Positions 1 through 64,000 of a stretch of DNA of 64,000 nucleotides are shown piece after piece; within the stretch, counting starts at the first letter, position 1; every line of letters starts with the position of its first letter. The notes under the pieces are model-generated. The model was not told where the DNA came from. It ran no database searches and saw nothing but the letters and a program-made list of their open reading frames with translations. The stretch comes from Pocillopora damicornis (Eukaryota). The stretch is taken from positions 682,001-746,000 of the forward strand of contig NW_020844944.1 of assembly GCF_003704095.1 (NCBI RefSeq). Reading direction: 5' to 3'. The translations under genes were made by a program, and so were the position numbers.

Positions 1-108
1 TTGAACCCTCTTGCAGGAGAGAGCGACGCTGTGAAAGGAATCAGGATCGTCCAAAAAGGAAATAATTCTGCAAAGGCAGTCATCATTGAGAGTCGAGAAG
101 GACGCCAT
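1..108 (-). CDS. F-box-like tandem paralog, copy 1 (5' part only; runs off the window start)
   Basis: ATG at 108 reads MASFSTLNDDCLCRIISFLDDPDSFHSVALSCKRVQ, near-identical to the N-termini at 4282 and 10044. The upstream DNA 109-1150 is homologous to 4283-5437. Confidence 0.8.
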   Translation of the reverse strand, partial: MASFSTLNDDCLCRIISFLDDPDSFHSVALSCKRVQ

Positions 109-617
109 AATGACAAAATGGAACGAATGAGGTCCGCATCACGTACATACAATTAGTTACGGGCTAAGGTGTTACACGCTATTCACAGCTTTCTAGAATT
201 TTCTTCACTTCCTTATCCCTGTAAATATAGCATATCGCTCGAGAGTTTCCATCTAAATTATACCTGTTCTTAATTTTTGCATTCAGTAAAGAATGTAGCT
301 TGATGATGGACATCTAGCTTTTGAATCCACATGAAAAATATTGATTATAGCTATTTTTACAGTGCTCATAATCATTTGTGAATTTTGTCATTCTTAAAAA
401 CTCTTTTACAAAATGAAAAAAACAAAAAACAAAAAACAAAAAAGACAATAGATTAAATTTAAGAGCCAAAAAGAATAATGCTCCCAAAATTACCACCCTG
501 TCAATGTAACAGCAATATCCTTAAAGGCATTCCTTTATTTGAAACTCAACTCATTACAAACACAATTCAACCACAAGAGGTAAAAAAAGGAACAATCATA
601 AGAGTGAAGAGGGGCAT

Positions 618-850
618 GTTACTAAAGAAACTGTGATGCTGCATCAGTGGGGGAATATAACAGGGTAAATAAGTATTATCAACTGAGTTGATCACATGAA
701 TTGGCCATCATAATGAGTTTCAAAACTGATATTTTGAGCATTAGCCCTTTGTCAGAGCAAATGACAAAGGGCTCTGATGGTTGAAATGTCAACTTTGAAA
801 CTCTTTACAGTGGCCAATTTATGTTATCGACCCAGTTGATGATACTAAAT
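618..850. repeat. Palindromic interspersed repeat (CTGAnGAAGGGCT...GAAA type); other copies ~4760-5040, 9217-9310, 23890-24110, 26260-26355, 38020-38240
   Basis: Shared blocks ctaaagaaact..gctgcat, atcaactgagttgat, tagccctt..tcagag and aagggct..gaaatgtca recur at the listed positions, often as an inverted pair. Confidence 0.7.
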
Positions 851-1344
851 CATGAGAGTGAGAACTATATCCAATATCTGAGTTTTGTCAACCTAAACAA
901 GATCCTTGAGTTAATAAAATTTATAAAATGTTTATATTCTTTACTTTTCTGTGTTAAATGAACTGAATGGCCAAATGACTGTGAGACTGTGCTGAAAAGT
1001 CTTATCACCCAAATGAAAGATTTTGGCTGATGTACATCAACCCCTAGGGGGAAGACTAAAATAAACAAAGCCGCAAAACTGACATTAACCCTTTAAACCA
1101 TTATCGGTATGCATCTTCTCCATACTGTTCTCAGTACATTTACTGAGGTTGTTAATACAGTCAAAGTCCTTGCACTGTTATGTTGACTAATTTCAACTGT
1201 CCTTATGATTAAAATACTGTTAAAAGTCATAAAGTAGGTGAAAAGTTTATTGTTCATGAATCACTATGTTCCTCTCTTCACTCTCTTCATATGATCCTTC
1301 CTCACTAGACTATGTATGGATCAGATTCTTGTCATGTCTTTTCT

Positions 1345-4282
1345 TCAAAGGAATGTTTGATCTTCTGTGCCAAACTTCATGGCATGCAAAAGATAAGAGG
1401 CTGTAAAGTGGTCATCTAACTTGGGGATGTGCTCCTCTCCTTCCATGCATTTATTCACACTCTGCTGAAATAGCTCAGTAACTGGACTCAACATTTCAAC
1501 TTGAAGAGGTTCACTCCAATATCTGCAGGTTGCATCCAGCTCCAATAATTTGCCATCCGGTAGGGTGACTGTAAGCTCCAATTCACTCCAAGTAGGGGAG
1601 CTTGCCCCATCCCCATGCATGCCACCTGCAGCTGTCACAACTTTACCTCCTGAAAACCTGAATGAAGCTTCACCTTGTACAAACTTGTCTGCAATTGAAC
1701 CAGGGTCGTAATCACTAGACACAAGCTCTGTTCGCAAAAGTAAGTCCTGCACAAGTGGTTTGGGGAGTAGTTTCTGCTTAAGGTCTGATGCAATCTCATA
1801 AAAGACATTGGTATCCCTTTGAAGCTTTTCAAAGAATTCTGTCTCTGATCTCTGGATCAAGACTGCCATAATTTGGGCAATCAGACTGGAGAGGTTTGAA
1901 TCAGGATCATTCCATCCAGAAACCAAGTTTTTCAAGCTGGTATCAGCTTGAAGGTTCTGATGAAACAGATCCATAGCTGGCTGAACATCCTCAGGGGTGG
2001 GTGTTACATTCCTAGATGGGTCTTCAAAACTAAGCTTGTGTTCTGTTGCCAAGGTTCTCTGGTGTGGAAAGAAGTAACACAACCAGACAAAAAAATTGTT
2101 TGTCATCGGAGGAACTGTCTCACCAAGCTCCTTCTGCAGGAGTTCCACGACTGGTTTCATTGGTTTAACCACTGCTTGAACTTCTTTTTCTTTCCAAAAC
2201 TCATAATCGCTAGGGCAATAGCGGATGTAACTCTCACAAAATGGTACTCTGCCTTTGAAAATGGTAATTTAATCATAGAGTAAAAATAGCATTAGAAACA
2301 GTCTACTTACATAGAATTGTGCATAATACCGACAGATGTAAAAGGGCAGCTTACCCATAACTGCTACAAAATTGATAAACATAAAATACCTCTGCACTTT
2401 ATCACAGACAATCAGTAGAGGGTCCTAAAATAACTTTTCCTAAAATTCAAAATTAACCTGATTTTCATTTAAATTGTCATTTTTCCTTGAAAAGAGGTGG
2501 TCACCTTAGTCATCCACACCCATGTTTGCCACAAAAACCTTGTTTTAGGTTCAAATTTTTTACAATTATTTTGGCTGGGATACTTAACTCGCCATTGAAA
2601 CCCAAGCAGGCATATTGCAAAAATAAAGGATACTTACTGGATAATTCAATCAATTTATCAGCCAATCCTTGACTCACTCACTCACTTCCACACCCAACTA
2701 TTTCCATCTTCCCTTTTGTCATTTATTCATTCAGTCAGTCTGTCAATCACTCAGTCAGTCACTGTATCAATCAGTCAGACAGTCAATTACTATCTCAGAC
2801 AGACACTCAGTCCCAAAGGCCTTTGCGCACTGGGCTGACCATTTTTTTTTTTGCTCCAGCAAAAATCTTGAGAAGATTTATCCCCCTCAAATTTACAAGT
2901 GGTTAATTTTAATAATCATTTGTTAATCACCACATGCCAATCCCATGGATATACAACTTTAGCAGTACTTGAACCTGGGAATTCAACATGAATGTAAACT
3001 TGGGAGCCATAATGGTGTACTCTGAATATCCTGAGTACTGACTGCCATGCAGCATTCCAAGGTACAAAATTAATCTTCCATCCTCACCCTTTGATTGCCG
3101 GATATAAATTAAATATTCTGGCAGCCTTCTGCCTAGAAGACTCGCACTCAAAGAGTGAGATCAAATTTTTTTAGATAATGTTTTCCTTAAATTATGACTT
3201 GTAAATTGAAAAATCTGTCAGATTTCATGCCAGACAAAAATTTTTCTTATCCCAAGGCAAGTAAATGGTGTCTGTTTTGTTGAAGAAATAGGTGTCATCT
3301 TTTATTGACAGTTTTTCATTATGCTGAATGATTGAAAATCTTACTGATTAACATTTAACAATACACTGAGTTTGCATTTTGAGTCAGTTCAGTCCAATCA
3401 GATGTCAAAGTCAGAGCAAAGTTACTATTTACACTGACCAGAAGAAGTATTCAGAAGTATTAAGGCTAACCGGTAAAATTTCCTAACAGCCCCATACTAC
3501 ATTATGCATTCAGTTCTTGGATAGAGAAAACAATGACAAAAACAATACATTGCCACTGGGAAAACAGATTTTCCCAGTGGCAGTATGGGGCTGTGCGGAA
3601 AATTTACCAGTCAATCACTCTCTCCATTCAGTTACGGTCAACCAATTTTACTGTGAACAGAGCTACAGTCAACTAATCTTTAATAAGCTTAAATGCATCA
3701 AAAACAACCTGCAAACTCACCTTCTGACTTTACATCCAAATCTCCACAAGTTACTTGAATGGTCAACTCGCCGTCGTTATCACCGCTGTGATCGTAAAAG
3801 ATGGTGGTATCGATCCTTAAGTCCTTGTCACAGCCTGGCAAATGCAACGTGACACTTAGATATTCGGTAAAACAAGTCTCTCCCAGTTCGCTTTCTTCTG
3901 TGCTACTCTCCTGATTTCTGATCCATGTCAACAATTTAGCTGCCACGGGTCCGTTTCTCTTCCAAGCATTTACTACTTTTGCATAAGTAAGGAATTCCTT
4001 AGCTGCTGTAAGGCGCGCAGCATTGGAGAAAATATCTTCCAAATCGCTAAACTTGTTGTAGCCATAGTCGCTCTCGTCATCGGTGATTTCCACAAGGTAG
4101 CATTTTATGTAATATTCAGCTTTTACTCGCAGCAACTTTGGATGGAGAATGCTCCGAGTGTTGTTAATCACCTGTTGAACCCTCTTACAGGAGACAGCAA
4201 CGCTGTGAAACGAAACCGGATCGTCCAAAAAGGAAATAATTCTGCAAAGGCAGTCATCATTGATAGTCAGGAAGGAGGCCAT
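1345..4282 (-). CDS. F-box-like tandem paralog, copy 2 (two exons, C-terminally truncated, possibly decaying)
   Basis: Exon 1 is 4282-3721 (donor GAAG|GTGAGT, phase 1). Exon 2 is ~2252-1345 (in-frame acceptor TTTCAAAG|), giving ~489 aa. N-terminal LTINDDCLCRIISFLDD...SCKR resembles an F-box. TGA at 1345 replaces the GGA of copy 3. Confidence 0.75.
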
Positions 4283-5437
4283 ATTGGTTACAATTTAAAT
4301 TGAACAAATTAGGTCCGCATCAGGTACATACAAAAGTATAACACGCTTAACTACTTTCTCGATTTTTTTCTCTTCCTTATCCCTGTGAATATGGTTTATC
4401 GCTAAAGAGCTTTCATCTGAATTATTCCTGTTCTTAATTTTTGCATTCAATAGGGTATACAACTTGATGATGAAAACCCAGCCCTTTAATTGAATCCACA
4501 TGAGAAATATTTGTAATTATTTTTACAATGCTTATAGTCATTTGTGAATTTTGTTACTCTCAAGGACTCTTTTACAAAATGAAAGGAAAAAATGAGATTT
4601 AAATGAAAAGCCAAAAAGAAATGCTCCCAAAATTATCACCCTGTCAATGTATCAGAAATATTCTTAAAAAGTATTCCTTTATTTGAACCTCACCTCTCTG
4701 CAAACACAATTCAATCAAAATAGGTAAAAAAAGAACAATTATAAGAGTGAAGGTGGGTATGTTTCTAAAGAAACTATGTTGCTGCATTGGTGGGAGAGTA
4801 TAACAGGGTAATTTAGTATGATCGACTGTGTAATATTAATTGGCCACGGTAAAGAGTGTCCGAAAGCTTACTTTTGAGCAATAGCCCTTCATCAGAGCAT
4901 ACAACAAAGGGCTAACGTTCAGAAGTAAGCTATGACACTCTTTATGGTGTCAGAGCAAGGGTTCTGATGCTTGAAATGTCAACTTTGAAACTCTTTACAT
5001 TGGACATTATTTATGTCATCAACCTAGTTGATAACACTAAGTCATGCGAGTGGACAACTATATACCGCATTTGAGTTTTGTTAACCTAACCAAGATAATA
5101 ATTCCTTAAGTTAAATAATAAAACTAATAAAATGTTTGTATTCTTTACTTGTATGTCTTAAATGAACTAAAGTGCCAAATAACTGTAAGACTACGCTGAA
5201 AAATGTTATTACCCAAATGAAAGATATTGGTTAATACAGTCCCTAGGGGGAAGACTAAATTAAACAAAAAAGCAAACAAACAAGAAAACAAACAACACAT
5301 AAAAAAAAGGTAACAAAACTGACATTAACCCTTTACACCCTAACATCAGTATGCATCTTCTCCATACTGTTCTCAGTACATTTCCTAAGGTTCTGGCAAG
5401 GAGAATTTGTCTACCAGTAACAATTAAGAGCTTGTTT

Positions 5438-5537
5438 NNNNNNNNNNNNNNNNNNNNNNNNNNNNNNNNNNNNNNNNNNNNNNNNNNNNNNNNNNNNNNN
5501 NNNNNNNNNNNNNNNNNNNNNNNNNNNNNNNNNNNNN
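5438..5537. other. Assembly gap (100 N) inside the tandem array
   Basis: Run of N. Confidence 0.99.
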
Positions 5538-5784
5538 AGAGAGAGTTACCGCAAGAGATTGCTCATTTCAAGGAACTTTGAAGACAGCAGTGAGATTATG
5601 TCAGTGGTGAGCCTGGGTAGAGACTGCGGTGGGCTTAATTAAGTTTATTAACAATAAGTATTGTGCTGCTTTTAGGAGTTGCTCCTTGTTAAGAACATTA
5701 CTGGCTGTTTAATAAAGTAGTTGAATTTGTTGGATTGTAATGTTTTTCTGTCAGTTAGATTATGCTATAACATGAGTGAAAAGT

Positions 5785-8700
5785 TTATTGTTCATCACTC
5801 TGTTCTTCTTCACTCTCCTCCGATGATTCTTCCTCACTAGATCCTGTACTGATCAGATTCTTAAAATCCTTCTTTCCAAGGAATGCTTCATCTTCTCTAC
5901 CAAATTTCAGGACATGCAACAAATAAAAAGCCGTAAAACGATCATCTAACATGGGGATGTGCTTCTCTTGCTCCATACATTTACAAATACCTTGTTGAAA
6001 TAGCTCAGTAACTGGACTCAACTTCTCAATTTCAATAGATGGTGCGTGACGTCTGTAGCTTGCCAACTTGAATTCCTTGCCATCTGGTAAGGTGACTTTA
6101 AGCTCTAGTAAGTCATCCCAAGATGATTCTCCTCTCCCATCCCCATGAAAACCACCCCAAACTTTCACCACTTTACCTTCTGAAAACCTGAATGATGCTA
6201 TGCTTTCTACAAACTTGTTTGCAATTGAACCAGGGCTGTAATTACTGAATTCAAGTTTTGTTCGCAAAATCAAGTCCAGCAAGAGCCTTTTAGGCAGCAA
6301 CTTTAAGTCATAATCTGAGGTAATCCGATAAAAGCTTTCAGCAACCCCTTCAAGCTTTTCAAGGAATTTTGTCTCTGATCTCTGAATTAAGACAACCACA
6401 GTTTTGGCAATCAGACTGGAGATGTCTGACTCAGTATCATTCCATCCAGACACTAGACTTTTCAACTTGGTTTCAGCTTGAAAGTTCTGATGAAACAGAT
6501 CTATAGCTGGCTGAGCATGGCCTGGGGTGGGTTTTTCATTCCTAGATGGGTCTGTAAACCTGAGTTTGTGTTCTACTACCAAGTTCTTTTTGTGTGGAAA
6601 GAAATAACACAGCCAGATAAAGAAAATGTCTGTTATTGGAGGAACTGTATCACCAAGCTCTTCCTGTAGGAGTTTCACCACTGGTTTCATTGGTTCAACT
6701 GCTTCATGAACTTCTTCTTCTTTCCAGTACTGGTAATCATCTGGGCAATTGTGGGTGAAATCTGTACAAAATGGTATTTTGGCTTTGAAAATAGTATTTT
6801 GACCCTATAGTCAACATAGCATTCAAGACATGCCTGTTGATGTAAAAAAGTGCACAACACTATCTGATTTAATATGTTAACTTGCTCACAACAAATTCCA
6901 ATTCACTTTGATACATACATTCAGTAGAAGCTAACTTTACCAGGCATTTTAGAGCCTGCTTTGTTTTTTTGTTTATAACCTGTAATTTTTCTTTGAAAAA
7001 GAGGGGTTGAATACACCCTAGGACCTTAGTCAACCACACCGGTATCCAATCAAGTCGCCAACGGTTTAACTCACCAACCTCAACTTGCCAACATATAAAA
7101 TCAAGTAGGGACATTGGCGAGTTGGTCTTCAATCCAGTACAACTTATTAGAAGTTAAAGATATAGAAAAGTAAAAGATCTTTAATAAAAAAACATTTTCA
7201 TTTTTTTTCTTCCAACAAAGTTTATATGGATCTCATGGTGAATAAAGCAAGGTAAACATCGCCAATGACTGTAAAAGCTTCAGACGTGAACGAGTTATTG
7301 TGCAACAACAACACCATAAAGATTCATCATGTCAATCGGTCAGATTTTTTTAGAAAACTTGGCTTTCTAGACAAGATCTTTAGTAAAAAACAATTCTTTT
7401 TATTTCCAACAAAGTTTATGAGGATCTCAAGGCGAATAAATCAAGGCAAACATCACCAATGACCAAAAAAGCCTTAGACACGAACAAGTTATTGTGTGAC
7501 AACAACACTCTAAAGACTTATCATGTCAATCAGTCAGATTTTTTTAAAAATACTTAGCTTTCTAGATAAGATCTTTAATGGAAAAAATTCTTTTTATTTC
7601 CAACAAAGTTTATTGGGATCTCAAGGCGAATAAAGCAAGGTGAACATCGCCAATGACCAAAAAAGCTTTAGACGTGAATGAGTTATTGTTTCACAAACAA
7701 GAATCATCATAGATTCATGCTTTGGTAGCTCACTTTTGAAGGTGTTTATGTTTGGTCCATCCTAATACCAGGCTATGCCGGTGAATGGCCATAAAAATAC
7801 GATAAGTATCTAACCAGAAGCTGACCAGAACCCAAAGGAGGGCTGATAGGCAAAGTAAGTTGTTTGGATTTTGGGAGAAACATGAGTCATTGCTGATGTT
7901 TACCTTGCTTTATTCACAATGAGATCCATATAAACTTTGTTAGAAGAAAAAAATTTTTTTTTTTTTAACTAAAGATCTTTTACTTTTCTTTATCTTTAAC
8001 TTCTAATAAGTTGTACTGGATTGAAGACCAACTCACTGACACCTCTACTCAATTTTATACATTGGCAAGTTGGTGTTGGTGGGTTGAACCATCGGCAACT
8101 TGACTGTAATTCACCACACCCATGTGTGCCAAACCTTTTTTTTTTGGTGCAAGTATTTTCATGACTATTTGGCTGGCATGACTTAGCACACCATTTAAGC
8201 CCAACCAGGCATGGCATAAAAAAGAGAGGTTATTGGATCAGTTAATGAATCAATAACTGACTTATTCATTTAATCAGTCACTTCCATAGCCCCTTCCTCT
8301 CATCATCTCTTTCATCATCAGTCAGACTGGTCAGACTCTCTCAGTCAGCCAGTCTGTCAGTCAATAAAGCTGATCAGACTCTCTCAGTCAGTTAGAAAGA
8401 TAGTCAGTTAGTCAGTCAATAAAGCTGGTCAGACTGTCAGTCAGTCAGTCAGTTGATGAAGCTGGTGAGACTCTCTCTGTCAGTCAATCTGTCAGTCAAT
8501 AAAGTTGATCAGACTCTCAGTCAGTCAGTCAGTCTATAAAGCTGGTCAGACTCTCAGTCAGTCAGTCAATAAAGCTGGTCAGACACTCAGTCAGTCAGTC
8601 AATAAAGTTAGTCAGACTCTCAGTATGTCAGTCAGTCAGTCAATAAAGCTGGTCAGACTCTCTCAACCAGTCAGTCAGTCAATAAAGCTGCTCAGACTCT

Positions 8701-10044
8701 CAGTAAGTCAGTCAGTCAGTCAATAAAGCTGGTCAGACTCTCTCAACCAGTCAGTCAGTCAATAAAGCTGCTCAGACTCTCAGTCAGTCAGTCAATAATG
8801 CTGGTTAGCCTCTCAGTCAGTCAGTCAGTCGATAAAGCTGGTCAGACTCTCAGTCAGTCAGTCAATAAAGCTGGTTAGCCTCTCAGTCAGTCAGTCAGTC
8901 AGTCAGTCAGTCGATAAAGCTGGTCAGACTCTCAGTGAGTGAGTGAGTCAGTCAATAAAGCTGGTCAGACTCTCAGACAGTCAGACAGTCAATAAAGCTG
9001 GTTAGACTCTCAGTCAGTCAATAAGTCACTTAATTAGTCGGTCACTCTCTCAACCTCTCAGTCAGTAACTCACTTAATCAGTCTGTCTGTCAGTTAGTCA
9101 GTCACTCACTTGGAAAGTCAGTTGGTCACTCTGTCAATCTGTCAGTAATCAATCACTCAGTCAGTCACTCTCTCAATCAGGCAGCAGTCTGCCAGTCAGA
9201 CACTCTCTTGTATTTACTCTGACGAAGAGCTACATATAATGCTTTAAACTTCAGCTCTACAAACTCTTTACATTGGCCAATTTACATTTATTTATCAATT
9301 CAGTTGTTGAAAACATGACTCTCTCAACCATTCTGTCAATCAATCAGTCAGTCAATCAGTCACTCTCTTAATTAGTCAGTCATTCACTCAGTCAACAGTC
9401 AAGTCAGTCAACTGAACGAGTTGAATGACAGTTATCAGCAATGCAGTCAACTAAACTTGAATGCATCAATAACAACCCGCCGACTTACCTTCCCATTTTA
9501 CATCCATATCTCCACAAGTTATGTGGATGCTCAACTCGTTGTCGTAATTATTGTAGTAGTCATAAAAGTAGGTGGTATCGATCTTTAAGTCCTTGTCACA
9601 GCCTGGCAAATGCAACGTGACACTTTGATATTCGGTAACACAAGTCGCTCTTGGTTCACCATTTTCAGTACGACTCTCCTGATTCCTGATCCACGTGTAC
9701 AGTTTAGCGACTACAGGTCCGATTTTCTCCCAAACATTCACCAATTTCGCAAAAGTCAGGGTTTTCTTAGCTTCTGTAAGACGCACAGCATTGGAGAGAA
9801 GATCTTCCAACTTGCTAAACTTGCGGTAGTCGCTCTTGTCATCGGTGATTTCCACAAGGTAGCATTTTATGTAATATTCAGCTTTCGCTAGTAGTACCTT
9901 TGGATGGAGAATGCTCCGAGTGTTGTTAACCACCTGGTTAAATCTCCTGCAGGTAAGAGCGAGGCTGAGAAAGGAGGACGGATCATCCAAAAAGGAAATA
10001 ATTCTGCAAAGGCAGTCTTCATTGAGAGTCAAGATGGAGACCAT
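5785..10044 (-). CDS. F-box-like tandem paralog, copy 3 (two exons, intact, acidic tail)
   Basis: Exon 1 is 10044-9489 (GAAG|GTAAGT) and exon 2 is 6761-5785 (TTTGTACAG|). Together 1533 nt = 510 aa + stop, ending SSEEESSEESEEEQSDEQ. Colinear with copy 2. Confidence 0.85.
7041..8112. mobile_element. Non-autonomous foldback-type DNA transposon with ~230 bp TIRs and 8 bp TSD
   Basis: 7041-~7270 is the imperfect reverse complement of ~7886-8112. There are internal ~195 bp tandem units. ACCACACC is duplicated at 7033-7040 and 8113-8120. The empty site is present in the paralogous intron at ~2505-2530. Confidence 0.85.
8315..9420. repeat. Composite (CAGT)n minisatellite in the intron of copy 3
   Basis: Roughly 20 units of ctctcagtcagtcagtcaataaagctggtcaga (33-45 bp, variable CAGT number) at 8320-9020, followed by degenerate CAGT repeats. 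Confidence 0.95.
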
Positions 10045-11970
10045 ATTGGAAAAACTACAACAGGACAGGCCCGCATCACGTACACACAATTGGTCACGGG
10101 CGGAAGTGTTTGACCTCCACTGCTTTCTGGAACGTACTTCGTTATCCCTCAGAATATGCCTTTAGTTAGGAATGTAGCTTGATCACATTAATATAGCTCA
10201 TAAAAGTGCTTTTGTGGAGACACAGCACTTGAATGCCTATGGGAAGTATTTATCAGCCAGTTATTGTACAATGTTCATAATTTCATTTGTGAATATTGTC
10301 ATTTTGAAAGAAACTTTTACCAAAAAAAAAAAAAAAGAAAACCAAAACAGCCAAAGAGGAAGATCCATAAGTTTGAAACCCACCTCACTGCAAATGAAAC
10401 TAAACTCACAATGAGTCACAGGCTTAAAGTTATGAGTCACCTAAACCCACTGGCACACTTCATGAAGGACTTACAAACAAATAGGCAGATAAAAACATGC
10501 GTGAAACCAACATTTAGCAACACAGGGTTGTTGTTTGAAGTCGGTAGGTGGTGGAAACTGCTCATCTGTCAGACTATTTTTCACCAGCTACTTTGGGAAC
10601 TGGGATCAAAGACATAAAATAACTATTTTAAAATTTACTCTTGCATCAATGGCTGGCTTTAAAAAACTTACCCAAGTATGTGTCAGAATGCTGGGAATCA
10701 CGTCTCAGTGGGTTCCAAATTTTTGTGGGAGAGTATGCCTCCAGACCCCCTGCAAGGGTGTGTTGCTTTGCAACATACCTTGCCTACTCAGTTCCTCCCA
10801 CACATGAAGATAAAATCTGACAGTGAAACATAAAACAGTAATACCCAAGATATAAAATCCCTTGAATATTAGGACACAACATTGAGAACATACAATCTGC
10901 ATTAAAAAATAAACTTGCTTTATTGTTTCTAACATTTTAAACTAAATTTCATAATCCTATTAATGCTAACAAAATAGATCATGTTACTTAAAGAATACTT
11001 ACAACATGTATCTATTCCTCTTTAATTAAATTTGTCTTCCCTTGGAATATACACACTGAATTTTACTTAGCATTGCCAGCTTGCAATTATTTTCTCAGAC
11101 TATAAAGGCATCTCATTGGAATACATACAACAAACTGTACATAAATATGTACAATTCTATTACCATAAGTCCTTGCCTAATATTTTGAATATCTTTGTAT
11201 TTGGAGCTTGAAGAAACACTGCACAAGTTAGTTTTTCATGTTACACCAAATAGTACAGTGTAGCATTATTTTATCGTATGATAAGCTGAAATATGCAAGC
11301 ATTTTGATCGGTTATTACTTATGAGCTGTTGGAGGACAAACACAAAGATAACATCACCATTAACAACATTTTGCTTATCTGTTATACAAAACAAAGAGAT
11401 TCTATGTTGGTGCAGATCTGTATGGTAATCACAGGTTATGTCAAAATGTGGTGGAGTATTAGTGACGCAACCTGCTGCGACCTTGTGTGCCACTTTAAAA
11501 TTCTTACCACATTTTGTCACAAACTCTGATCTATTACTGAACAGCAACATGGAATCTATTTGTTAAGCCTTTCACTCCTGCTATCTTGACACAAATTCCC
11601 CTATATGTCTTCTATGCAGTCTTATGATTGTAGCTCTGAGAATTTGGTGTTGAATCAAATAACATGCCCCTTCTGATAATTTTCTACCTTCTCATCATGT
11701 TTCTGGTTGATGTTGCATTGATATTGTTAGGAGAAATCACTCATTAGTCACTTGCAGGACTGAAAGAGTTATAAATAGATATTTACATACATTATCAGTG
11801 ATTGTTTAAGCAATTATGGGGTAATTCTTCGGAACTATTCCAACAAAGGACATTTTAAACTTTAATATACCCTGGCTGTAAAAACCCTGAGTTTGGAAGG
11901 AGTTATTTTCATGAGGTCTAACCCAAACCACAGTTTTAAACAATCAGTGGGCCTCTGGCTTTCACTTTAA

Positions 11971-12174
11971 CCCTTTGACTCCCAGGATCTGATTCTTTAT
12001 TCTCTTCACTGGCTGTTACACAGTTCCTTGCAGGATAGTTACAAGAATTTGGTGTTTGATCGAGTTAAAAACTTCTACTTGATAAGTTTGAGTATTCTCA
12101 TTACCTGTTGGCTGGATAGTGTATAGATATTATAGGGAGAAGTTACATGTTAATAACTTCTGGGAGTTAAAGGG
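11971..12174. mobile_element. ~200 bp MITE, piggyBac-like ends
   Basis: TTAA|CCCTTTGACTCCCAG ... CTGGGAGTTAAAGGG|TTAG terminal inverted repeats. Confidence 0.8.
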
Positions 12175-12793
12175 TTAGGGGGGTTGATTTAATGAAACAA
12201 ATGTCCTTCCACTGTTAGGTCTTGGCCCTCTTAACACTGTTCACTAATTAAAAACAAATGTTCAGATAAAAGGTTCAGCTGAATAATGCATTGTTTAGGA
12301 CACAGTTTTGTTAAACTAAGACAGTCACTCAGCTTTGTTTAAATAATCACACCACTCAATCAATACCTGATAGTCTCCTCATTTCTAGCCCCCAAAGATC
12401 ACATTTGAGCTCACCAATTACACAAAGAAAAAAACAATTATTCCCTAGTTATGCTGTGGTACAGATTAAAAACAGCATCAAATAACTTTTGTCCCTTTCC
12501 CTGTGATCAAGTAGTAACTCATTAATTTTGCACATTTCTTGAATGTTAGTCATAAATCACCCTGTTACAATAGCTTGAAGGTTGCAAAATACTGACAGCA
12601 AACCACACCAGCCAGTTTCTGCAACCTAATTCCCTCTGTGCATATTGAAACTACATCTAGAACAAGTCGCAGTGACAAATTACCTGATGTGCCAGGCCTT
12701 CAGTTGCAGTGACTACTGGGTATAGCATGTGACAAAGACTTGATGTAAAATGTGCCTTGTCTTAAAAGAGTTGCAGAGAGAAAGTTTCTATGT

Positions 12794-15425
12794 TTATAGT
12801 GATAGCAGAGCTGTATGGCACATGGGGCATTTGTCTTGGACATTTAACCATTTTCGAAGGCATAAACTGTGAAAATAATGTCTACAAGGAGTTACTTTTG
12901 CAGCTTTCAACTCCTCCAAACAGATTGAACAAACATCTTCAAGTTCATCAATTTCTTTCTCTGTTGCTGATGGCAATGAGTTCAGTTTTTGATTCACCTG
13001 ATGACGCTGTTTTAAACTTAGCCAACCTTCCTTAGCAGGAGTCCAGATATTAAAGTAGAGATGCAGCACTGCCATAACAATTTGAAACAGTGTCCACTCT
13101 AAACTGAAGTCACAAACTCTGTAGAAAAGAACGGCTGAGATGACCACAAATTCAAAAACTTTACAGGAGCCATTGATGAAGTACACATAGTCATCCAGTT
13201 CTTCCCATATTTGAGTTTGACGTGACTCGTACACATACAAGAAGTACAATACAAGTGCAGCAATTATCTGAGCAATGGTAATGACATTTGGAGTAATGAA
13301 AGGAATTTTCTCTTTTAAAAAGTACAAATTTACCGCCAGATAAATAGACGCTCCCAGGAGTGAAATGCAAAATGACAAAACACGTAAATGTTTGCGGTAG
13401 ATGATGCTTGGTTGTGATGCAAGCCCCAAGAGAACAGGTTCAGTTATTTCAAACATTGATCTTGCTAAAGCTGAAATGATTAGATAAAAAATCAATTCCA
13501 AAAGCACAAGCTTTCTACTTATCTTTGAACTTGAAAGTCCAGTGTAAAGACCAAGAAAGAAAAATCCGAAACCTTCTCTAAGACCATCAGGAGAGCTGTA
13601 AGGGTCACCAGGGGGGGCAATGTTATCCTCATGATGGTATCGTTTGATGATATTCAGTATATATCCAGATAGCTTGTAAATTATGAAACAACATGATGTC
13701 ATTGAGAGAACTGAGTTGCAAGTTAAGGCCATTGTTAAATTAAACAGCTGCAAAACTGTTACTGATTCACTGGAGAACAGCAAAAAACTCAAACTGTTGT
13801 ATAAAAATAATATCCCCCATAGAGTCATCATACAGAACGGAACTTTCACTCTGCGCCAGTGAAACACAACAGTGACAGTCAACCCATACATTCTGTACAT
13901 CCACTGGATAATTTGTGCTGATGTAATAAAATGCGTGACAATATCATGAATGCACTGATAGGTGCCTGTTATAGCCAAATAAAACGCAAAACCAAAGCAA
14001 ATGCAGAGCCATAAGGGTGGATCATCTTTCTGATTTGAAGCTGACATATGCCGTAACATAACAGGGAACGCTGCCATTGAAAACATAACTGGTTTCAAAG
14101 AGTTATACACCCGTGAGTACATTCCAAGTGATATTAAATAGACCATCCAAGCTCCAGTTATCATTAATAGCAGAAATATTGCACCATCTTCCGTAATCAA
14201 CTTTGAGAGACCTTGTTCCTCTAAGGCATTGTACAGATTTAAGCTGTTGTATGCATTCAAGTACAGCATAAATGTCACCACAGTAATGAAAAGAGAGTGG
14301 CTGTAGAAATTAATGAGTTCATCTCGGCCAAGAAGGGATAGTACCAAACATAAAATGATTCCTAAAACAAAAAATGCAATAGAACCAGGTCATTAATATA
14401 AGTTATGGTTAAAGACAGACCTCCTGATACAGAATGTTGTGTACTCTTGTTAACCCCCTCCCAAGATCTCATGAATAATTCTCCTTACTGTCTAGCATAC
14501 AATTCTTATCGTGTAAGTGCTGAGAATTTGGTATGGGATCAACTACTAATCCCCATGTTGATGTTTTTGTTTATTCTCATCACTTGCCTGTTTGATATCG
14601 TATTGATATTGTAAGGAGAAATTCTATCTTGGTCATTCATGGGAGTTAAAGGGTTAATTTTTTCAATAGTTTGTTTCCATATAAATACCATTAAGAAATA
14701 ATAATAGTTATAATTATAATAATTAAAACAGTCATCACAACAGTAAGTATTAAATATATAGGACAAAATGATTATGCATTCCCTTTCAGATATGTTAAGA
14801 CATTGAAAAATAACGAAAACTAGGGCGAAAACATCATAACCCAGAGAGAGTGAAAAGAGCATAATTATTTACTTGTATTGCTTCTCTGGTCCACCGAATG
14901 GCATTTAGAATCAGTGCGATGAGCTTAGATTTACTACATTATTTTAATTTCGCAATAAAGGAAAAAATGTAATTAAAAAAAGGTCTTTGGCCAAAGGTTC
15001 ATTCTCAGAACAGCAGGAACTTCCGAAACTGCTTGCTCATGTAAACACACAGTCAAAGAGACAGGGCTGATTGATATACCAACTCCTGTTAATGGGTTCA
15101 AGCTTATAATAAAATTCTAAAACATGGATAACGGACTGAAAGTCTAGGACGCCTGATCAGCGTATCTTTAAGCTCAAAATAACTAAATTCGACAAAAAAC
15201 GTAACAAAAAACGTAACAGAAAAACTGGATATATAATCACCTATACCATGGCTTTAAAGCCTTTAAAAAACACGTTAATGTGATCAAAATGAGATCAAAC
15301 TCACCCGATAGCTGCATTAATCTTGCATAAGGCGTCCAGTCACTGTAATGTGTGATATCCACGCAAAGGAACCACTCTAAAAGGACCAGAAACGGCACAC
15401 GAAATATAACTTCGCCCAACGCCAT
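12794..15425 (-). CDS. RNF139: TRC8/RNF139(RNF145)-family multi-pass ER membrane RING-H2 E3 ubiquitin ligase
   Basis: Exon 1 is 15425-15305 (MALGEVIFRVPFLVLLE..., phase 1) and exon 2 is 14361-12794, giving 562 aa. Many TM helices and HLYFNIW are present, with a C-terminal RING-H2 CSIC...TPCRHYFHSLCLRKWLNVQDKCPMCH. RNF139 versus RNF145 orthology is not certain. Confidence 0.85.
14454..14653. mobile_element. ~200 bp MITE with TTAA TSD in the RNF139-like intron
   Basis: TTAA|CCCCCTCCCAAG ... TGGGAGTTAAAGGG|TTAA; internal sequence matches the copy at 26588-26782. Confidence 0.85.
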
Positions 15426-15646
15426 ACTTTTCCCGGAAACACTCTCTGTCTGGCAGCAAAAGTACAAAGAATCTCATTGGGTAAAAAATATCTAACCAAT
15501 GAGTGATATTCACATTTCAAACTATTTTAAGATATTAAAAATGCAATGATTGGTAGAAGGGTTAACCAATTAAAACAAAGGAAAGAAATAGCGTTGGCAG
15601 ATAACCCCCGGCATGCTTCATCTTGCTGCTTTACACATGTTGAGTT
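15426..15646. promoter_or_regulatory. Bidirectional promoter between RNF139-like and PUF60 with four CCAAT boxes
   Basis: Only 221 bp separate the divergent ATGs. ATTGG at ~15476, CCAAT at ~15496, ATTGG at ~15549 and CCAAT at ~15566. Confidence 0.7.
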
Positions 15647-18600
15647 ATGGCGGCTGCCGTGGCTGAGGTGCCGACGCAAGAAAGCGTGAACGGAAAGGTA
15701 CAATAAGTGGACTTATATAGTTTAGGTTATCTTCTGTTTGATCCTTGATTTCTTTCTTGCAGCTTTCTTTTGTGTTTTAGGGTTCGTTTCCGCCTGAAAC
15801 GTACAAAAAGTGGCACTCTGAACATGCATTTGTTAACTCCGTTGAAACAAGAATAAATTTAATCCTCGTGTTGTTTAAAATCGTGAGCGAAATTATTGAT
15901 GGTTTAGTATGGATATTTTTTTATCGCTATGTGTAGCATATGTCTCTTTGTTTATTTCAATGTTTATTTTGAAAGCTAAGCTCATTTCGTAAAAAATATG
16001 TATTCGACGATAAACTGTATAGATAAACTTTCAAGACTGCGGCAGCTTTAATTTCCTTGCTTGATCCCATGGATGCGTTCATCAACTAATCAGTTGACCT
16101 TCAGCGAAATAACCGTTCAAAATTATACTAATGGCTTTCGTTATTTTAGTTTACCTCGTACACTGCTGTTTGGGCAGTAATGTAAAATGCTTACTTTCGA
16201 TTGCAAGATATTTAGCTCAAGCAGGAACTTCATGAGTGTGTTTGTCCGACGATGTGTAGTCTAAGAGTCTAGTTGTCCACAGGGCAGCTAATGGTAATTA
16301 CTTATACCTGATCACTTTGAGTATTCTTGGTAGCTGTTTGCTGGGTGATGTGTGCAGTCATAGGGAGAAGTTTCATGTTGATCACACCTGGGAGTTAGAG
16401 GGTTCTTCAAAACCATAGCAAAATTTTAAAACATGGTTGGTTATCTTCAGCCCCATTTGCACTTTAATAGGACATGTTATGCTTGTAATTGGACAGGGTA
16501 ATAGGACAGTTGACANNNNNNNNNNNNNNNNNNNNNNNNNNNNNNNNNNNNNNNNNNNNNNNNNNNNNNNNNNNNNNNNNNNNNNNNNNNNNNNNNNNNN
16601 NNNNNNNNNNNNNNNTATTTGTTTTTTTAAGGAAAATGTATAGTGGTTGTCTAGATTCTCTCTCAAATTTTTTCATAGTTTTTATTAATTGGTGACAGGA
16701 CTTCGCATTGTCCAATTTGGTTGGTAATCATACTCACGATTAACATATCGGACTCCCGCTTGGCAGTTGTTTGAGTTTGTTGTTCACTGGTATGATAACA
16801 GACTGAATTAAACTCCACTCAGTCCTGTTACCATTATTAACAAAACATACTGCCCTATCCACCAGATAAAGATTTTTTCCAATGGATAGCATTGTCCATC
16901 CTCTGAACAACTGGGACCAATAACTAAACATTTTGGCTCTTTGTACACATTGTAGGTTGATCAGTTGGCTGCTCAAGCACCTGAAGAGAAGACAAATGGC
17001 GAAGGTGATGGTAGCCAACGGAGAAGACGGAAAAGAGGCTTTGATGTTGGGCCAGGGGGAGGTTTGTTGGTTTTTGAAATAGATCTTCAATAATGCTCAT
17101 GAAAGAGTGCAAAGCTTTGGCTCCTACATGTACTTGAACACTCTGTGATATTATATATCATCTCTTTATTTTTATTTCGGAAGCTTTGAGCAGAACATGC
17201 ACATGCAGTTGAAGAACAAAAAAAAACAGACCAACCCAACTTTCTTGGGTTCATCTAGTGTAGCTGATTCAAGACATTCAAAATCCCTCTCTTTAAACTA
17301 CACATAGTGTATTTGGGCCTCAAAGTTTTCAAACAGCAAGAGAAACCTAAATTTTCTTGTTTTTATGTTTTCAAGACTTTCAGCTGTTGCCTCTTCAGCA
17401 ACAGCTGTAAGCACAAACGGAATCCTTTGATCAAAACAATAGCATATTGCACACATCTGACAATTTAATAGCCTCTGTTTATTATGCTACCACTACAAGA
17501 AAACTTGAATATAAATGAAAAGCTTCCTGAACCAGTAGTAATGTCCTAAAATCCTGTTTGAGTTAAAAACATCAGTACAAGCTGGAGCAAGAGTACTCTT
17601 CATACCACATGTAGTAACTTGCTGTAAATCTTCATTCCTTTTCTTTTTTTTTTTTTTTTTTTTACGGTGGTTGTATTAATACAGTGTAGATGGATGATAA
17701 CATTTCTTTTTGCTTTCTCTCTTTTTTTCTCTTTCTCTGTTTTTTGTCTTTTGCATCCAAATCAAGTTAGCCAGTGCCGGTTTGGCTTGAAGCCAGGATA
17801 ATCATCATGACACTGACTCGATCTTTGGTGGTAAAACAAGTGTATAATGGTTTAGAAATATTTATACCTGTAATGAAGAGTTATTCTATCAGTACTCTGT
17901 CACTTTTGCCAAAGAGACTGACTGACGTTATCAAATGCAAATCTGTTGGAAAGGGATAATTTTATCCTATAGAATACGTGGAAACTTTTTTTTTTTGATC
18001 ATTTGTTTTCACACATTGACCGACATGCTAACAAATGCTGAAAAGATTTAGACCTAAAACTTTCTCTTTTGGCCAAAATCGCATCAATATTCGACAAATT
18101 TGATTCTTAACTCATCATGCCAGAAATTTTACTTTTAAAAGGTGTGCTTGTTGATGGAACTCCGATTAAACCTGAAGGTGGTTATAGGTTTATCATTGAT
18201 ATCTTCATGATTGCTATATAATTATCCCATAGAATCACCTGTGGCTGGTGCAGCAAATGGAGATGTAGAAGATCAACCTATTGATGATGGATCAAATGGA
18301 GAACTTGTTATTGGGCCAGGAGCAGGTGGTATGCAGCCACGCCCCTCAGAAGTAAAAAGGGCACTGCCTCCTCTGACCTATCAACAGGAAGAGATGCTCA
18401 AGAAGGCAAAGAGATTTGCAATGGAACAGTCTGTCCAACAGGTCAGATTTTCAAACATGAAATCTTTTAGTGTGGTGGTGTTGGTTGAACTGCATGGAAA
18501 ATTTAGGCTAAGAGTTTTCTGTTCCATAGTTATTGCCTTTTTTTCATCATCCATTGTTGTGGTCAATGCTACTCTAACTTAAGAACTGTCAGGCAGACAA

Positions 18601-21600
18601 ATTGCTTTGCGGTCATGATAATTTATTTATAGTAATGAGGTAGATAAACGTTCTTTCCCTCCATCCCTTCCGGCCACTGAATATTAAAATTTTTATCAGG
18701 GTTCCAAACACAATTTGAAGTTTTGAAAGAGTAGTGAAATTTGTGAGCTAGTATTGTCAGCTTGGAAAACAGTATACTTAACTGCCAGCCTTGATCTGTG
18801 AAACAAAAACTGAATGTATGCAAATTGCCATAGCCTGAGCCTTAGCAGCTGCCTTTTTCTCATGCTACAGTAGGTGTTTTCACTCATCACAGTTGTGTCT
18901 GGAAAGTGTTAAGATTAACTTGGAATCTTTTCCATAGATATGTATAAAAACCCTTTATATGATAGCCTGTATCTGTGATCTTACCCTTTTTTCTCTCAGG
19001 TGTTAGCAAAACAGCAAGCTCTCCAACAGCAACAGATGTCTGCCCTACAGACAGCTGCTCAAAGACAGAGAGCATTAGCTCTAATGTGCAGGTAGACTGA
19101 GAAGTCAACAGTGTAATTACAGCCCTAGCAGTGTCTTTCATGTTCTTCACTGATGAATGCCAAATGGTCTATGGTCTTTCTCCGAATGTGCATGATTGTA
19201 GTTTGCGTTGTTGAACTGCCTCATCTTGTAACAGAACTTTGGCAAATTTTTTTCTAACACTCCCTAATATTTTTATTGCATGAACGTTGAGAATTAAAAT
19301 AATATCTTTGATATTCTTTTGTTTTCAGAGTGTATGTTGGGAGCATCAATTTTGAACTCCGTGAAGAACATGTCCGACAAGCTTTTATCCCTTTTGGTCC
19401 AATTAAAAAGATAGATTTGTCATGGGATCCTCTGACCATGAAACATAAGGTATGTTCAATTAACAAGCTGGGACTGCTCTATAGTAAATTATCCTTTTAC
19501 TATACTGTTCTTCTGGTACATGCTGTACTTGTAAATGAAAACCCTGTGTTCTTCAAGTTACATGGATATATATTCTATTTAGGGATTTGCATTTGTGGAG
19601 TATGACTTACCAGAGGCAGCCCAGCTTGCTTTGGAACAGATGAATGGTGTTCTGCTTGGAGGGAGAAACATAAAGGTCAGTATTTACACCTTATGCCCTT
19701 TTGCAGACAGTGATTTTCCATACTTCTGTGGGTCTTTTTGATTGAAAATAGTTTGTTGCTCAATAATTTCCGAGGTAGAAAAGTAGAGGTTTGCGTCAAG
19801 AGTCATTTGCATTGCAAGTAATGTTAACGTTTTTTGTCTCTTCATCAGGTGGGTCGTCCAAGCAATGTACCACAAGCAGCACCACTGATTGAGCAGTTTG
19901 AGCAGGAAGCTAAGAAGTATGCTAGAATCTATGTGGCCTCTGTTCATGCAGATTTGGCTGAGGATGACATAAAGAGGTGATTGCATTCAAAGTATTAGAT
20001 TGTGGCATACTCTTTACTGTAGTTCAATTTTGAAGGTGACACAAGCTTGTTTGATTTTTCTGTTAAATTGACCTTCTCATACAGTTCAGTTTTTTTTAAA
20101 TATTTTCCATGAGTGATTGTAGCCATTTTTTTGGAAAAGTAGTTTTGCTTGTGTAGGTGTTGGCTTGTTTTCTGTTTTTCTTGGGCATAAATTTATTGTT
20201 TGCCTGTTTCTTTGCATATTAGTGTATTTGAAGCATTTGGTAAAGTGCGCAGCTGTGCTCTTGCTCCAGACACCATGCCAGGAAAGCACAAGGGCTACGG
20301 CTTCTTAGAATATGAAAACCAACAGTCAGCCACAGATGCCATAGCCTCCATGAACTTGTTTGATCTTGGAGGACAGTACTTGAGAGTAGGTCGAGCCATC
20401 ACACCTCCAGCATCGGCACAGACTAGTAACGGTACATTGCCACCTGCAGCTGCATTAGCTGCTGCTGCGGTGTCAGCAAAGATACAAGCACAGGAGCAGG
20501 GGCTGACAAGCACATGTAAGGATGAATAAGTTTGTGCAAGTTAGATTTAAACTTGGCTTCTGCAAGTGGTAACATTTTTGAGACCAGATGTAAACCAAAG
20601 AGAGTTTTATGAATTCATGGATGAAACCAGATTTAGGGCAGCAGGATTTTCAGGTGTTGATAATCCAGCAAAATTTTCTCCTATTACAGTCATGAAACAA
20701 AATTGAAAATAAACAACACTTGAGTTTGGTGGACAAACTATATGACAAAGTCAAATTCCTAACAAGCATGTGGGACCCTTTTGGAATTTTTATAAAAGAC
20801 ACCCAAAGTCTAAGATAAGGTTTCTATGTTACCGATATAATGGGAAAGGTTTACTGGACAGTCATCTGTAAAGAGGTGTAAAATACTTTGTTATGTAAGA
20901 GACTAGCACAAAAATTCCAAACAAGATTGCTTGAAAATATCAGGAATTGGGAAAAAACTGTGTAACTGTAAAATTTTCAGATCTAAAATGTTCAGTTCCA
21001 AGATCCAAAATCCACATATATGAACAAACAAACAAACAAAAAATTAGGCTCATTTTTTTATTTATTTCATATATTTTGTTCTTTGTTCCTAGTCCCAGCC
21101 ATTACAATTGCTGGGAGTACAGTGATCACTTCCATAGTGGGTACAGCAGGCCTGGTTGCTCTGCCAACCATGGCAGCTGGAACCCTTGCCCCTGGAACTC
21201 TTGCACCAGGAGTGATGTCAACAAGTATTGCAGCACAGCCAATTATGACAGCATCTACAGCGCTGCTAGCAGGTAATGTCTTTCCCTTTCCCTCACCCCT
21301 TCCCCCATTTACATAATCCATTCCTTTTAAGCTACATGTACCGTTTTGCCAATATAGAAAAAAAGTGCTCTAGTAGAAAAAGTAACCCACTCTGCATGTT
21401 ACTGTAGTTGCATTTTTAAGATATCGTGATTTAAGATGCTAGAATTGAGTGACCAATGCATGCATGTGTGCTATTCCTAGTCAAGTTAGTCACTCATTTG
21501 ATTTGATTATAAATCAGTAGTTTACTGTTTTATTCTTAGGTCCCCCAACAGCAGTTGTGACACCAGTGCCTGCAACACCTGTGGTAACCACCACAGGCCT

Positions 21601-22875
21601 ACCAGTCCAGTCAGCAGCTGTTCAACAGCTACAAATTCAACAGCAACAACTTCTTGAACAGCAACAACAACTTGTACAGCAACAGCAGTTGCAACAACAG
21701 CAGCTGCAGCAGCAATCAGCCCAGGTTATTGCAGCACAACAGGCTGAGGTGCGTGCCAAGATTGAAGAGGAGACGCAGAGAAAAGTGGCAGAGAGTAGCA
21801 TAAGTCACGAGGAGAACATGTCAATATCTGGTAGTAATGCCAGGTATATGGTCATGCAGAAACTGTCTCGCAAAAGTGAGGTGAGTGCTATATGAGGAAA
21901 TGATCCTAGATGTGAGTGCAAAACAGCTTTCTATGCAGATTTTCTTGGGAACAAATATTTAAATAATGTTGCCTATTATAGGCATTCAGTCAGTGGCAAC
22001 AAGCAAAATGCTGGCATGTGGCAGAAGGTGATTGCAATTGTCAGGTCACCAGTTTGTACAGACTCTAATTCTTATTTTTTCCTTTGCCTTAACCTTCCAT
22101 TGATTTTATGCACCTCTCTTTTTGCCCATTTCCTTTCACTGAGAGCCTGGCACAGGCTGATTGCTTGTGCAAGTTATGTGAAGTAAGCAAATAAATTTGT
22201 TTTTTTTTTTTTTAAATGAGCCATCTCCTTATTTCAGTCTAAAGTTCTGGTGCTGCGAAACATGGTAGGAGTGGAAGATTTGGATGAAGAACTGGAGCAC
22301 GAGGTGACAGACGAGTGCAGCAAGTTTGGAGTGGTCAGTAGGGTGGTGATTTATAATGAGAGACAAGGAGAGGAGGAGGATGCTGAAGTCATAGTTAAGA
22401 TATTTGTGGAGTTCACTCAACCTTCAGGTGATTAGAAATACTGTTATCTTTAATTATTACTTGTACTGCCTTTGTGGTGATATGGATTAAAGGTGTTGCA
22501 AATAGTGTGATTATCATTGTATTAACAGTTTCTACAATCATACATATGCTTAATGGCAAACCAACAATAGTTTTCACCGTCCCAAATAACATCTTGAGTG
22601 CCTGTTTTCTCTCCGATTGTTCAAATCATTACATCTAGTGCAAAGTAAAATGTTGGCCATTCAGAACTGTACCAGTCTTTGGTATGCATGTTTGCAAAGC
22701 TGTAACCATGCTTTTAATCAAAATTCAAGTGAAAGCTGAATCAATACTTACCTTTTTCTTCATAGAAACCGAAAAAGCTGCTAATGCTCTTAATGGAAGA
22801 TGGTTTGGGGGCAGGGTTATCAAAGCTGAAGGATATGATGAACTGAAATTTGGTGCTGGAGACTTATCAGGATAG
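15647..22875 (+). CDS. PUF60: Poly(U)-binding splicing factor PUF60 (2 RRM + C-terminal UHM)
   Basis: Exons 15647-15697, 16956-17061, 18233-18441, 19000-19091, 19329-19449, 19583-19675, 19849-19976, 20223-20515, 21093-21272, 21540-21880, 22238-22427, 22766-22875, all GT-AG and in frame. Motifs [66 protein letters not shown] and [10 protein letters not shown]. Confidence 0.96.
16516..16615. other. Assembly gap (100 N)
   Basis: Run of N. Confidence 0.99.
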
Positions 22876-23330
22876 ACATTGCCTTTGTTCCCTGTGTATT
22901 ATTTTACACTCACAGAAGAAAGAGATACACTCTAGTTAGCTTTTTCCTGACTCAGTTCACTTAACCATGGAACTGCTACCTACTTAGAGTATTTTGACTG
23001 AGTTTTTGGTAGTAGTAGCACTAGCTATACTGGTGAACCAAAGAGAAACATGACAGAATTCTGGCCAGCACTGACCAGCATTTTCCCTCTCACATGGCAT
23101 GCAATGTTTCTTCTGACAGGAGCCCATCAGCAGCAGCCTCTATCTGCACTGATTCCTTGAGTCAACCCTTTCCTGAGTAGATTTATTTTTAGAACAACTT
23201 TTTGCTGTAGAAAGTATCACCCTTTGGTCGAGTCAACCACGAACCACAAAAACTGGTTTTCCTCCCAAATACATGTTTGGTGGGAGTTTGATGTAAAACA
23301 TTAGGATGGTAAAAGCTCTGTTTTGATTAA

Positions 23331-23526
23331 CCCTTTACACCCTATCATCAGTATGCATATTCTCTAAACTGTTCTCTATATATTTCCTGAGATGCTGACA
23401 GGGAGAATTTTTTAAGCAATCAAGAACTTCTTTAGTTGGTGATCATTTCCTCTATTCTCATAACCTAGATGTGTGATTTGGGGATGATATTGTAAGGAAA
23501 AATTAGGTGCTAATTACTCTTAAGGG
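23331..23526. mobile_element. ~200 bp MITE (second subfamily) with TTAA TSD downstream of the PUF60 stop
   Basis: TTAA|CCCTTTACACCCT ... CTCTTAAGGG|TTAA. Related partial copies at ~1088-1150, 5328-5437, 27290-27458, 27965-28165, 29970-30190, 41875-42080, 43305-43490 and 43905-44105. Confidence 0.8.
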
Positions 23527-24746
23527 TTAATGGATTAAGACTTCCTTGGGGAGGTAGAGGCTCCTTTCCATGGCCTCCTGCCTTGGTGCTAATTACTCTT
23601 AAGGGTTAATGGATTAAGACTTCCTTGGGGAGATCGAGGCTCCTTTCCATGGCCTCCTGCCCCTGTACATAATCTCTGTTACTTTTAATGCTTTAATGGG
23701 TCACCTGTGGTATTTTGATAGCACCTCAAACATTTGCCTCTGAAGAGGATTGAAACTGAACAAAAGGTTCCCCTTTCTATTTTCTAAAACTAAAAGTTCC
23801 ACAGTGTCTTCAAAGTTGCTTTGTCAGTAAGGAATTAAGACTCTAGGTTTGAGAGATCAGGAGAAGTGTCACACTGTTGTAAGGCGGTAAGTTGCTAAAG
23901 AAACTCTGGTGCTGCATGGGGGTACTACAAGATAATTGGGTTTTATCAACTGAGTAGGTAAATGTAAATTAGCCTCTGTAGAGAGTTCCTAAGGCAGATG
24001 TGTTGAGTGTTAGCCCTTCATCATTTGCCTTGACAAAGGGTGAAAAATGTCAGCCTTAGAGAAGGTGTGCTAATTTACATCATCAACTTACTTGATAAAA
24101 CCAAATTATGTTGCAACTATTAAAAGCTCAAGCTCCACTCAGACAGTCTTAATGTTGTTGTTTTCCTAAATAAAAGCTTGGAAGTAGAATCATTTTGTAA
24201 TGGCTAGGTGCTTGCAAATTCAAACCGGTTGATTTGTGGTTAACAAAAAAATTAAAGGCAAAAGGTTTGCCCCCCTTGAGGGCAAAAACTTTTAAAAAGT
24301 GTAGTTATTTTTAACCAAACCTTGAGCAGTTCATAGGCAACTTGTAAATACTTATGAAAAATACGTTTACCTGTACAATGTTAATAAAACAACAATAATA
24401 AAAAAACAAACAAAGGTATAAACTGTATCTTTACATTCATTAGATTTTGATCATTTACATGATAACTTTGTGCAACACAGAAAATCATTAATTGTGATCT
24501 GCAACATGTTTTTATTGGAGATAAGTTACATTTTCGTCTGCCAGTCTAAAACAACAATAGCTTTGTTTCAATGTCAAGAAAAAGCATTTAAATTTTTCCA
24601 CAGATTTTTGTCATTGCACTGTTGTAACTTATCAATTTCTTGATATTGAGCATCTAACAGGTCAACTTTGAAAAATAATGTCACTGACAGTCTTTCATCT
24701 TAAAACTATGATGGTACTTCTGGATTTTTTCTCAATTTTTCTGAAA

Positions 24747-27700
24747 TTAACCAGTCAAGGTGCTTTCCAACTCCCCATCCTTATCAAGCTCCTGTAGGAA
24801 CAAATGATTTGAAGTTCATTTACAAACTATCCGGAGAATTTTCAGGGAGAGTATGGACTACAAGACTTTCTGCAGCCGTTTTTTTTTTTTTTAAAAGTGT
24901 CTTGCTGCATAAGAGACCAAATGACAACTGTGAAGGAACACAGGAGATGCACATTATTGATGGGACTGTAGGAGAGTGCTGAACTGAAGACGAAAGGGTC
25001 CCAGAGTTACAAACGCAGTCTAAAATTACTCAGAAGTTTCAATTGAAGCTAGAATCTAACAAGAAAAGTTGCTTTCAGCCCTTAGCCCTCACCCCTTTTG
25101 CAGTGAACTACAAGGGTGGGGTAGGGATAATTAATGTGCCCCTTCCACAGTGTGTGGGGGAATAGTTCATGACATGATGGACGCCACACATACCGTGATG
25201 ATGTCTATTCCGCCAATTAGTTCTCCCTTCACATAAATCTGTGGATAAGTTGGCCAGTTAGAATATGTCTTGAGACCCTGGCGAACCTGAGATGTAAAAG
25301 AGAGTTATTCTTAGTTTGCTTCTCCTGTTATTGTCGTTGTTGTTGTTGTTGTTGTTGTCGTTGTCTACTAGGCAAATAAAATTTTACCTCTTGATCTTCC
25401 AATATATCAAAAGTCTTGAATGGGACACTGAAAAAATGGAAAAAAAAACACTCAAATTATTCTTCATGGGATTATTACACAGATTATGCTTAAGAACCCT
25501 AAAATGTTGCAAGATTTTTACAACCAATCCAACAAGCCTTGAGTCTCTAAACCTTTTTCAGTTCTCACATGTTTAGTTTCTGAAAGCCTTAATTAGAAAG
25601 ACCTGAACAAAAACCTAAAAATTCCAAACCCTGCTAGAATAACTCAACTCACCTAGGATACTTTTTCAAGATTTCACACAATTTCTTGCTGAAACCACAC
25701 CTTGGACCCTATGAAAAAAATTACTAAATTTAAGTTACCATGACTATAATCACAAATTTCACTAAACAGACTTGTCAGTTTCTCTAGCTTTCCTTTGAAG
25801 ATTTCTTAGTTGTATGCAGTAAAAATAAAAGAAAAAAGGTGAACATTATATCATTCTACAGATCAAGATGGGTACATGTTAAAAAAAAGAAAGGAAAACA
25901 CCAGCAAAAGGTTCAGGTGGATGTAAACGACTAACTGGCATAAGATTTCACTTCTTTGTATAATTTAAGTACTCAGCACCTCAGAAAGAAGTAGGTGGTG
26001 AAAACCCAAGTCCCCTGGGCTCATGGAGGACACCACACTACCTAGCCATCTTTGCCATATGCAGCTAAAATTCATCATGAATTAATGAAATCTAAACCCA
26101 CCTCAGGATTTCCTTTCATGAAAACCATCACAGGGGCAGCTGAGATAAGAGACTGTAACCTTGAAAATAAAGTTAACAGTAGTGTGACACATGCAGAATA
26201 TATGCATAAAGCAAGAGATGGAAGGGTGGGCTTATTGGACTGAACCATGTTTTAATGAGGCGAAGTTTCTAATTGTGGTGCTGTGTGGGTGAGTCAGCCA
26301 CCACAAAGAGTTTCTAAAGCTAATGTTTCCAGCATCAGCCCTTCATCAGAGTGAATGGTTTTGTTTGTTTGTTTGTTTTTTTTGGGTCAGAATACTTTTA
26401 GACTAAACCTTTCCCTTTTTTTTTGGTTTTTTTTTTTTGAGGCTGGTATTTACCTTTTGTTAAGATCTTCTTTTGTTGACAATGTCGATGTTAATTCCCC
26501 ACTTGCTGCAAGTTCCTGCAATGAAAATAAATGGAAAAGGTCTTAGTAACACAAAGATCATGCTGATAGCATTTTCCTTTATATTAACCCTTTAACTCCC
26601 AGATCAAATTTGTAATTCTCCTTTCTGTCAACCATACAATTCTTACAATGCTAGATCAGAGAATTTAGTATTGAATCAACTAATTGTCCCCATTTTTCTT
26701 TATTCTCATCACTTATCTGGGTGATATTGTATTGATACTGTAAGGAGAAATTCTGTCTTGGTCACTCATGGGAGTTAAAGGGTTATGAGTGTTTATCTGG
26801 AAATAGTAAGTGCAGCTGACAAAGTAAAAATACTGAATTTCCTTCTATTTGGCCCAAAGAACCCTTCTGAAGGTAAATGATTTTCAGAAATGTCATTTAA
26901 AGCTTCAGTTTACTTCCTTACCCAAAATTTACATACATCAAAATTTCTCAAACTGGGCCTGCTGCAACAGCCATGAACATTTAAATTTGGTGTATAAAAA
27001 AGTCCTTAAACTGTAAGTGTCAATTATTTAAACAATGTTTAGTGGTTGTTTAAGAAAACCATGTTCTTAGCCATCTTCAATTTATCCAAAAGTTCTATCT
27101 GAAGATTTATTTTTGAGAACAGTGTCAAGACAGCTGAATGCTAATAATGAATGGACATTTATTCAATCAAATCAGTCAGCCCTCTTACAGAGAATCCCTG
27201 AGGTACACAACTTGCATTAAACTACAGTTTGGTTAGACCTCATGTAAATGACCAGGCCTTAGGAGTGACAAGCTTCTAACTTTGCCTTACACTAAAACTA
27301 CTGAATCCTTCATTAAGATCATGAGCAGAGAGGAAATGATCATCAACCACAGAAGCTTTGATTGTTAAATGAATTCTCCTTGTCAGTACCAAAGGAAATG
27401 TAAAGAGAAGAGTATTAAGGATATAGATACTGATGTTAGGGTGTAATGGTAGGGTTAAACTGCCCAAATAAACAAATACGAGGAAGCATTTCCAAACCTT
27501 CACTATGTCCAGGCCTCCAACTAGTTCCCCATCAACATATAACTGTGGGTATGTGGGCCAATTTGAGTACACCTTTAAACCTATTATAATAAAATAAAAC
27601 AACCTCAGATAGATACCTCATGCTTAACTGAGATAAACATGATACAAGACCCAACTCACAGCAATTTATGTTCCTACTGTCACTCAAAATGAACGAAAGA

Positions 27701-30700
27701 TGGGGAAAAACTGTGACCAACTTACAAACCTTGTCTGACTTCATTGTCTGTAAGGATATCAAAGTGACTGTAATCTGCTCCATGTGAATTTAACAATTCT
27801 ACTATTTGCCGACTAAATCCTACAATCAAAACAAAGAATCAATTTGCTGTACTGACATGAAACAATACCATCTTATAAATATTTAAAGCAATTTCACAAC
27901 ACTCTGAACTTCCCAATGGCCTCCTCAAGGCAAACACTTAAAAAAAACCTTTAACACTTTAATTAAACCCTGAGAGCTATGAGCATGTAATTTCTCCTTA
28001 CAGTTATATGGCTGAATCATTCATTATAATCATGAGAATAAAGGAAATGATCCACAAGCTGAGAAGCTTTGATTGTTAAACAAATTCTCCTTGTCAGTAC
28101 TAAAGGAAATGCACAAAGAAGAGTATGGAGAATTTAGATACTGATATTAGTGTGTAGAGAGTTAAAAAAAAAAAAACAAAAAGTGAATTCCCTAAATATC
28201 AGTACAAAAAAGCTAGATACAGACCACAGCGAGGCTCCTGAGGTGATCCTTTCATGAAGAGGACATTTGGTGCTCCATTTATGATGTTCTTCAACCTGGT
28301 ATTTAAATCCTGAGAAACAAACAAAACTATAGTTAATAGTAGTGATGCATTAATGTACCATTTCTCATCAGCAACCGCAATAAAACGATATGAAAGTAGC
28401 TAGCTCAAGATGGCAGACTTGCCAGCTGTTTTGACCAGCTACTATCTCTTAATGACACATGGTTCCCACATTCATAGATCTTTTTAAAATCCCTGACTTC
28501 TCCCAGACTTTTCTCAGACTCTTCCCCCAAAATTCCCTGACCAACTGAATAAAAAATATCGATTATAAGTCCTGACAATGGCCTCATACCTCCCTTCCAT
28601 CCTTTAAGTTATGTTTTATTCAAGTCACATGCAGAGCTTATGAATTGACAGTTTCTTAAATGCAACATAGAAAAGTAGTTGATTTTCTTGAAAACCAAAT
28701 ATATCATTTTGTTCTTCAATTTCATGAAACAGTATTCTACCAATCCAACACATTTTATGTCCATAAAATGTCACACAGAATATGAAACATTCAAAACCAC
28801 GAGAATGGGAGAAGTTTAATTCACAAAGTAACTTGAATCACACAGGGGAAATAAAAATGCTTGTGGGAATCTATTAACTGCCAAAAAGGGTCAGCATTTC
28901 TCATCACAAAAAGGGCCTCCACAAGATTAAAACGAGATTTCACTCTTCCATGACGTCTTTCAAAGAGGTAAAATTTCCGTGACTTCCCCTAATCTTGCAG
29001 AAATATTTTTTCCCCTGCATTTTCCCTGACCTGTAACAAACATGTGAGAGTTAAGCATGAAAGTAAGAGTAGAACAAAACCTGTAGAAAACCTCTGGAAC
29101 AAACCTGTTTTGTGTCCTGTTCTTTTTCTGCAGTAACAGTCGTGGTGATAATACTTGCATGATGTTGAACTTTCTTGGTCAAGGCTGGAGCATTTGCTCC
29201 ATCCAACCGATCCACAACCTTTTGGTTCTAAACATAAACAAGTTAAAAGTCATGTCCAACAAGTTTACTAATAATGTCATCCACAGTAATCAAAATTAGT
29301 GCCATTATTTTTGTGGGATGCCCGTGGCAAACCACACTTAGTATCCACTTTGAGCATCATAGTGGTAGTTAGCCACATCCTCGTACTTCTCACTGAAGTT
29401 AAGCTTGAAGTATTAACAATGAAGGGTTAACACTTGGATGAGTGACCATACATAACATGTTGCACTGTTGCCTTTTTCTGTCTTACTTCTGTATTATGAT
29501 GAATCAGCAATAAATTTATTACTTCCATGTAAAACCAGAGTGACCACAGATAATGACCAACACTTGCCCTATGAACACCTCCAGATGTATTGTTATTGCC
29601 ATAATTATTGTCATCACCATTATGGATGTCATTATTTAAGTGATTATCATCATGCTCATCAACATTTCTCAGGATAATCCTCATGAAAATAATAGTTAAC
29701 CCTTCCACTTCCAAGATCGAAATATGAATTTTTTACACTGACAGCCATACATTTCGTTTAATTTTCACACCAAGTATTTAGTGTCAAATAGAAAAATAAC
29801 ACCAAGTCAAAATTTTTATTTCCTCTCTGCGTAGAAAGGTATTGATACTGTAAGGAGAAAATTATTTTTTATCACTACTAACAGAGAAAGGATCAATCAG
29901 ATTAACCTGGGTGGTAAGGACTCCCACAATGGGAAACACAAATCTTATCCAATCCTATCCCATTGTCCTTGACCCTCTGCAGATTGACTGGCATATTATC
30001 TCTCTTTACAATATCTCCCGGCCCAGCCCACCCTCTCCTTCCCCAAATCACACATTACAGAAGAATAAAGGAAATGATTACCAACTAAAGAAGCTCTTGA
30101 TTGTTAAACAAATTCTCCTTGTCATTACCTTAGGAAATGTAAAGAGAACAGTATGGAGAATATGCATACTAAAATTAGGGTGTAGAGAATTTACCCACCT
30201 TGAAAAGGAGAAATGTTGGAACTGCACTTATTTCATATTTAAGAGATATTTCTGGTAGATTCTCAGCCTCAAGCTATAAACAAAAAATATATGGGACAGA
30301 AGTTGGTCAGGCAAAATAATGTATTGATTATTGAAATTGTTGTGCTGTGTTTGCAGGAGTTTATCAATGTAAAGTTGATGTCAGTACATCTCACTTAGAG
30401 ACTATTTATTGCCAAGGAGGAGGTTGCAAAGGATTCTGGGAAATGATCACATGGTTATCAGGAGGAACAGAGAGGCGATCAGTTATTACCAACAGAGTGT
30501 AAAGGGGGACAATGAAAAAATTACAGCCAGTTGAATGTAATGGGGAAGGGGAGGGAGGGGTTCCTGAGAATATTACAGAGCCTTATAAGAGGATCAAGTT
30601 CATATCATGGAGACACAAACAAAATCATCCACACCCTGTGAATGAATAATGAATTGTCCCCTAAGACTTTCCAACAATGGGACTGACCTTCACAAATTTG

Positions 30701-31926
30701 ACATGTGAGTTCTCCTTTGCCAACTCTGTCATCACTTCATTCATCTGTTTACATTGAAGAGCCCATGGAGCATGGAAATGTACCACAGTAAGGGCACTAA
30801 AATTGATTCAAAAAAGAAGACAGGGGATTTTGTTTAATACTACCAAGACACCAGCACCTACAACAGTGACACATTTTTTTCATGTATCACAGGACAAAGC
30901 ACATTGCTAGTCTTTAAAAAATACTCTCTTTCCTTAGGTCATCTTATTGCCAATTGGAAAAAAAAAACAGTCAAAAAATAAACAAAGACAGCAAAATAAA
31001 TTGGAGGTTATCAACATTTCAACAGGGACCCTAAAGAAATATATTCCAAACTCCTTCCACGCAAAATATGCCTGATGTACATGTTTTCAAGCATGCATAA
31101 TTTACGAAGCACCACCCTAACAGTAACAAATGTTATGTTTATTTTCTTTTCCTGTAAAAATAAAAACATAAAACTAAGCATTTAAAGCTAACAGCTTTAC
31201 AACGTGGACATTATGCTACAACACACATGCGAACTATGTATTTGACATTTTCTATTTAAAAACGGAGACTTCAAATTAATCTATAATAATTTGAGTTCAC
31301 TCTAAAATTCTAGTGAACATACACTGAAATGACAGTCAAATTATGCTCCATCATCTTTCATACAGGATTAAATATTAAGGGTGATCGGCCGAATTTTTGG
31401 TGAGCCTCAAAAAATCAATAAAGTTTCAATTTGAAATTTAAGTCACAATTGAAATATTAAACAATAGAAAGAAACGGACTTTACAAACTAAAAACACCAA
31501 GCCTTGGTAGCGTTTCTCGCCAAAAAAATCTCGTAATGAAAATAAATGTAACTTAAGTTAATTGCATTCAATTTGACATTTTTGGTTGTCAAGTTCGAAG
31601 CTGGAAGTTTCTAGGCAAAGCTTATCTTTAATTTTATAAGTAAAGTGTCATCTGAACTTACCTTGTACAAATGGAGTTGATCGTGTCGAAAAGCCAAAAT
31701 TAAACCGAGCATTTTCTGTATCACCTAAGCTTGCGGCGATCTCGATTTCTTTTCGTATTAGGAAAGCACATAATTTATGTTCCCGCGATTTCGTAACAAA
31801 CATTGGTTTTGCTATCAGCAGAGAAAAAATTATAGGCAGGTTGAAACATAGGACATTAACTCACCTGGAAGAATTACCCAAGATTTTATCAAATTCCGTG
31901 TTGGAGTTAACTTCTTCAAGAGCCAT
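24747..31926 (-). CDS. GLRX3: Glutaredoxin-3 / PICOT (Trx-like domain + two monothiol CGFS Grx domains)
   Basis: Exons 31926-31865, 30796-30688, 30273-30199, 29227-29105, 28309-28225, 27819-27730, 27580-27498, 26515-26454, 26159-26102, 25708-25653, 25427-25388, 25286-25194, 24791-24747. Motifs [18 protein letters not shown] twice and [15 protein letters not shown] twice. Confidence 0.96.
26588..26782. mobile_element. ~200 bp MITE in a GLRX3 intron
   Basis: TTAA|CCCTTTAACTCCCAG ... TGGGAGTTAAAGGG|TTAT. Confidence 0.85.
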
Positions 31927-33648
31927 GTTCTTTGAATTTCTACCATGTACTCGCGTAACAACCAGCAGTAATAATAGGAAATTTATGCGCAGTAGACGCG
32001 CAGTGCTTTTTTTTTAATAACCACAGGGAGCGACTGGGAACGAACATCTGATAAAACAAGATCGCGTGAGGTCGCGTGAGATCGTTGGTCTGATCACGTG
32101 ACTTAAAATGGCTTGGTAACGGCATCGCTCCCGCTTCAGTCAGAAGGGAAGATGAAAATTCCCGACCCACTGCACGTGCGAGCTCGTGCAGAAAAAGTTC
32201 ACCCACTGAGACCTAAGGGAGGTGAATCATCATGAATCAGCCCTATTGGACTGTAAAGAGCAGTGCCGTTTGCTGTGTGTGTGATTCTCCGAAAGAAAGC
32301 GATGTAATTTTGGAAAGTTCAGCGGTTTATTCTTTCGAGCATTTTGTTTACGCCTCGCGTGGCGTCATGTGTGTGCACCCTATGCCCTAAGGGTTCCTGT
32401 AAAGAAAAGAGATTGCAGGGAGGTAATGGCAGTGAGAGGTACCCTAAGTCATTGGATTAACCATTTTTTCGGGGAAGGAAGGGGGGGAGAGGACGAGGAG
32501 AGATTGCTCGCTTAAAAGATTTCAAAAAAGAGGAAAGAAAAAGATTTTTGGTGGATCTGATCAGCAGAAAGAAGCAACTTGGAAAAAAATATGGCACAGA
32601 CGAAGACGTAGAAAAGTGTGGTCGTCTTGAAAATATTCCAATCTCCCCACTTACTCTCAAAAAATAAAGGGTTGATCTCTTTTTTTTTTGGAACATACAT
32701 GTATGGCTCGACGAGCAACAACTGTGAAGGAGACTAACTACCGTGACCTAGCGTGCAAGTAGGCCCTAATTAATAGTGCTGCCGGAGGCACGTTTTCCGC
32801 CCAGGGAAAGAAGATTTGAGACGAGTCGCCGATAAGTTTGCCGATGATCTGGCACTAATATTTTCAGTGCTAGACCGCTTGCAAACCTGTCGCCGACTCG
32901 CGTTGCCAAAGGCCTTAGAATTTCCCGCAGGCGAGAAAACGACTGCGCCGAAGCACTAAAAAGGGTAAGAGACCAGCCCAAACGGTTCTGCGAAAAGAAT
33001 AATAAACCTACACAGGCGTCACAGATTTTGGAATGTTTCTTGACGATATTTGTTAATAGCTGACTAGCAAATTAGTTGGTCACGTACATGAAGTATAATT
33101 ATATATGTACTTCTGATTTCATTTGTACATCATAATATATCTCTAAAAATAAATTAATCAATTGTTATAAATGTCTGATAAATTAATAAAATCGTCTATT
33201 GCTTTCATAATAAATATTTTATATCTGTATTATAGAATTCAATTAAATTATTAAATAAATTTGAAGCCATTAGCTCAGTTACCGAATATATCGATAATAG
33301 CCTTGTTACCAAAGTCATTAATCTTTCTCTCACACATAATAAAAACACATCATAAAAAGAGCCGTGGTAACAGCTCGTTAACGAGGACGGTTAAATTTTT
33401 CAAAATGAAACGAAAAGCACAGTTATCATTAGGAAACATATTTCGTCCAAAAAACTCCACGTACATTTATGTTTTCGGAGGAGCAAGACAAAGACAGGAG
33501 CCCATCTCCTGACACAGGCGACATTTGCATCAATGTCAAAGGAAATGCACACCTACCCCTTCCCCTAAAGCTGCGTTAGGGGAATTGTGGAAGCGCATTT
33601 TCTCAGATATTAACATTGATCCCGACAATTACCTTGACCAATTTTCTT

Positions 33649-33734
33649 CAACCTCGTTCCCATGGTCTTTTCCCTTACTTGGGGGTAGCCCGCCCCACCC
33701 CCAAGTAAGGGAAAAGGCCATGGGAACGAGATTG
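33649..33734. repeat. 86 bp near-perfect hairpin (palindromic mini-element)
   Basis: 38 bp arms caacctcgttcccatggtcttttcccttacttgggggt / acccccaagtaagggaaaaggccatgggaacgagattg with 2 mismatches and a 10 nt loop. Confidence 0.9.
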
Positions 33735-34728
33735 TAATTTTTTAAGGATTTTTTTCGACTTATCCGTTGTCTTAAAATATATCTACATCGATTCATAATA
33801 AATACTTCGCTCAACCCTATACAAATTGAAATCGTTCATGATTAGTATTTAAAACGTATGGTTTGTTTGGTCGTTAAGCATTCATTCTTTCATAAAATAT
33901 GAAATGATTTCAACATCTGACAAATAGTAAAAATTTATACAACAGTTATGATCATTTTCATTGGACCGCAATGGTTCTAATGAACTTCTGTGTGCGGTTG
34001 GTAAAACCTAGTTATGGGACGCACACCCTAGATCCTACCATGTAACTGGAACGGCTTGGCCGTGAAAGGTCTAAATACGAGACTATGCGCACCCCTCTTT
34101 TACTTCTTAAGAGCTCCATAGGAAATTTAAATCACAAGAAATGGTTTGCTATTTACGTCGAAAATAGTTTATCGCGAGGATTATTATTTTTTTGTTGTCC
34201 ATTGATAGAAGGCTCTTTGTAATTAGTTGTATGTGAGACAGTATAGAGGTACATCACAAATAAAATGACTTCCCTGAAGAAAGAAGCTATAATTTATCGC
34301 CGGAGGGGGAGGGGGTGGGAGTGTAAGATTTGTTGATAAGATAAGGTCTCTCCCCTCTTGCCTTCTTCAGGAGCCTGAATATGCAGGCCACAGATCACTG
34401 AAAGGTTCAGTCAATCCTAATGTATTGGTAGAATGCAGAAGATATTTATTTGAGAGGGGTCCTTCGTAAATACAAGTGCTGTTGCTAAGAACAAATTAAG
34501 CCAAAGAATTGTCAGCGGTACTCTCGCGTGAGAAGTCCCAGCCCGCGACCGACCACAAAAATTGGCGGCAAGTGTGAAAAGTTTTCGTGTCTCAAAGTGT
34601 AATTAAAATAATTTTTAAAGGAAATTATTTACATTTTATGCAGAAAAGCATGTCGTTCTGGAACGGAAGATATGGCCGTAAATTTTTTCAATAGCAACTG
34701 GCCATGTAGTTGAGAAGGACCCCCCCCC

Positions 34729-34915
34729 NNNNNNNNNNNNNNNNNNNNNNNNNNNNNNNNNNNNNNNNNNNNNNNNNNNNNNNNNNNNNNNNNNNNNNNN
34801 NNNNNNNNNNNNNNNNNNNNNNNNNNNNNNNNNNNNNNNNNNNNNNNNNNNNNNNNNNNNNNNNNNNNNNNNNNNNNNNNNNNNNNNNNNNNNNNNNNNN
34901 NNNNNNNNNNNNNNN
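34729..34915. other. Assembly gap (187 N)
   Basis: Run of N. Confidence 0.99.
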
Positions 34916-35340
34916 AGGCACGTAGTCTGCGCAGAATATGAATGCTCCATGTTATCAAACGAGCGCAAAAATAGGAAAGGTCATGAGCAGCCCCTAATCA
35001 TTTACGGCATCTCATACCAAGGCTGACAAAATCGATGATCATGTAATACACTTTCCACGTGAAAAGGAGTTTAATCCTTTCGCTCATGGTAATCCCTCTC
35101 ATTCTACTCCTCGTTCTTCGAGTCGGAACAAAGAGAAGTATGGGGTAAGGGAGTGGGGGCTCTGAAAATGTGTTAGGGGCCCTAGCATGTTCGCCTCGTT
35201 TTCGTGAGGCTAAGCTCCATCTGTTTGAAGCCCACAGGGACATATATCCGCCGTGTCTCTGAGCTCTACAAGTAGATGTACCTGAGGCCGTTTGCCACTA
35301 AGTGTCTTTGGGCATTTTTAAGACATCTCTACAATTCTCA

Positions 35341-35857
35341 TCAAAAGTTCCAGCTCATAACTTTCCGTACTTTCTTCTTTTTCTTCGGTTTTTCTTTCAA
35401 ATTTCCTACACTTCTGTTTGACTTGGCGTCTTCTTCAACGGTCTCTTCGACAAACCCGTCCGTTACATCTAGAAAGACACGGAAAAATTATTCTAATTAA
35501 AAGACAACTGTGAGGTGTACTCGTTAGCGAGGCAGCTATCTTAGCTGCAAAGCTACGGTAGAGCTTACCTAAATCTTCTGGAATACTACGGTTTTTCGAA
35601 GTTCTTCTCCTGTGTTTCTTTTTTGCCTCTGAAAAATAAACGATCCGCTTTATAAACCGCAATTAACACATTACTTACAATTTATGAGAGTTCTAAGCAA
35701 GCAAAACTCAAAATTTGTGATGAAATTTGTCGGCTAATACCTGGATAGCAAAAGAGTCATCGACTCACGAGTATAAACAATAAAATCTGAGTCAAAGACA
35801 CTAATTAATCAATTTCCGATGCCCCAACAAACCCGTGGGGTTATTTTTGATGCCCCC

Positions 35858-35888
<31 letters not shown>

Positions 35889-38800
35889 AAAAAAAAATAC
35901 CAACCTAACTGATCCTGCCTGGATCCTTGAACTTGGGTCACGTGACTCGATTTGTCTGAGATTGCAGGCAGGATCTGGCCAGCAGCACTAGCTGCGGAAG
36001 GACGCTTGTCTTTCACCTTACGGTATAAATCTGACTCCAAATTATCACTGAGAAATGAAAAAAGACGACTACAAAGTGAGACAATTAAATAGATCTTTTT
36101 CTTGACAAAACAACTGTTGCCTAACGCAAAGAAAGAAAAAAACTAGTGTCAAACAAGGAAAAAAGGTAAATTATGCTAACTACGAGGGAAAAAAATTGCG
36201 ACTAGCTTCATACGCGTGAAAAATGCAAAAAGTTCAATCGGTGCCGAAGGCGCGAACAAATGCAATTGGTGCTAAGCGCAGGAAAAATGGACCTACTGCT
36301 GTGCCAACAAATGCAACTGGAGCCAATTGCGTAGTTATAATATCTGGAGCGGAACGAGGAAAAACGTAACTAGAGATTTTCAAATCATTCTCCAGAACTT
36401 AGCTGGAAACAAACCTGACAGTGTTAAGTGTGAGCGTGTCAGCCTTCACTTTTCCTTTACGCGCCCAGTATATGTCATTACTATCTGGAGTCCCCGCTTC
36501 TCTCGGACTACCTGTAGTAGGACTCGAATGCTGCGTTTTTGCATTCACTGGTACGGGGCTTTGTTTTGCTTTAGCTATCTTCAGTGGTGCCAAAAGTAGC
36601 TCTGTGGATGGGGAGGGTGGCTTCATTTCTACTGGTTTCAGCGGGGTGGGTTTGTAGTTGTCCAGTCGTAACCTTTCAGGCATTGTCTTTGATTTGATAG
36701 GTGCAAGGGCAGGAACTGGAGCGCCTGAAGGTCTTATAATGGGGGCTTGATCCTAAAAAAAGAGGGAAAAAAAAGTGGTTGTGAAAGAGAATTCGTGATG
36801 TTCACTTTCGAGAAATTTAAAGAGGAAACTTTGTAAAGAAAAGGGGCCCCGATCCCGTTTTGATGCACGCGTTACATATTTAAAAGGGAAACTTCAAATC
36901 TCTCCCCTCGTGTACGAGGTTTCAGGGAAATCTTGAAGTTTTCACGAGCTAACAGAAAAAAGAATCACGGGTCGCGTATATTTCAGGAGGCAAATCACGC
37001 CTTACTCTGATTCATAAATTCACGAATCACGCTCGGTTCTCTGTAAAATCAACGCATCACATATTGATTTTGGCATTAATTACGCGTCAAGTAAAAACCC
37101 TTTGCTACCCTCCTTGTCAAATACGAGGTAAAATGTGGCCCGCACCTCTCGTGACTGCTGAGAAATTTTGCATCAGTCCTAGAGAAAACAGGTCAGCCCA
37201 CAGGTGGAGTACCAATTGAAGTTTTTGAAACAAAGCAATTCTCATCAATTCCGGATCTTAGTGCATATTTTGAGAGATCGACATACCTCTAAAAAAATCT
37301 GCGCGAGACAACCCAATTGCCTGAGACCCCCAATTTAAATTTCGTTAAAGATCTTTTTTATTTAATTTCTTCAAACTTCATCGATACCCAATTACCTCGA
37401 ACAGAAATTTTAACTACAACGGTAATTGACTGTCGTAATATAAAATTCATTAAGAGAAACTGACTGATCAGGCAATTGAGTCATACCTCAAAACTAAATC
37501 TTGGCAAGATGGGTGGTCTTGTTGGATTGCTGTGCTTGCCATCCTCTGGGGGTACGGGTGAGGATGGTATGGGTGTGAGAGCCATCTGTGGGGGGTAGCG
37601 ACTGTCCTCCTCACTGCTGTAGCCGCCTGTGTCACGCTCTCCATTCAAATTGGGATGAAGGAAATCTAGGAAAAGATTCCTTCAATCACTAGAGGACATT
37701 TCTCAAAAAGAAAACTTACCTAATAATTGTACCTATAATCCTTAGATTCATGTACTTGTAATCCGGCAGAGCCAGTTGCCTGGTGGTATAAATACCAACC
37801 AAAACCACTTACCAAATGAGAAAAAGTTTTAAAAGTTTAAATTTTTACATAGTAAAAACAATGTAATTTGCCACTTAAACTGCTACCTTACTTATGTAAA
37901 AGGTAGGTGTCTGCAATATTCAGAGTCTTCCCTTAAGTGGCTTGCAGACCCCCGGATATAAGACTGCCATGAGTCTCCACTCAAGGCACCAGCTAACATT
38001 AGTTGATAGAAGGAGCAAGTCTTGTAGCAACTGTGGTATTCCATCAGTGGTGGTACAATAAGATGACTGAGTTTTATAAACTGAGTTGTGATAATGCAAA
38101 TTGGCTGCCGTAAAGGGTTTCTAAAATGGATGTTTTGAGCAGTAGCCCTTTGACAGAGGGAATGGTAAAGAGTTAACACCTTGAAACTTCATTTTCCAGT
38201 TTAAAACATTATCACAACTCAGTTGATAAAATCAAAGTATCTTCAGTTCTAACACTATTTGAGTTGGTGGAAGGGGAATAAGGAGGGGGAGGGGGGTGGT
38301 GTGAAGGAATAATTGAAAAAAAAAAAACAACTACTAAAGCCCTGTGGATCATTGAGGAACAGGTAATACACAACTGCTCTAAATCTCAAGGAGCCAGCAG
38401 TAGCAAAGGTGCAATGAGAGCCTGCACTTATAACAATCACTGTTGATCCTACAAGCTCCTGAAGCTTGCGACGATTAACTATGTCTAATTGTCTATCTAC
38501 ATTAACGTGAAAGAAAGAACTCATTTTTAAATTTTTATCTACATTACAGTAGATAAAGATGATATCAACCTACAGGGTGATGCCGGGGGCGTAATACTGG
38601 GCCATGCACTAACATCATGCAGCAATGAAACCATGTCCCCTGTACAGAAAATACCCCGAAAATTAGTCACTATGCATGCATAACTTCACTGCACAGTTGC
38701 AGTATCCACCTGGTCAGTAATATAAGAGAAAATCACAACAAAATAACATGATCTCCAATAAAACAAATAAACAAAGGAAACAATAAAAAAATTAACATTT

Positions 38801-41800
38801 TCTCAACTGTAAAAATAACAAAAACAAAAAGTATAAAATCAAGTGCATAGTTTATATGCACTGCACTTGGCTTCTGAAAAGAGACCCAAAAACTACTACA
38901 ATGCAAAATATTTCTACCCATTTCATCTTCAAGAGAATCTCGAAACTGCAAACAAGATTTGCCAAAGATTCTAGGATACTGAGAATCCTCACTATAGGGG
39001 GGAGCAAGAGACACGCAAAAAAATCAAACTCTGCTTGATCAGTCCCCAACCTGTTTCTATGCCATCCTCTTCTTCTCGGTTCATTTCCACAAGAACTTGT
39101 ACAGTTGTCGTACTGTTGCCAAGGATTTCTTGCACCTCTGAATCACTGGGATCTGTTTGAAGCTGAGAATCAAAACCATTTGTTACTCCATCATGGATTT
39201 GATTAAAAAGCTGGACACCATCTGATCCACGTTGACTATTTTCAGGAAGAGAAAGACTTTCTGCAGGTGAACCTAGTACAAAGAGAATTTACAGGAAAAG
39301 AAAAACCTTCAATAAGAAATAGCACATTGAGATTTTCCTGTAGTAGGGTCAGAGAGGAAGGAATTTAGTTATGAAAGTTAGTTTATCTTATGGTAAAGAC
39401 AAGGATAAAAATTTGGTCTCAAATGAAATTAATTCTGATGTTTTTTACTGTTTTCTGCAGCCATAGTCACATTGATATAGTGATAAAAAAAGTTGAAACT
39501 TAATGACAAGCTTTAATCTAACAATGTGGGTCTGAGAGCATCTTAAGTTTTAAAATAATGTTTTTTCATATTTAAAAAAACCATGTCTGCCTTAACAAGG
39601 TGAAAGCTAGAATGTTTGTTCATTTTAATTGGCACAAAGTTGAGAAACTGTATGTAAACAGGTGAAGATTCTTTGTTTTGCTTTTTTTTTTTTTTCTTCA
39701 TTTCTCTGCAATATGACACATTCCTATAAAAGTAAAATGTTAAATGAACTTACATTTCAGTACAAGAAAAGAAAAGTCTTTGCAAATGATGGTACATAAG
39801 TGGATTACTTTGTTTGTGGAAGAAAGTCCACTGAAGACTAGTTTGAATGTATTAACACTATGTGACACTTGATAAGAACATATTTGGAACATCACTAAAA
39901 ATATTTAGAACAGTTTTGAAAATCTGATGTATCTTTGGATATGATCGAATAAATATACTCTTAATCAGAAAATTATGGTACTTAGGATACAAGAATTCCC
40001 TGCCTTTGACAAAAAAAAATCAGAGTGGAATGTGTATGGTGTATCTCAACTCACAGAACTTGCAGGCAAGATATTAAGGTAAAGATATGCACACAATTGG
40101 CCGCTAAAGAAAACATAACAATTTTAAAAAATCTTATCATATTCCATGGTACAAAGTTTAATAATATATACATTTTATAGAACAATTAAAAGTTATATCA
40201 TAATTTCTTATCCCTGTAAAATTGTACATTGAAAAATGAATCAAGCTCGACTGTGTAATGCTCTCCTGACAAAACGGTGAACAAAAATCCACAGAATATA
40301 CCTGCAACTTACTAGAACTGAAATTCATAACAGAATTATGCTTCAAATGTGTTAAAACTCTGAACAATTTTAAAGCTAACATTATATCTAAATGTTAGAT
40401 AATATGCATGAAAGCAAATTCATAATTTTTTTTTACCAATTGAAATTCAGTTCTTTAAAGTATACTGCAGCAATAAGCTGCATGTTATTGTTTCACCAAG
40501 GCCTCTTAGTCTAAAAATGGAAAGTATGTGACAATGAATATTTGTGTACCTGCATTTGACACATTTCCACATAAAAACAATCACTTGAGAACCTCCATAC
40601 ATATAAAACGAAAGCTAAAAGTAACATAATGACCCTCTGAACAGACACTCTTACCATAAACCAAATGAATATTTAAAAACTGCATGGATGAATTAAGTCC
40701 TTACTTTATACACAAAAGAGTTCACAGTCTGATATAAATAATACAGTGTCCACCGGTTTTGAAAAGTAAACTCCAACCATGTAATCAGCGGCGACAATCA
40801 TGTGTTCAAAATAGCATGCAAATCTAAAAATGATTTTATCTACCACACACTGGGCAGAACCTGTCTCTTGTCTAAAATGCAAATTTCAAACAGTATTTAA
40901 TTTCAGCAAACAAACCCCAAACAAAAGATGAATTAATTGAAGACAGAAGCCTACTTCTTGTAAAATTAAAAAAGGTATGTTTTGATAATTAAAAACAGCC
41001 AAGAAAGAGATCAAATGTAAAACTTATACAAATTAAAAAAATTTATTAGTGGTATTTAATTAAAATATAGGGCAAGACAAATTTCTTGCTTCATCATCAT
41101 AAGACACATTTACAAGTAGAGTTTTCACATTGCAAGTCCTCTATTTAGCAACAATACTAAGATTGTTTTTTGCAAAACATAAAACAATAATTATTTGTAC
41201 GTACAGAGGCAGGTGTAAATTTGCATATCAAAAAACAGCCAAAAGGACATAATAGGAAAAAGAGCAGCTGGAGGGGAAATAAAAACCTGAAGTCACTTAA
41301 GGTGAATATTATTTCACTCTGATACCTGTTGTAAAACTTCAACACAAGCAACAAAACTGGATGTCATGAAATTATGTAGAAAACATCATCACAATACCCA
41401 CAGAGGGTTGTGTACGTCTTTAACTCTGCACAAAAAAAAAATTACAGCTTCCCTATTTTTAATGATTGTAATTTCATAAAATGTTTTCATTTCGACATCA
41501 GATCGCCAGCTTATAATTTTTTTCATTTGCATGTGATTCCAATGTTCATTAAGTCTGCAATGTAAGACTCTATAGTGATCAATTTAATTCCAAAAAATAG
41601 GTAATATGATCAGACAGAAGAAGCACTATATATTTTTTTAGCCCTTTAAAGACTTATTCAACTCAGAGAATAGAGATTATTGAGCATGTATGATTATCCA
41701 AAATAAAATTTTTAGTACAGTTCAGTTATTCTAAATGTGGTCTTTGTTGATATCAGTTCAAAGAGCCAAAAATCTTCCTATAAAAATCTTTATAAGTCTT

Positions 41801-44800
41801 GTAACATAAATTCAATCTCACATTTTTTCAAATTCACATCAGACTTGCAATGGTACATCTTTTAACTCTTAATAACCCCTCAGAGTGTCTAGCACCTAAT
41901 TTCTCCTCACAATATCACCCCTGAATCACATATTATGACGTCACAAGAAAAAAGTAAAAGAAAACCAACTAATTAAAGAACCCCTTGATTGTTAAACAAA
42001 TTCTCCTTGTCAGAACCTCAGCAAATGTATGGAGAACAGTATAGAGAATATGCATACTGATGGTATGCTTTAAAGAGTTCAACCTGAGTAGGGTTTAAAC
42101 AATTATCTACACACTAAGACAAAAGTTTTCTCGGGAGAGACCTATGTAAACCAATTGTGATATTGAGTTTCCCAATAATCTTCATCAAGAAGTGATCTAC
42201 ACAGGAAACCCAAGTTAAGGTTGCCAACATCAGCATCATTACTTTTCCCACAACGATGATGGTCTGTGTTTTCTAAAGATTTTGTAGTAGCAATGCAGAC
42301 AAAGGAAAAAATGTATTCCAGAACATGACAGGTATTTGACTGCTTTGTCTGATTCTGTTAGTTATGAGTAAACCCCTTAATTCTCTCCCTCCCAAGATCT
42401 AATTAGAAATTCTCCTCACTGTCCCCAAACAATTCTTATGATGATAGTTTAGAGAATTTGTCATTGGATCAACTAATAATCCCCTAATTGGTACTCTTCT
42501 TTATCATCATCATTTGTCTGCTTGATATTGTATTGATACATATATTGTAAGGAGAAATTCTGTCTTGGTCACTCATGTGAGTTAAAGGGTTAAATTTCTT
42601 TTCCTCAGGTGGGTTATGCATTCAATTATAGTCTTCTTTCATCATAAAACATTAACCTTTTTATGTTGTAACTACAAAATCAGAGCAGAATTACCTTTTC
42701 TCATTGGTACTTCTGTAGCAAGAGGATTTTTAGGATCATGAGCCATTAACAACTGAGAGCAGACAGAGTGGTGTCCCTGTTGAGCATACTGTAACGGAGT
42801 TCCACCATGTTTGTCTTCAGCTTCCTTGTCACTTTCAAGTCTCAGCAAATGAGCAACACAATCAGCATGCCCAGTAGCTGCCGCCCAGTGAAGAGGAGTT
42901 CTATCACACAAAAATAAATAATGTTATAGACACTTCATTTTTTTGGAAGTTGCAAATGTTTTCAAAGATGGACTGATAAACAGATTAGTTCCTAGAAAAC
43001 ATAGATTATCTTTACCATCAGCCAAGGTACAATCAGTTTTTCTTGATGCTATACTGTTGAGTGCAAAATGATCATAACCCTCTTTGTGCTATAACATCAA
43101 TATGTATTCTCTCCACACTGTTCCAAAGTCAGAATCTAAGCAACTGCTCACCTTCCCCTCCCCTAATCCAACAACAGTCGACTGATAACTGGTGAGGGTT
43201 ATTGTTGAGTTAGGGGAGGGGACTAGGTGCACAGCTGTTCAGATTCTGAGTTTGGTCTGCTTTCATAAGCTCAATGACCGGGGTTTAGTTCAAGAACCTC
43301 GGTATACATATTCTCCATACTGCTCTGTATACTTTTTCTGAGGTGCTGACAAGGAGAATTTGTTTTACAATCAAGAGTTTCCTTAGTTTAGGATCATTTT
43401 CTTTATTCTCCTGACCTTAACATTTGATTCAGGGGTTAAATTGTAAGGAGAAATTAGATGCTAGTCACTCCTAGAGGTCAAAGGGTCAACAGCCACAGAG
43501 TGATTACCACTTAATAATGATAAATAAAGTAATGTGCATGCCCCACTACGAGATTACCATCTACATGTGTTATCTGATTGACTCTTATTACCTGCCATCA
43601 TTATCCAAGGCTTCAATATTTGCAAATGGGACAGCAGTCAGTTCAACAAGGACATAATACTGTCCTGCCGCAGCTGATAAGTGAATGGGTGACCGTCCTG
43701 AGAAGTCTTTTCCATTGACAAGGTTGTGACTGTCGCACATTTCAAGCATCACTTGACAGGTTGATACATAGCCATTCTATTGGAGAAACAATGCAATGAT
43801 AAAAATATTATTAAGTAAAATTCAATTGCAAAATGTTCCAGTTTGGGACGGTGTAGTCAAGATCAAATTACATGCAAGCCTGTTCATTTTAGTAATAAGC
43901 CATTGAACTCTTAGGAGTGAATGGGTTCTGATCTATCCCAACAGTGTCACCTTAAAATCAATTGTACAGGTCAGGAGAATAAAGGAAATGATCACCAATT
44001 TGAGAAGCTTCGATTTGTCAAACAGATTCTCCTGGTAAGCACCAGAGGAAATAAAAATTGAACAGTATGGAGAATTTGCATACTGATGTTAGATGTAAAA
44101 GGTTAAAGATGTATTTAACACCTGAGCAGCCCAGTGGAGAGGTAATTTTCCAGCTGTGTCTCGTGACAGAAGATCAGCTTTCTTTTCCAACAGCAATCTA
44201 ACATGACCTGTCCTGCCATGGAATGCAGCCCAGTGAAGTGCTGTCATTCCCTACAATAAAAATTAACTTTACATTCAGTATTTATAAAACTGATTTTTGC
44301 TTCTTTTCTGCATTGTATATATTGTTGTTCCCCTAGCTTTCCTTTCTATTTTTCTATCCTTGTTTGTTACATAAACAGTGGTTAAATGAATAATAAAACT
44401 CTGTTGTTGATGTGGTGAATCATGGTTACAGGATGGATTGACATGCATAACACACCTTACCTCATTATCTCTAACATCCACATCTTGAAGTGACAAATGC
44501 TGCAGCAGAACTTCAAGAGACCTGTGTGGCAAAAGAGATATGTCAAGCAGAATTAATTGCCATTCATTCAATTCTCAACCATTAATTTCATACCCTCCCA
44601 TTCAACTTCCATTGGCTCCCAAGCTGAAATAGTAATTCCTCTTATTAGTCAGTGTTGCAATGGAAACTGAAATCATAAGCTCCAACTAGATCAAGTATCT
44701 CACCTTGTTTCATGCCAACTTTCCCTGTGGAAAATAACTGACTCAACGAGTCCATATATATTTGGCATTCTCTTGCCAATGTACCAACCTAGAATTACTC

Positions 44801-47312
44801 CACCATAAACTACACCACAATATGTCACCTGAGGGAAGATCTTAGTGTCTCACCCATATTAAAAGCATGCCAAGCACAGAGGTAGGTTACTGAGCTAAGA
44901 AGCACCTCTCAATATCAAATTGTTAATTCTGCTCTGTAGCTGCTTCAGATTTCCTTGTAAATTAGTAATGAGAAATTGGTGTTAGATCATGATAACAACT
45001 TCTATCTGTTAGTTTGAGTATTCTCATACTCAATTTAGCAACAAATGAGATAAGGTCTCTTACAGAGAATCTTAAAACGTTTTGAAGTTTCCAGACATTA
45101 TGTTTATTAGATTCAGAGAGGTCAGGCTAAACAGAGAGCTTATATACAAAAGAAATATTAATATTATAATATTTAAAAAAAAATAATGATTGTGTACTTT
45201 TCATTGCTGAAGTATGTTGCTGCATGAAGAGGAAGTCTGCCATCATTGTCAGCAATTAAACAATTGGCACCTTTTGCAAGTAGGTAATACAGACCAGCCC
45301 GCCAGCCCTTAGGGATAAAGAATTTTTGTTATTGCATGAATAAACAATCCAATAAAATTTGTTCAAGACATCTTATAATAATTGCTACTTCAGTTGGGGT
45401 ATTCAGATTAATTAATACCAGCTGATTAAGAGGCCAAATGTGACACTGAAATTGTCTTCTGACAACTGGCTATAAAATGTTTATTCTCACAGTCAATTTT
45501 CAGTCTCACTTGCATTCTACCAACAGGTCTCAATTTCTAATCACGGAAGTACAATAATCATAATCCTATGCCTATATATGACAGGTTCATAAAAATTCTA
45601 AAATACCCTACTTCTTCAAATTAAAACCCAGGAGCCTGTTAAAATGTCAGCTTAAAGGAGGGGCCCTGATTGGAAAGGGGGGTGCTTGATCAAGGGTGGC
45701 GCTTATCAAGAAACTATGAAACTGTATTGATTCTGCTGTTATTGAAGTAAAGTTACAGATAAAGTGGCTATAAAAACAGGTTTTCTTTGGATTGCTATTC
45801 TCATTTAAGGATGTAAGGGAGGAGAGTCAGGGAAGTAGGGCACTTGGGCACAGGTGCTTACCACAGTGATTCAATTTAGCAACTGAGGAGCTTATTGACT
45901 TTGGCTAACTGTAGGGCACTTGCTTATTAAGGACATGGTGCTTATTGCTTTTTTAGGGAAACAGCAGAATGTGAAGCAAAGCTTTGATGTTTATTTAACA
46001 GAGGATCAAAAAAGATTGGAAGATGGAATTGTTGTCCCTCAGGATACTTTGTATGTTAGAATGACTTGCCAAGCAATGGCTGCAAAGTTTCTAAGACAGG
46101 ATCTTTTGTTCTTTGAAAGAACTGTGCACCCATGGCAACATTAGATAGTTGAGAAACTGAGACAAAGATCACCTTTTGTGTTGTGAGACTTAAAGTGAGC
46201 AATTTATAAAGGAAGACGGACCAGTCAGTTGATCTCAATGTTCATGAACTCCTACAGTGCTACTACTGAAACAGAATAGGGATGTTTATTGGAATGAGGG
46301 TGCTTACTCAACAGGGGTGCTTATTGACAAAAACAAATTCAAGGGGGGTGCTTATCAGAGAGGGGGCACTTATTGGAAGGAAGGCTGCAAATAGAATCAT
46401 TATGGAATCATCGGAGAAATACAATATAAGATGTAAAATATAGAAAAATTGCTACTGGCTGCTACCTGATAAGCTGCCAAAGCAACTGGAGTCCTTCCAA
46501 CATTGTCACGTGCATCAATATTTGCACCAGATGTAACAAGGAACTGAACACACTCTAAGTTATTACAGCTTGTAGCCTGGAAAAGTGGTGTCATCCCCTC
46601 ACTATTCTTGCCATCTAAAAGATCTTTAACAAAAGATACCATGCAATAATTTAAATATATACTTAGAGCAACAAGTCAGGTTCAACAGAAATATGTACAG
46701 TACATATACTGTAACCTTAAATGTATACAGCTGTTTGTCAGGAAAAAAGAAAAAAGTGCATGCAATAATGTTATAAATAAATAAATTAATCTAACCCATG
46801 ATGCCTCATCATTACAGAGATGTTTTCTCAGATTTCTTTGAAATCCTGAGGTCAAAGAACTGTAACCTGATGGAATATTTTTTCACAATACCTTTCAGGG
46901 TTGTAGTGTACACTCTTCAATCTGCCAACCTTTCTGGAAACAGCTGTATACATTTCACCCCTGTGACACTGCAGAGTGTCATTCATATTAAGTTACAAGA
47001 GACATTCTAGCTGTTATAATTAATACCATGCATATGACCTTCACCCAACACTTTTATGTTAAAGACCAGCCACAACCAGTATTAATGTTCACCCCTCGCT
47101 TTTAATAGTGGCCTTATTAAGTGGCTTTGGACATTGTGAGATCTACAATGTTCATTAGCAGACTATTAGGAAGACAAGGAACTGTTTACAAGTAATAAAC
47201 CTCACAACAAACCTATATCCTTTGCAATCTCCTTCTTCAACTCTTTTAAATCGCCCTTCATCACCAGCTGATGAATCAACATCACTCTTCCTGCCATTGT
47301 TGTCTGCATCAT
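35341..47312 (-). CDS. ANKRD55: Ankyrin repeat domain-containing protein 55-like (ankyrin stack + disordered Pro/Lys-rich tail)
   Basis: Ankyrin exons 47312-47213, 46623-46466, 45307-45198, 44521-44461, 44250-44122, 43776-43592, 42900-42695 carry [30 protein letters not shown] and [16 protein letters not shown], matching ANKRD55 as I recall it. Tail exons 39272-39051, ~38639-38574, ~37664-37487, 36752-36415, 36047-35905, 35628-35569, 35468-35341 are less certain. A probable non-coding first exon ends near 50535. Confidence 0.82.
42373..42589. mobile_element. ~200 bp MITE in an ANKRD55 intron
   Basis: Same internal sequence as 14454-14653; ends GAGTTAAAGGG|TTAA. Confidence 0.8.
43128..43250. 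repeat. Palindromic mini-element
   Basis: Left arm tcagaatct.agcaactg..cacc..cccctcccctaa.ccaacaa pairs with right arm ttgttgagttaggggagggg..aggtg..cagctg.tcagattctga. Confidence 0.7.
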
Positions 47313-50300
47313 TGGCTCACAGATAGAGCCTCCTATAGATAGGAACATTTAATAAGCAATAAATATCAGTCACTCATTACCTAAAGTCATCTATAGAACT
47401 CCAAGAAAGAAAGCAAGAGTCTTGAGTCACCTGCTGATCAGGATGGTATGTAAACTTAATTGTGAGGTCAATGTAATCTGAGAATGCAATGGGTGATACC
47501 TCTGCAAGAAATTTCTCATTACAAACTATTTTGTGTCTAACATACAATTCTTTTTTTATCATACTGTAACTCACATTCCTTGCTCTACTGGAATTAAAAG
47601 CTTACTAGACAGTAAATTAAGCAACAGACTTCACTTTCTATCAGGTTACTGGCATAATCACCCATGCAGAATGATGAAAGAACTTGATAAAAGTCTGTAA
47701 ATCACAAGCCAGATGTGAGTGATCGACAAACTTTATAAGTGTTCCCTAAACATCCTAAGTGGTTTATTTTGTTTGTAAACTGGTAGAAAGTGTTGCTCCA
47801 TTGCTTTTTTAAAATCAACTTAAAATTTTTCTATTTTCTATGGGTTTACCAGTGCAAAAAGGATAGACGGTTTTTGACCAATCAGGGCACTTGTAATATC
47901 TCATGATCACTTACTTTGTGAAAAACCTTATACAGTTCGCCATTCATAACACTCAGTGCCATAATGAAATAAGGACCCTTAAACTCCCTGATGTGATTAA
48001 AAATTTAACTTCTCATTGCAATTATAAAATAATTCACACAAGCAGGTGAAGAGAATAACCACTTCAATCAGCTATAGAGAGGGGGGAGGGGATTAAAATA
48101 ACCTTCATGAATCATGATACTGAGCAAAAATTTATCCTCACTTATTTACAAGGAAATGCAAGGCACTTACACTTGTAGAAAGCAGAGTTTCTAATTAAAA
48201 TTAAATCAGACAGTATGTTTCAATTTTGATTTATGAATTGGCTAACCTCTACATGACCCACTCTCAAAGACAAAGCAATTTCAAGTTTTCTAACTAATAG
48301 AGTCCAACCCCACTGCAATAGATCATAGTTAAATTTAAGCATTGTTCAACTAATAAAGTTCTTTCCAAAGAAACCCATTCAAGCTTTTGACTGCCTGAAC
48401 TCCTAACATCAACCTTTTAAGGAGTGATTGGTTTGGGAAAAACTGAAAGCATCCAATCTTTTTTTAAAGGTACATATACCTTAAGCCTTGCAGAAAACCT
48501 TATAAATACTACTGTTCAAACTCTGTTGAAACTGATATTCCAACATCATATTTTTAGTTGGGATTCAGATGCCAACAACATAATTCTATACAAAATCATG
48601 AGACAGCTGGCAGCCTCCTTCAACTTAAGCAAAGCAAACAACCAGCCTTTATCCATATGTAAATCAGTTTGAGATATCTTACATTAACTGAAGTCAATTA
48701 ATTCACCAATGATCCACCAGTATTGTTTTTTTAATTTCATTATTTTCATCTACCTATATTCATTCGTCTTGACCATACTCTGCAGAACATATCATGTTTA
48801 TGTACAAAGCAAAACACCAAAATTGATTGATAAGAATTAAGCCAAAATCTTGAAAAGCACTTTCTTTGAAGCTCCTTTGGCAAAACATACATAGTGGTTA
48901 AGACCAAACTTCCCAACAGACTTCCTAATTCACACACCTGCTGATCCCTGAATTTGCCAATTGGATCAAGATTTTCTGAGCCCTATTTCTTTCTAGGAAC
49001 CATTTTGAACCCCACTGATACTACTACCACAAGGCATGACTGATGAATGTTAGTAATTTTAGGGTATGTAAAAGTGCTGCAAATGGCAAAGATGGTACAA
49101 CTGGGAATGAAAAAATTTAATGTGTTGTTTAATCTGCATATGCAAAATTAACTTTCCAGATGGCTAAGTCCAGGGTTTTTATGGAGAGATGTTGAAGTAA
49201 GGTAATATTACAGAGTATAAGTCAAGCCAACTCTGAACTAGTCTTAAGAAGAAAAAAAAGCTTATTAAAGCTAGCAAATTTTACATTGTGTTTGAAGAAT
49301 GTCCAATATCTCTTGCTTAACGAACCAAATATAAATGGCCGAAATTCACCAAGCGCATGTAATATCGTTAACACAAACACATTTGGGCACCTTAAAGGAA
49401 GGACAGATTAGGTTATCGTATAGCTTAGGCTGTTCTTATCTTTAAATATCATCTGGCTAAGTACAGGAAGCATTTAGAGAGGAAAACCGTCCGCCAAAAC
49501 AAGTGTTAGGTTTTCTCAAATAAAAGTGGTCAGTCAGAAAGAGAAATTTTAGAGTCAAGAGCAATTTATTACAGCAACCATGCAATGCATGTATAATATG
49601 GAAGACAGTAAAGGGAAGATGTTATCTTTCCAGCAATTTTAAGAGAAAATCTTCCCTGTGTCAAAATCTGTCCTTGCTCCTTTAGGGCATATGTTACTTT
49701 TTTGTTGTTTTGAGGATAATGATTTTATGATCTATTGGAGATGTACAATATTACTTTCAACTGGAAATTCTCGTGATGAGATGTTTGGTTTATGACCAAA
49801 CGAATAAAGGCAAAAGTAGACGTTGATTATTCCTGCTTATCACTGGCGCAAATAAAATGCAAACAGTTTTAATTCGCCTTCTGATTATTGGAAAACTTTC
49901 ATTCAAAATCATAACTTTCTCAACAATCAACAGCAGAAATTTACAACTAATTGCACATGCGAAAATAAGAATTCTTTTCAAATCATGATGAGATGAATAA
50001 CCTTCTGCAAGATCAATATCGGATCTGGTCAGTAAAGGGAAAATGTTATCTTTCCAGCAATTTTAAAGGAAAATCTTCCCCGCGTCGTTTTCCCAAACAA
50101 GGCTGGGCGGCTGCACTGACGCAATAGTTTATGGAAGCAAAACAAACGTTTGAAACACGAGGTTAGTGTTTCCTACGGCGATACGTTTATAAAAAACCCG
50201 TCGAAAATTCAATTTTTAACGCCTCGAGAAGTTACGCCTAGGGTAATTGTTCTTTTTCTTTCAGATCATTAAATCGAATGTCATTTTGCTTGACAACAAA

Positions 50301-52888
50301 CGCATTTACGCACAGCTTATATAGTAACAACACAACAGTCATGAGTGAGACGAAATGAAAAGTAAACACATCGAGCATACATGAAATAGCTATGTCAAAC
50401 TCTATAAACTCGAATTGCTACCATAGTGCTAGACATCCGCAATTTTGATCTGAAAACAAAGGCCGATGGGCAATTGTGGACTTGATCTCGTTAGAATGCC
50501 GTAAAAAATGAACTGATTGCATATAACTACTCACGCGGGCGATCTCTCGGGCCACCGAAAGACAGATTCGGCATCTCTGAAGAAAAATTTTTTTTCAAGA
50601 AGTAGCTCTCCGATCAGCCGTCATCGCTTTGCAGCGCAGATCCTCTCTGATAAACTAGACCCGTCATCAACATATGTTTGCCTCCGGTGTTCGCCATACA
50701 CACAGGCCGGAAAACTTTTCTATTCGTCAGACGTGCGGACGAATCGTGAATGCTAAATCGAAAAGGACCTCCTTCGGAAATTGCGTACAACGCCAAAATC
50801 AAGCTTAATGACTGTAGATTACATAAAGCCGCTCAAATTTACCGTAGTTGTAATTGCAGCGAGATGCAAAATGAACGAGCTGCAGTGTTGTTTCGGTCAC
50901 ACTCCTCTGAGCGTAATTTAGCAGATGGCTCTTTTCCGATTGGTCGCCCGAACAATGCCGATTGAAAAGGACAGAAAACACCTGCTCAACATCCAAGTTA
51001 TGAGGATTTGACAATAACAGAAATTCATCACTTTCGAAAACCCGAAGAAGAGCTGTAATATATGTGAATTTGGGAAACAAAGCTTTCCCAATAATGACAA
51101 TCATTATTAGCTCCTTTATGTGCAAAAGGGAAATGAACGGACGTTCTCTTTTCAAAATTTACTCTGTGAACGCGACGGTTTCTCGTAAATTTTCAAGTTG
51201 ATTCCCGTAGCGCCATGACCATGTTTCGATATCACAATGTCACCTTATTGTTGGTTTTTTTTTCTCTTTTATTCTTTCGACCGTAAACAAAATCAATTTA
51301 AAACAGTCACTGAATAGTTTTTGCTCGATCGGGGAACTAAACCGCAGTTTCAACACCTCGATTAGAAAAGTTAACATGACACGATACGTGGATCAACAGT
51401 ACATAGACGTTATCGACAGGTTGTAAGAGGTCAAAAGGCCTTTCCTTCTTTTCAGCAAGAAAATCAACGATAAGAATTACACAAATGAATGGAAATGAGC
51501 CAAGAACTGCGAGTCTAACTACTAGGATAAAGCACCTAAAACATGCTGAGTTTGAGTTTCGAATATAGCATTCACGAAAAACGTGCGTTGAACTTTCAAA
51601 ACTGAAAGATAGAATTGTCGATTAAAACTCGGTTCTTTGAAAATAGTAAGAGTGAATCTAGAGGGTCTCTTGCCTTAGAATGAAAGCCCTTCGAGGAATT
51701 TACATTCAAACCCAATGAAGAAGTAACTCTTTAGTTGAAATGCATATCATTAAAGTTTTCGAGGTTATTTACCTACCGTGAAATTAAAACAACATTACAT
51801 GATTGACTTCTGATGGTCTTCTAGTGACCCACAAAATACTGTTTCTTCGATCAATATGGCTTCGTGTGCGAATTTATTCGCACAAAGTGAGAATCCGAAG
51901 CTGAAAAATTAATTATGCGTTGGTTGGTCATTAAAAGGGAGTCTTCTCGCGCTTAACGGTGTATGAATAAGTGACAGACCGACTCTTGATTTTGAGCGTG
52001 CGGTATTCATTTGTGATTATAAATCTCATTTCAGAATGGGCATAATTGTTCTCATGGCTTATTGAAAGACACTTAAACCTTGTTGATTTAATCGGGCAAG
52101 GTTTCTCAGTTGTAGACGGCGATTCTCAGGGAGAGATTGGGTCCCAGAGAGCTTCAACTGCGTTCCAAGGCGTGGTATTTGGTACCTTTTGCTAATTCCT
52201 CTGTGGAGGCGCTGAGAGTTAGGCCTGTCCTGATTGTGCTTGGCAACTTTTTGGGCAACTTTTGGCGTTTGGAGTAACTTTTTGTGGTTTTAGCTATTTT
52301 TGCCTTTCTTTGCGTTTCATAAGCCTATGGCCATCTTTATCTAATATTATAACGGATAATTGGCTAAAAAAACGTTCTGCAGGACATCATAGGAACCTAT
52401 GGCATCCCGTTAAATCTGAGTTTCAAGCTATTTTTCTTGACCGGTGTTTTTAAAGGAATCAGTGCGTATTATTGAAGTCTGAACTCTAGCTCTTGATGGA
52501 AAAAACTGTTCCATTTTTTCACCCGCCGCAAGAAAAACGAAAGAGCAAAAACAAGAGCAGGGATTCGGGGTAATTAAATAACCCTAATCATACTTTACAA
52601 GTCATCCAAAATATCTCCCAAACCAAGAGATTGTAAACATATCCTCTTACCCAAACTGATGGTATTGAAAACGGTCATCAGGCCCAGGCCCATGCTATGC
52701 TAAGTTTCATTAGAAAGCTGACACGATTTTCAGTCAGGATCAATACCACTTTTAATTTCTTTATGATGCATCAACGAACTAAGCAAAACTTTGACTTTGT
52801 AAAGAAAATGCTCTCTTCTTGTATGATCCATGGTAAGTTTGCAGCATGTAACAGTCATGGGTCCTTTCGTGTTTCAACAACGAACGGC

Positions 52889-55800
52889 TCAGCCTAGAAA
52901 ACAAAGGACAGTGGGTCTCTTCAGTATTATGTCCTTATACAGGAAAGGTGGGTAGGAAGGTGAGTGATGCAAGATCCAAGTTATCCCCAGTTGACTATAA
53001 AACTCAACCTAGAGTCTTACTTTCCTGAACATGAACTAAACCACATACAGATATTTATTTTAACCACAAAAAAAGTGTCTTTAAGGTTTTCTAACGATCT
53101 TGAGTTAACATTATGCCAACTATTCCTCATATTTTTTGAAGGATATAATTTATTTAAAACTAACTCTTTGTACCTAGACGTTTCGAAAAGAGTCTGTCAT
53201 GAGTTCCATCATGACACCTCGCTTTAGAGCTAGAAAAACGTCAAATGATACTCACTGCAGAAGCCGCAAGTCCACTTGCAAACCTCTTTGACGTAATCCA
53301 AATAGTTAGGATCAGTGCACATTCCGTTTTGTTTGTACCCTGGACAGTACTGAGGATAAACATCCTTACAATTCCCTGATCCACCTAGAGAGAAAGCAAA
53401 ACGAACAGGTTCATCCCCTTCCCCTTCCCGAGCCAAAAGGCCCGCATTTCTGAAGCTCACAGCGATCGCGACTTTTGTAACATGAAGCGATGGGTAGTAT
53501 TGCTACTACCCCTGAAAGGAACGATAGTCCATTCCAGGGTTACCCCAAAGAATTTCACCTGGTACCCGAGATGAGAGGCATTGTGAGAGTAACGCATCTA
53601 GCCCCTGTCTGGCACAAGAACATTATACAGTGACTCTGGTCCGGGCTTGACCTTAGACCTCCCGGTTTGGAATTTAAAGCGGAAAACTTTAGGCCACCAC
53701 ACCTCGTTAACTATTTACACATGCGCCCTGCGGGAGGCCTGAGCTTAAAAGGCTCCTAGCGTATGCGTGAGTACACGCTTTTTTGCAAGTAGACCTTATG
53801 GGGGCCTTATGAACTAATACTGAGAAGCATATGGAAACTCTGTGGGAAAGGGTCAACACTTTTCACATACATTTCAAATGCTTTTCACGTGCCTTTCACC
53901 TGCATATGAAGATTAGACTGCGCTCAAGTTTAACCCTAACTAGCGCCATTAACAGGAAACGTGAGACTTTTTAGACGGTACTTGCATAAAAGTGGCCACT
54001 CTTACGATTAAGGATTCTTCCTTTCTTCGTCACATTGGTAATAATCGTTTTACCTACCACAGAATCCGCAGGTAGCAGGGCAGACACTGGTCATGTAGTC
54101 GACATGAGTGGTGCACATTCCCCTTTTCTTGTAGTCGGGACAGTATTTAGGATAAACGTCTTTGCAGTTTCCGGTTGGTTGTGTGGTAGGCTTGGGAGGC
54201 TGGGGTGGCTTAGTTGTAACAACAGGGGGTGGGGTAGGCGCTTGAGTTGGTCCTGCATTGAAAGATACGAAAAAGTAGCTGCATATCTTTTCGTGTTTAT
54301 CTTTTTCTGGAATGTTTGTAAGCAGAAAATGAAAAAATTCATTGCGTTTGACTTTCATCAGGAGTTAATCAGGAATTCTGGGTGTAACAAAACTGACAAT
54401 ATTCTTGGCTGACTCGATAAGTTTCTGATTAATTCACCTTTGCACTGAGCGCATGTTCTCTCACAATGCGCGTTCATCCATATTGGGTTCTTAGAACATT
54501 CGCCACCAGCTCCCCAGGTCTCGCACGCCACTGGGTACACATCCTGACAATCTTAAATTTAAATCGCAGGAAAGTCAACGAGGGATAAAGAAGCAGGTAA
54601 GAGAGATATTTCAGCAAAGAAAAGACCAAATTTTTGCGAGATCTCCAAAGAAGTAATCGCTTTACAAACCACGGTGAGTTCCATTAGTGTATTCTGTAGT
54701 TATGTTTTCCTACGAGCTAGATATATAATGATGTTAAACAATAAACATACTGTGCTATTTTTATACCTCTCAATGTCTCCATTTCAAAGAGTCAAGTGAG
54801 TTTAGGAGAAACGAAGAACTCGTTCATTTAGTGATTACATTGAAGAAATGTAAAATGGTTTCCGTGTTTACATAGCCTGATGTAAACACGCGGGAGGTTG
54901 GGAGAACACGAGATAAGCGTAGGAAACCACGACGCGAAGCGGAGTGGTTTTTAGCTTATCGAGTTTTTCCAGCTTATCGAGGGTTACGCCGTTCCATCTA
55001 TATATGTATCTTCCTTACTCTTACGTGACATCGCACTTAAATTAATATGTAATATGAATTGAAGACTCTCAGACTTTGGCGAAGATTGTGCATATACTCA
55101 ACGATAAATGATTCATGTTTAAGATCCATAAAGCTCACCAGAGGGGGGCTCTGCAAATAAATCAAACAAATGAATAAGATAATTGCGAAGAAAATAAATT
55201 TAAAAAAAGTGCAATCTTTGAATGGTCAATATTGTGACATCATACCTCCGCATGTTCTGCAGCTTTTGGCGCAATTCGTCGACATCCACATGAGATTGAG
55301 CCCGCATTCACCCGAGTTCATCCAACCTTGACAGTCGTTGTACTTATCCTCGCATTTACATTCTTAGGGAGGAGAAACAGATTAAACAGAGAGGTAAAGT
55401 AAGCATGATTTTTACGGCCAGCGGCAAACAACAAAAAATTGAAACTCGTGCAGTCTGCTTTCATCCATTTTTACTCTTTACGCAAAGTAGAGGGGAAAGG
55501 AATGGGTTAAAAAGTTGATGATCAACTCACGAGATGGATCTGGATTTCCACTTCCGGGCAAAACTGCAACAACAAAGAACGGTAGCGGTCAATGTAGCTG
55601 TGATCGAACAGCTAAATCAAGGACAAATACTTAAACTCAGCTTCTTGTTGAGTTTTAAATGAAATTAAATATGGCGTGGAACAACGGAAAATTGGGTCTA
55701 TAAAGATAAATTATAATCTTATCTGCTCTCCTAGCCAGCCTTCATTGAGCGTTTGGTGGCACTATCAATGCCAATGAGACCTCGGTTGAAACGAGAACTA

Positions 55801-58800
55801 TGTCTTTGGGCAGTGATCCAGTTATCAATTACAACACCAATTTTGCAGAGGGACTGGTGCAACACTGATTACCTAGAAATCTCATTGGACAACTAGGTCT
55901 TCTACAGGATTTTGCATAAAGAGGGTCTTATATTAACTTCTCAGTGCCACTTGTGTGTGTGTTGAGGGGAAGGGGGGAGGGAGTGTTTTAGCAAAATTTA
56001 ACATTATTTTTTCTTGGCAAAGAGGGAGGTTAGATGTATCCTTGGATCTCATCTTGATTTATTTGCCTTGATCATGAAAATAATAATAAAGAAAATAAAT
56101 TGCCAAGCAAAAATGTAAGAAACGGTAATAGCTTTAGCTTCAACCGCTCTCTAATTTACCTGTAGGAGGAAGTTGGTTTGTCTGACAACTATAAAGTTTG
56201 TTGATTTTCTGTATGTCTTGGGGACTGAACTTCCTCAGGTAAACTGGTGTCACTTCGTACGATGGATCTTTCTTAACAAGCATAGTTGGACGGCAGTAAC
56301 CGTTGGTAAACGCAGAGTTCTCGTAATGCATGATGGATGTCAGATCGTACTTGAAGCCTTGGACATCTGCCTCATCAAAAGTGTACTTGCGAAAAGCGTC
56401 CTTGAAACCTTTAAGATTGAAGAGAAGATCATAGTTAATACTCAACAGCAAGATTAAAAAGGAAAAGCTGAGCAATGATTGGACTCTGACATGAAGCCAC
56501 CAGAGGCTCTGCTTTTTTCAGATGATGTCATGAATCCGACAAAATTTTTTGCTCTTTTACTTTGAATTCATTGATTCTGATGAGGCACCACCATTGTTGG
56601 AACAAACGACATGTTATTCAGAGGAGATAAACAGTAAGTACTCAGAGTACATATATTCTAGGCTCAGATAAAATGAATAGATCATTACAGGGAAAACATG
56701 ACAGAACATTGGCCGACGCGTCACCAGAAAATTTACCTTAGATTCCAAAATCTTTTTCGAGAAGGGATAAAAAAATAATTTCTCACCGTACTGAACGTTG
56801 TCCCACAAAATGTTTACATTATCGTCACGGTCAGGCCTGTTGTGTTCGTGAAAGTAGCCGATTGCGTGACCAAACTCATGAAGAACCAGGCCAACATACT
56901 GGCAGCCATCTCCCATATTTAGGATTTGTTCCCCACCGATCGCGCCCACCATTGAGTTACATCTACAAGAGATTTACGAGAGAGAAAAGTTTCCTACGAT
57001 AGTTATCAACCGTTTGGCTTCGTAGGCTCGGATATCCTTCCGATATCCAGGAGTATACCAAAGATATGTCTCCCAGGCTACCTCAGGTCGTAAGCCGGCA
57101 GAGGAGCCCATCCGACATCCCACCGATCATGAGGAAGGATGTGAAGGGTTACACCGTTACAAGTAGCAGAGACAGACGACGTCTGAGGCTCCTTCCCCCT
57201 TCCCCCTTTCCACCCATCCCCACTTACCTGACAAAGAAACAAACCCTTGAAACCTCGATTACTCATCACTTAAAAGAAGCGGAGGGAAATTACTACTGAT
57301 ACTTATTATATGGCTGACCCCTGGAAACCAAGGTATAGCAAGTTACGTTTTTTTGATTAAGGGAGGCCAAATCAGCCTTTCTCCCGCTTGCAGTTTCCGC
57401 CTCGCTCCCACAAAGTATAACTTTTTTGCAATAATGCTTTAGCCAAATGCTTCATTGATCAGACTCATTCAGTCAAGCCCTCCAAAAACGAAAGAAAAAA
57501 GTCCTGTGGTGGCCTTGTTCCGCTCAATCGCCAAAACTCCATCCTGTTTCTTCACAATATTCTCTGTGATATTTATACTCCTAACTGAGAGACTAAAAAT
57601 AGAAAAAGGTGAAATTTGAGAAACAAACGCTGGTGTTTTCCAAACCTTATGAGAAAAAAATTGTGTCATGTTCTCAAAAAATTAAAATTCTCACTAGTCA
57701 TTATGTTTAGACACCTTACCCTGATGCTGGTTTGACAATCCTGATATAATCTCTTTGGTTCGTCCTCTTCACAAATTGTAGACATGTGTATTTATGATAT
57801 TCTCTGATGCCTTCCTCGATCTGGCTTTTCAGGTGATCATCTAAGACACAAAACAATAAAAGGAGGAGAAGAAGGAAAGGCAAGTTCTACATATATATAT
57901 TTTAATGAGTGAATAAATGTCATAAACATTTAAATAGATGGATAACTGACTAACTGATGCCGAAAGATGTGCAAGATTAGTTTATACTTAAACAGTACGT
58001 AATGTTGAAAGCGCACTCTCATTGGTTACCCAAACCCCGAACTCGCGCGGGATTTGCTCCCACAAATATTATCTTTGCAGGAAAAAAGAGTTAAAATCAT
58101 CTTTTTGTGCTAAATTATTCCACTGTTTTAGTATCTACGTAAACAAATATTTACCTCCACTTCGACACAGTAGTAGTTGTTAAATACCGCAGAAAGCACT
58201 GCAAGAGTCGCAATGTTTGGTGTCTTACTTACCCACGCTGGAATCAAGAATGTAAGGCACCACTCCGTTTTTCCATAGGTTCACGTTTTTCATGGCATTT
58301 CTGGTTTCTCCACGGTAAAGAGAGGCAGTTTTGCTGTCCAGCATGATATCCCCTTCGACGATATCTATGACAAAACAAAAAAGTTTACTCCTTCAACCGA
58401 AAGAATATCAACTGATCAGTTTTTAATCTCTTAATTTAAATCAATACTCCATCAGGTTCTCTCTTTCGGGGTGCTACTATACGAGGAGAACAACATCGCT
58501 TTCTTGCTGCTATACTTTTTCTTAAGAGTTGAGTCTTAAAATTTTGTGTTTAGTCAGATTATACCCTCCAAACAGTAACAACTGTTTTCAGGACAAAGTG
58601 TTAAAATTACTTTGTAAATTTGCATGATTTACACTTTTACACTTCTGAGAGATAAAAGATGGGTGTGTAATGCAAAGGCTGACATAACTCTAAAAATACA
58701 CACTAGGCATCAAATCAAATCAAATCTTGTTACCTCCAGCCCGCAAAAATGTTCTCACTTTGAAATTCTTTGTGAATATACCGTAACCTGGTGGCCTGGG

Positions 58801-59454
58801 AGACTTCTCAAGTCCTGTCAGCAAAGATCGAAAACGCAATTATGAGAGGAACGACGAGTAGGTATGCAATGAATCCTCTTTAAATTTGGAATGTTGCCGC
58901 ATTCGCCGCACCTTTCTAGCTCAATTTTCATGCATAGTCATAAGTGACCTTAAGGCTTTGGGGTCTACTTTCAGCGGGAAGAGGGGAATTCTCTGGGGTA
59001 GGCATTAAAACTGAAGTAGGAAAATTCCGGTGAGATTAAAACCTAGAAAAGAAGTGAGGCCCTTTTTTTAAATTTGCCACGGTTAGGACATCCATTCGGT
59101 ATTGCTTCATTGTCTGTTTTGAGTTTTCTTTTTATTCTCACATCGTCAGCCGCCGATGCCATGTTGAACTAAAGCATCTATAGTAATAAATAAGCATTTC
59201 GAGCGAGAGTTTGGAAAGGACACTAAAATGGCAAGAACATAGAGGGTCAAACTATATCTGATTACAAACCCTACGAGGCTGATGATGATTGCAAATTGTA
59301 ACCGAGTCAAAACGGTGTCGGTATTACCGTCTGAGGCTTCTGGACTCCGCTGTGAGTAGGACCAGAAAGAAACTCATTACTTGTGCTACAAATACTTATG
59401 CATCTTACCATGAGCACTAAAAACCGCCAAGACTAGGATGACAAGTGTCTTCAT
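52889..59454 (-). CDS. Secreted astacin-family (M12A) zinc metalloprotease with four C-terminal ShK domains
   Basis: Signal peptide MKTLVILVLAVFSAHG, propeptide VEGDI, RNA junction, HEFGHAIGYFHEHNRPDRD zinc motif and SIMHY Met-turn. Exons 59454-59409, 58814-58734, 58364-58233, 57840-57720, 56962-56787, 56408-56160, 55563-55531, 55362-55246, 55150-55139, 54551-54438, 54252-54058, 53384-53256, 52893-52889. Four six-Cys ShK modules. Confidence 0.93.
53440..53705 (-). mobile_element. Degenerate tRNA-derived SINE in an astacin intron
   Basis: The minus strand starts gaggtgtggtggcctaa (A-box-like) then ggtcaagccc (B-box-like), followed by tgttcttgtgccagac, tactctcacaatgcctctc, taaccctggaatggacta and cgcttcatgttac. 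This is the layout of common cnidarian/deuterostome SINEs, recognised from memory. Confidence 0.7.
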
Positions 59455-60450
59455 CTTGATTCAATTGTCGAAGCTGTAACTGTTAACGGAAGACTATGCC
59501 TGCCTCCCTAAAGGTAAGTGGAAGGTAGAGATCACTTCTTTTATGGGGTGGTTTCCGATTGTAGCTCTTGGCCATCTGCACGTTTGTGTTAACAAAAAAT
59601 ATAAAGAACATATTGAATTTGGTACATCACCTTTTATAATTCTGTATAAGTTGGTTTGTCCAGTCCGCAGCTGTGCGTATGCTCTTTGAAATTTTGTTTA
59701 CTCTTGTCTCGACAACTTTTATTGTTAAAGGACAATAAATGAGACCAAAAAATTGGCACTATTTGTATAATTTCACTTATTCACGACTTTTTTCTACGTT
59801 TTCTTTAACGAAGATTGTACTTGCTTCACGATCTCTCGTTCAATCCAAGAAGGTATGCCACGCGTCATTGGTAGCTCAAGTTATAGACGCTTTTGGCGTC
59901 AAACTATCCCCTTCTCAACTCTGTGAATATCCCGCACGCAACGGTTCAAAACAGATACCTTAAATCTCTCGGTTTCCTGCATAAAACATAAACATTAAAC
60001 TCAGAGATGCTTCTGTGATTTCGTTTCAATAGTTGTAGGATCAGCTGAGTTACCGATCTATCCTCTCCGCTCATATTGCGTTTCTTAGCATGTACAATCA
60101 GTGAACGCTGAAATAATACTGACATTGCGTTCTTTCACAGAATGAGGTGTACGGTACCAATGTTTACTTTAACTCCATTATCAAAGTCATCAAATAAAAT
60201 ATCTCATGCTAAACATGACACGGTTATATCATTTGAGGATGATGTTATTGTCACTGACATATGTTCCTATTGCAGATAGTATGGAGGCTGTCAGTCATAC
60301 TCATCGGTTTAAATCTTCGCGAGCGACACTAATGCAAGCATACTTCCAGCAACTGAACCACTGAATATCCAAATTAAGTCTGCAATATCTATGGTTTGAT
60401 TATAGGATATTATTACACCCATTTTGAAATCACTGATGGTCCCTGTAATC

Positions 60451-60550
60451 NNNNNNNNNNNNNNNNNNNNNNNNNNNNNNNNNNNNNNNNNNNNNNNNNN
60501 NNNNNNNNNNNNNNNNNNNNNNNNNNNNNNNNNNNNNNNNNNNNNNNNNN
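60451..60550. other. Assembly gap (100 N)
   Basis: Run of N. Confidence 0.99.
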
Positions 60551-61378
60551 CAACATGTTAGTAGACGGAGAGAATGTTAGTTATGAACTCATCTTCTCTT
60601 TTGGTATTTGGTCCACTTGAAAGCAGAGCGACTTTTGTCATGAGGCCCTACAAAGAAGTAGGAAAGTCCGAAAGAAACAGTAAATGGCAACAAAACACAC
60701 TCTGAGAGACCTAATAAAGATTGCTAGGATTTCGGTGGAGCAGCGCTCGATGATTGCTGAGTGACCATGACAAAAAGAGTACGAATCGAGTCGTAAAAAC
60801 AAGCTAAAATCAGTCAAACTGTAAATATTTCTAGTAGCCAATGCAAACGCGAAATGAACGAAGCAAAAAAGCACGAAACGCGTGGAAATGCGACTGATCC
60901 AGTCACAATTTGTTTATGACTGGTCGAGAGGAAAGCGCGCGGGTTTCATGGGCCATTCAAAGACCAACCACAGGGGCAAATAACACAATATTCATTTGAC
61001 AGTCCAAAGCAATCCGCAATTGCATCAGTTTTGTCACAATTTTCTCTGCCTGCGTTATACAAAACTGGCGCCATCCTTTTTAAACTAACGGATCAAATAC
61101 AATCAGCCACTAAACTGCAGATTCTTGACCTAAGATCATTGGTTAAAATTGTCTAACTTTAAATTTACATGGACATCTATATTTGAAAAAGTGTGAAATG
61201 AATCAACAGCTGAGCAAAGAGGGCAATAGAAGATAAAGTTGTCACCCTAGACATCGATCATTGCTCTGCCCCTGTCTCTGGGAAGATAAAAAGAGGATTG
61301 AGGACCTGACCCATGTATATTACAAGCGGTGATTCTCAAGAAAATTAGTTTTGTACAAAAGTTCCTAGCGATTCCAAA

Positions 61379-62338
61379 ATGGAGTTAAAAGCAGTCATAA
61401 CCGCGTTGGCTTACAGCATATTGATATCAGGCGCCTTTCTAGGAAACTTAGTGGTGCTATTTGTTATAAAAAAGTTCCAGCATATGCACACCACGACAAA
61501 CTTCCTATTGGCAAACCTGGCTGTAGCTGGTCTGTGGATAGCATTTTAGAGTGTTCCTTTTGTTATTCTTAATTCCTTGACCCACGTACATGAAGAGGGA
61601 GGCCAGTTTTTGTGCAAGTTTTTGTCCATGAACAACATGAGCGGGATCTCAATTGTCGTGAGCGTGGGTACAATGACTCTCCTCGCTGTAGAGAGATATT
61701 TTGCTCTGCTGAAACCGATGAACACGCAGTTAAGAATAGAGAAGAGCGCAGTATGGAAGTATGTGACGGGTCTTTGGTTATTCGCTACTCTGCTTAATAT
61801 GCCTACCATTCTTTATGCTGAGTTTGACGAGGAAAGACAAAAATGCGTGTACATTTGGAACCAAACGCCATACGCTGTTACAATCGTTTTTTTCGCTGCG
61901 TTTTCCGCGAGTATCATAACCTTCTGTTACGGTAAGATTTTAATAGAACTTTACATTAGCAAGACAATTTGCAACGAAGGTGTTGAGGAAGATCAGGAAT
62001 CAAAGCAAAAAGTTGTGAAATTACTTCTGATCCAAGTTATCGGGTTTTTCTTATCTTACGTTCCATTCGTGGTGGTCGAATTTGTGATACCACAGAAACG
62101 TCCCATTTTACACTACATTTGTACCTATCTTCTGTACTGTAGCTCGGCTATAAACCCGATAATTTACGCGCTTCGCTGCTCTAACTATCGCAAAGCATAC
62201 AAAGAAGTCGCACTGGAGTTTAAGGAGCGAATGAAATGTTGTTCTTGTAAAGTGAGACCAGTGCAACAGAGCTTCTCTTCAAGTGGAAAAGAGTCGACAC
62301 GCACTCCAAATTATTACACTTCAGATCAAGTAATCTGA
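61379..62338 (+). pseudogene. Intronless rhodopsin-class (class A, peptide-receptor-like) GPCR with an in-frame TAG in TM2
   Basis: ATG 61379 gives TM1 (GNLVV) and HTTTNFLLANLAVAG, then TAG at 61547-61549. The same frame continues (ORF 61577-62338) with C3.25, ERY, TM4 W, SYVP and NPIIY. Pseudogene versus sequencing error is unresolved. Confidence 0.75.
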
Positions 62339-63202
62339 TTTCTACCCCGCAAGATCAATGGTCACGTTAGGTAATGGACATGGTATTTAAATCATTTAAT
62401 TGAAAAGATACCTTGTTTAATCAGGAAACGGCTAATAAGAGCTGTGAACAATTGTTTGGTGTATTACTGAAAAGGCAGACACCGTGATGAAAGAAACGTC
62501 AAGTTTTTATTAGGTTTTTACTGAGGTGTAACGATAAAAGAAATTGGAAAACCAGTGCATACTATTGAAATTTTGAAAATTCAGTGTCTACTTGATCGAA
62601 TAAATCGAAGTTGCTCGGTCCGTCATCTGTTTTGTAGGTTTACATATCTTCAAATAGACTCTACAGTGGTGGAAAATATGTTAGACAAACATCACTTTTT
62701 ATAAATTGAAAATGGAGAAAAATTTTGACTTTGCTATCAGCTGAAACATTTTAACGTCATTTAATTGAACTTGTCAACTGATTTCAACTTGTCAACTTTT
62801 TCGCAGATAACGAAACGTTTCATTTTCTTCTCTCGGAAAGGAAACCGCCTGCCACACATCCTCCTCCACGGCGGTCTTCTTTCCGGTATTTGTGAGCAAG
62901 AAAACGATAGTTGTTTGCATAAAATTATTATTATTTTTGCCTAATGAGTAGAAAATCATCGTATTAGACTGGTAATCTGCCCTTTTCTCGATGGGATCAT
63001 TTCCCTAACTTCGGCCTATCATCGGATAATTTACAATGGTAAATCGCACAACAAGCTTGAATACAATAAATATGAGGCAGCCCGATAAGAATTAAACAGT
63101 GCATTGTTACGTCTTATGTTACGGAGTCAAGATAAGTAAAACGCTATCGAGTTAATTTATTTTCCCACTTGTAAAAAATTATAAAGAAATGTGAAAAGGA
63201 AC

Positions 63203-63782
63203 TCAGATAGAGAGGGTTTCCATATGTCCCCAGGTCTTTCCAATGCTGAGAGTCACAGGAAGGGGTACCTATGTAAAATAGATGTTGTAGGTTAAATGTT
63301 TTATCACTAAATTAAAAGTTTTGAATAAGCTAACTTTTCTGTCATTTTAAGGCAGAATGGTAAAAATTGTGGCAACGCAACACGCGTTTAACATGTGGGG
63401 TAAGGGTTCAAGTACCAGCGGTTTTAGTACCGCGCTAAAGCTGCAGATACTTGAGCCCTTACCAAACTTTACACAAGAAAAAGTTTATTCTTTTTTAAAT
63501 CAGCTTAATTGTCTATACCAGCCCATTACCTTCAGCTTGACTTTGCTACCAAGCAGCTCTTCTGTAGACTCCATAATCGATTTGATGTATGCTGTATCCA
63601 TCAAAGAAGAATTCAAAATTATTCTAGCGTTACTACTGATTACATCATCGCTCATCATGAATTTTTCTACAAGAGCCTGCCGAAAAAAGAAGATTGTTGA
63701 TTTCCAAGTCTTACCTGCCACTCTTTTGATTTCGTCCCCAGGAACTTCTAGAAGGAGTTCATCATGTATTTGTAGGAGCAAT
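63203..63782 (-). CDS. POLN: Family A DNA polymerase, last three exons, DNA polymerase nu-like (5' part outside the window)
   Basis: Exons 63782-63715 (LLLQIHDELLLEVPGDEIKRVA, motif C), 63591-63530 (AYIKSIMESTEELLGSKVKLK) and 63268-63203 (VPLPVTLSIGKTWGHMETLSI*). The VPL.V.LS.G..WGH ending fits POLN better than POLQ. Confidence 0.78.
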
Positions 63783-64000
63783 CTACACAAAACGGACACG
63801 AACCAAACTTTTGAGATATCAAAATTACTTACATAAGTCATTCGAACAAGGTAGAAGTAAAAGAAGGGAAGCTTGACAAGGCAAGAACATGGACAAAAAA
63901 CAAACTGACAGAGACGAAATAAAACAGATAAAACAATAAAAATTCGTCAGGATTAAATAAACGTAAGTGGTAGTAGATTTTTGCGTAAAAAAAGGCTAAT

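What the first reader, a model, noticed from the sequence alone, without database searches (positions are those of the whole stretch)
1..10044. Tandem array of at least 3 F-box-like genes fused to an unrecognised ~450 aa region
Seen: three head-to-tail paralogs (ATGs 4174 and 5762 bp apart) share gene structure and flanking DNA, but their proteins have diverged substantially. Known: F-boxes bind SKP1 in SCF ligases, and fast-evolving tandem F-box arrays in nematodes and plants are linked to host-pathogen conflict. The usual partners (LRR, WD40, Kelch, FBA) are not visible here. Inference: a lineage-specific family of SCF substrate adaptors with a novel recognition domain, possibly in immunity or symbiosis. 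The F-box has LN in place of the usual LP, so the assignment is moderate.
Basis: partly seen in the sequence, partly recalled or inferred. Interest (0 to 1): 0.7.

Follow-up and report, generated by a model that had tools for sequence, protein, structure and literature searches.

The report
Coral F-box trio, undescribed doubled domain
A stony coral carries three neighbouring copies of a gene (two shown to be spliced in RNA) whose protein starts with an F-box predicted to dock on the cell's protein-destruction machinery and continues with a twice-repeated domain that matched no catalogued family or solved fold, and that likely picks the still unknown targets.

Summary
Observation confirmed. Three head-to-tail, minus-strand, two-exon paralogues (A 510 aa, B 489 aa, C 513 aa; 65-77% identical) lie in a pocilloporid coral genome. 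The introns of A and B are spliced in public RNA runs. Searches of this assembly found only these three plus one F-box-only relic. A's F-box passes Pfam cut-offs, and a co-fold with coral SKP1 scores 0.82 against 0.02 for the best control. The remaining ~465 aa are not one unit: a helical scaffold carries two homologous beta-meander+helix domains (profile-profile probability 92.7%), and A and C end in an acidic tail. No Pfam, NCBIfam or fold match was found; only repeat 2 was folded alone. The family spans stony corals and sea anemones, plus one unnamed high-GC sequence that keeps the hairpin-loop motifs. C keeps all four loop motifs, A three, B one. Best reading: an undescribed family of SCF substrate adaptors with loop-level retuning after duplication. 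An immune arms race is not shown: dN/dS is about 0.45-0.6 and the site test on the trio is not significant. The scan noted unrelated fungal F-box arrays before, but not this family.

The parts
9489..10044 (-). Gene A exon 1 (ATG at 10044; F-box, helical linker, first part of repeat 1)
   Evidence: splice joint in 3 of 3 RNA runs
9916..10035 (-). F-box of gene A (residues 4-43)
   Evidence: PF12937 30.0 bits (cut-off 24.3), PF00646 26.6 bits (cut-off 20.5); SKP1 co-fold
6762..9488 (-). Gene A intron, 2727 nt, GT..AG, phase 1; holds a MITE-like inverted-repeat element (7047-8106) and a TCAG-type satellite
5785..6761 (-). Gene A exon 2 (end of repeat 1, helical linker, repeat 2, acidic tail, stop)
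6595..9732 (-). Repeat 1 of the undescribed domain in gene A (residues about 105-241; split by the intron: 9732-9489 and 6761-6595)
   Evidence: secondary structure of the model of a relative; profile match to repeat 2; boundaries
5899..6300 (-). Repeat 2 in gene A (residues about 340-473): helix, five-stranded beta-meander, two helices
   Evidence: AlphaFold2 model of this stretch, pLDDT 87, pTM 0.82; no clear fold match
5788..5898 (-). C-terminal tail of gene A, acidic (11 D/E in the last 30 residues); present in C, absent in B
5438..5537 (.). Assembly gap downstream of gene A's stop, next to a dispersed repeat end (5324-5437)
3721..4282 (-). Gene B exon 1 (F-box below the Pfam cut-off, 14.6 bits)
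2253..3720 (-). Gene B intron, 1468 nt; acceptor shifted upstream against A and C
   Evidence: joint in 4 of 4 runs; candidates
1345..2252 (-). Gene B exon 2; early TGA, no acidic tail
   Evidence: the same short end in two database clusters of 162 and 41 members
1..108 (-). Start of gene C (first 36 codons, F-box); the rest lies in the adjacent contig DNA (L005 10000-9553 and 8758-7773)

Best explanation
These are three paralogous coral genes for a likely SCF ubiquitin-ligase substrate adaptor: the N-terminal F-box is predicted to bind SKP1, and two homologous beta-meander+helix domains on a helical scaffold likely bind the target, which would then be ubiquitylated and degraded. Shown: gene structure, splicing of A and B in RNA, the F-box profile match for A, the internal duplication, the family's spread in corals and anemones, and synteny with a neighbouring gene in another coral. 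Predicted: the fold and the SKP1 interface. Inferred: in each repeat two long Gly/Asp/aromatic hairpin loops lie at the same end of the meander sheet (from strand order, not from coordinates) and form the binding surface; C keeps the ancestral loop set, while A and above all B have altered loops and so likely altered or relaxed specificity. The target is unknown; I favour an endogenous cytosolic protein or modification recognised by the conserved-loop members, with duplicates drifting or retuning under weak constraint.
For: F-box: (A above both cut-offs); 32 of 66 family members hit PF00646 at E<=0.05; the family profile hits the F-boxes of MAX2, SKP2, beta-TrCP and FBXO3 in the PDB, best E 8.5e-4, and nothing else at E<0.2. 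SKP1 co-fold: score 0.82, best of 3 controls 0.02, runs agree in at least 94% of contacts, partner pLDDT at least 82; the mark was reached by 51 of 78 solved complexes and 2 of 108 mismatched pairs (eukaryotes: 71 of 105 and 2 of 126); SKP1-F-box complexes are solved, so the pass may rest on likeness. The genome encodes SKP1. Internal duplication: hhalign probability 92.7%, E 4.4e-7 over 86 columns, matching strand/helix order in both halves. Loop conservation: the distant high-GC relative P0081 is identical to coral P0024 at 22 of 34 loop positions against 99 of 387 elsewhere (Fisher p 6e-6; loops picked after seeing the alignment). 14 of 108 near-full-length relatives keep all four loop motifs; C keeps 4, A 3, B 1. 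Purifying selection overall: dN/dS 0.44-0.47 by NG86, 0.62 by ML. Synteny: the gene downstream of C also lies downstream of the family gene on contig L028.
Against: No binding, ubiquitylation or substrate data. The F-boxes of B and C score below Pfam cut-offs (C tested as a 36-residue piece) and were not co-folded. The co-fold used a Porites SKP1 as stand-in and ignored the alignments. With the first, shallow alignment the two halves did not match (probability 1.4%). The full-length model is of a relative (P0024; pTM 0.68), and loop clustering in 3D was not measured. dN/dS is high for a strictly conserved gene, and B has an early stop, a shifted acceptor and a long branch (0.22 vs 0.076 for C), which fits decay as well as retuning.
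Confidence: 0.72

Rival explanations
1. The family is a diversifying intracellular immune or symbiosis surveillance system, like nematode and plant F-box arrays: each paralogue targets different microbial or symbiont proteins for degradation.
For: Most paralogues have changed the putative binding loops. Six intronless paralogues from other coral assemblies give a significant M1a/M2a test (omega 5.0 at 11% of sites, p 3.5e-9). The nematode precedent is stated in the abstract of PMC8120010.
Against: Only three copies here. The trio's site test is not significant (p 0.22; three sequences, low power), nor is that of seven intron-clade relatives (p 0.40). The one significant clade is a block mosaic (incompatibility test p 0.002), from gene conversion or chimeric assembly, which is known to inflate this test (own knowledge). 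Repeats do not evolve faster than linkers in the trio. No expression data under infection or symbiosis were examined.
Confidence: 0.15
2. Only one copy (C, possibly also A) is functional; B is a transcribed duplicate on the way to becoming a pseudogene, and the array is neutral birth-and-death.
For: B has an early stop, lost 3 of 4 loop motifs, shifted its acceptor and has the longest branch; an F-box-only relic lies elsewhere in the genome.
Against: B is spliced in frame in 4 of 4 runs, its short end recurs in two large database clusters, and B/C dN/dS is 0.45. A is sister to a Stylophora gene (SH-aLRT 100, quick tree), so two lineages have been kept since before those genera split.
Confidence: 0.25
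3. The F-box binds SKP1 but the protein works outside an SCF ligase (scaffold, SKP1 sink or enzyme), the doubled domain having a catalytic or nucleic-acid-binding role.
For: Conserved D, H, Y, W residues in Gly-rich loops could line an active site; non-SCF F-box complexes are known in yeast (own knowledge, recalled).
Against: No polar residue is invariant across the 66-sequence alignment; the near-invariant positions are L143, E217, F251, N257 of P0024, outside the loops.
Confidence: 0.1

Closest known systems
FBXO-class F-box proteins (F-box plus 'other' domain), substrate receptors of SCF (SKP1-CUL1-RBX1) ligases
   Same: N-terminal F-box (PF00646/PF12937), predicted SKP1 interface on SKP1's C-terminal helices, large C-terminal region in the place of the substrate-binding domain.
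   Different: The C-terminal region matches no Pfam or NCBIfam model convincingly in 66 members (best stray hit baeRF_family8 in 2 of 66, E 1.1e-4) and no PDB sequence; it is a twofold internal repeat with an acidic tail. No vertebrate name appeared among the named hits seen.
Expanded nematode and plant F-box arrays under positive selection (PMC8120010, abstract read)
   Same: Tandem paralogues, birth-and-death with relics, variable putative binding loops, larger clusters in some corals.
   Different: Three copies rather than a large expansion in this genome; no significant positive selection in the trio; different domain.
Tandem beta-meander+helix recognition modules: polo-box domains (PLK1/2/4) and RWD-type domains (CENP-P, Mediator Med17, BRE)

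Membership tests
F-box proteins / SCF substrate receptors | N-terminal F-box motif above the curated profile cut-off | tested here: met
   Gene A: PF12937 30.0 bits vs 24.3, PF00646 26.6 vs 20.5
F-box proteins / SCF substrate receptors | Same motif in copies B and C | tested here: inconclusive
   B 14.6 bits, C piece 19.4 and 16.6 bits, under the cut-offs, but 71-73% identical to A's F-box
F-box proteins / SCF substrate receptors | Binds SKP1 | tested here: inconclusive
   Co-fold passes (0.82 vs best control 0.02) but is a prediction for a textbook pair; no experiment
F-box proteins / SCF substrate receptors | Assembles with CUL1-RBX1 and ubiquitylates a substrate bound by the C-terminal domain | not testable with these tools
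   Needs biochemistry
FBXW / FBXL / F-box-Kelch / FBA classes | WD40, LRR, Kelch or FBA domain after the F-box | tested here: not met
   0 of 66 members hit such Pfam models at E<=0.05; the model has about ten strands in two meanders among long helices, unlike a propeller or LRR solenoid
Polo-box or RWD domain proteins | Structural match of the repeat to a polo-box or RWD domain | tested here: inconclusive
Arms-race F-box arrays (nematode/plant type) | Large copy-number expansion in the genome | tested here: not met
   3 genes and 1 relic found in this assembly; counts are lower bounds; up to 9 per contig inferred in other corals
Arms-race F-box arrays (nematode/plant type) | Positive selection concentrated in the substrate-binding domain | tested here: inconclusive
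   Trio p 0.22, intron clade p 0.40, intronless clade p 3.5e-9 but mosaic
Arms-race F-box arrays (nematode/plant type) | Induced by or acting on pathogens or symbionts | not tested
   Only assembled contigs of RNA runs were available; they give no expression levels

The most novel reading that the evidence does not exclude
The doubled beta-meander domain is a new substrate-recognition fold. Its four hairpin loops have been kept from sea anemones and corals to a high-GC, apparently non-coral organism because they read one conserved ligand (a degron or a modification), and corals use tandem duplication and segment exchange to retune these loops into a repertoire of intracellular sensors that send symbiont or pathogen proteins to the proteasome.
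Probability: 0.15. Interest if true: 0.72.

Novelty: new variant of a known kind. Interest (0 to 1): 0.42.

Why it matters
F-box proteins are classed by their substrate-binding domain. This family supplies a well-modelled, internally duplicated domain without a catalogued family or clear solved fold, present across reef corals and laboratory anemones (Exaiptasia), so its target can be sought directly. The natural loop variants in one locus (C ancestral, A and B altered) give a ready comparison. If the targets are symbiont or pathogen proteins, it would be a new arm of coral intracellular immunity; if they are host proteins, it is a modest addition to the SCF repertoire. Tandem F-box genes with unassigned C-termini are in themselves common.

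Full report
Setting. The window is animal DNA of about 37% GC with intron-rich neighbours (a TRC8/RNF139-type RING gene, an RRM gene, glutaredoxin, ankyrin, astacin, GPCR) from a 234-Mb assembly. The closest named relatives are from Stylophora, and the genome's SKP1 exon is identical to proteins named Pocillopora damicornis and Stylophora pistillata, so the host is a pocilloporid stony coral.

Observation. Three minus-strand genes begin at 10044 (A), 4282 (B) and 108 (C), 5762 and 4174 bp apart. Each has a first exon of 185-187 codons and a second of about 300-330. The A joint (6761/9489, GT..AG) is in 3 of 3 RNA runs laid; the fourth run, of unrecorded type, crosses the acceptor unspliced. 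The B joint (2252/3721) is in 4 of 4 runs from four studies. I laid 8 of the 22 runs listed. B lacks an AG at the position used by A and uses one further upstream, which adds residues, and it ends at an early TGA. C is complete in the neighbouring contig DNA (513 aa); its splicing was not tested, and only one low-depth RNA contig touches its 5' end. Pairwise protein identity is 65-77%. A profile search of the window and 30 kb beyond its start found no fourth copy; genome searches with three proteins found the trio and one 66-codon F-box-only relic near a reverse-transcriptase fragment on another contig. The genome holds at least 81 F-box-like matches in all.

The F-box. A passes the cut-offs of PF12937 and PF00646; B and the 36-residue piece of C fall under them. 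In the family, position 8 is N in 23, T in 19, P in 16 and D in 9 of 70 sequences, and C32 is invariant, so the missing proline is a family variant. Residues 1-70 of A co-folded with a Porites SKP1 give 0.82 against 0.02 for the best of three controls; the runs agree in at least 94% of contacts and partner pLDDT is at least 82. The mark was reached by 51 of 78 solved and 2 of 108 mismatched pairs. Since SKP1-F-box complexes are solved, this shows likeness, not binding.

Candidate binding surface. In each repeat the loops between strands 0-1 and 2-3 are long, and in an antiparallel meander they lie at the same end (inferred from strand order). They carry four motifs (about GEPRAT, DYGHNYD, PGSIA[DN]K, HGDGASYPTW). 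The distant P0081, whose residue make-up points to a high-GC genome (GARP/FYMINK 2.74 against 0.39-1.11 for the other 62 rows), matches coral P0024 at 22 of 34 loop positions but only 99 of 387 elsewhere (loops chosen after inspection). Only 14 of 108 near-full-length relatives keep all four motifs by my regular expressions; C keeps four, A three, B one. This pattern fits a conserved ligand for ancestral-type members and changed or lost specificity in many duplicates; it is inference.

Family range and history. A full HMMER search found 152 cluster representatives at E<=0.001. Named members are from Stylophora, Desmophyllum, Oculina, Montipora, Acropora, Exaiptasia, Actinia and Actinostola, all annotated as uncharacterised or F-box-containing; of 30 distant representatives looked up, 4 carried names, all sea anemones. 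A group at about 20% identity lies on unnamed megabase contigs. In a quick tree A is sister to the Stylophora gene and B to C; the pocilloporid copies group with Desmophyllum, Oculina and intron-bearing contigs (SH-aLRT 96), apart from Montipora, Acropora and most long single-frame members. The same intron is present in other corals, while other paralogues are intronless even within one assembly. The gene downstream of C also follows the family gene on contig L028, so the locus is a resident host locus. No relative was found in viral or prokaryotic collections, and transfer to or from the high-GC organism is not supported (p-AU 0.207).

Selection. Among A, B and C, dN/dS is 0.44-0.47 (NG86) with no structured region above 0.75 and 0.62 by maximum likelihood; M1a/M2a is not significant (p 0.22). 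Seven intron-clade relatives give p 0.40. Six intronless paralogues give p 3.5e-9, but they are block mosaics, from gene conversion or chimeric assembly, so that result cannot be trusted. L028 was left out of the codon tests as identical to L017, and frameshifted or partial loci (L025, L033-L037) were left out. The codon models are my own implementation with branch proportions fixed from IQ-TREE.

Mechanism and verdict. Most likely the proteins are SCF substrate adaptors: F-box to SKP1 (predicted), SKP1 to CUL1-RBX1 (established knowledge of SCF), target held by the loops of the two repeats (inferred), then ubiquitylation. An immune or symbiosis role, as for nematode F-box genes (abstract of PMC8120010), remains possible but has no support here. 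No paper on the family was seen in six searches (listings only, except passages of PMC7654579 and PMC5094078); supplements were not searched. Earlier notes of this scan hold no look-alike sequence but several unrelated fungal F-box arrays. The finding is real, the domain appears undescribed, and the kind of system is known: a new variant of a known kind, of moderate interest.

Noticed in passing
window 12794-14389 (-): A 531-codon open frame for a TRC8/RNF139-type membrane RING E3 ligase (TRC8_N E 1e-58 plus RING) lies 2.7 kb upstream of gene A, so a second ubiquitin-ligase gene borders the array.
   Followed up: partly
window 7047-8106: MITE-like element in gene A's intron: 146-nt inverted arms (85% complementary) enclosing three 194-bp tandem units.
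   Followed up: no
window 8300-9400 and 2640-2820: A TCAG-based satellite at the same intron position in A and B, expanded about sixfold in A.
   Followed up: no
L004 1363-1713 (-), own genome contig C2: F-box-only relic of the family (66 codons, about 52% identical), about 1 kb from a reverse-transcriptase fragment.
   Followed up: partly
L005 5555-6766 (+), beyond the window start: A 403-codon lysine/glutamate-rich open frame without Pfam hit, convergent with gene C and syntenic with the family gene in another coral (L028).
   Followed up: partly
L019-L024 (metagenome contigs): Intronless paralogues from other coral assemblies are block mosaics of two sequence types, with segment swaps of 20-60 codons: gene conversion or chimeric assembly.
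   Followed up: partly
L016-L037 and tree: The single intron is present in one clade of coral paralogues and absent in others, also within one assembly: intron gain in one clade, or loss/retroposition in the other.
   Followed up: partly
protein P0081 (unnamed 167-kb contig): A single-frame family member with a residue make-up typical of a high-GC genome, unlike corals; its organism is unknown.
   Followed up: partly
window 5763: Several RNA runs carry a 20-nt insertion just downstream of gene A's stop that the assembly lacks, probably an allele.
   Followed up: no
window 53200-57000 (-): An astacin gene with repeated Cys-rich modules that look like ShK domains (astacin by Pfam; ShK label recalled, not tested).
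   Followed up: no
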